Virus record (IMG/VR): IMGVR_UViG_3300032277_002987
Location: 1-38,972 of that record
DNA from: a virus
Lineage: Duplodnaviria; Caudoviricetes
Reading direction: 5' to 3' (one strand)
Length of the DNA stretch: 38,972 bases
Part shown: piece by piece, positions 1-38,972 of the stretch
Numbering within the stretch: position 1 is the first letter of the stretch
Layout: every line of letters begins with the position of its first letter
The notes under the pieces: generated by a model
The model's input: only the letters and a program-made list of their open reading frames with translations
Databases searched by the model: none
What the model was told of the DNA's origin: nothing
Made by a program: the position numbers and the translations under genes

Positions 1-813
1 TCATCCGAATAGTCCTGCCTGAACACCTCTTCTTTCTGGAATTCCCTCTGGCCAGGTGCCGTAGATCAGTTCGGTACTGTTGCTGCGATTTTCGGTACCA
101 CCGACTGTGTATTGATAATCGACTTCCACTACCGGCATGTCTTTGAACAACTCACGAATCTCGGGGTGAGCGTTGATGCTGATGATCATCTGACCTTGGA
201 TGGTTCGGGCGAATTGCTCGAGCTTTTCATATTCTTCCCACTCAAATTTTACTCCGTAGCCTTCGGTTTCCCAGTATGGCGGATCGCAGTAGAAGAGGGT
301 ATGCGGGCGATCGTACTTTTCGACGACCTTATCCCAAGACAGATGCTCGATTGTTGTCCCGGCCAGCCTGTAGTGGGCGTCGGCGAGATCCTGCTCCAGG
401 GTGAAGATATTGAATCTAGGTCTGCTGGTTGTTGCGGTGCCGAAAGTCTGGCCGTCGACTTTGCCGCCGAAGGCGAGTTTTTGCAGGTAAAGAAACCTAG
501 CTGCGCGTTGCACATCCGTCAGGGTTTCGGGTGGTATGATCTTCAGCCATTCCCAGTTTTGACGGCTGGTCAGGGTCCACTTGAACTGCTTGTAAAGTTC
601 CTCGAGGTGATGTTTGACGATCCGGTAGAGGTTGATCAGATCGCCGTTGATGTCGTTGAGGACTTCAACCTCAGAGGGTTGCTTGAGAAAAAAGAGTGCT
701 GCCGCTCCGCAGAAGGGCTCGACATAACACTGGTGATTGGGGAACAGCGGAAAGATATGGTCGGCAAGTTTACGCTTGCCGCCGATCCAGGGGACCAGGG
801 GTTTCGCAGTCAT
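1..813 (-). CDS. D12-class N6-adenine DNA methyltransferase (Dam-like)
   Basis: PWIGGKRKLA, YVEPFCG and DPPY motifs. Start reassigned to ATG at 813 (MTAKPLVPW) behind an AAGG SD. Confidence 0.92.
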   Translation of the reverse strand: MTAKPLVPWIGGKRKLADHIFPLFPNHQCYVEPFCGAAALFFLKQPSEVEVLNDINGDLINLYRIVKHHLEELYKQFKWTLTSRQNWEWLKIIPPETLTDVQRAARFLYLQKLAFGGKVDGQTFGTATTSRPRFNIFTLEQDLADAHYRLAGTTIEHLSWDKVVEKYDRPHTLFYCDPPYWETEGYGVKFEWEEYEKLEQFARTIQGQMIISINAHPEIRELFKDMPVVEVDYQYTVGGTENRSNSTELIYGTWPEGIPERRGVQAGLFG

Positions 814-829
814 AACGGTGAGCCTTTCG

Positions 830-858
830 TTGTCGAGTTGATGACGTTGTGCTAGGCT
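830..858 (+). promoter_or_regulatory. Putative sigma70 promoter, antisense to the late transcript
   Basis: TTGTCG (830-835), 17-nt spacer, TAGGCT (853-858), with extended -10 TG at 850-851. Confidence 0.5.
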
Positions 859-864
859 CGCTCT

Positions 865-975
865 GCCGTGATCACGGTGAGGGAGCCTTGGCTGGCTCAC
901 GGTACTAGCGACCGTGGGTTGGCGGCCGGGTGGCTGTTGGCTCAGTCGCCCGGTCGCTTCCTCTTCTTCTTTTCT
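865..975 (+). ncRNA. Putative structured small RNA (three-way junction)
   Basis: Closing stem GAGGGAGC/GCTTCCTC encloses two long hairpins whose G-U pairs work only on the + strand. Followed by a pyrimidine run; promoter directly upstream. Confidence 0.5.
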
Positions 976-987
976 ATCCCTTCTGTC

Positions 988-3453
988 CTAAACCACCACC
1001 ACAAGTCCGATCGTGTCTATTCTGCTGATATCTCCAGGGCTATGCCTGGCTTCGCTGACCTGTCCGATCTTGTTGCCGTCCCAACCGAGCGCGATGGCGT
1101 CGGCGAATTCGAGCTCGGCATGGTCAAGGAACACGTCGAACGTGTGGATCCAGCGGCGGGTGGCGTACCAGGTTAGATAGAAATCGCGCAGGCTGTCGGC
1201 CATGGTCTGGTCGGTGATAAAATCCATCAAGAATAGATCGGGCTGCTCGCGTTCGCCGTACTTGGTGATGCTGGTGGCGTCGGTGGCCTTGCTGATGCCG
1301 CGATAGGCGGAGTCGCTGCGGCCTTGGCTATAGTCGCGGTCGAAGAGCAGGTGGATCTTGTTGAGGATCTCGCTGCGCTCGACCTTGCGCCGGCTCCAGA
1401 CCTTTTTGCCGCCATCGGCTTTAGGCATGGCGATGGTCTTGACGCTGGTCAGGTTGTCGGGGCGCAGGATCAGTTGCGGCTGGCCGTTGGTAATCTTAAA
1501 CCAGCTGCGCAGTTGAAACGCCCAGCTATCGAGCCAGCCCAGCGCGGTCTGATATTCGGTGATAGCGCCGTTGAGGGCGTAGCCCGCGGGCAGGCTGCCC
1601 GATATCTGCAGCGCGGGGAAGCCGAGGGGCGCGAGCAGATCGTCAAACGCCTGCTGGATTGCGCGGGTGCGGGTGAGATTGACCAGCACGCTATCGCCGA
1701 CCAGGGTGTTGGCGGTGCTGTTGCCTGACAGGGTGACGGTGCCGGTCTTGGCGACCGACCCGCTGCGAGAGGTCGTACCAGACTTGCTGGCACTGCCGGT
1801 CTTGCTGGCGCTGCCGACCTTGGTAGCACTGCCGGTCTTGCTGACGGTCCCGGTCTTGGAAACACCTGTCGATGCGTTAACTGTGCCGGTTAAATATTCA
1901 ACCTCGATCCATATCTCCCAAATGCGCACCTGACCACCGACGCCGCCTTCAATGTAGATCTGCTTGCCGACCAGGCTCGGCCAGGTGGTTAGTGCTGACC
2001 AGGGCAGATAGGTGGTTTTTTTTGTCGCCGAGGCGGTGATTTCATAAAAGCCATTGTATTTGATCGGTTTGTTATAGGTCGGGTCTCCGCCGCTAACGAC
2101 GACAAATCGATATCGGGTAGGGGTTCCGCCGACCGAAAACGGCGCGGTGCGCTTAAACGAGGTTGCAGTGTATGAGGCCTCGTTATTGACGATACCACCG
2201 CTATTCAGGTTGCCATCAATGACATAATCTGCCGAGATTAACCAGCTACCCGCTGGGGCAGAAATATCATCCAGAGGACAAACAACAGACACGGTACTTC
2301 CTGCGTGCTCATGGCCGGGGTCACTGGTATTGATCCCATCGCTCACCCCGATCCCGTCGCTGACGCCAATAGTATCGGAGACACTGATGGTATCGTTGAC
2401 GGCAATGCCGTCGATGATTGCGAGCGCGTCGGCGACATCGATGCCATCGGCCACCAGCAGGTCGACCGCCTGGCTGACGGTGATATAGGCCGGCAGCACG
2501 ATCACCGCCTGGCCTTCATAACCGGCCAGCTCGTTGCCGGGGTTGCCGGTGTAGCTGGTTGCGATGGCGGTGATATCGACCTCGGCTTCGCCAACGCGAC
2601 CGAAGATCTTATCGAGGGAGTCGACCGGCACGGCGCTGGCCAGATAAACGAACTGGTTCTTGACCTGCCAGACGATAGCGCCGCGCATGTGGGTGACGGC
2701 GATAGTCGTGTTGTGCCCGCGAGTGACGGTCAGCTGATCGCCGGTGATGCCGTCGATACGGATCTGCTCATCATCGATCTGGACAACATCGAGAGCCGCC
2801 AAACCCTGGGCATCAGAGAACGCAAAACTGGTTGCCAGGGCGCTGATGCTATTGGGCAGGCTGGTCATGGCACCGGCATCGACCGCCAGCGCAGGGAGCT
2901 TGCGCACCGTGCCAAAGGGGATAGGGATCAGCTTGCCGACATCATCCGGATCGGCTTCGGAGTATACCGCGAGGTCGACCTTGGTGCCGACGTAACTGTC
3001 GAGCTTGATGGTTTCATCCTGCAGCACCAGGCGCACTTCGGTTTCATTGGGCAGCTCGACCTGGTCGACATAGAAACGGCGCATCTCTTGGGGCGGATCA
3101 GTGGCCGCGTTCAAGCCGCGAAACCACAGATAAAGGCTGACCGGGGAAGTTTCCAGATCGGTGCCAGTGGCGAGGGTTGCCATGTTGGGGCTGGCGGCTG
3201 GATCGACCAGCAGGGTCAGATCCAGATCGGCGACGCGGATCTCATTCAGCCCGCCGCTGATTGCTTCGCGCACCTCTCCCCAGGCCGAGATCCAGGGCAG
3301 GGTGGTGACGCCACCGTTCCAGTTAGCGATGGTGAAGATATCGTCGCTGATGTAGTAGTTGGAACCTCCGGTGGTCAGTTTTAAAATCCAGACAGGGCTG
3401 ATGCCGGTTTTTTTGGCTAGTTCGGAGGCGAATGCGGCGGGGAAGTTTTTCAT
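988..3453 (-). CDS. Tail tip / host-specificity (hub, gpJ-like) protein with inserted repeat-flanked domain
   Basis: 821 aa, last structural gene of the tail cluster. GKLIPIPFG motif and C-terminal DATSITKYGERE typical of tail hub proteins. Confidence 0.65.
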   Translation of the reverse strand: MKNFPAAFASELAKKTGISPVWILKLTTGGSNYYISDDIFTIANWNGGVTTLPWISAWGEVREAISGGLNEIRVADLDLTLLVDPAASPNMATLATGTDLETSPVSLYLWFRGLNAATDPPQEMRRFYVDQVELPNETEVRLVLQDETIKLDSYVGTKVDLAVYSEADPDDVGKLIPIPFGTVRKLPALAVDAGAMTSLPNSISALATSFAFSDAQGLAALDVVQIDDEQIRIDGITGDQLTVTRGHNTTIAVTHMRGAIVWQVKNQFVYLASAVPVDSLDKIFGRVGEAEVDITAIATSYTGNPGNELAGYEGQAVIVLPAYITVSQAVDLLVADGIDVADALAIIDGIAVNDTISVSDTIGVSDGIGVSDGINTSDPGHEHAGSTVSVVCPLDDISAPAGSWLISADYVIDGNLNSGGIVNNEASYTATSFKRTAPFSVGGTPTRYRFVVVSGGDPTYNKPIKYNGFYEITASATKKTTYLPWSALTTWPSLVGKQIYIEGGVGGQVRIWEIWIEVEYLTGTVNASTGVSKTGTVSKTGSATKVGSASKTGSASKSGTTSRSGSVAKTGTVTLSGNSTANTLVGDSVLVNLTRTRAIQQAFDDLLAPLGFPALQISGSLPAGYALNGAITEYQTALGWLDSWAFQLRSWFKITNGQPQLILRPDNLTSVKTIAMPKADGGKKVWSRRKVERSEILNKIHLLFDRDYSQGRSDSAYRGISKATDATSITKYGEREQPDLFLMDFITDQTMADSLRDFYLTWYATRRWIHTFDVFLDHAELEFADAIALGWDGNKIGQVSEARHSPGDISRIDTIGLVVVV
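1730..1870 (-). repeat. Seven basic hexapeptide repeats (K/R-x-G-x-x-x; 18-bp period) in the tail tip gene
   Basis: KTGTVS KTGSAT KVGSAS KTGSAS KSGTTS RSGSVA KTGTVT. Confidence 0.9.
2313..2455 (-). repeat. Seven acidic hexapeptide repeats (D-x-I-x-V-x) in the tail tip gene
   Basis: DGIDVA DALAII DGIAVN DTISVS DTIGVS DGIGVS DGINTS, followed by DPGHEH. Confidence 0.9.
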
Positions 3454-3459
3454 ATCCCC

Positions 3460-4143
3460 TTAGACCTTCATTTCTGACTGCACAATACGACCTATATGGT
3501 CGGCGCGACCCAATAACTTATTGAACAGCGAGCCAGGCTCCTCTAGGTCAGTGCGGTCAATATACTGCCCTGAGTCGACGGCAGCAATCAGCCCCTCACA
3601 TAGTGGAAGGTACGCATCAATTATTGGCTGGGGTATGACTTCCCCGCGCATAACTGGAGTCAGGACACGAATAGCAAGACGCTCGAGCATAGCCAGGCGT
3701 TTTGAGATATCAGCCAAGAGATCCTTATCGTCACCTACCTCTTCCGTGATCCGAACGCGAGCGCGCCCTTTACCTGCACCAGACTTTAGGGGGGCAGCCT
3801 CCAAGGGATCGATCTCGACATTTGGCCGGCGATCGGCCAAGCTTGTACCATCCAGGGGATCGAGCAAGTGGGGGTAGAGGGTCTCAAGCTCCAGGATCCT
3901 CTCATCCCTAATTGCGTCAGGACTGTAACCGAAAGCAAGGATCTCCCCGGTGTCATTATCCAAGGTATCTGCAACGTCAGGTAGACTTTCCTGCGACTCC
4001 AGCAGGCGGTATTCCTGCTCGGCATCGACGATCGGGGCCATGAACTTCCCTGTCAAGTAGCTCTCAACGAATGCGTTGATAACTGCCGTAGGCTTCCCCG
4101 CAGCAATCACCCGCTCAATGTCCTCTAAGGTTTTGAAGATCAT
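3460..4143 (-). CDS. Hypothetical protein, probable tail fibre partner/assembly protein
   Basis: 227 aa ORF coupled (ATGA overlap) to the upstream fibre gene; call is positional only. Confidence 0.55.
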   Translation of the reverse strand: MIFKTLEDIERVIAAGKPTAVINAFVESYLTGKFMAPIVDAEQEYRLLESQESLPDVADTLDNDTGEILAFGYSPDAIRDERILELETLYPHLLDPLDGTSLADRRPNVEIDPLEAAPLKSGAGKGRARVRITEEVGDDKDLLADISKRLAMLERLAIRVLTPVMRGEVIPQPIIDAYLPLCEGLIAAVDSGQYIDRTDLEEPGSLFNKLLGRADHIGRIVQSEMKV

Positions 4144-6656
4144 TCGCCATCTCCTATAAAGTAGGGAAGTTCAAGCCGTTTCTGGCCGATCTTGATTGTC
4201 TGTCCATTATCGTCAGTTGTCGTGGACTCGTTGCTGACAACATCGAACTTGTTGTCATCGCCCCAGCCGTTGCCGTCCCATATCTGCCAAACTTTTGTGC
4301 CAGTATTATTTTGGACATACCCACCAACCAAATCATAATAAGCGAAGATAGCCGTTACTGACATAAGGCACTTAACCGCAAGACGGATAGCCCCCGTATG
4401 AACAAGGTAGAATGATCCGGCGGTGTAAGCGGTAGATACTGCACCGTCTGCATAAATAAACTCTATGGTGGTATCTAATGCCAAGTCCCACTTCATCTCC
4501 TTATACAGAGCTTGCAAGAACAGCTTGCCGTTCTCTCTGGTCAGGTAGGGGAGGACTTTGGTTGCGGGGTTAGAGGCATAAAGGTCAATCACACCATGAG
4601 TTAGTTCGTAGGGAGCAGTAGCGTAGAACGATGAATCCGACTCAAGCAGGAAATGATTAATTGTTTTGGTTGATATACGCCCAAGCCCCCCCGAACCAAC
4701 TGCAACCTTATCAATAAGGTGCGGCAAAAGGTTGGATGCGATATCGCTATTGTTTCCGGCCCAAATATCATCGAAAGATAATACTTCTGCATTATTTGCT
4801 AACTCAAACGGAGAGGCTTCGGCTTCGTAGAAAACCATCATAATGGTATTTATTCCAATACCGATAGTTTGAATAGAATTAGTAGTTGCATTCCAGTATG
4901 TACTTATCCATGTCGGATAGCTTGTCCATGTTGCCCCCGAATCTGCTGAATGAAGAAAAAATAAAGGTGCAGACTTGGCCTTCTTACGCAACTTATATGT
5001 AAGTAATCCAGCAGTCGGAATTAAATTCTCCCCTTCTTCGCCAACCAGCAGAGCGTTACCCATGACTCCGTTCGCTTTCCAGCTTGCAGGGTAGTTCGCA
5101 GGGTCTCCGATAATGTCGCAGACGAGGTTGGTTTTTGAGGGAATAATAACGTCCTCAAAAATGACAAGAGTCCTTGTTGTTGTTTGGTCAAAATCCGATT
5201 GAACATCCCCATACTCAGCACTCAAATGGATGCTTCCTGCTGGGTCTGCGTACATAACCCTATAATAAGCCCCTGAGTTTCCTTCTACCATGCCAACTAC
5301 AGAAGTCGAACTGGCCACGCCGTATATTTTAGAAACTACTCCAATAGCATTTACATAAGTAACTGTCCCTATCGTTGGAGTATAAATACCAAGAGGGTTT
5401 ATAACATAGTCAACAACTTCTGAAATCTTCCTCCCCTTCTCCCACCCACGCATATCACCGGATACCAGCTTGTTAAATTCGCGCTCAAGTGTGCGAGTCA
5501 GGTCTTGCTTGTGGGCTGAGTTGCGCAGGTCGAGAACGTCAGACTCGTAGATTGCATCGTAGAATTTGCCGTCTGGACGACCTGATGCTGCACCAATGGT
5601 TGAACCATTACCAACAGTCGTAAAACAATCTGCGACAGAAGCCATTAGATCAGCAGAAGAATACCAAGGAAGAGCGTCACCGAACTTAGCGGCCCCGTTC
5701 GGATTAAACACCGGATGAAATGCGCCTTGATTCCTGCGCGAGACAAGAGCAATCTGGATAGCCACTGAATCTGTTGAGTTGTAAAGTCCTTTATCAACAG
5801 TGTCTAACGTATAGTTGTTGATTGTCGGTGCGGCGTTACTACCTTGTGAAAAAACAGAAGTGCTTGTTAAAGCGTAGTCAATTCCCAACCCCTCAACCAC
5901 CCGAATCCGGCAGCGTACCTGAACCAGCCCACCATCGCTTGCGAGATAGCAGTTATTCTCAGGGTCAGCTACGAATAGTCTCTGGTTAGCCAGTGTCATG
6001 GTTGACCAGACAATACCCTTGCCTATCAGTGCCGATGACGCTTGCCAGTTGCCGAATAGGGAGTAGGTCCCAAATCCAATGAATGAGCCGTTAACAGTCG
6101 TCAGCCCTGTTGCTGGGTCTACTGCGAGCAGTGATTGAACATTACCTAAAGGATAAACAATGTCCTTATCGCTAATCTTCTCGTGCCATGTCTCAAGAAA
6201 TACGAGGTCTTGACGTTCTGGCATAGTTGAAACAGCAGGGGCAGGTGGGAGTTCAATGTGCCAATCCTCAGTATTGTTACTTTGGTTCTCAAGGTTGAGA
6301 ATAACCCCATTAACGTTAGTCAGTGGAAAATCTGTCTTGCTGGTTCCGTTGGCATCAGTAGAGAGAATATCCCTGCCAAGTCGGATAACGTTAGGTTGCC
6401 CCCAGCCAGTAGCCGGAGTCCACATACCTTTATTTACGGTACCTTCACCGGCTATCCCATGCTTTCCCCACTCCACAAAACCACTCCCGGCAAACTTGTC
6501 ACGGTTCGCTGCGGCGAGTGCGTTAAATTGGGCTTCGGTCATGATGTTTAGCACGGTATCTGTGGCGGCCTTCAAGTTCTCAAAGTTTTGATCAAGTTCT
6601 CCATAGGTCAGGGCCGAACCTTTAGCCCCACGCGTAACAATCGTGATCTCCATCAA
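4140..6656 (-). CDS. Putative tail fibre / receptor-binding protein
   Basis: 838 aa, beta/Gly/Thr-rich. N-terminal TIVTRGAKGSALTYGELDQNF anchor-like motif. Visibly more AT-rich than neighbouring genes. Confidence 0.6.
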   Translation of the reverse strand: MMEITIVTRGAKGSALTYGELDQNFENLKAATDTVLNIMTEAQFNALAAANRDKFAGSGFVEWGKHGIAGEGTVNKGMWTPATGWGQPNVIRLGRDILSTDANGTSKTDFPLTNVNGVILNLENQSNNTEDWHIELPPAPAVSTMPERQDLVFLETWHEKISDKDIVYPLGNVQSLLAVDPATGLTTVNGSFIGFGTYSLFGNWQASSALIGKGIVWSTMTLANQRLFVADPENNCYLASDGGLVQVRCRIRVVEGLGIDYALTSTSVFSQGSNAAPTINNYTLDTVDKGLYNSTDSVAIQIALVSRRNQGAFHPVFNPNGAAKFGDALPWYSSADLMASVADCFTTVGNGSTIGAASGRPDGKFYDAIYESDVLDLRNSAHKQDLTRTLEREFNKLVSGDMRGWEKGRKISEVVDYVINPLGIYTPTIGTVTYVNAIGVVSKIYGVASSTSVVGMVEGNSGAYYRVMYADPAGSIHLSAEYGDVQSDFDQTTTRTLVIFEDVIIPSKTNLVCDIIGDPANYPASWKANGVMGNALLVGEEGENLIPTAGLLTYKLRKKAKSAPLFFLHSADSGATWTSYPTWISTYWNATTNSIQTIGIGINTIMMVFYEAEASPFELANNAEVLSFDDIWAGNNSDIASNLLPHLIDKVAVGSGGLGRISTKTINHFLLESDSSFYATAPYELTHGVIDLYASNPATKVLPYLTRENGKLFLQALYKEMKWDLALDTTIEFIYADGAVSTAYTAGSFYLVHTGAIRLAVKCLMSVTAIFAYYDLVGGYVQNNTGTKVWQIWDGNGWGDDNKFDVVSNESTTTDDNGQTIKIGQKRLELPYFIGDGE

Positions 6657-7018
6657 TTATCCTCCTGCACAACGATATCGATTACATATTGACCGGGACC
6701 GACATCCACGAACTTCAACCTTGGCGCGGCAAATTTAACCCTGCGCGAGACCTCGGTATGGTCGATCCAGGTGAAACTGTTTTTACCGCCTTGGGCACCG
6801 TTGCGGATGAAGTTGAGCAGTGCGGCCCTGGTTGTTTCATCCACCCGCGGGAAGCGTAGCCGGTGATCGGTACGCTGCAGGCTGCTCTTGCCGTAGACAT
6901 AGAGATCACCGCCACCGCTACGCCCGGTCTGCTGAAAAAGTTGCGGCCGCTCGCCACCGGGGCGGATCGGATCGCAATTGAACTGCACTGTGGTTGCACC
7001 GAGCACGAAGCGGGTCAT
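6653..7018 (-). CDS. Minor/distal tail protein (gpM/DUF2460-like)
   Basis: LLNFIRNGAQGGKNSFTWIDH matches the distal-tail F...G...F.W pattern; lies downstream of the tape measure gene. Confidence 0.55.
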   Translation of the reverse strand: MTRFVLGATTVQFNCDPIRPGGERPQLFQQTGRSGGGDLYVYGKSSLQRTDHRLRFPRVDETTRAALLNFIRNGAQGGKNSFTWIDHTEVSRRVKFAAPRLKFVDVGPGQYVIDIVVQEDN

Positions 7019-7434
7019 GAGATCACCAACAGCGGGATCTCGACCTTGTAGCGCTGATCAGCCACCTCGCGGATCTCGGGCAGCTGTGGTGTCGCCAGGC
7101 GCACGATGTAGAGCGTGGCGTCCGGGGCGCGATAGGTGAAGCTATGGGCCATGCCATCGGCGACGTTGAAGAACCAATCGAGAAGCCGGGTGCGGTAGTA
7201 GGCGTAGAGCCGCGGCCAGCGCAGCAGCAGGATCAGCTCTTCGCCGATTGGATCGAGGGCAAAGCCTCTGGCCCCGGCGCTGGCGAATTCGGCCTGGAGT
7301 AGTTCGAGGTCGAGGGTTGGACGTAGCGGTCCCTGTTCAAAATTGAGGGTCTGGCCCCCCAACTGGAACATCGCCCGCGATCCGGGCTGGCCGAAGTATC
7401 CGGCTTCTGCATATCCCGCCTCGACGTAACTCAT
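7015..7434 (-). CDS. Minor/distal tail protein, paralogue of the adjacent gene
   Basis: LLDWFFNVADGMAHSFTYRAP aligns with LLNFIRNGAQGGKNSFTWIDH of 6653..7018. Confidence 0.55.
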   Translation of the reverse strand: MSYVEAGYAEAGYFGQPGSRAMFQLGGQTLNFEQGPLRPTLDLELLQAEFASAGARGFALDPIGEELILLLRWPRLYAYYRTRLLDWFFNVADGMAHSFTYRAPDATLYIVRLATPQLPEIREVADQRYKVEIPLLVIS

Positions 7435-7610
7435 GCGATCGTGAATTCCTTACAGGCGACAACCAGCACACCATCACCAGGACCATCAACGAATTCAGGT
7501 ACGGTGTTAAGTTTGTTGGTTAATGGGGACAGGGTACTGATCAGCTCTTTACGATCAGCACAGGTCTCTTTTTTGCTGCAGCTGGGGCAGCGGGCGTCGA
7601 CGGTCCACAT
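7431..7610 (-). CDS. 59-aa four-cysteine protein (absent from the ORF track)
   Basis: MWTVDARCPSCSKKETCADRK...VVACKEFTIA. AAGGAG SD; fills the gap after the tape measure gene; ATGA overlap with the next gene. Confidence 0.75.
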   Translation of the reverse strand: MWTVDARCPSCSKKETCADRKELISTLSPLTNKLNTVPEFVDGPGDGVLVVACKEFTIA

Positions 7611-7612
7611 GG

Positions 7613-9475
7613 TCAGGCTCCTTGAGCGGCGCCCCGGTAGCGGGTGCGCATAAGATTTGAGAGTTCGGGCAACAGCTCTTTGGCCAACTGCCGGGCGCTG
7701 GTCTGGTTGGTGACGTTTGGCAAGCTGAGATTCAGGTCGCCGAAGCTGATGCTGGGGGCTGCCGACTGCCCGGCATTGGATGCTTCGCCCCGGGTGCGGA
7801 CCTCTTCGCCGCGATGCAGTTGGTAGAGCCCGGTACGTGGTACGTAGCTGGTGCCGCTGGCGTAAGAGCTGGGAAAGAGTGCGCCATCTGTACGGTCGGT
7901 GATTCCCGACGTGGATGACGGCGCGTTAGCATTCCATGCCTGCATTAGCTGTTCTCTTGTTGGTCCAGAGGTGTCTGGCAGGTTGCTGGCGGCGGCTTGG
8001 ACGGCAAGATACCCAACAGGGCTCCCGGCGAGTGCTGTTTTTAGGATGGTAGTAACCGGCGCGCTTGCAAGCTTATTCAAGTAAACCATTAGTTCACCGG
8101 CTTGTTTTACCGCCCAGGCTAAGGCATCCCCGAAGCTTTTAGCAAAAGCAACAACGGCCTGCTTATTTTCAGAGATCCAGGTGGTTATGCCTTTCATTGC
8201 CGTGATCATAGAGGGAACAAGTTCTTTCCCAATCTCGAGCAATACTTTTTTGAGGGTGTTGTTAAAAGCATCCTTGACCGCGCCGAAGGTTTCGCGCCAG
8301 GCACCAAAAGCGTCTTCAGTCGCTCCGGCAGACTTGCCCATTTCTTCAGTGACCTCTTTGACCTTGCCGAAACTATCGGCGAATAATGGTCCGAGAGCGA
8401 TGATTGCCTCTTTACTCTCGAAAATCTTACCCATGCCCTGCGCACCAAAAGATTCACCTGCTGCCTTTTTGACTGCCATCAGTGCGCCAGCTAAGCCCTT
8501 TTCTCCGATCAGCTGCTTGCCGCTTTCATAGCCGAGAGTCTTTAAAACTTCTGTCATCGATTTTGTCGGCTTGATAAAGCCGGTCAAGATCCCCTCGTAC
8601 TGCGTAGCGGCTTGAGCGGTGGTACCTGCAGTTTGGGTAATACTGGAAACCACTGCGGCCATCTCATTCGGAAGGACATCCAGTTGAGACGATAAAGAAG
8701 AAAGCCCACCGATGACCGGAACAAGTTCAGCGACGGTCGTCTGACCGAAGCGTTCCATGTTAAACAACAGGTCTGATGCGTCAGTGGCGCTTTTCATTTT
8801 GTCGCCATAACCAGCCATCAGCTTGGTCAATGCCTTAATAACTTCGCCTTGATCAAGGTGGGCAGCCTTCGCCGACTTAGACGCCGTGACTAGCAATTCC
8901 ATTGCGCGCTTTGGATCAGTGACCCCTGCGCTGATCGCCTGGTAATATCCCCCTACCAACTCTGTCGCGCTGCCGAGTTCGGGAGGGAGTGCCATTATTT
9001 GTTCACGGATCGCACCGATGTTTTCGACACCGACCTTCTTAAGGTCAGTCAAGGCAGTTTCAAACCCTTCAAATTCATCTATTGCCTTTTTCCCAACGGT
9101 TATTCCGGCCATCGCAACGGCAACGGCGGCACCAAGGGCGGCGGCGATCTTTATGCGGTTGGCTTTAAACTTTTCAGCTAAGCCTAAACGTTTGCCGAAT
9201 TGGTCATTGTCTATAGCGACAAGGCGTTTTCCGAGGGCCTTTTCAGCTCGAATCAGTTCCTTGCTGGTGGCATTTCCACTCGCTTTAATTCGGTCATAGG
9301 CGCTCTGTGCTGCCTTGCGCTTGTTATCAAAAGTCAGACTCGACTTTGCACCCAGCATGGCAAAGTCCCGTTCGAGGGCACCAGTTGTCTCACGACCAGC
9401 CCTCTTTAGCTCGCGGAACTCAGCCTTTGCTTTTTCTGCATTGCCGCCGATCATGAGTTTGATGTCTCTAGCCAT
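7613..9475 (-). CDS. Tail tape measure protein (TP901 family)
   Basis: 620 aa, Ala/Gly-rich helical protein. FETALTDLKKV...GQTTVAEL core and C-terminal SYASGTSYVPRTGLYQLHRGEEV motif. Confidence 0.92.
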   Translation of the reverse strand: MARDIKLMIGGNAEKAKAEFRELKRAGRETTGALERDFAMLGAKSSLTFDNKRKAAQSAYDRIKASGNATSKELIRAEKALGKRLVAIDNDQFGKRLGLAEKFKANRIKIAAALGAAVAVAMAGITVGKKAIDEFEGFETALTDLKKVGVENIGAIREQIMALPPELGSATELVGGYYQAISAGVTDPKRAMELLVTASKSAKAAHLDQGEVIKALTKLMAGYGDKMKSATDASDLLFNMERFGQTTVAELVPVIGGLSSLSSQLDVLPNEMAAVVSSITQTAGTTAQAATQYEGILTGFIKPTKSMTEVLKTLGYESGKQLIGEKGLAGALMAVKKAAGESFGAQGMGKIFESKEAIIALGPLFADSFGKVKEVTEEMGKSAGATEDAFGAWRETFGAVKDAFNNTLKKVLLEIGKELVPSMITAMKGITTWISENKQAVVAFAKSFGDALAWAVKQAGELMVYLNKLASAPVTTILKTALAGSPVGYLAVQAAASNLPDTSGPTREQLMQAWNANAPSSTSGITDRTDGALFPSSYASGTSYVPRTGLYQLHRGEEVRTRGEASNAGQSAAPSISFGDLNLSLPNVTNQTSARQLAKELLPELSNLMRTRYRGAAQGA

Positions 9476-9770
9476 CGTGATCCTCTTCTGGTTTCAGTTC
9501 GTCCTCGACCAGGGCCAGCAATTGCAGATCATCCATGTCTGCGTCGTACATACGGCAAATTGTGCCGGGGTCAATCAAGTTTCTTAGCCGCAGGATTGTG
9601 CTGCGCATTTCTAATGCCCGTTGCCCTTCAGGGAGCAGCTGCGGTATCAAGCACGCAGTCCCCGTTTGGCACTGTGGGGTCAAGCCGTCCACCTCCTGCA
9701 TATCAAAACAGTTGTCGCAGTTTACGCCTGGGTAGTCTGCGACGGCGCGGAGGTGGTCAATAAGTTTTTT
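9468..9770 (-). CDS. Tail assembly chaperone GT, -1 frameshift extension
   Basis: The -1 frame is open from the slippery site A AAA AAC (9770-9764) through the 9468..9701 ORF. Confidence 0.75.
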   Translation of the reverse strand, partial: KKLIDHLRAVADYPGVNCDNCFDMQEVDGLTPQCQTGTACLIPQLLPEGQRALEMRSTILRLRNLIDPGTICRMYDADMDDLQLLALVEDELKPEEDHDG

Positions 9771-10138
9771 CTGTTCGCCTCGCGATCAAGCGACATCATC
9801 CGTTCTAAGCTAAGTGGGGCTCCCTGGACCAGCAACCGGAACTCGGTGCATTCTTCCATAAAGTAATCGAGGTTCTCAGGGATACAAGGCCAAGGTTCGC
9901 CGTCATTGGTTATTCCGCGCCAATCAACAACGACCGCGCGGGCGAGCAGTCCGCGAAATTTCTGGTCGTCAACTGTTTCTTTTTTGGCATGGGTGCGTGG
10001 GTCAAATGAGATCGTAGTTGCTGCCTGTTGTATGGCATCAAACCCGCTTTGAGAAAGATGCTTGCAAAGAACCTCAACATCATCGAAAAGCGGAATCCAG
10101 ACCTGCAGTGTTTGTTTTTTAAGTGGTGAAATATCCAT
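9722..10138 (-). CDS. Tail assembly chaperone G
   Basis: Lies between the tail tube and tape measure genes; VVDWRGITNDGEPWPC motif; slippery site near the 3' end. Confidence 0.8.
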   Translation of the reverse strand: MDISPLKKQTLQVWIPLFDDVEVLCKHLSQSGFDAIQQAATTISFDPRTHAKKETVDDQKFRGLLARAVVVDWRGITNDGEPWPCIPENLDYFMEECTEFRLLVQGAPLSLERMMSLDREANRKNLLTTSAPSQTTQA

Positions 10139-10149
10139 TACGCTAGTCC

Positions 10150-11199
10150 TTATGCCAGAGGATCAGTGCTGCGCTGATTCACGCCGCTGATCCGGAAGGG
10201 TTTGGTGATGCCGGTCATGCCGAGTGGGGCTGCGGTCGCTGCGTGCACCAGAAATTCGACAGGCTCTTTGATGATGCCGGTTTCATCGACGACATCGACG
10301 CTCTTGATTTGTAGGTGCGGGAATTCGAGCTTGAATTGACGATAATAAGTTGAGGCGATCAACCCGCCCGTGAAGGTGATATCCATTTTTTTGCGGGTAT
10401 CTGCTCCGAGATCTGTGAGCCGGGTCTTGCTGGTATGTTTGGGAAACTGCAATTTGAGGGTGACTTCGGGTTGACCATCGGTGACAGGTTCGTCGATCAG
10501 GTCTTGGCTATTAGCGCCCCCGGTGACGAAACTGCCGTAGGTGCCGGTGAGCTTGCGCTTGGCGGTGAGTTCGAAGCTGCTGGGGCCGATCTTGTCACCA
10601 ACGGCCAGGGCAATGGCGCTTTGATCGTTCATGCGGAAAATACCCTGGGCAAACTGAATGCGGTTGGCAACTTCGGCGATAGTGACGTTGTTGAAGGTGG
10701 TGGTGGTATTGGTGCCATCTTCGACCATGTTGTCGCCGATACAATTAGCGATCAGCTGCAGAGGCTTGCCTTGTTCACCTTTAATGGTGAGACCGGCGAT
10801 CTTAAGCGAGGGGACCTCGGACACATAGGCCTTCATGTGTTTTGCGAAGGTGGCAAAGAGGCCGTCAGTGTTGTCAGCCAGGTCATAGGTGTAGGCATAG
10901 GCTGCGGTTGCGGCTTGTTGTGTTGGCGCTCCGGCCACACCCATAAACAGCGCGAGCAGTAGGTCCATGCCGTCATAGCGGAGATAGGCAGGGATGTCGC
11001 CTTCTACCTTGATTGCGCCTGGTGTGCCGTCTTTGGCCCAAACCTGCCCGAGCGAATCATCGACATCGACACCAGCATCACGTTTGATTCCGGTTGGTAA
11101 TAGCAGCAGACCATCGCTGGCTCCGCAGGCGACAGGGGTTCCCCAGGTGGCGGCTTTCTTCACGCCGAATTTCAGTTCGGTACCGGCGACTGCAGGCAT
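10150..11199 (-). CDS. Major tail tube protein
   Basis: 349 aa, beta-rich, canonical position before the chaperones and tape measure gene; AATWGTPV N-terminal motif. Confidence 0.8.
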   Translation of the reverse strand: MPAVAGTELKFGVKKAATWGTPVACGASDGLLLLPTGIKRDAGVDVDDSLGQVWAKDGTPGAIKVEGDIPAYLRYDGMDLLLALFMGVAGAPTQQAATAAYAYTYDLADNTDGLFATFAKHMKAYVSEVPSLKIAGLTIKGEQGKPLQLIANCIGDNMVEDGTNTTTTFNNVTIAEVANRIQFAQGIFRMNDQSAIALAVGDKIGPSSFELTAKRKLTGTYGSFVTGGANSQDLIDEPVTDGQPEVTLKLQFPKHTSKTRLTDLGADTRKKMDITFTGGLIASTYYRQFKLEFPHLQIKSVDVVDETGIIKEPVEFLVHAATAAPLGMTGITKPFRISGVNQRSTDPLA

Positions 11200-11202
11200 G
11201 GC

Positions 11203-11391
11203 TTAAATCTCCTCTTCTTTGGTGGTGGCTTGACGCTCCCAAGGGGCTTTCCAGCTTTTACTGGGCCGCTCGAACAGCTGCTCGCCAAAATGATTCGGGT
11301 CTATGGTGTAGGTTTTGCCGGCGATGATTTGGCCATAGATCGGGTGATGACCGGCGTTGATCTTGGCTTTAACTTTGATTGCCTTGGCCAT
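11203..11391 (-). CDS. Small hypothetical protein
   Basis: 62 aa, tightly packed between the holin and tail tube genes; AAGG SD. Confidence 0.6.
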   Translation of the reverse strand: MAKAIKVKAKINAGHHPIYGQIIAGKTYTIDPNHFGEQLFERPSKSWKAPWERQATTKEEEI

Positions 11392-11394
11392 GGG

Positions 11395-11925
11395 TTAGCC
11401 TTTCTTTGTTGCCAGGTCTTTTTCTTTGCTACCCCGAGAGCTACCGAACTCGAACTGATAGACATCTTTGACGATGGCGATCAGGGTGCCGGACAGTACC
11501 AGCAAGGTGTCTCTCGCGGGACCTGCCTCGATCTTTGCGAAGATGACTGTGAAGATCAGAGCAAGCAGGCCTCCGATTGCAGATAATGCCAACACATCGG
11601 CGCGCCAGTTCGAGTAGCCGGCCTTTTTTAAATCGATATCGCGGCCACGGGCGTTCTGCCGATCTGCAAGATAGGCCTTGTCGAGTTCTGCGCTGATCTG
11701 TGCGAGCTCAGTCTGATGTTGCATCTGGGCCTTTTTCAGTTCAGCCCACTGCTCAGGGCTGGCGTTTTGCACTGCAGTGAGCAGGGCCTGTGGATCTTCA
11801 TGGTCAACACCGAAGGCATTGCCGATCAATGAAGCGGCCAGCCCGCCACTGCCAGGGATGATGGCATTAGCTAGAATCGGCGCGCCTTTGGCGACCACGC
11901 CTTTTAAGGTGTTCCAGATATCCAT
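11395..11925 (-). CDS. Putative holin (3TM/GTA-type holin family)
   Basis: GAPILANAIIPGSGGLA N-terminus, DRQNARGR motif, two C-terminal TM helices ending FEFGSSRGS; adjacent to the endolysin. Confidence 0.7.
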   Translation of the reverse strand: MDIWNTLKGVVAKGAPILANAIIPGSGGLAASLIGNAFGVDHEDPQALLTAVQNASPEQWAELKKAQMQHQTELAQISAELDKAYLADRQNARGRDIDLKKAGYSNWRADVLALSAIGGLLALIFTVIFAKIEAGPARDTLLVLSGTLIAIVKDVYQFEFGSSRGSKEKDLATKKG

Positions 11926-11928
11926 CAG

Positions 11929-12432
11929 CTATGCCTCCCAGACTCTGCGCAGCCAGCCGCGGAACCATTTCTTTTGGCTGGGGTTGCGCTTGACTATTTC
12001 GTAATAACGGACGAACTGCAGACCATTGAGTGTTTTGAGTAGCGACTGCGACTTCCGGCGCTCGTTGGCGGCGGAGATTGTTTTGTTACCAACGATGCCG
12101 TCAATTATCAGTTCCGGACCGATGCTGCCGTTCAGCAGGTTGAGCGCCTCTTGCAGAAACTTGCCCGCAGTACCAACGCCGCAGTTGACGGCGGTATCAA
12201 ACAGCTCGGTCGCGATCACCTGGTTGTCGATGCCGTCGAGGTTGAGCCGGTCCCAAAAGTCGCGGCGGTAGATCTCACCGGCAAGCTTGGGCGTGAGCGC
12301 GGCGATATCTACATCGGGATAACTGCGCTTGCTTATACCGAAGTTGGTTTCACCTCCAGGATCGGCCGGATCGTTGACGTAGCCACCTTCCATTGCGATG
12401 GTGTGGTGAAATGCTTTGTAGAATTCAGCCAT
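11929..12432 (-). CDS. Endolysin, glycoside hydrolase family 108 with C-terminal peptidoglycan-binding domain
   Basis: EGGYVNDPADPGGETNFGIS catalytic motif, IDGIVGNKT, C-terminal FRGWLRR. Confidence 0.93.
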   Translation of the reverse strand: MAEFYKAFHHTIAMEGGYVNDPADPGGETNFGISKRSYPDVDIAALTPKLAGEIYRRDFWDRLNLDGIDNQVIATELFDTAVNCGVGTAGKFLQEALNLLNGSIGPELIIDGIVGNKTISAANERRKSQSLLKTLNGLQFVRYYEIVKRNPSQKKWFRGWLRRVWEA

Positions 12433-12718
12433 GGGGAACTCCGGCAGTAATCAGATAGACGGCCGTGGAGAAGGCCGCGCCGATGGCGCTGGTGTAGAGT
12501 ACGACCCAGGCACGGGTAGCGGTGGCACCGGGTGCTTTTTCGAGGGTTTGGATTCTGGACTCGTGCTTGATCATCCACTCGCGCAGGCCGTCAACCGACT
12601 TGCCGATGTGCTCAATGTCGTTTCTCTGCACCGCGATCTGAGCAACGACGTTGGCAATGGAGTCTACTTTTGATTCGATGCGGCTTAGGTTCTGGTTCTG
12701 TGTGCATGGTTCAGACAT
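12425..12718 (-). CDS. Coiled-coil plus single-TM lysis-associated membrane protein (XhlA/holin-like)
   Basis: HESRIQTLEK coiled coil followed by one C-terminal TM helix; overlaps the endolysin start. Confidence 0.55.
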   Translation of the reverse strand: MSEPCTQNQNLSRIESKVDSIANVVAQIAVQRNDIEHIGKSVDGLREWMIKHESRIQTLEKAPGATATRAWVVLYTSAIGAAFSTAVYLITAGVPHG

Positions 12719-13173
12719 TAAGCGCCCCCTAAAAGTGTCACGTAGTTAAGGGTAAATTCGACATTGACGAAACTGACGAACCCTGCAGCTGATTCTTCAG
12801 TCGTTGCCCCTGAACTGAGGCCTGGGTCGACAAGCTCAACCAAGTTGCCGAGACTGCGATCTGCATTGAAGACCTGTAGAATGTCTTGCCGCAAAGCTTG
12901 CCCCTGGTATCCGGTTTCGCTGTCGTCGATGAAGCCTTCGAGTTTGATCGATAAAGAGTGATTCTCTTCGCCCAAAGAGGGCGGCACGTCGCCGTCGAGG
13001 CTGTCGCTAACATCGCCCGGGTAAACGATGACGCACGGCTTTGCAGCGGGTGCGGTTTGATATTCAAGATTGAGCCAAACCCTGCTGCCAGCGTCGGTGC
13101 GATACCCGTCTGAGATCTTGATCAGCGCCAACCTGGTGCGCAGCGCAGTTATGATGTCGTCGTAACGGCTCAT
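12718..13173 (-). CDS. Tail terminator / tail completion protein (gpU-like)
   Basis: 151 aa, acidic; KPCVIVYPGD and ADRSLGNLV motifs; follows the head-closure gene. Confidence 0.65.
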   Translation of the reverse strand: MSRYDDIITALRTRLALIKISDGYRTDAGSRVWLNLEYQTAPAAKPCVIVYPGDVSDSLDGDVPPSLGEENHSLSIKLEGFIDDSETGYQGQALRQDILQVFNADRSLGNLVELVDPGLSSGATTEESAAGFVSFVNVEFTLNYVTLLGGA

Positions 13174-13479
13174 CTATTTCACCAAAATGAATTGGGTTAA
13201 ATCACCCTGTGGTCTCGGATCGCCGAACTGGCGGTACTCGATTCCATCGATGGTCAGGGTGTGCTGCCGGTTGAACGCTGACACTTCGGCTGTTTGGCAC
13301 CAGATCTCCGCACGATTGACAATTGCCTCTGCCTGGTAGGGCGAAGCGACTTCACTTGAAGGGTTGAACAGCCCCAAGGTGGTGGCAACCTCAACACCGT
13401 CAAGTTTGAAGATGATTGAGGACCCGAGATCTCCAAAGAAGATGTTGAGATCGTCTGTTACTTGGTCAAGCAAGGTCAT
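13174..13479 (-). CDS. Head-tail joining (head closure, gpFII-like) protein
   Basis: MTLLDQVTDDLNIFF...TLTIDGIEYR pattern; start set to ATG 13479 behind AAGG. Confidence 0.65.
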   Translation of the reverse strand: MTLLDQVTDDLNIFFGDLGSSIIFKLDGVEVATTLGLFNPSSEVASPYQAEAIVNRAEIWCQTAEVSAFNRQHTLTIDGIEYRQFGDPRPQGDLTQFILVK

Positions 13480-13560
13480 GTTTTGCCGCCTTTCGTTGCT
13501 CAATCGCTCAATTGTCTGGCCCTACCGCAGCAGGGCCAGACTGTTCAACGGTTGAACATG

Positions 13561-13962
13561 TTATTTTTTAGTGGGATTCAGTTCGGCGATCTTCTTGTTT
13601 GCGACTTCGAGATCCAAACGAAGTATTTCTACGGTTCCCTCTGCAGCCTTCACTTGATCCTCAAGCTGCTGCACCAGACTCTGATGGCTATCGAGGGTGA
13701 CGTGACCTTCGCGGGCTTTGGACAATATCTCTTCGACCAACTCGGGATAGGCCTCATGCAGGCCGTCGATGTTTTCGATAACCTCTTGACCCTTGTCGGA
13801 GACCTCATCGACCGGCTCACGATAGAGTTCTGCGGCACCGGCTTTGATCAGCCGCTCGGCTTCATTGGCGGCGCAGTCGAAAGACTCTTCTGGTGCGATT
13901 GCCTTGCCGTCATAATCGATCGCGTTTTTCGCCACGATCAGGAGTGTTTTCTTTTTAGCCAT
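13561..13962 (-). CDS. Hypothetical protein after the capsid gene (gpFI-like position)
   Basis: IDYDGKAIAPEESF...EAERLIKAGAAE small domain plus coiled coil; GAGG SD. Confidence 0.6.
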   Translation of the reverse strand: MAKKKTLLIVAKNAIDYDGKAIAPEESFDCAANEAERLIKAGAAELYREPVDEVSDKGQEVIENIDGLHEAYPELVEEILSKAREGHVTLDSHQSLVQQLEDQVKAAEGTVEILRLDLEVANKKIAELNPTKK

Positions 13963-13981
13963 GGTTACCTCGCTTAATCAG

Positions 13982-14009
13982 CGGCCCGCCTCACGCGTGA
14001 GACGGGCCG
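13982..14009 (-). terminator. GC-rich hairpin just after the capsid stop codon (attenuator or mRNA stabiliser)
   Basis: CGGCCCG-CCTCACGCGTGAGA-CGGGCCG inverted repeat; no strong U tract. Confidence 0.4.
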
Positions 14010-14018
14010 GAGTTATTG

Positions 14019-15227
14019 TTACGCCAGGACCTGGGCGCTGACGAAAGCGTCAGGCTGGTTCAGGGCCATCAGTGGAGCTGACTGCATCATCAACCAGCGA
14101 ACAGCCGGATCTTTGGTGATCCAGGATTTGGGGAAACGGCTGACGGCAGCCAGACCGCCCTCGATCGCTTCGACATCCTGAATAACGGCGTGCAGTTGGG
14201 TGTTCTGGGCCTTGCTGGTGCCGAGCCATACCTTGTTGACCGGGACCATTGGAGTTTCGACGGCTGTGTCGTCATCGATGTACCACTCGTCGTAGGAGTA
14301 GACATCGACGAATAAGCCGGGGGCATTGATCCGACCCACGTAGCTGACGCCTTCAGGCAGCTGCTGAGGATTGATTGCGCCCATATCGACGGCACGCATA
14401 TCGAGGATTTTCTGCACCTTGGGATGATCAATAAAGGCCTGCGCCGCATCGGAACCGAGCACCAGAGTGTTCGGCGACAGGCCGGAATCTTTACCGATCA
14501 ACTGAGCCCAGGCGCGCAGCTTGGCGATTGGGTTACTGTTGGCGGTGTCGGACCAAAGATCAAGGCCCGCCAGGGTGATCTTGTGAGTGGCTGGCATGTT
14601 GAAATCGACGGTGACAGTTTTGTCGCCGGTCTCGGCCTTGATCTTCATCACCACCTGGCCGAGGTTAAGAGCCTGGGCGGCCTGCCACTCTTCGCGGCGG
14701 GTGACCATATCCATCAGTGTGGCGAGATCCTTGCCGAGCTTGGCTTGGGCGCGCTGCTCAACGGTCTGCTGACCAGCGTAAAGAACGTTGCCCGCAGAAC
14801 GGGTCATCAGATCCTGCGCGGTAGTGACCATCTTCGGCTTGACGTAGCCGGGCTTGATGGTGCTGGTGGAGAATCCCTGTCCTTCGACCAGCTTGCCTTC
14901 TGCCATAGGGCTGACAAAGGGGGCCATGCGGCGCTTGCCTTTGATGATGTCGACATCGACTGTTTCTGTGTCGCTCTGGTTCTGCAGGGGAAAGAACATG
15001 TCGCGCAAAAAAGTGCCTGGTCGTTTGATCTGTTCGACGGCTGACAACATGGTGCGGCTGTCGAACAGGTCGATGAACCCGGCCACGCCTAGCATCGGCC
15101 ATGCCATATTCAAACCATCAGAACTCGTTGGTTCAGCGGCCAGCACGGCACCGGCAGGGAAAAGGAATACCGCCATAACTACCAGAACGATCCAGACAAA
15201 AGCGGAACTGGTCAAAAACTTTTTCAT
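14019..15227 (-). CDS. Major capsid protein (lambda gpE family) with hydrophobic N-terminal extension
   Basis: FLRDMFF, RRMAPFVSP, RREEWQAAQAL and LMMQSAPL gpE-family motifs; AAGGAG SD before Met1. Confidence 0.93.
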   Translation of the reverse strand: MKKFLTSSAFVWIVLVVMAVFLFPAGAVLAAEPTSSDGLNMAWPMLGVAGFIDLFDSRTMLSAVEQIKRPGTFLRDMFFPLQNQSDTETVDVDIIKGKRRMAPFVSPMAEGKLVEGQGFSTSTIKPGYVKPKMVTTAQDLMTRSAGNVLYAGQQTVEQRAQAKLGKDLATLMDMVTRREEWQAAQALNLGQVVMKIKAETGDKTVTVDFNMPATHKITLAGLDLWSDTANSNPIAKLRAWAQLIGKDSGLSPNTLVLGSDAAQAFIDHPKVQKILDMRAVDMGAINPQQLPEGVSYVGRINAPGLFVDVYSYDEWYIDDDTAVETPMVPVNKVWLGTSKAQNTQLHAVIQDVEAIEGGLAAVSRFPKSWITKDPAVRWLMMQSAPLMALNQPDAFVSAQVLA

Positions 15228-15257
15228 GATGTTTGCTCCTTGGTCGGCTCGACCCGC

Positions 15258-15608
15258 TTAAGCGGAGACGGCTTTCTTGAGATAGATATTGAGATCGCGC
15301 AGCGCGACCCGATGAGTGTCAGCAGTATCAACGCCGCCGAAAGTGACTTGACCTTCGTTGAAGGCACCGGACAAGTAGATCAGGGCCTGCACATCGGCCG
15401 CGGTCGCGTCTGCGTCTTCGGCCAAGATCGCCACGGGGTTCTGCGAACCATCGATAGCAGCGCTGTCGCACAGAACGTACTTGCCGGATGCGGTGATCTT
15501 GCCGAGCAGGGCCCCGCGAGTCAGAACATGAGCAAGCAGGATAGTGATGATATCGGTGACAGCCGGGTAGTCGGATGCCAGCAGGTTGTCAGGGGTATAA
15601 GTTTCCAT
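15258..15608 (-). CDS. Head decoration protein (gpD-like)
   Basis: YTPDNLLA, RGALLGKITASGKY and DGSQNPVAILAED motifs. Confidence 0.9.
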   Translation of the reverse strand: METYTPDNLLASDYPAVTDIITILLAHVLTRGALLGKITASGKYVLCDSAAIDGSQNPVAILAEDADATAADVQALIYLSGAFNEGQVTFGGVDTADTHRVALRDLNIYLKKAVSA

Positions 15609-15638
15609 CTTGTTTCTCCTCTATCGAAAGATGACGGG

Positions 15639-16763
15639 TTATTTGATGCTGCCGCCGGCGGCGATGGCCGACACGGCCCCGTTGAGTTCTGCTTCAGCGG
15701 CTGTTTCAGGTTGGGCGGCCTGCATGCCTTCGGGTGCGGCATTGGTGATGCCAGCGAGAATCAGTTTGCGGGTTTCTGCGTCGGCACCGGCAACTGATGC
15801 AGCAACCGTTACCCCAAGGGTTTTGGCTTGTTCGGCGGTAACGCCGGAATCAAGCAGAGCCTTGAACTGGGTGCCGATCTCCTCGGGGAAAACAGTCTCG
15901 ACCATGGCGAGTACGGCTGGTCCGTTGTCGGTGAATCCTTCTTTAGCCTTGGCAACGGCAGCTTCGATCTGCCCTTCTACGTCAGCTTTCGGCACCAGAC
16001 CCTGACGGGCTTCCGACTGAATGATGGCTAAAAATGTCGGGTGGTTCTTGTTCATCTGCGCAAGGAACTGCTCGATAGTCATTGCGTTTACCTCCTCTGT
16101 TTTATGTGTTTGAGAAACTGGTGGCGGACCGGCAGCAAATAGAGCGGTGTCCGGGGCCTTGTTAAATACGGATAGATCAAACTTTGCCGAAGCGGCGATA
16201 TCGACCGGGTCGATCATCTTGTCGGCGAAACCAAGCTCAAGCGCCTGACTGGCGGTCATCCAGGTTTCATCGGCCATCATCTGTTTGATGGTTTCGTGAT
16301 CGAGCCCGGTTTTGTCGTGGTAGGTGTTGACCAGCGTCTGCTTGATGCCGTCGAGAATATCGGCAACCTTGCGTAGATCGGCAGGGTTGCCACCGGCATA
16401 GGTTGACGGATCGTGGATCATCATCACCGCATTGCCAGGCATGATGATGGTGTCGCCAGCCATGGCGATGACCGAACCGATTGAGGCCGCCAAACCGGCA
16501 ACGGTCACAGTGACCTTGGCCTTGTGGCTGCGCAACACGTTGTAGATGGCGATACCGGCAAAGACGCTGCCGCCTCGGGTGTTGATCTGTAGATCGATAT
16601 CGCTGACATCGCCAAGTGCAGCCAGATCAGCAAGAAAGCTGGTCGGGGTGACATCTTCATCGACCCACTTCCAATCTTCAATATCTCCGAAAATGTAAAT
16701 CACTGCAGCGTCTGCTGACTGCGCGCGCATGCTGTAGTAGGGCTGTTTGTTTTTCTTGCTCAT
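15639..16763 (-). CDS. Head maturation protease (ClpP/S14) with C-terminal scaffold region
   Basis: INTRGGSVF, GLAASIGSVI (catalytic Ser), MMIHDP (His), ETWMTASQALELGFAD. Confidence 0.93.
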   Translation of the reverse strand: MSKKNKQPYYSMRAQSADAAVIYIFGDIEDWKWVDEDVTPTSFLADLAALGDVSDIDLQINTRGGSVFAGIAIYNVLRSHKAKVTVTVAGLAASIGSVIAMAGDTIIMPGNAVMMIHDPSTYAGGNPADLRKVADILDGIKQTLVNTYHDKTGLDHETIKQMMADETWMTASQALELGFADKMIDPVDIAASAKFDLSVFNKAPDTALFAAGPPPVSQTHKTEEVNAMTIEQFLAQMNKNHPTFLAIIQSEARQGLVPKADVEGQIEAAVAKAKEGFTDNGPAVLAMVETVFPEEIGTQFKALLDSGVTAEQAKTLGVTVAASVAGADAETRKLILAGITNAAPEGMQAAQPETAAEAELNGAVSAIAAGGSIK

Positions 16764-18292
16764 TCTGTTACCTCCTCAACAGGCCCGAACTCTTTATCCA
16801 GCCGCTGCGCCATCTCGCGCTGGTCGCGTTCTTCGCGTTCGATCTGTTCCATATGGGTGTCGTAGTCCTTTCCCTGTTCGGCCAGGCGAGCGGCCAGGGT
16901 GACTGCGTTATTCTTTCTGTCTTTGTCGAAGGCCACGGCGTCCTTGACCGGGTCGACACTGCCGCGCTTCGGACCGATCCAGTTGGTGTTGCAGTATTCG
17001 GCGCGTGCTGCGTAGAAATCGGGGCCGCCTTCGGGCAGTTCGATCATGCCGCGCAGCCAGGCTTCTTCAATGACCATTTCCCAGATCGGCTGGCAGAAAT
17101 GATTGACCATCCAGTCCTGATAAAGGGAGAAGACCCGATGCGCCTCTTGCAGTGCGGCCCGGGCGCTGGAGTAGTTTGTTTTGCTGAAATCTTTGGCGAT
17201 GACCTCGTAAGGCATGCCGGCCGAGGCACCGACAGCACGCAGGATGGTTTCGAGGAAGATGCCGAACGAATTGTTGGGCCGCTTCGAATCGAGGACATGG
17301 GGCTTTTCGCCCTGGTTGCCATAGAAGATGCCGCCTGGGGAAAGCTCGTTGTAGTTGGTGGAGCTGCCGTCGGTGTTCTGTTGGTTGAAAACGCCCATCT
17401 GTTTGGTTGCGTCGTAGGCCATCGGTCCTTTTTCGATCCAGACCGGAAAACTGGCAGCGACGATGGCACCGACCAGCTCGAAGTCGAGATAGTCGGTGAT
17501 GTCGCGAAAGAACTTCATCGCCGGGGCCAGCACCGAGGTGCCGCGGACCTGTTCGGGGAATTTTTTATGGAAGTGGTGCATAACCACCGGACGGTGGCCG
17601 CGTAAACGGGGTAATTCTTTGAAGTGACGCAGATCGAGAGTGGTGGTGATACGTCCGTCGGCCGGGTCGGCGATGAAATAGTTTATCGCTTCATTACTGG
17701 TCCCTAGGCGGATACCGTCGCGGACATCCTTTTTGCCGTTCATGCCAAACGGAGTACGCAAACGAACAGGATCGAGAATGTCGATGCACAGATTGAAACG
17801 CCGACCGGGGCGGTCTTTCATCAGCGGCAGCGCCAGGTATTCACCGTTGACCAGACGCGAGTAGATAACCTGGTACTGAATATCACCAAACTGGCTTTGC
17901 CCATCGGCACCGGCTTCTTTGCTGAAGATCCGAAAGGCCCATTCGCAGTCTTCGGCGAACTTGGCAGAGGCTTCTTGTGAAATATTCAATCGTTTCCACA
18001 ACGGCACCGACTGAGGCTTAAGCCCGGTATGCACCGAATTGTCAGCGATGGAATCGATCAGGCTGGCAGCGTGAGCATGGTTGGCGGCCAGATCGTTGGC
18101 GCGAGCGACCACGGTTTCACGCTGGCGACCCTCTTCTAGCCAGCCGATCCGGCGCGGATACCAGTTTGACAGGGTGCCAGCAGTACCAGCTCCACCGCCC
18201 GAGCGATCAACGGCAGAGGCATGAATGCCCTGCTGCCGCATGCGACCATGAGATGGATAGCTACGCCCGACACGGGCTCCCATACCGCTCAT
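16760..18292 (-). CDS. Portal protein, lambda family
   Basis: RANDLAANH, EQVRGTS, DFSKTNYSSARAAL and VDPVKDA motifs. Confidence 0.95.
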   Translation of the reverse strand: MSGMGARVGRSYPSHGRMRQQGIHASAVDRSGGGAGTAGTLSNWYPRRIGWLEEGRQRETVVARANDLAANHAHAASLIDSIADNSVHTGLKPQSVPLWKRLNISQEASAKFAEDCEWAFRIFSKEAGADGQSQFGDIQYQVIYSRLVNGEYLALPLMKDRPGRRFNLCIDILDPVRLRTPFGMNGKKDVRDGIRLGTSNEAINYFIADPADGRITTTLDLRHFKELPRLRGHRPVVMHHFHKKFPEQVRGTSVLAPAMKFFRDITDYLDFELVGAIVAASFPVWIEKGPMAYDATKQMGVFNQQNTDGSSTNYNELSPGGIFYGNQGEKPHVLDSKRPNNSFGIFLETILRAVGASAGMPYEVIAKDFSKTNYSSARAALQEAHRVFSLYQDWMVNHFCQPIWEMVIEEAWLRGMIELPEGGPDFYAARAEYCNTNWIGPKRGSVDPVKDAVAFDKDRKNNAVTLAARLAEQGKDYDTHMEQIEREERDQREMAQRLDKEFGPVEEVTE

Positions 18293-18528
18293 CGCCGAGG
18301 CCTTCCGGTCAAAACCTGCGGACCAAGACCGATAGACGTAGCGGATTTTTCGCCTTGCAGAAACCTGAGAGTGTTGCGGATCTCGGGCAGATCGGCGCGG
18401 GTGACGGTCCGACGGGTGGCACCCGTGTCGATGGCGTAAGACTGGGCACTGGCCAAGGCCAGAAGGGCCGCTTTATAGGCGGTGATCTGGGTGTCGAGTT
18501 CTGCGGTGGTGAACAGGGAAGTTGTCAT
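18289..18528 (-). CDS. Head-to-tail adaptor (gpW-like)
   Basis: 79 aa; AQSYAID...RTVTRADLPEI pattern; directly upstream of the portal gene. Confidence 0.8.
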   Translation of the reverse strand: MTTSLFTTAELDTQITAYKAALLALASAQSYAIDTGATRRTVTRADLPEIRNTLRFLQGEKSATSIGLGPQVLTGRPRR

Positions 18529-18562
18529 GCCCCCTATGGTGGGGCACTACGGAGGGAAAGTC

Positions 18563-18598
18563 ATGGACACCGTGGACATGGTGGACACCGTGGACAAC
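18563..18598. repeat. Four tandem 9-bp repeats upstream of the head operon
   Basis: ATGGACACC GTGGACATG GTGGACACC GTGGACAAC. Confidence 0.85.
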
Positions 18599-18829
18599 TA
18601 TTTTAGAAATGTTGATGTTTTTCTAGTAATCACGCAAGACAGCCACTCCGTTTCATTAGAATAGGGTGGCTGTTGTATCTTTCGGTGCAATTGGATTTAT
18701 CGAATACCGGGGCTCTGCCAAACATTAAAAGGTGCCGGGCCCCCTCAGAGATTTCTAGGGTGGTTTTGAGTTACTTGTGGTGGGATGAATCGAATGTGGT
18801 GGTTTAAGCAATTACCTGCGGAGAGTTGT

Positions 18830-19300
18830 TCATTCTTTTCCTGGTTTAAATTTCAGCTCGTTTGCTGCGGCCTTTAGTTCTGCGTAGTTATTTGCAACTT
18901 TTCCGTTACTTATCATCCATTTGAAAACGCGGTAAACATCTGTCTTTGCGCCATCCTGCCTGAGGCAGGTCGAATCATTCAGCCAAGCATAGACAATTGA
19001 CTTATCCGTCGAAGAAAATTGGAAAAAAAGCCTATAGCGATCAGGTAAACCGCCTTTAACTCTTCTCCAGGATTTATGCCGGTCGCCAAGTGTGCCACCA
19101 AGTCGAAAGTTTTTGTGATTTGGGTCCGCAGGTACAGTTTGACCAATCGCGATTCGGACCCTTTTTAGAAACTTAGATTTTTGGTGGTGTACGTATCCTA
19201 CAGGGTCTGCAGTTTGCAGCGCTTGGACGTCTCGAATGAGATCGCGAAGAATTTCTTCGAAAAGATGAAATTGATGTAGCCCCCACCCGTTAACCTGCAT
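18830..19300 (-). CDS. yhaV: Type II toxin, YhaV family (RelE-superfamily RNase)
   Basis: VNGW start, VPADP...FRLGGTLG...WRRVK...RYRLFFQFSS...IVYAWLND...LR...DVYRVF YhaV signature. Start set to ATG 19300. Confidence 0.88.
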   Translation of the reverse strand: MQVNGWGLHQFHLFEEILRDLIRDVQALQTADPVGYVHHQKSKFLKRVRIAIGQTVPADPNHKNFRLGGTLGDRHKSWRRVKGGLPDRYRLFFQFSSTDKSIVYAWLNDSTCLRQDGAKTDVYRVFKWMISNGKVANNYAELKAAANELKFKPGKE

Positions 19301-19304
19301 GGAT

Positions 19305-20180
19305 CTATAACTCCACGTCGGCAACAAGTGAGTCAATCAGTGCCATTGTTTCTTCTGAAAGGGGTGTTACCTCTCTGCCAGCCTGAATCTCTTTCCCAAC
19401 ATGCAGCATTGCCTGCTCTAATGCTTCATCTACTAAACTAATATGTAATGTTTCCATGATAGCCCCCTTAATTTTTAATTTGGTGAGTTCTTTTTCAATC
19501 TCGTAATCCAAATCAAAAACATCTACATCATCAAATGGAAATGAATATTCATATGAAATGAATGGGTCAACCCCATCAGAAACTACTCTCACCTGACATG
19601 AAACACCATAGACACCATGTGCGTGGAACAGGTTAGCTACCGCAATAACGACTGCAGATAAATCATTATCCGACAACCCATTTTGACTGATACATTCGGC
19701 AGCAGGGGTAAGAAAACCGTCGAAATCAAAAAGTTCTTTCAATTCAATTCTAGCTTCTTGAGGTATCTGCTGTGCGACAGCATAAGCTTCAGAAATCCTA
19801 CCACACTCAATTGAACGGTAAACAAGGGCGACTGCGATTTGCGGTTCTGGGTCACGCTCAAAAGTTTCTCTGATCTGTTCATAGCATTTTTGGACAAAGC
19901 CAAGGCGCCCAAGGGATGCGGCGTAATTGGCAAAAGCGTTCGGATTATTGCCGGAAGAGGTAATCCCATTTTGGTGGAATTTGTGCATCGCCTCAATATC
20001 CCGTTCAAGGCAAGCGATCGCACCCAGAACGTAATACGCGGCTGAAGGATCATCCCGGAGGAACGCTTCAGCGTCCTTTTTGAACCTGGCCAGTTTAAAA
20101 TAGTTTTTAGGATCAGAAAAACCCATACCATTCAACTGTTCAATGATTTCATCTGATTTTGTTTTTGGAACAGGACACAT
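19305..20180 (-). CDS. TPR-like protein with C-terminal PrlF-like antitoxin segment
   Basis: Helical TPR-like repeats (AYYVLGAIAC, AFANYAASLGRLG). The last 41 aa resemble the PrlF toxin-binding tail. Ends 4 nt before yhaV. Confidence 0.65.
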   Translation of the reverse strand: MCPVPKTKSDEIIEQLNGMGFSDPKNYFKLARFKKDAEAFLRDDPSAAYYVLGAIACLERDIEAMHKFHQNGITSSGNNPNAFANYAASLGRLGFVQKCYEQIRETFERDPEPQIAVALVYRSIECGRISEAYAVAQQIPQEARIELKELFDFDGFLTPAAECISQNGLSDNDLSAVVIAVANLFHAHGVYGVSCQVRVVSDGVDPFISYEYSFPFDDVDVFDLDYEIEKELTKLKIKGAIMETLHISLVDEALEQAMLHVGKEIQAGREVTPLSEETMALIDSLVADVEL

Positions 20181-20421
20181 ATTTTCTTCCCAAGTTTGGG
20201 GCAAAAATTAAGCGGCGGTGTGTAAATGATACTACCAGCACAATAAAATATCTACCCGCAGACAAAATTAGCCCCACCAAAAAAAATGGCAGAGCCCACA
20301 TTCGTCCCCTTTGATATGCCACTCTTAGTCCATATCGACCATTTAAGTCAAGAATTTAAGCCAAATTAGGACTTCTGCATGAGTTAGTCATGCCAACCCA
20401 GACCTGCGGAATCATCTACCA

Positions 20422-21168
20422 TCAATCACTACTCCCCAACGCCACGCCCCAAACATACATTGAACCACTCTGCCCTTTAACCAGGTATTCACACTTCTTA
20501 AGTTTTTTGCTGAGCCAGATCCGTGAGGGTACGGGGGCTGGATCGCTGCCCTGGTGGGCGAAGTAGTATTGCTGGAAATGGGCATAGAGCGTTGCGAACA
20601 AAATCTTTTTGTCTTCGGCAGGTTGCAGGCAGGGCACCCATTCGGCGAAGACCTTTTCGGCAAAATCACTCGTGACCGGGCCATCGACCACAATGCCGCT
20701 CATGTCAATGCCGGTGAGGCGTTCGACCAGCTCGATTCCGGCGGCGTTGGGTTTCATCACCAGCTTGGTGAGATCGAGAGTGTAGCGGATATCCAAACCT
20801 TCGGGGGCATTGGTGCGGCGGCTATGGTTGATCTCTATTCTGCGGCGTTCGCCCTGGCCTTCGATCAGCGCTTGTTCCATGGCGTTGAAAGCGGCGATGA
20901 ACTTTTCTTTGAACTCGGCGGCCTTCTTGCCGGTGAAGCCCATAGCCAACCAGACAAAGCCATCGCGGGTGATGTTGAACATAGGCCGAAGCTCACCTTT
21001 TGAGTCCTTGTAAGCAACCGGCTCAAAATTGAGCCGGTTAAACTCTTCCGAACATTCAAGGCTTGCAATATCACGCAGAATATTCTTGTGCTGCTTTTCG
21101 AACGCCTCGGCGATCAGCAATGATGAGGTGGTGGCTTTGTTTTCGGAGATGGTAACCAGAGCTTCCAT
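20422..21168 (-). CDS. rha: Rha family phage regulatory protein with C-terminal winged-helix domain
   Basis: TTSSLLIAEAFEKQHKNILRDI...ITRDGFVWLAMGFTGKKAAEFKEKFIAAFNAME is the Rha domain. Start set to ATG 21168 (TAATG overlap). Confidence 0.9.
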   Translation of the reverse strand: MEALVTISENKATTSSLLIAEAFEKQHKNILRDIASLECSEEFNRLNFEPVAYKDSKGELRPMFNITRDGFVWLAMGFTGKKAAEFKEKFIAAFNAMEQALIEGQGERRRIEINHSRRTNAPEGLDIRYTLDLTKLVMKPNAAGIELVERLTGIDMSGIVVDGPVTSDFAEKVFAEWVPCLQPAEDKKILFATLYAHFQQYYFAHQGSDPAPVPSRIWLSKKLKKCEYLVKGQSGSMYVWGVALGSSD

Positions 21169-21374
21169 TATTCTCCCCCTGCGCTTTTCAGAATGTTCAG
21201 CATTGTGACTTGCTGGTTTTTGATTGCAGTCAGGAGTTCGATGATTGCAGGCATTGATGATGTCGGAGCAGCTTCTGAGAGTAACTGTCTGATTTTGTTT
21301 ATCTTGGTGAGGTGGGACGGTTCGGTTGGTAGCTGACGGTAGTGATCGAGCTGGATGACTTGGGCTGTGGGCAT
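21168..21374 (-). CDS. 68-aa hypothetical protein in the C4-controlled operon (icd/kil position)
   Basis: AAGGAG SD; MPTAQVIQLDHYR; stop codon overlaps the rha start. Confidence 0.65.
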   Translation of the reverse strand: MPTAQVIQLDHYRQLPTEPSHLTKINKIRQLLSEAAPTSSMPAIIELLTAIKNQQVTMLNILKSAGGE

Positions 21375-21397
21375 GGCTTTTCTCCTTTGACTGGGAT

Positions 21398-21583
21398 TCA
21401 AAGCCCTCCTTTGCGCTTCCAAACGCAAAAGAGGGCGACCGTGCGGGTTGGAAGACCGGCGTCAAAGGAGACCGGCGGGCCCGAAGGCCCCCCGCACGGC
21501 CGCCCAGACAAAACTGATTGGCCATGCTGTGGATACAAAAATACCACTGGCAATGCTGCAGTGGCGGTATCCGCCTTTAACAT
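21398..21583 (-). CDS. Ash-family-like ORF overlapping the C4 RNA and its targets (may be non-coding)
   Basis: GRPCGGPSGPPVSFDAGLPTRTVA resembles Ash-family sequences, whose conservation can reflect the underlying RNA. Confidence 0.35.
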   Translation of the reverse strand: MLKADTATAALPVVFLYPQHGQSVLSGRPCGGPSGPPVSFDAGLPTRTVALFCVWKRKGGL

Positions 21584-21620
21584 TTGGGCTTCCAAACCCG
21601 GTTGCTGATTTTGCAGCAAC
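21529..21620 (-). ncRNA. C4/CI-type antisense immunity RNA (P1 C4 / P4 CI / N15 CA-like)
   Basis: GTTGCTG-CAAAAT-CAGCAAC then CGGGT-TTGGAA-GCCC hairpins, and a third stem ending GGTATTTTTGTATCC. Complementary CTTCCAA target downstream; strong promoter upstream. Confidence 0.75.
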
Positions 21621-21626
21621 GGGTAA

Positions 21627-21655
21627 AGCCTAACCGAAGGCGGATGTTGTGTCAA
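21627..21655 (-). promoter_or_regulatory. Sigma70 promoter of the C4-rha operon
   Basis: TTGACA (21655-21650), 17 nt, TAGGCT (21632-21627). Confidence 0.75.
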
Positions 21656-21723
21656 AGGCAATTTGTGTTTTCCTTTTTTGTGCTGTAGATTGGCTCAATT
21701 GTATTTGCCATGGAGGGGCCCCA

Positions 21724-22410
21724 ATGCTTAGTTTTCTAAAGCGTCTACTTAACAAACCTGCAAAATCTACCAACATCAAAGTCACCGCTGTCGACAAAGA
21801 AAGAGCCCCAAGTAAAGAACCAACGCCAGCGGCGAAACCAGCCAAACCCAAATACAAGAACGGCAACGAAAAACCACCCAGCACAAGGCAGCGCGCAGAG
21901 TGTGATGCCGTCGGTTTAACCATTAGACCGAACATGACCAGCCGCGATGTTTGGCAAATGCTCAATGATGCGGTTAAAGACCCAAAGTACAAAGCCCTTC
22001 TGGATAAGCACTATGCCTACGATAACGCCCTTTCGGAAGACGATGACCGGTTCGAATACGGCAATGTACTCATTGATGAACTGAACAAGTGGGAAGAAAT
22101 TTGCTACCCGGGCCAATACCTCGTGACCTACAAAAAGGGTAAAATTCTGCGCTCTGACATTATTGAATTTGAACGCGCAGAACTTAACGAATCAGTTCAG
22201 AAGCCTTACGTTGAAATTGAAGCCTCACTACCAAAAATCAGAAAACCTCGAAATGAAGACCCCCATCTTGACTGGGATAAAGAAATTACCTTCAAGCCAA
22301 AGCAGATTCTTGAACTTAAAAAATTACCTCAAGAAATTGATATGTTCGATATCGATGGGTATGAACAAACCCTACTCGAAGCAAAAAAAACAGAAGCTAA
22401 GTATCTATAA
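21724..22410 (+). CDS. Hypothetical moron protein
   Basis: GGAGG SD, AT-rich, opposite strand to the virion genes. Small helical PPSTRQ...GLTIRPNMT module. Confidence 0.7.
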   Translation: MLSFLKRLLNKPAKSTNIKVTAVDKERAPSKEPTPAAKPAKPKYKNGNEKPPSTRQRAECDAVGLTIRPNMTSRDVWQMLNDAVKDPKYKALLDKHYAYDNALSEDDDRFEYGNVLIDELNKWEEICYPGQYLVTYKKGKILRSDIIEFERAELNESVQKPYVEIEASLPKIRKPRNEDPHLDWDKEITFKPKQILELKKLPQEIDMFDIDGYEQTLLEAKKTEAKYL

Positions 22411-22433
22411 CCTTAGTTCATCAGGAGGAAACG

Positions 22434-22865
22434 ATGGTTGACCTGACCATGGTCGCAAGTGCCTTAAGTGGAATCAAAAATGCCACAGATATTGCCCAGT
22501 TTCTGAAAGGGGCAAATGCTTCACTAGACAAGGCCGAAACTAAGCTAAAAATTGCTGAACTGATATCTGCACTTGCCGATGCCAAAATAGCTATCGCCGA
22601 TGTTAAAGAAGTTATTCTTGGAAAAGACCAGAGAATTAGCGAGTTAGAACAACAACAAAGCATAAAAAGTAAAATGGTATTTGAGCTGCCATATTACTGG
22701 GTTGAAGATACTAACCGTAAAGAGGGTCCGTATTGCCAGCAGTGTTATGACAACGACAATAAGCTGATCCGTTTACAATGCCCCGACAATGATGGTTTCT
22801 GGGAATGCAAAACATGCAACAACCACTATCAGGACAAGACTGTCGACTCAAGCACGTGGAGCTAA
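22434..22865 (+). CDS. Coiled-coil plus zinc-ribbon hypothetical protein
   Basis: AGGAGG SD; N-terminal coiled coil; GPYCQQC...ECKTC zinc ribbon. Confidence 0.8.
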   Translation: MVDLTMVASALSGIKNATDIAQFLKGANASLDKAETKLKIAELISALADAKIAIADVKEVILGKDQRISELEQQQSIKSKMVFELPYYWVEDTNRKEGPYCQQCYDNDNKLIRLQCPDNDGFWECKTCNNHYQDKTVDSSTWS

Positions 22866-22997
22866 AAACTGGTCTTGCATAATTTAGTGGGCCAGACCCC
22901 GACAAAAGAATTGCCTCATCTTAATTAGCACCTTTTAGGTTGATTTCACCTGCCCCCATGCACCACAATGTTCTTGAGGGGCTGTATAGCCACTCAT

Positions 22998-23039
22998 AAA
23001 GCCCGGTCACCCCCCCCCACCGTGACCGGGCTTTTCTTT
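22998..23039 (+). terminator. Rho-independent terminator (possibly bidirectional)
   Basis: AAAGCCCGGTCAC-loop-GTGACCGGGCTTTTCTTT between convergent genes. Confidence 0.85.
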
Positions 23040-23060
23040 ATCCGCAAGGTCAAATCACCC

Positions 23061-23291
23061 CTACACCCCAACCTCAATCAAACACCCACGCTGATAAGCC
23101 TCCACCACCTGACGCGGCACACAGATTCCGCGCTTTTTACCGAAGCGGAAAGCTGGTGTCAACTCACCGCTGTCAATCAGGTTATAGACATGCTGCCTGC
23201 TGCACGGCCCGCCATTGGCACCGGGGATCAGGCGGGTGATCTCACCGACGGTGATCATCTCTTGGCGTTTGAAGATCTGCTTTGTTTCCAT
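23061..23291 (-). CDS. Excisionase/MerR-like HTH DNA-binding protein
   Basis: ITVGEI...CSRQHVYNLIDSGELTPAFRFG...ICVP HTH_17-like pattern; AGGAGG SD. Confidence 0.8.
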   Translation of the reverse strand: METKQIFKRQEMITVGEITRLIPGANGGPCSRQHVYNLIDSGELTPAFRFGKKRGICVPRQVVEAYQRGCLIEVGV

Positions 23292-23296
23292 CAGTG

Positions 23297-25294
23297 CTAC
23301 CTCCTGTTAAACCATGTTGGCAGGCGACTAACCGTTTGACCGGTCGACGCGGCATTGGATGTTTGTTTATGAGGTTCGGGCGCTGCTTCTTTGGGTTTCA
23401 CCAGCCGACCCTGCATTTTGAGCAATTCTATATGAAACATGCGGTATGTGGCGCAGTCGGCGTAGTCGTTACGCCCGGCGTTTTTGTCGTGGTGCCACAC
23501 CAACAGCTCATCGCGGTACTCGGAGCAGAGGTGTTTGGCGTAGTCTTCGAGTTCGTTGGCTGGCAAAATGCCGCTGTTTTTTTGCTGTTCAAGCTGGCCT
23601 TGCGTGTATCCGGAATAGAGCACGAACGCGCCGGGGTCATCGATACTGATCGCCAGACGGCGCGCGAGTTCGTCTTTGAAGTAGTGGACATCCATCACCA
23701 CCAGAATCAGCCCGCCGGGAATCGGCTTGTTGGTGCCGGGCCAGCGGTCGAGGGTGGTGTACTTGACCGGTGTGTCTTTGCGGCCGGTCCCCTTGACCGG
23801 GATAAACATGGGGTTAGCCTTGCAGAATTCGTAGACTTCTTTGGTGCGCGAATGCTTAGGCGGCATACCAGCCTTGCGCGTGCCACCGGAGTCGATGAGG
23901 GCGGATTGAATGCGGTACTCTTTTTTATCGACATCGGTCCAGGTGCGCCCGGACAGGGTGAGCAGATCGGCGAAGTTGAGCAGGTAGCCTTTGCTGATCA
24001 GGTGCGAGGTTCCGGCATCACCGTAGGCGATGGCGGCGAGTTCGTAATAGAAGCCTTCTTGCTGGGTATCGACCTGCAGGGCGAGGGCGGCGGTGCCGGT
24101 GGGGACCAGATCACGCGGGCGGTCATCGCAAAGGGCCAGGACGGCTTCATGACTAGCGACAGCTTTGGGTAGTTCGTAGTCGATGGCTTTAATACCGTGG
24201 GCCAGATCGCGCTGCGCTGAGACATCACCCTGTTTTGCCTTGAGTATGGCGATGGCGATATCGACCAACGGCACATCTGGCAGGGGGAATGCCGGCAGTA
24301 GGAATCCGACATCTACCGGGCGGGCGATATCTGCACCTTTGATGCAGACCCATTCGCCGGTATAAGCCTGTCCGCGTTTTTCTTCATCCCAACAACTTCC
24401 ACAGGCGCAGCTGTATTCAATGCAAGTTGGATCTGACTTGATGCTTTCGACGGTGGCGCCTTCGGGGATGCTGACATGATCGACATCCATGACGATCAGT
24501 TCGTCACAGTCGGGGCAGCGGGCCGCGCCGGTCCAGACTTGCACGCAGGCCATGGTCATTTTGTAGATATATTTACCTGCCGGGGTGCTGCAGAAAAAGT
24601 TTTTGGCGATGCGCTGCTTGGTGCGGGTTCGCTTTTTGATACGGGTGATGGGGTCAGCTTCTTTTCCGACCATCTTCATCTTGTCGACTTCATCGCTGAA
24701 GGTGTAACGGGCGGCAAAGGTAGCGGTGGAGGTTGTTGATCCGGAATAGGATGGCTGGATGGCCATGCCGTCGCTAAAGGTGACCAGACCAAGGGCGGTA
24801 TCATCTGCGCGGGCACTGAGGTGTTTGGATACACGTTCTGATTCTTTGAGCATGGGGATCAACTTACGCCGCATGATGTTGTCAGATGAAGTTTCATCGG
24901 GCATCTGATAAAAGATGTTGCCCGGGGCTTGATCGCGTACCCAAAAAATACAGCTGAGCATGGTGTTGGTTTTACTGGCCTGATCGACGCCACAAAAACA
25001 GACTTCACGCACCCAGGGCTGCGCCCAGGTGTCCATGACCTTGGGGGCATGTTTGGCAAACTCGATGCGGTAGGCACCGGGGTTGGCTTCGGCAGCGGGC
25101 ATGCGGCGGAACTTGACCGAGAGTTCGCTGGGGGTCATCTTCTTGGCTTTGGTGCAGCGCCGCCGCACGGGTCGCGGAATGTGCAACTGCACGAGCTGAC
25201 CGGATGCGGCTGTGCGCCAGCTGCGCGGTAACCAGATTGGCAGTTGTTGCGGGGCCTTGTTGACCAGCTGGATCTGGACGGCGGTGTTAGTCAT
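23297..25294 (-). CDS. Terminase large subunit (lambda gpA family)
   Basis: DQASKT Walker A-like, SDEVD Walker B, CSTP, CPDC, VDTQ, IDSGG, PVKG, RNDYADC. Start set to ATG 25294. Confidence 0.93.
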   Translation of the reverse strand: MTNTAVQIQLVNKAPQQLPIWLPRSWRTAASGQLVQLHIPRPVRRRCTKAKKMTPSELSVKFRRMPAAEANPGAYRIEFAKHAPKVMDTWAQPWVREVCFCGVDQASKTNTMLSCIFWVRDQAPGNIFYQMPDETSSDNIMRRKLIPMLKESERVSKHLSARADDTALGLVTFSDGMAIQPSYSGSTTSTATFAARYTFSDEVDKMKMVGKEADPITRIKKRTRTKQRIAKNFFCSTPAGKYIYKMTMACVQVWTGAARCPDCDELIVMDVDHVSIPEGATVESIKSDPTCIEYSCACGSCWDEEKRGQAYTGEWVCIKGADIARPVDVGFLLPAFPLPDVPLVDIAIAILKAKQGDVSAQRDLAHGIKAIDYELPKAVASHEAVLALCDDRPRDLVPTGTAALALQVDTQQEGFYYELAAIAYGDAGTSHLISKGYLLNFADLLTLSGRTWTDVDKKEYRIQSALIDSGGTRKAGMPPKHSRTKEVYEFCKANPMFIPVKGTGRKDTPVKYTTLDRWPGTNKPIPGGLILVVMDVHYFKDELARRLAISIDDPGAFVLYSGYTQGQLEQQKNSGILPANELEDYAKHLCSEYRDELLVWHHDKNAGRNDYADCATYRMFHIELLKMQGRLVKPKEAAPEPHKQTSNAASTGQTVSRLPTWFNRR

Positions 25295-25832
25295 CGATAA
25301 CCTCAAATTCACGTTCGCTGACGACATCTTTGACGGCATCGGTCAGCGCGGTGGTGTGCAGATCGGTGAGGCTTTGCGAGAATTCAGCTGCGCGGGAGAT
25401 TTCACCGCCGCAGATATAAATCAATTTAGTCAGACTGAGAGTGGTTTGCTGCTCGAGCGCTTCGATGATGGCACCGGCGAAAGCGGCCATCTGTTGATGG
25501 TGGTCGACAACCTCCATCCAGTTTTCATCTTCTTTGCGACCTTTGCGTTCGGCGGCTTCGGTTTCGGCTTTCAACTTACGCAGTTCATAGGCTGATTTTT
25601 CACGGGCCTGGCTGTCATCGACCATTGATTGGTTGTTTCCGGGATCTATCTCGAACTTTCTGCGCACGTAGCTAACCAGATCGACCAGCAGCACTGTCTT
25701 GTCGGACTGCACCATGTTTTTGGCGATGCAGTCGGTGTAAAACTGCGCTTTCTTCACCGGGTAGTTCCCGGGCTGGATAAACTTGGCAAAAGCCTCGGCG
25801 CGGGTCTTATAGGCTTGCTGAATTTCGCTCAT
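25287..25832 (-). CDS. Terminase small subunit (Nu1-like)
   Basis: Directly upstream of terL; ELRKLKAETEAAERK coiled coil typical of Nu1. Confidence 0.7.
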   Translation of the reverse strand: MSEIQQAYKTRAEAFAKFIQPGNYPVKKAQFYTDCIAKNMVQSDKTVLLVDLVSYVRRKFEIDPGNNQSMVDDSQAREKSAYELRKLKAETEAAERKGRKEDENWMEVVDHHQQMAAFAGAIIEALEQQTTLSLTKLIYICGGEISRAAEFSQSLTDLHTTALTDAVKDVVSEREFEVIDD

Positions 25833-27247
25833 TCGAAGAGATCTCCCTGGTCAACCTTTGTTGCTACCGATATTGACGTGGTGCCTTCAATTGAACCGGC
25901 AAAGGTCTTTTTAGCCAACAGCATGATTTCGGCTTCTTCACGACTCATCCCCTGCAGCGCGCTGATCTCTTCTGGCGCAAAAATCACATCGTCAGGATAG
26001 TGCTTGGCCAGTTCAGCGATATCGGAAGATTTGTCGGCGATGATATAGCGGTGACCGTTGAGGCTGGTCCCTTTGATGTGACCAGGGATAACCAGCGTTG
26101 GTTTCGGACGCCCGACATATTTGGGAACATGAAACGCAGGGGGCAGCCCGGCCAGCACCCAGCTACGGATATCACCGTTGTGGTCCTGGTAATATTCGCC
26201 GGGATCTTTTCCGGCGGGTACCGGCCATCGCTGAGCCCGGGGGAACTGCTTGAGCCACCAGTTAGAGGCCTGACCGCCAGGGTTCTCTGGTTGGTTGGTT
26301 TTGCTATTGAGGCGCGGTTCAATATCGAGCGCGACCAGAATAGCCAGGGCTTTTTGTAAAGATGCCATCGCCTGCTGTTTGGGTTTGGCGCTGCAGGTGC
26401 CGAGGGGGATCACCGACACATCCAGATCGCGGCACTGCCAGCGAACCATGAAGCCGTCCAGGTCAGACTCAACCACCACGACACCACGCCGACCGGCACC
26501 ACCGATGATAGGGACATCATCACCGGAACCCTGCAGCCAGAAATAACGGGCATCTCCTTCACGGACTTTGCTGCGGCGAATCCGGATACGGTGCGGATTG
26601 CGATCGTTATCGAAAAAGGGGATGAGGATACCTGCGGGGATGAACATCTTTTTCGGCTTTTTATCTTCTTTCAGGATCTCTGGCAGGCCCCAACTTTCAC
26701 GCGAGGGGTAGTGGTCTTCGGATAACCAGCCGAGCTGACCTTTTTGAATTGCCTCTAAAGGCAGGCCACGACTGGCGAGATAGTCAAGCTGCTCAGGGCA
26801 ATCGAGCAGGGCGGTGTGAGCTTTGGCGATGAGCTGCGCAGCTTGTTGCTGCCAGCGCTGTTCTGGCGGGACCGCCACCGACGGGGTAAAGGTTTGCTCT
26901 TTTTTCTGCGCTGCCGGCTGCACTGACTTCGGCTGTTGCCTATGATGCTGGCCACTACCTTTGGGACATTTATCAAAAACCGGACAACCGGAAGACTGAC
27001 AATCAAGCCCAAGGGCCCCGTGAGCTTCAGGGCAACTCATATTTTCGAACTCACGCAAAAAGGCGATAGCATCACCCGAGGATACTGCCTCACCAGAACG
27101 CTCACAGCCTCGGCAGTGCCAGCGATCAACCCAAACCACAAAGCGATCTTCCCCTCCACAGCGCGGACATGGGCCAGCCCACTCTTTAGCTGTCTTCTTT
27201 TTCAAATCAGGGATTTTGGTTTGAGCAATGCTGAGCAGATCCATCAC
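25829..27247 (-). CDS. DNA primase: P4-alpha-type Zn finger plus Toprim domain
   Basis: GPCPRCGGEDRF...WHCRGC, VVVESDLD, ALDIE and GKDPGE motifs. Confidence 0.85.
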   Translation of the reverse strand: MMDLLSIAQTKIPDLKKKTAKEWAGPCPRCGGEDRFVVWVDRWHCRGCERSGEAVSSGDAIAFLREFENMSCPEAHGALGLDCQSSGCPVFDKCPKGSGQHHRQQPKSVQPAAQKKEQTFTPSVAVPPEQRWQQQAAQLIAKAHTALLDCPEQLDYLASRGLPLEAIQKGQLGWLSEDHYPSRESWGLPEILKEDKKPKKMFIPAGILIPFFDNDRNPHRIRIRRSKVREGDARYFWLQGSGDDVPIIGGAGRRGVVVVESDLDGFMVRWQCRDLDVSVIPLGTCSAKPKQQAMASLQKALAILVALDIEPRLNSKTNQPENPGGQASNWWLKQFPRAQRWPVPAGKDPGEYYQDHNGDIRSWVLAGLPPAFHVPKYVGRPKPTLVIPGHIKGTSLNGHRYIIADKSSDIAELAKHYPDDVIFAPEEISALQGMSREEAEIMLLAKKTFAGSIEGTTSISVATKVDQGDLFE

Positions 27248-27254
27248 TTAACCT

Positions 27255-27540
27255 TTTTTGTGAAGTTGAGTTGATAATTTTCATAATTTTTCGTCATAAT
27301 TATATAATCATTTTAAAAAACAGTTACTTAACTTTAAAAATTATCAAATTATCAATATTTACTGTTTTCTGAAAAAAATAAAAAAATAAAAAAAGAGAAA
27401 TTGTTTTTCCATTTATTGCTTCCTGTACACACGCGCGAACTTTTCATAATTGATAATTTTCAGCTATATTGCTTAACGATTACGGTGGCTTATGAAAATT
27501 ATTACGAAAATAGCCCCGTTTTTAACTTGATAATTGATCA
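27255..27540. other. Putative replication origin (AT-rich, with direct and inverted iterons)
   Basis: TTGATAATT at 27271, 27450 and 27527; inverted AATTATCAA at 27339 and 27347; TCATAATT variants; long A tracts; lies between helicase and primase genes. Confidence 0.7.
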
Positions 27541-29363
27541 TCCCCCGGCCCCCCGGTTGGTGCATCCCGCCAGAAATATTGGTCATCATAGAGAGCTCCC
27601 TCGAAGGTGACGCCGGAGATATAGAGCTTGCCGCTGGTGTCTTTGGGATCGGGGAGGATGTACCCCTTTTTGCGCAGCTGTTCGCCAAATTTGCGCTTTT
27701 TGGGAATATAACGATCATCGTCTTTGCCGTTACCATGGGTTTCGGCATACCACTTTTTGAAGCGATTATAGAAAGCGGCGAACAAAACGCAGGTTTCTGG
27801 GTCGGTTCGTGTACAGACTGAATCAAGAAACTGTTCCTGATAGTCCTCTTTTTTGCGGATATCCTCGACGGCCGCACGGATTGAATCAGGAATTTTCAGG
27901 CCCTTGTCTTGCGGGTTCTGATATTTAAGACAGCCACGGACCAGCCAGGCGAGAATGCCGGACTTTTCAGCCTTCAGTTTGGCCTTAAGGTCACCATCCT
28001 TCTTGCGAAAAAGGTGGGCGTTTTGCGGTTCCTGCTTCTTCCAATAGTCAACATCTTCGACATAGCGGAGCTCGTAGGTAATATAGAGTAGCCGCCGAAT
28101 CATGGCGAAATCTGCAGTTAAGCCCCTGGGGGGATGGTTGCTGTAAATCGCCAGGGTATGGGTCGGCATGAAATTGGTGTCGTATTTGTCGAACAGGTTG
28201 CGGCCGGTGAGGGTGTCCTGGCCGGTGTAGCGCTTGAGATTTGCGCCGCTCATCTTTCGGCCTTCGTCGGTTTCGGAGGCGACAATCAGTCTGCGGCCCT
28301 GCATCGACATAACGGCCGGGGAAGGTCCATCGGGACTTTTAACGGTTTTGCTGTCGAGTAGCATTTCAGGGTTGATGCTCCAGGAAAGTTCACCAAGGAT
28401 CTCGCGCAGAATTTCGAACATGAGCCCTTTGCCGTTGGCACCTTCGCCGATGAAAAAGGCGTACATCTGCTCGGGATCGGCACCGATCAGGCAGTAACCG
28501 AAGAAGCGATGAATGAACTCAATCAGGTCTGGATCCTCCATGTGGATCTCAGCTATGACTCTCTCCCAGACTGGTGCCGGGGCGTCGATGTCGAGAAATT
28601 CAACCGGGATAGCGCGAACCAGGTAATCATCGGGATTGCCGGGCAAGAGCTTTCCGGTTTCGAGATCGATGACGCCATTGGCACAGGGGAGCAACATCGG
28701 CTTTTGATCTACTTCATCGCCGTAGATCCACAACCCTTGCCGGCCCAGTTTATGGGAAAATTCGGTGCAATTCTTGGCACCCTTTAAACCCCGCAGGCGC
28801 TTGACTCTGGCAGTGAATTCTTTTTGCTTGGCGACCAGGTATTTCATCTGGACACTGGCTTTAAGTACGGCCTGTTCAGCCTTCTGCCCTTCGCGATCAC
28901 ATTCGGCTATTGCCTCGGGTGTGGCGTCTTTGTCTTTGCCGAGCTCTTTGTATAGTTTGTTGTAATGCTTTATGAGGTCGTTGGCTTCGGCTATCTCGTT
29001 TCTGGCTTCATCTATACTCGGTTTCAATCCATCTCCTTCACGCTCGTAAAGAAGGGCGACATCTTCAACCGCTGCGTGATGAAAATCAGCCTTATCAATC
29101 TGCCAATGATGACCGGACCAGCGGAACCAAGCTTTGGCTTTTTCGTCACGACTTTTGACGTAGACAAACCGGCCTCGGTGCAGGGTGGCAAACAGGATGC
29201 CATCGCCGCGCTCATTCTGCTCCAGGCAATACTGGATAAGGTCGGAGTCATCGGTTGGATTTACCTGCTCTTCTTCAGGCAGAGGAATGTGCTCAATCTC
29301 TTCCCGCTGCCGATTGGCAACTTGCCGCTGGATCTCACTGAGGTCTACTGGCTGATCATTCAT
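27522..29363 (-). CDS. P4-family D5/SF3 helicase with D5_N and C-terminal winged-helix domains
   Basis: NGVIDLETGKL, GEGANGKG Walker A, ASETDEG, LKRYTGQDTLTGR, SNHPP, RRL. Confidence 0.92.
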   Translation of the reverse strand: MNDQPVDLSEIQRQVANRQREEIEHIPLPEEEQVNPTDDSDLIQYCLEQNERGDGILFATLHRGRFVYVKSRDEKAKAWFRWSGHHWQIDKADFHHAAVEDVALLYEREGDGLKPSIDEARNEIAEANDLIKHYNKLYKELGKDKDATPEAIAECDREGQKAEQAVLKASVQMKYLVAKQKEFTARVKRLRGLKGAKNCTEFSHKLGRQGLWIYGDEVDQKPMLLPCANGVIDLETGKLLPGNPDDYLVRAIPVEFLDIDAPAPVWERVIAEIHMEDPDLIEFIHRFFGYCLIGADPEQMYAFFIGEGANGKGLMFEILREILGELSWSINPEMLLDSKTVKSPDGPSPAVMSMQGRRLIVASETDEGRKMSGANLKRYTGQDTLTGRNLFDKYDTNFMPTHTLAIYSNHPPRGLTADFAMIRRLLYITYELRYVEDVDYWKKQEPQNAHLFRKKDGDLKAKLKAEKSGILAWLVRGCLKYQNPQDKGLKIPDSIRAAVEDIRKKEDYQEQFLDSVCTRTDPETCVLFAAFYNRFKKWYAETHGNGKDDDRYIPKKRKFGEQLRKKGYILPDPKDTSGKLYISGVTFEGALYDDQYFWRDAPTGGPGDDQLSS

Positions 29364-29722
29364 CAGCGGCAGCCCTCACGGAAACGACGTTGCCAGACAC
29401 GTACGGTATCGGTCGATAGTTGGCAGGCGGCGGAGATCTCCAACACCGGTGTTTGTAGACTGGTAAGAAAAACCAGAAGGAAGATCTGTCGTTCATCAGC
29501 GGTTGAGCCCTGCAATATGGAATCGGTGCGCCAGGTGAACCAACGGCCACAGTCGTTGCAATGTACTCGGCCACCTGCCTTGAAGGTTTCATTTTGCAGA
29601 CCATAAAGGGACAGTCGGCAAACTGGGCAACATCCTCCAACTGGATGCAAGCGCCGCATCAGGAATACCCGGCAAAAATCGGGGTTCAGCAAATCGACCC
29701 CCGCAGCAATGGCACACTTCAC
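29363..29722 (-). CDS. Zn-ribbon + HTH protein resembling the N-terminus of IS1595-family transposases
   Basis: RLHPVGGCCPVC...HCNDCGRWFTWRTDSILQGS...EISAACQLSTDTVRVW. GAGGAGG SD before GTG 29722; TGATG overlap with the helicase. Confidence 0.7.
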   Translation of the reverse strand: MKCAIAAGVDLLNPDFCRVFLMRRLHPVGGCCPVCRLSLYGLQNETFKAGGRVHCNDCGRWFTWRTDSILQGSTADERQIFLLVFLTSLQTPVLEISAACQLSTDTVRVWQRRFREGCR

Positions 29723-29815
29723 AATCAAACCTCCTCTCAATCAGGCAACAAACAGTCGAAACCGTTAAAAATCCAGTCTTCCAGTAATTTCAAAAAATAC
29801 AAACGGACACGAATA

Positions 29816-29861
29816 CTGCGCGCTTGCACACCCGCATGCGCTCAGGTCCCAGGAAGGACCC
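29816..29861 (-). other. Lambda-type cos site (cosQ + cosN)
   Basis: GGGTCCT (identical to lambda cosQ), 22 nt, then TGCG|GGTGTGCAAGCG|CGCA: a 12-nt core (29832-29821) with symmetric flanks. Confidence 0.7.
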
Positions 29862-29884
29862 ATGATTTATGCGGGCGACAATGG

Positions 29885-30514
29885 TCAGATCAGACCGGCT
29901 TGTTTCAGTCTCCACTCCAGTTCATGGTTGAACAGCTGCTCAAGATCTTCCATCGTCTGATCAGTGAACCGGTCATAGAACTCAGAGTCGCTGAACATGC
30001 TGGCCGGGCTGATCACAGCCTTCGCCTCGATCGGGTAATGGCCTTTCCCCTTGCGCCGTAACACCATCACGTGCCCGCTGCTCGATGCCTGCATGAACGC
30101 GTTGGTCAGTCTGACTTTCTTCCCCTTGATGATCTCGGCCTGAACACCTTGGAATCTTGAGCGCCGCTGATTTGTCCGGCTCGATGTTCTAGTGATCACC
30201 CGATTACCCGAGAATTGCTTCGCACCAAAATAGCTGAGCGACAACGACGCCCCCTTGATCACCATCTCGAACGACTCGTAAGAGCTCCCGCCCTGACCAG
30301 CCTTCACTTTGATCTTCCCATCAAGATCTTTCTTCTTGATGTTCCACTTCTTGCGCATCTCGGCACTCAGCTTAGAACGAGTCCGCTTGCGCAGTTTTCC
30401 CATGGTGCTGTAGATCGCCTGCTTGATAATCTTCGCAGTCTCATCGCAGGTACCGTTGAGCGCCTCTTCAAAAACATCTGCGTCGAACCAGATCAATTCA
30501 TCACTGTGAGCCAT
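29885..30514 (-). CDS. Minor tail protein Z (gpZ-like)
   Basis: Very basic; LSLSYFGAKQ, NAFMQASSSGHVMVLRRKG..YPI, SPASMF patterns; start set to ATG 30514. Confidence 0.75.
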   Translation of the reverse strand: MAHSDELIWFDADVFEEALNGTCDETAKIIKQAIYSTMGKLRKRTRSKLSAEMRKKWNIKKKDLDGKIKVKAGQGGSSYESFEMVIKGASLSLSYFGAKQFSGNRVITRTSSRTNQRRSRFQGVQAEIIKGKKVRLTNAFMQASSSGHVMVLRRKGKGHYPIEAKAVISPASMFSDSEFYDRFTDQTMEDLEQLFNHELEWRLKQAGLI

Positions 30515-30695
30515 GATCATCTCCATTTTGCTCGAAATCCCCCAGGGGGGCGGCGGGGGAGGCGGCAATGCAGGGATCTTGCAAGCGCTTCCCCGCGCTC
30601 GGCGTGCTGGTTATTCCCGCGCAGTCCGCACCGCACAGACCGCACGGCCCATTACACATTACAGATCCATTCACCTGACAACGGAAACACGGCAC
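30501..30695 (-). CDS. Cys-rich hypothetical protein
   Basis: 64 aa; GTG start overlaps the MTase stop; fills the gap. Confidence 0.4.
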   Translation of the reverse strand: MPCFRCQVNGSVMCNGPCGLCGADCAGITSTPSAGKRLQDPCIAASPAAPLGDFEQNGDDHGSQ

Positions 30696-32308
30696 TACGC
30701 GACCTCCTCGGCAACGGCAATAGCTTCAACCACATTCGCCCGTACCAACGCCTCGGCAATCGGCGGGCAGACTGAGTTCCCGCAGCGGGCCACCTGCGCC
30801 GTCTTCGTGATCCGGTTCCCCTCGGCATCTCGATCAATGATGTAATCGTCACTAAAGCCCTGAGCCCGGAACAGTTCACGGGGCTCAAGCATCCGCATGC
30901 CGATATCAATAATCTCGTAGTCCTCACCCTGCACAGTGACCAACCCGAACCGGTGCTTGCTGGTCACCGTCTGAAGTGGCTCAGCGCAGCCATGGCCGAT
31001 ATTGGAGCCGTAATACTTCAGCAGAAAGGCACGCACCTCACCAACATGGAACCCTCCGGCGGTAACCGTCGGCATCGGCTTGCGCACGTCCTGACCATCC
31101 TTACAGGTGCCGCGCAGCTTCAGCAGGTTGCTGGTCACCAACCCGGTCTTGCCTAATCCCCCAGGCGTCACCGTTCCGATCGGCTGGTTCATGGCACTGC
31201 CAACGCTCTGCCCGAAGTGGCGCACCAAGTTAGCCGTCACGATCTGATTCTGAGTCCCGCGCATCGTCGTAGTCGGCAGCGGGGTATCGATCTTGACACC
31301 CGTCGCACCACCGAAATGCTTGGCCAGAAAAGCAGCAACAAGCGCAGTCTTGCTTTTTCTCGTCTCGGCACCTAACGGCTGGTCTACTGCGTTGCCGCCG
31401 CTTCGTGAGAACATCCGCTCGATATGCGGGACAACTAAACAATGCTCCGCCTTGCTCGTAATCGTAGTCAGAGGCTGATCAATGGGATACTGCAGCCGAT
31501 CACCACCGAACCCGGTCTGACCGATCCGCACAATAAAGGGATCAGTATTGTTGATCACGAACCGCTGCAGCCCTCTGGCGATCCGGCGCATGGTGTTCTC
31601 AGCCAACGGCCGCTTACGCTCGAAAATACTCTGCACCGGGATAGACCAGTCGATAATGCTGGCAGCAGTCTTGTAAGGGATCAGCCCCGGCCCATGAGTC
31701 GGCGTAGGCCAGACAATCGGCTCACCATCACAACGCGCAATAACAAACAACCGCTTGCGGATCGTCGGCGCCCCATAGTCACAAGCCCGCAACTCACGAT
31801 GCTCAACCTGATACCCAAGGCGAACCAGCTCCCGCTTCCAATGCTCAAACGTCTCACCCTTGCGGATAGGGCAGGGCATGTTCTCTTTAGTCAGCGGTCC
31901 CCATGTCTTAAACTCCTCAACGTTCTCCAACATGATCACCCGGGGCTTGACCTTCTTGGCCCAGCGGATAACCACCCAGGCCAGCCCCCTGATCTTCTTT
32001 TCGACAGGCTTACCACCCTTGGCCTTGCTGAAATGCTTGCAATCCGGAGAGAACCAGGCCAACCCAACAGGACGACCAGCACAAACCTCGACAGGATCGA
32101 TATCCCATACCGATTCGCAGAAATGACGTGTCAAAGGATGATTAATCGTGTGCATTGCGATCGCATCAGGATCATGATTGATAGCGATATCAACCGGCCG
32201 TCCCAACGCAGCCTCAATGCCAGTAGAAGCACCGCCACCACCAGCGAAGTTGTCGACGATCAGGTCATCGAACCCGAATCTTAATTGAGGCGTGATGCGG
32301 TAGGTCAA
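30695..32308 (-). CDS. C5 cytosine DNA methyltransferase
   Basis: FAGGGG, SPDC, ENV, RKRLF, RAQGF and GNSV motifs; repeated PLxTIT units in the variable region. Confidence 0.95.
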   Translation of the reverse strand: MTYRITPQLRFGFDDLIVDNFAGGGGASTGIEAALGRPVDIAINHDPDAIAMHTINHPLTRHFCESVWDIDPVEVCAGRPVGLAWFSPDCKHFSKAKGGKPVEKKIRGLAWVVIRWAKKVKPRVIMLENVEEFKTWGPLTKENMPCPIRKGETFEHWKRELVRLGYQVEHRELRACDYGAPTIRKRLFVIARCDGEPIVWPTPTHGPGLIPYKTAASIIDWSIPVQSIFERKRPLAENTMRRIARGLQRFVINNTDPFIVRIGQTGFGGDRLQYPIDQPLTTITSKAEHCLVVPHIERMFSRSGGNAVDQPLGAETRKSKTALVAAFLAKHFGGATGVKIDTPLPTTTMRGTQNQIVTANLVRHFGQSVGSAMNQPIGTVTPGGLGKTGLVTSNLLKLRGTCKDGQDVRKPMPTVTAGGFHVGEVRAFLLKYYGSNIGHGCAEPLQTVTSKHRFGLVTVQGEDYEIIDIGMRMLEPRELFRAQGFSDDYIIDRDAEGNRITKTAQVARCGNSVCPPIAEALVRANVVEAIAVAEEVA

Positions 32309-32673
32309 ACCGCCACCTCCAGATCATCCGCAAAACACCAAAACTCTTCCTGCTCAAACTCATCATTCTCCAACGTCTCAACCAGGTAGATCTTCGGATC
32401 CGCATCACGCTGGACAGCCAACACTATTGCCTTGGTACCAGGTGCGATCTGTGCCCCAGTCGGAGCCTCGATAGGCGAAACCGTCCGAACCTGCTTGCCG
32501 CTCGTCAGTAACACCGCCTTCTTCGCAGCCAACCCCGCGATCACCTTATCCGTCAGCTCATCGCCATGGACTTTCCGCATATGAGGCCAGCACAGGCCGT
32601 GAGAATCGTTATCTTGCTCAGGGATATTCTGTTCGCGTTGGCACAAAACGCAGATCGATCTGACTTCCTGCAT
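32305..32673 (-). CDS. Hypothetical protein with CxxC...HGLC motif
   Basis: AGGAGG SD; coupled to the MTase start. Confidence 0.65.
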   Translation of the reverse strand: MQEVRSICVLCQREQNIPEQDNDSHGLCWPHMRKVHGDELTDKVIAGLAAKKAVLLTSGKQVRTVSPIEAPTGAQIAPGTKAIVLAVQRDADPKIYLVETLENDEFEQEEFWCFADDLEVAV

Positions 32674-32705
32674 AACAAAACCTCCTGGCAATAAACGAAA
32701 AACTC

Positions 32706-32891
32706 TTAGTTCAAAACACTGTGCGCCGTGGCATCAAAGACCCCTTCAACACCACGATAGTAATTTGGAGCAAAACTGTTACAGCCAGGCAGATCTAAAT
32801 CATTCGCCCAGGCGATAAGAGCTTGATGGCAACGATCAGAAAACAACGGGCAAAGAGACCTTCTCTTGCAACACCTGCAATCGACCTGCAT
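32706..32891 (-). CDS. Small Cys-rich hypothetical protein
   Basis: AGGAGG SD; 61 aa, in operon order. Confidence 0.6.
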   Translation of the reverse strand: MQVDCRCCKRRSLCPLFSDRCHQALIAWANDLDLPGCNSFAPNYYRGVEGVFDATAHSVLN

Positions 32892-32900
32892 ACCAACCTC

Positions 32901-33026
32901 CTACTCGGCAAAGACCAGGTAGTACCCGTGAGAACGGCGAGAAGTCTCGTAATCATCCGTTTGAGCCCAACCCATCGCGACCAAGATCAGCAAGAAAACA
33001 CCCAGGGCAATCAAGTTTCTTTTCAT
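32901..33026 (-). CDS. 41-aa single-TM/signal peptide protein (absent from the ORF track)
   Basis: MKRNLIALGVFLLILVAMGWAQTDDYETSRRSHGYYLVFAE; AGGAG SD. Confidence 0.65.
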   Translation of the reverse strand: MKRNLIALGVFLLILVAMGWAQTDDYETSRRSHGYYLVFAE

Positions 33027-33114
33027 CGGAAAATCTCCTGTTATACTTGGTCGTGATCGGTTCCCCGTCGGAGGGGGGGGGACTGATCACGATTCAACCA
33101 GCCAACACGATCAC

Positions 33115-33330
33115 CTAATTGGTTCTGCGGCCCTTACCCCTGAGCATTTTGTTCCGCGCCTGAATCCCCGCCAGCGGATCGTCAGACCTCATGATCAAAT
33201 CAAGATCGCTCGAAGCAGACATCCGACCAGAAACCTGAACGGTCCCTTGCTGAAGTACCTTCTCAAGGTTGTCGCTTAAGCGCTTAACCTCGTTAAGTAA
33301 GTCAGCAAACTGCTTCTCAGTCGGCGCCAT
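33115..33330 (-). CDS. Hypothetical protein
   Basis: 71 aa, starts 3 nt after the cII-like stop. Confidence 0.6.
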   Translation of the reverse strand: MAPTEKQFADLLNEVKRLSDNLEKVLQQGTVQVSGRMSASSDLDLIMRSDDPLAGIQARNKMLRGKGRRTN

Positions 33331-33333
33331 AAC

Positions 33334-33801
33334 TCAGCTCTTTGTTGCAGCAGCTTTCACCGCCTCTTTCAAGGCCATCGCCTTCGCCACCTGCTCGTCG
33401 ATTTCACGCTCCAGGCGCTTCGCCTCAAGCTGGGAAATGCTGTGATCCTCCAGCGCCTTGCCCACCTCGGTCATCACATCACCGAACTCCTTAACGTTCT
33501 CGATGATCAACTCCTCGATCCGGCTAAACGACTCAGGCACCTCCGGCAACTGCAGCATCACGTGGTTAATCGAACGCACTAAAAAGTTGAGCGCATTGCG
33601 CCCACCCGTTACCTGGGCAAACCGCGCCAGCTTACGCGCCTGAAAGTTGAACTCAGGCAGGTCAGGGTTGCAGGCATTCATCAGCATGCTGTAAGACATC
33701 TCCAGCTCCTCGGCCAGGACCTTGGCCGGAACCTTTGAACCCCGCAAATCCTCCTGCAACGCCTCTTTAAATGTGATGATCATCGATTTCACCTTTGACA
33801 T
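33334..33801 (-). CDS. Phage regulatory CII-family protein (P2/186 type)
   Basis: AKVLAEELEMSYSMLMNACNPD HTH and KEFGDV...ALEDHSISQLEAKRLERE C-terminal helices. Confidence 0.8.
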   Translation of the reverse strand: MSKVKSMIITFKEALQEDLRGSKVPAKVLAEELEMSYSMLMNACNPDLPEFNFQARKLARFAQVTGGRNALNFLVRSINHVMLQLPEVPESFSRIEELIIENVKEFGDVMTEVGKALEDHSISQLEAKRLEREIDEQVAKAMALKEAVKAAATKS

Positions 33802-33827
33802 AGAATTGCTCCCCCAATCTCTACTGT

Positions 33828-34076
33828 TTAATGACCGGCCAGTTGACTATTATCCGAGCCATGCCTAGTGACCAGATCATCAATCGTCACATCAAGAGCA
33901 CGCGCCAAACCAAGCATCGTATCCAGGGTCGGATTACGCGTACTTCCACGCAACAACTGGCTGATCCTGCTCGCCGGAATGCGCGCCTCATAAGACAGCT
34001 TCTGCGCGCTGATTCCCTTTTCATTCATCAATCGTCTCAAGTTCTCAATAAGCGCGTTTTCGTTATTCGTTTGCAT
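33828..34076 (-). CDS. XRE-family HTH regulator (Cro-like)
   Basis: NLRRLMNEKGISAQKLS...NPTLDTMLGLARALDVTIDDL. Confidence 0.88.
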   Translation of the reverse strand: MQTNNENALIENLRRLMNEKGISAQKLSYEARIPASRISQLLRGSTRNPTLDTMLGLARALDVTIDDLVTRHGSDNSQLAGH

Positions 34077-34138
34077 AACTCTTTAATCCTTGATAAATTT
34101 CGCGTGGTTACTTAGGCAACACACACGGAGGCGGGGCC

Positions 34139-34366
34139 ATGCACTACTATCAATCCAGCGTCGGCACCTTCATCATCAAGCCCGCCCAAGACAATCGGTG
34201 GACTCTCTTAATTGACGATGAGTTCCTCGGCAGCTACGGCACCGCCAATCAAGCCGCAGGCGATGTTCACGACCACGCCACCGGCTGTGACGACTGGGAT
34301 CTGCTCCTCACTTATGAAGCCCCTGACAACATTCAGGAATGGTCAAAGACCCATCCTTCAGACTGA
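34139..34366 (+). CDS. Small acidic hypothetical protein, antisense within the early operon
   Basis: GGAGG SD; globular-looking 75 aa sequence. Confidence 0.65.
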   Translation: MHYYQSSVGTFIIKPAQDNRWTLLIDDEFLGSYGTANQAAGDVHDHATGCDDWDLLLTYEAPDNIQEWSKTHPSD

Positions 34367-34574
34367 GAGCAGCAGCACGGTTCAACAACAGCTCAGCCGC
34401 ATGACGCATACCGACAACCTTGAATTTGGATGAAACTTGCCCGTAACGGTCACAACGCCTGGCGCCAATTGCAGCATTTGACGCAGATAAACAAATGATC
34501 TCCTCGGCAAGGCCGGTGAGTTCGCCGATGACAGCAGATAGTTCAGGTTCGGTATAGATAGGCTTCTCACTCAC
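34308..34574 (-). CDS. Hypothetical protein, first gene of the leftward early operon
   Basis: AAGGAG SD before GTG; divergent from the repressor. Confidence 0.5.
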   Translation of the reverse strand: MSEKPIYTEPELSAVIGELTGLAEEIICLSASNAAIGARRCDRYGQVSSKFKVVGMRHAAELLLNRAAALSLKDGSLTIPECCQGLHK

Positions 34575-34631
34575 GTCGCTTCTCCTTAGAAATCGATTTC
34601 TGTTTCTACTGCGTTCGTGAATAACGAATAA

Positions 34632-34646
34632 CTCACAAAGGGTGAG
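34632..34646. promoter_or_regulatory. Putative operator in the divergent switch region
   Basis: Palindrome CTCAC-AAAGG-GTGAG next to a minus-strand TTGACT -35 element. Confidence 0.5.
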
Positions 34647-34669
34647 CAGTCAACAGAAAAGTAAACGTT

Positions 34670-35086
34670 ATGAAAGATATTTCGCAAGTCATAGCAAGGA
34701 TGGTTCAAGCACTTGGGTGTAAGAATGAAGCCCAAATGCTTAGAATGATTGAGCTATCTACCGGGGCGGCGTCGAACTGGAAAAAGCGGGGAGAGGTCCC
34801 TTTTAGCGCGATAAAAAGCGTATCTGGACTCACGGGATGTTTAGTTGACTGGATTCTTACTGGAAAAGGCGAAATGCGTCCAGGTGAAGCAACTGACAAA
34901 ACCGATCTAAAAACCATGCGCGCCGTGATCGAAGCCGTCGAAGAACACCTGCAAGCCGAAGGCTTGCAGCTACCACCAGCCAAAAAAGCTGAGTTGATCA
35001 CAACGCTCTATGAAATGTTTTCAGAAGAAGAGGGTAGGGCGGTCGACAAAAAAACCGTCGCCAAGCTGATTAAGCTGGCGAGTTGA
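34670..35086 (+). CDS. CI-like phage repressor (HTH; no S24 peptidase domain)
   Basis: AASNWKKRGEVP...VDWILTGKGEM matches the phage CI-repressor HTH; divergent from the early operon. Confidence 0.85.
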   Translation: MKDISQVIARMVQALGCKNEAQMLRMIELSTGAASNWKKRGEVPFSAIKSVSGLTGCLVDWILTGKGEMRPGEATDKTDLKTMRAVIEAVEEHLQAEGLQLPPAKKAELITTLYEMFSEEEGRAVDKKTVAKLIKLAS

Positions 35087-35100
35087 TGGAGGGGGCGCAA

Positions 35101-36657
35101 ATGTACACAGATTGGAAAACGAAGAAAAACTACTCGCCCAAGTCGATTCGACTTGACGCAAAAAACCCACGACTACACGACGTCCCAGGCAATTCCAACC
35201 AGGGCGTTATCGCCAACCTACTTCTTTCACAATACAACAGAGACATCCGTTCAATTGCCAAAAGCATAGTTGAAAAGGGTTACTTTCCTCACGAGGATAT
35301 CCTTCTAATTGAGGAAAGAAAAAAGCTTGTAGTTGTCGAGGGCAATTGTCGTATCTGTGCCTGCCTTGTGCTGCTCAATCCAGGGGTTGCTAAAGACCCG
35401 CGTGATAAAAATCATTTCACTCGGCTTGCACGAAAACTTCCTGAGCCAGCCAAAAATAGTTTTAAGAAAATTCCATGCTCAATCGCCCCGAGCCGTGAAC
35501 AGGCATATATTCTGATTGAAAGCCGCCACACTAGTGCGCCTATCAACCCGTGGACACCGTATGCGCAAGGCAATTTCTATCGATCACTACTGATTGAGGG
35601 CCGGTCTATTCAAGAGCTATCGGAAGAATTTAACCGTCCCGCTTCTGACATCAGAGGGAAGATAAGGGTTACAGGGGTCAGCGACATCATAATGCATCTA
35701 CCCGAAGCCTCGTTAAATCCAGGCGAATACACTGTAGATGTTAAAAAGACTGGCGAGGCGGCCGCCATCATTCTCCGCCTACTTCAAAGCAAAGAAGCCC
35801 AGAAATTCTTCGGGCTTAAGATCGATATGAACGACGTGGGTAATCTCTTAAGCAATGTATCTGAAGAGGATTTTCTAAGGGTCCTGTCCTCACTTGCGAA
35901 AGATGCTTTATTGAACAAGAGTACCAACGGCAAACCAATTATAGACACTCGGATCCTCAATGATGAAGACGGTCGAAAGGCATATTTAGCGAAATACTCT
36001 GGGGATATGCCACAGGGTAAGAGTGGGCACAGCTTTAACAGTGAAACATTTTTGGGTCGAGGGAAATCACAATCGGGGACAACGTCTGGTGATGGTGATA
36101 GTGCTTCTGGCACCGAGCCTAAACCTAAGACTAAGCGCCCGACCGATCAGTGGCTTATAAATCCGAACGTTGAAATTATTATCAAAAACGAAAAGGTTCG
36201 TGCCCTTGTTGGGGAGGCTCAAAGACTCAAGTGGAGCTCATTCCCACATACGGCCGGGCTACTCCTAAGAGCAATAATTGAATGCTCACTGAAATCCCGA
36301 ATGAAAGATTTGGGATTATGGAATGGAGTTGTCAAAGCCAATAAAGGAAACCCAGTCGTAGGTCTTAGTAAATTGATCGCGCAAACATTTGTCCATAAAA
36401 CGGTCTTAGACGATGCTGAGTTGTATGAGGGTTTCAAGAGTGACTTCCATACTGCTGCTGGCAACAAAAGGTTCAAGCTTGTTCTTGATTTCATCCAGCA
36501 CAATGACCAACATAGAATAACCAAGGAGGATCTTGGAGAAATACGCACAAGGACAGAGGCCCTTATTCGGCACCTTGTTGATACACTTCCTGCAATTGCA
36601 TCAAACTCTACTAGTTCGACAGACCCTTCTGTTGAAGTAGAGACCGAGCCTGCTTAG
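35101..36657 (+). CDS. ParB/Srx-like N-terminal domain plus HEPN-like C-terminal domain protein (candidate defence effector)
   Basis: LDAKNPRL, IAKSIVEKGY and VVEGNCR (ParB-like); AGLLLRAIIE...LDFIQHN (HEPN-like). GGAGG SD before ATG 35101. Confidence 0.7.
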   Translation: MYTDWKTKKNYSPKSIRLDAKNPRLHDVPGNSNQGVIANLLLSQYNRDIRSIAKSIVEKGYFPHEDILLIEERKKLVVVEGNCRICACLVLLNPGVAKDPRDKNHFTRLARKLPEPAKNSFKKIPCSIAPSREQAYILIESRHTSAPINPWTPYAQGNFYRSLLIEGRSIQELSEEFNRPASDIRGKIRVTGVSDIIMHLPEASLNPGEYTVDVKKTGEAAAIILRLLQSKEAQKFFGLKIDMNDVGNLLSNVSEEDFLRVLSSLAKDALLNKSTNGKPIIDTRILNDEDGRKAYLAKYSGDMPQGKSGHSFNSETFLGRGKSQSGTTSGDGDSASGTEPKPKTKRPTDQWLINPNVEIIIKNEKVRALVGEAQRLKWSSFPHTAGLLLRAIIECSLKSRMKDLGLWNGVVKANKGNPVVGLSKLIAQTFVHKTVLDDAELYEGFKSDFHTAAGNKRFKLVLDFIQHNDQHRITKEDLGEIRTRTEALIRHLVDTLPAIASNSTSSTDPSVEVETEPA

Positions 36658-36742
36658 TGAAGCAATACCAAGTAAATATTTGGTGGCCGCCGGCTCCTTT
36701 CTTTGCTACGATGCCCCTAATTACTGAATTAGGGGAAATCTA

Positions 36743-37606
36743 ATGCGATACAAAACACCACTGCGTTATCCAGGCGGCAAAGCCAAGCTTGCACCTTATA
36801 TCAAGCTTATCCTGGAAGAAAATTTTCTCCTTGACGGCCACTATGTGGAGCCATTCGCTGGTGGGGCCGGTATCGTTTTTGATCTGCTATACAACGAATA
36901 CGTATCGCATGCTCATATCAACGATCTCAACCGGCCAATTTATTGTTTTTGGGATGCCGTGCTGAACCATACAGACGAGCTTTGTCGCCTCATACGAGAT
37001 ACGCCCGTAACGATGGAAGAATGGCACCGGCACAAAGCAATCTACAAAACGCAGGATGACCAAACGGATTTTGATCTTGGATTTACAACGTTTTTTCTCA
37101 ACAGAACAAATCGTTCAGGCATTATCGGAGGTGGCGCAATCGGCGGGCTTGTCCAAACAAGTGAATGGGGTGTAGACGCCAGGTTCAATAAACAAGATCT
37201 TATTGCCCGTATTGAGAAAATTGCCACATATCGAAGCAGGATCTCGCTGTACAACCTGGATGCTAAAGATCTGTTGCGTAACGTGGTGCCAGGGTTGCCA
37301 GATAAAACTTTGGTCTACCTTGACCCTCCATACTATGTGAAGGGCAAGGCGCTATATCAAAATCATTTCATCCACGAAGACCATGTGTCACTCGCAGAGG
37401 TCGTGACGAACGATATCCGCCAAAACTGGATCGTTTCCTATGACTTTGAGCCAGTGATCAGCGATATATATAGCGAGTTCAGGCAGATTGATTACCAATT
37501 AAGCTACACCGCGGCCAAACGATCAAAAGGGTCAGAGTTGATGGTGTTTGATGATGCGCTCGTGATCCCTGATGTTGCGAGCCCTGCGAATGTTAAGGTG
37601 GCATAA
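36743..37606 (+). CDS. D12-class N6-adenine DNA methyltransferase
   Basis: TPLRYPGGKAKL, YVEPFAGGAG, LNRTNRSGI and DPPY motifs. Confidence 0.93.
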   Translation: MRYKTPLRYPGGKAKLAPYIKLILEENFLLDGHYVEPFAGGAGIVFDLLYNEYVSHAHINDLNRPIYCFWDAVLNHTDELCRLIRDTPVTMEEWHRHKAIYKTQDDQTDFDLGFTTFFLNRTNRSGIIGGGAIGGLVQTSEWGVDARFNKQDLIARIEKIATYRSRISLYNLDAKDLLRNVVPGLPDKTLVYLDPPYYVKGKALYQNHFIHEDHVSLAEVVTNDIRQNWIVSYDFEPVISDIYSEFRQIDYQLSYTAAKRSKGSELMVFDDALVIPDVASPANVKVA

Positions 37607-37685
37607 CGTATTATTGTTTAATTCATGACCTCGATATAAAACCTTAATACCTAAAGAGGCAAAGGTACTGGAAGGCATTGTTCAG

Positions 37686-38237
37686 TTGAGAAAATCATAT
37701 ATTCCAATAGCAATTATCTTTGCAATAGTTGCATATGTAGTTCGGGATAAGTACAAAGTAGAACTAGGCATTGGCGATTCTGTAGTTAGCTATTCTGGAA
37801 GCTTTATATCCGCTTATTCATTATTGATCGCGGTTCTTGAGATAGTTTCACTTAAGAGTTCAGCAGAATTAACCAAGTCTGCTGCAATAGAAATAAAAGA
37901 TGCAATCTTTAACTTAATTGACACGAAAGAAATGGGTAAAGCCATAGAACTTATTCCATTTATAAAAAATGCTATAAGCAATAATGATTACGGAAGAGCA
38001 AGTTCAAATCTTGAAAAATTTTCTACCTCATACTGTGAAATTTTCAATATTTCGGAAGATCCTGCAATTCCACAAAGAAAAACATTTGACCATATCCATG
38101 TCATTATCGATCGACTTGAAAAAACATGTTTGCATGGGCAGAAATTAACGATAGCTGAAATCGACAAAATATATTCATTGTTATCAAAAATACAGGTAGA
38201 GCTTAAAATTGAGAGTAACAGAAGGGGCAGGAGATAA
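37686..38237 (+). CDS. Hypothetical membrane protein (two N-terminal TM helices)
   Basis: AT-rich ORF with two hydrophobic segments followed by a helical domain. Confidence 0.7.
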   Translation: MRKSYIPIAIIFAIVAYVVRDKYKVELGIGDSVVSYSGSFISAYSLLIAVLEIVSLKSSAELTKSAAIEIKDAIFNLIDTKEMGKAIELIPFIKNAISNNDYGRASSNLEKFSTSYCEIFNISEDPAIPQRKTFDHIHVIIDRLEKTCLHGQKLTIAEIDKIYSLLSKIQVELKIESNRRGRR

Positions 38238-38239
38238 AA

Positions 38240-38560
38240 ATGATTCCACATGCGTATCGAGATTTTATCTATAAGTTGATTTCTGCGACAGAAACAAACG
38301 AGGTTTCTTGGGAGGAGATCGACCCAAAATCTTTTATTTGTAGGCGTGAAAAAGTAACTGCTACCATAAGCCATTACTTTAACGATGATACAGAAAAGCT
38401 ATATTACTATTTCAACTATCACAACATTGTAAATGGTAACAAGGCTGGTTTTGGCATTTCAAGTGATGACGAAGATTTCGAAACAATGGATAGGCTGTTC
38501 GATGCATCAAATGCTAATGCCTATAACATTGAAGATGAGTTAAGCGATTTTTTTGAGTAG
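38240..38560 (+). CDS. Hypothetical acidic protein
   Basis: AGGAG SD; 2 nt after the preceding stop; AT-rich. Confidence 0.7.
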   Translation: MIPHAYRDFIYKLISATETNEVSWEEIDPKSFICRREKVTATISHYFNDDTEKLYYYFNYHNIVNGNKAGFGISSDDEDFETMDRLFDASNANAYNIEDELSDFFE

Positions 38561-38615
38561 CAATGGGGTCAGCCCTTAAAACAGGTCAAGCAACAACACG
38601 GCAGCAGGGGGTAGC

Positions 38616-38897
38616 GTGCAAGATATCACAGACATCAACACCAAAAAAACCAGAATAGCCCGACTCCTCAGCGAAGCCACCAGCGTGCCAGCTGCCGAGC
38701 AGTCAAAGCCCCAGCTGACACTCTTCACCCTGCTGGCCCTCGGGCTGATCGGCACCATGCTGCCGGCTCAGGTGCTGGTCGGGTTCTTCTCTATCGTAAG
38801 CCTTAGCATCACCATCATCTACCTGACCCTGGCCTGGAAAAAACAAGCCCGTTTCAGCAAACGCGCCTCGGGGATCCTGATTGTAGTGGTTCAATAA
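38616..38897 (+). CDS. Possible small membrane protein
   Basis: Two hydrophobic segments; start codon uncertain. Confidence 0.35.
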   Translation: MQDITDINTKKTRIARLLSEATSVPAAEQSKPQLTLFTLLALGLIGTMLPAQVLVGFFSIVSLSITIIYLTLAWKKQARFSKRASGILIVVVQ

Positions 38898-38972
38898 AAC
38901 CGGACACCAATTAGGGTGGTATAGTCGCCACCAAAGAGAGGTGTTCAATGAATCAAAGAAACAGACGATCAT

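What the first reader, a model, noticed from the sequence alone, without database searches (positions are those of the whole stretch)
18830..20180. Candidate new system: YhaV RNase toxin guarded by a TPR-sensor protein fused to a PrlF-like antitoxin tail
Seen: a clear YhaV toxin lies 4 nt downstream of a 291-aa protein made of TPR-like helices, an acidic alpha/beta middle domain, and the tail DEALEQAMLHVGKEIQAGREVTPLSEETMALIDSLVADVEL (19305-19430). Known: YhaV is normally neutralised by PrlF/SohA, a small protein with an AbrB DNA-binding domain and a C-terminal toxin-binding segment of pattern D...FL..L..DI......P.......I..LV..V.(L/V). The tail fits that pattern by eye, yet no AbrB domain or separate prlF gene is present. 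Inference: the autoregulatory domain has been replaced by a protein-recognition module. Binding of a phage or host trigger to the TPR part could release YhaV and cause abortive infection, conceptually like CapRel or other sensor-gated TA defences. Its location in a prophage moron hotspot fits this idea.
Basis: partly seen in the sequence, partly recalled or inferred. Interest (0 to 1): 0.85.

Follow-up and report, generated by a model that had tools for sequence, protein, structure and literature searches.

The report
TPR-fused antitoxin guarding a YhaV RNase
A prophage carries a gene for an RNA-cutting toxin directly behind a gene for a helical-repeat (TPR) protein that ends in a piece resembling the toxin's usual antidote; the pair recurs in other phages and bacteria, and the repeat protein likely holds the toxin in check until it meets a trigger such as a phage protein, which is untested.

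Summary
An intact YhaV toxin gene (Pfam 137 bits) lies 4 nt behind a 291-aa TPR + alpha/beta protein, in a low-GC insert between terminase and portal genes of a provirus.

The tail is homologous to the PrlF C-terminus at family level (profile-profile probability 98%, controls at most 1.4%), but only weakly in this protein alone.

The pair is not a one-off: eight further TPR-yhaV loci were found, plus a single-chain fusion. The TPR protein belongs to a large unnamed family (869 representatives). Tail-less members often precede a HEPN gene, and one short member precedes a Fic/Doc gene. The PrlF-like tail scored in 0 of 82 tail-less members and 29 of 68 others.

So the TPR scaffold seems to swap toxins by swapping its C-terminal piece, and probably gained the PrlF tail, rather than PrlF losing its AbrB domain. 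The middle domain may be a dead nucleotidyltransferase (weak evidence).

I found no description in the papers or defence catalogue searched.

The parts
19305..20180 (-). 291-aa putative antitoxin (P0001): TPR region, alpha/beta domain, PrlF-like tail
19683..20180 (-). TPR-like helical region, residues 1-166
   Evidence: AlphaFold helices; family-level TPR hits; weak Foldseek matches to PilF and OGT, E 0.01 or worse
19428..19670 (-). acidic alpha-beta-beta-alpha-beta domain, residues 171-251; possibly a catalytically dead minimal nucleotidyltransferase
   Evidence: weak, tied with other small folds
19305..19430 (-). PrlF-like C-terminal tail, residues 251-291 (two helices; the last about 20 residues are the conserved part)
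18830..19300 (-). YhaV-family RNase toxin gene, 156 aa (P0002), intact
20226..20296 (-). promoter-like site (20254-20226, 9 of 12 matches) and upstream terminator-like hairpin (20296-20270); both at chance frequency
   Evidence: 3 promoter-like sites found against 3.2 expected; 2 terminator-like against 2.3 expected

Best explanation
The two genes form a recurrent antitoxin-toxin-type cassette in which the PrlF-like tail of the TPR protein likely binds and blocks the YhaV RNase, and the TPR part likely acts as a trigger-binding switch that would free the toxin during infection by another phage. SHOWN: gene order and 4-nt spacing; intact YhaV; TPR + alpha/beta + tail anatomy; family-level homology of the tail to the PrlF C-terminus; recurrence of the pair; the same TPR family beside other toxin-type genes when its C-terminus differs. 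FROM ESTABLISHED KNOWLEDGE: YhaV is a ribosome-dependent mRNase held by PrlF (PMC7781912, passages). INFERRED: (1) the tail neutralises YhaV, about 0.85; (2) with no recognisable DNA-binding domain the cassette is not autorepressed in the PrlF way and is controlled at protein level, about 0.7; (3) the TPR region binds a foreign protein, or is displaced or degraded because of one, so that YhaV is released and translation stops, about 0.5; (4) the scaffold pre-existed beside a HEPN gene and gained tail plus yhaV, about 0.65, with MNT ancestry of the middle domain about 0.5.
For: Tail homology: the profile of 26 long-form tails matches a profile of 38 canonical PrlF tails at probability 98.2, E 4.6e-14, against at most 1.4 for 12 other windows of the same alignment. 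Among the best 150 representatives the canonical-tail HMM scores in 0 of 82 members without an extension, 17 of 35 with one and 12 of 33 lacking the middle domain. Seven relatives hit Pfam PrlF_antitoxin at their tail, all below the cut-off. Recurrence: 6 of 100 yhaV loci have a TPR-family gene directly upstream; two more, L123 and L106, were found from the TPR side and have yhaV next. P0059 joins TPR, middle domain, PrlF tail and YhaV in one chain. The six long-form YhaVs group together with one context-less protein (support 80/73). Toxin swapping: 8 of 10 viral HEPN loci have a family member upstream; L165 has a short member before a Fic/Doc gene. Phage context: L018 and L021 lie just after a gpA terminase gene as here, L020 between lysozyme and RusA genes, L123 beside terminase small-subunit genes. 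The same prophage carries a PD-Lambda-5_A match.
Against: No experiment exists. For P0001 alone the tail score is low (6.7 bits) and Pfam PrlF does not hit; tails of L018, L020, L021, L023 and L025 do not beat shuffles. The 26 rows of the tail profile were picked by eye, partly after seeing scores, so one search is partly circular. 26 of 34 bacterial tail-less loci have no recognised toxin neighbour, so the scaffold can persist without one. L023, L025 and L085 show no phage genes in the flanks read. No family member matches a PADLOC model convincingly (best E about 1e-4, scattered). In the fusion P0059, known from one contig, the YhaV motifs are altered. AbrB-less PrlF tails are common without any TPR, so a sensor is not needed for such a pair to persist.
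Confidence: 0.5

Rival explanations
1. It is a true toxin-antitoxin pair, but the TPR and middle domains only stabilise or carry the tail. The cassette works as an addiction or prophage-maintenance module released by antitoxin turnover, with no specific sensing.
For: Bare tails of 63-73 aa sit before yhaV in 21 of 100 loci, and 9 more have unrelated N-termini. Three long-form loci show no phage neighbours.
Against: The same 150-residue TPR region is kept across different toxin partners and in forms that lack the middle domain, which a mere carrier would not need. TPRs are the proposed sensors in other defence proteins (PMC9122126, passage).
Confidence: 0.3
2. The TPR protein and YhaV stay together as one effector complex that is switched on by a ligand or host state (stress signal, protease, nucleotide bound by the middle domain), not by a phage protein; it may regulate lysogeny or dormancy.
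For: The middle domain resembles small ligand-binding and nucleotidyltransferase folds about equally. A group of tail-less orthologues is kept without a recognised toxin.
Against: About a fifth of representatives lack the middle domain yet often keep the tail. No nucleotide-binding motif is conserved.
Confidence: 0.12
3. The pair is a decayed or chance arrangement: the tail no longer binds YhaV, or YhaV is inactive.
For: Weak single-sequence tail score; first tail helix divergent here and missing in P0004, P0046, P0047 and L023.
Against: Both frames are intact, YhaV keeps invariant residues, and the pair recurs at 24-46% antitoxin identity.
Confidence: 0.08

Closest known systems
PrlF-YhaV (SohA-YhaV) type II toxin-antitoxin system of E. 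coli (PMC7781912, passages seen; PF15937/PF11663)
   Same: Same toxin family, antitoxin-toxin gene order, homologous antitoxin C-terminal segment.
   Different: No AbrB-type DNA-binding domain; the antitoxin is 291 aa with TPR and alpha/beta domains; PF15937 cut-off not reached; promoter autoregulation not expected.
HEPN-MNT modules, including PADLOC candidate PDC-M05 (nucleotidyltransferase + HEPN per PMC12988326, passages seen)
   Same: Tail-less relatives precede small HEPN genes, two of which weakly match PDC-M05B; the middle domain aligns weakly with MNT.
   Different: No GS or DxD catalytic motif, a TPR region is added, and in this window the partner is YhaV, not HEPN.
Sensor-gated toxin-antitoxin defences: CapRel (recalled) and HigBAC/TAC, where a phage tail protein frees the toxin (PMC11980606, passage seen)
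   Same: Proposed logic: prophage-borne translation toxin held by a partner that responds to a phage protein.
   Different: No sequence relation was seen; sensing and defence are demonstrated there and only inferred here; the putative sensor is a TPR region.
Promiscuous antitoxin networks, NetFlax (PMC10440598, term search in main text); Panacea (recalled)
   Same: One antitoxin-side domain paired with several unrelated toxins.
   Different: The NetFlax text has no occurrence of YhaV, PrlF or tetratricopeptide; here the toxin-specific part seems to be a swapped C-terminal piece.

Membership tests
PrlF-YhaV type II TA | YhaV-family toxin (PF11663) | tested here: met
   136.8 bits, cut-off 35; invariant residues kept
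PrlF-YhaV type II TA | antitoxin gene directly upstream, same strand | tested here: met
   4-nt gap; recurs in eight further loci
PrlF-YhaV type II TA | AbrB-type N-terminal DNA-binding domain in the antitoxin | tested here: not met
   N-terminus is all-helical TPR; no PF15937 hit
PrlF-YhaV type II TA | PrlF C-terminal segment | tested here: met
   Family level: probability 98.2, class contrast. Weak for P0001 alone: 6.7 bits, 0 of 1000 shuffles
PrlF-YhaV type II TA | complex formation and neutralisation of toxicity | not testable with these tools
PrlF-YhaV type II TA | autorepression at a promoter palindrome | not tested
   no DNA-binding domain recognised; no binding test possible
HEPN-MNT module | MNT (Pol-beta-type) fold in the antitoxin | tested here: inconclusive
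HEPN-MNT module | GS and DxD catalytic motifs | tested here: not met
   column conservation over 110 rows shows neither
HEPN-MNT module | HEPN partner gene | tested here: not met
   partner here is YhaV; HEPN follows tail-less relatives only
Sensor-gated TA phage defence (CapRel, TAC kind) | activation by a phage protein and protection against phage | not testable with these tools
   no assay possible
Sensor-gated TA phage defence (CapRel, TAC kind) | accessory position in prophages | tested here: met
   window, L018, L020, L021, L123; the first four come from virus records by selection; not seen for L023, L025, L085

The most novel reading that the evidence does not exclude
A widespread, unnamed family of TPR sensor-antitoxins works as a plug-and-play immune switch: one TPR region detects a phage protein and controls whichever toxin follows (HEPN, YhaV, Doc, perhaps RelE types) through an exchangeable C-terminal piece, having arisen from a HEPN-MNT pair whose MNT lost catalysis.
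Probability: 0.33. Interest if true: 0.82.

Novelty: new variant of a known kind. Interest (0 to 1): 0.68.

Why it matters
What activates most type II toxin-antitoxin pairs is a long-standing open question. This family offers a natural swap series: the same TPR region with or without the middle domain, and with different tails and toxins. Sensor and neutraliser can therefore be separated, and tail swaps give a direct test of how antitoxins are rewired. If it defends, it adds a family of hundreds of sequence clusters that the catalogue searched (PADLOC 2.0) does not recognise, and gives YhaV a first trigger; the review read lists its stress trigger as unknown (PMC7781912).

Tried and rejected
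Complex prediction of YhaV with the tail was not available, so there is no structural verdict on binding.

Searches that found nothing: tblastn of P0001 and of P0056 against the phage and plasmid collections; viral scans with P0002 alone and with the 3-row alignment; solved YhaV structures by sequence.

Foldseek of the middle domain listed OsmC and cation-efflux C-terminal domains and no nucleotidyltransferase among the rows shown; this does not exclude MNT. The wide structural search was run for the middle domain only, not for the whole model.

Promoter and terminator matches are at chance level. The test of one clade for all TPR-linked YhaVs did not finish. No RNA holder was listed for the locus. 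Four look-ups in earlier scan findings by words and one by sequence gave nothing on this family.

The hit rate (95 of 301) is not a frequency: strong hits fall in about every fourth genome of the sample and weak ones are generic TPRs. HMM calls of HEPN neighbours are circular, because the profile came from those loci; the HEPN label rests on weak Pfam hits for L126, L140, L148 and L158 and on similarity for the rest.

Literature: ten full-text searches listed no paper describing a TPR antitoxin for YhaV or this TPR-HEPN pair; tetratricopeptide + antitoxin + YhaV gave 0 papers. I saw listings and term passages only. The original PrlF-YhaV paper is not held. A figure legend of PMC13092281 labels a TPR domain in some validated system that I could not identify from three supplement look-ups; it could be a relative. 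Subscription papers and bioRxiv supplements were not visible.

Full report
1. What is in the sequence. The window is a provirus record, 59% complete, with a gpA-type terminase gene at 23297-25339, a lambda-type portal at 16760-18292 and a head-tail adaptor at 18289-18528. Between them, on the same strand, lie a 291-aa gene (P0001, 19305-20180) and, 4 nt later, a 156-aa gene (P0002, 18830-19300). GC is 0.43 at 19001-20000 against 0.54-0.58 in the head genes. P0002 is YhaV (136.8 bits, cut-off 35) and keeps the residues invariant in 23 aligned relatives. No PrlF gene is in the record; the host chromosome is not held.

2. Anatomy of P0001. Alone it hits no family model. AlphaFold on 110 relatives gives mean pLDDT 95.2: ten helices at 8-166, an alpha-beta-beta-alpha-beta domain at 171-251, and tail helices at 252-266 and 276-286 with pLDDT near 90. 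The helical part is TPR at family level: 51 of 110 members hit TPR_14 and the profile finds consensus TPR structures.

3. Is the tail PrlF-like? I built a profile from the tails of 38 canonical AbrB-type antitoxins found before yhaV; it also scores 39-44 bits on three further PrlF genes found later. It hits P0001 at 271-290 with 6.7 bits (0 of 1000 shuffles), P0003 with 13.9, P0004 with 16.1 and L085 with 11.4, but not L018, L020, L021, L023 or L025 above shuffles. Of 3722 real ORFs, 82 reach 6.7 bits; the 15 in the printed band up to 30 bits are all genes before yhaV, and the 67 higher ones were not printed. Profile against profile, 26 long-form tails give probability 98.2 and 22 short-form tails 97.3, while 12 other windows give at most 1.4; these rows were chosen by eye, partly after seeing scores. 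A contrast free of that choice: among the best 150 of 869 representatives, the tail profile scores in 0 of 82 members that end after the middle domain, 17 of 35 with an extension and 12 of 33 without the middle domain. Seven relatives hit Pfam PrlF_antitoxin at the tail, below its cut-off. The first tail helix is divergent in P0001 and missing in P0004, P0046, P0047 and L023, so the last helix is the likely binding element (inference).

4. Does the pair recur? From the toxin side I read 100 yhaV loci: 20 viral and the best 80 of 216 genomic. By my reading the upstream gene is an AbrB-type PrlF in 58, a bare tail protein in 21, another N-terminus on the tail in 9, a TPR family member in 6, and absent or cut in 6. 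From the TPR side, L123 and L106 were new, and both have yhaV next; the other four metagenome hits were the window's own contig and copies or near-copies of L023 and L025. In a sample of 401 genomes, 8 have YhaV over the cut-off: 5 with canonical PrlF, 2 with TPR (one is the centre genome), 1 broken. P0059 is a single-chain fusion of all parts, from one contig and with altered toxin motifs. In a 57-row YhaV tree the six long-form toxins group with one context-less protein (80/73), and three short-form toxins group apart (99/92, long branches).

5. The wider family. Tail-less members of about 250 aa match unknown-function PHROGs 17809, 22649 and 9890. Of 34 bacterial loci of this form, 7 precede a small HEPN-type gene, 1 a PDC-S39 gene and 26 no recognised toxin; none precedes yhaV. 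Searching viral contigs from the HEPN side, 8 of 10 loci have a family member upstream and 0 of 10 a canonical MNT; the query came from TPR-adjacent HEPNs, so this is enriched. L165 has a short member with another tail before a Fic/Doc gene. The C-terminus thus changes with the toxin while the TPR region stays.

7. How it most likely works. YhaV cuts mRNA on the ribosome and is normally held by PrlF, which also represses the promoter (PMC7781912, passages). Here the holding segment is kept and the DNA-binding domain is not, so control is likely at protein level. I infer that the tail neutralises YhaV (0.85) and that the TPR region is the switch, binding a foreign protein and freeing the toxin (0.5). 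Phage positions fit this: L018 and L021 follow a gpA terminase as here, L020 and L123 lie in lysis or packaging regions. Against it, L023, L025 and L085 show no phage flanks, bare tails do without a sensor, and many tail-less members have no toxin. The main rival is a plain addiction module with a stabilising scaffold (0.3).

8. Comparison and novelty. It works like PrlF-YhaV but fails the AbrB criterion, and it is not a HEPN-MNT system. No PADLOC model recognises the family. Ten literature searches listed no description; I saw passages of seven papers by term search: PMC11980606 (no TPR mention), PMC9122126, PMC13092281, PMC3710099, PMC10440598, PMC12988326 and PMC7781912. An unidentified TPR-labelled system in PMC13092281 could be a relative. 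Verdict: a real, recurrent new variant of type II toxin-antitoxin architecture, within a larger toxin-swapping family; sensing and defence are plausible and untested. Interest 0.68.

Noticed in passing
window 35083-37606 (+): 524-aa gene matching PD-Lambda-5_A (E 3e-38) followed by a D12-class adenine methyltransferase, downstream of the repressor gene: a known type of defence pair in the same prophage.
   Followed up: partly
window 21649-22410 and 22434-22865 (+): Two low-GC genes on the opposite strand in the same terminase-portal interval; 253 aa without any family hit, 143 aa matching phrog_1244 of unknown function. Possible further accessory genes.
   Followed up: no
window 18564-18596: Three 9-nt-spaced copies of a short repeat just upstream of the head-tail adaptor gene; function unknown.
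   Followed up: no
L003-L017, L029, L038, L069, L078, L097, L101: 63-73-aa genes consisting of little more than a PrlF-like tail, with a shared ELLEG-type end, before yhaV; 15 of 20 viral yhaV loci.
   Followed up: partly
L024:2606-2995, L027, L028, L030, L033, L043, L045; L052, L086: PrlF-like tails behind other, non-AbrB N-termini (110-130 aa unknown; 101-108 aa DUF104-like, label recalled) before yhaV.
   Followed up: partly
L165:1013-1980 (-): Short TPR family member with a different helical tail directly before a Fic/Doc gene; P0115 and P0188 end similarly.
   Followed up: partly
P0163, P0054, P0058, P0189; P0098, P0155; P0173: Family members with other C-terminal pieces that by eye recall RelB/YefM-type, TumA-type and HicB-type antitoxin segments (labels recalled, no Pfam support, no context).
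   Followed up: no
L228-L237: TPR + alpha/beta gene before a small HEPN gene in 8 of 10 viral loci; L232 and L233 have another N-terminus; a relative occurs in 1 of 5426 E. coli genomes.
   Followed up: partly
L127-L154 (most): A conserved-looking group of tail-less family members with no recognised toxin neighbour, in many genomes of one sample: possibly a domesticated orthologue.
   Followed up: no
L155:1423-3765: Family member directly before a PDC-S39 / DUF7380 gene (E 1e-127).
   Followed up: no
P0059: 448-aa single-chain TPR-middle-tail-YhaV fusion with altered YhaV motifs, one contig only.
   Followed up: partly
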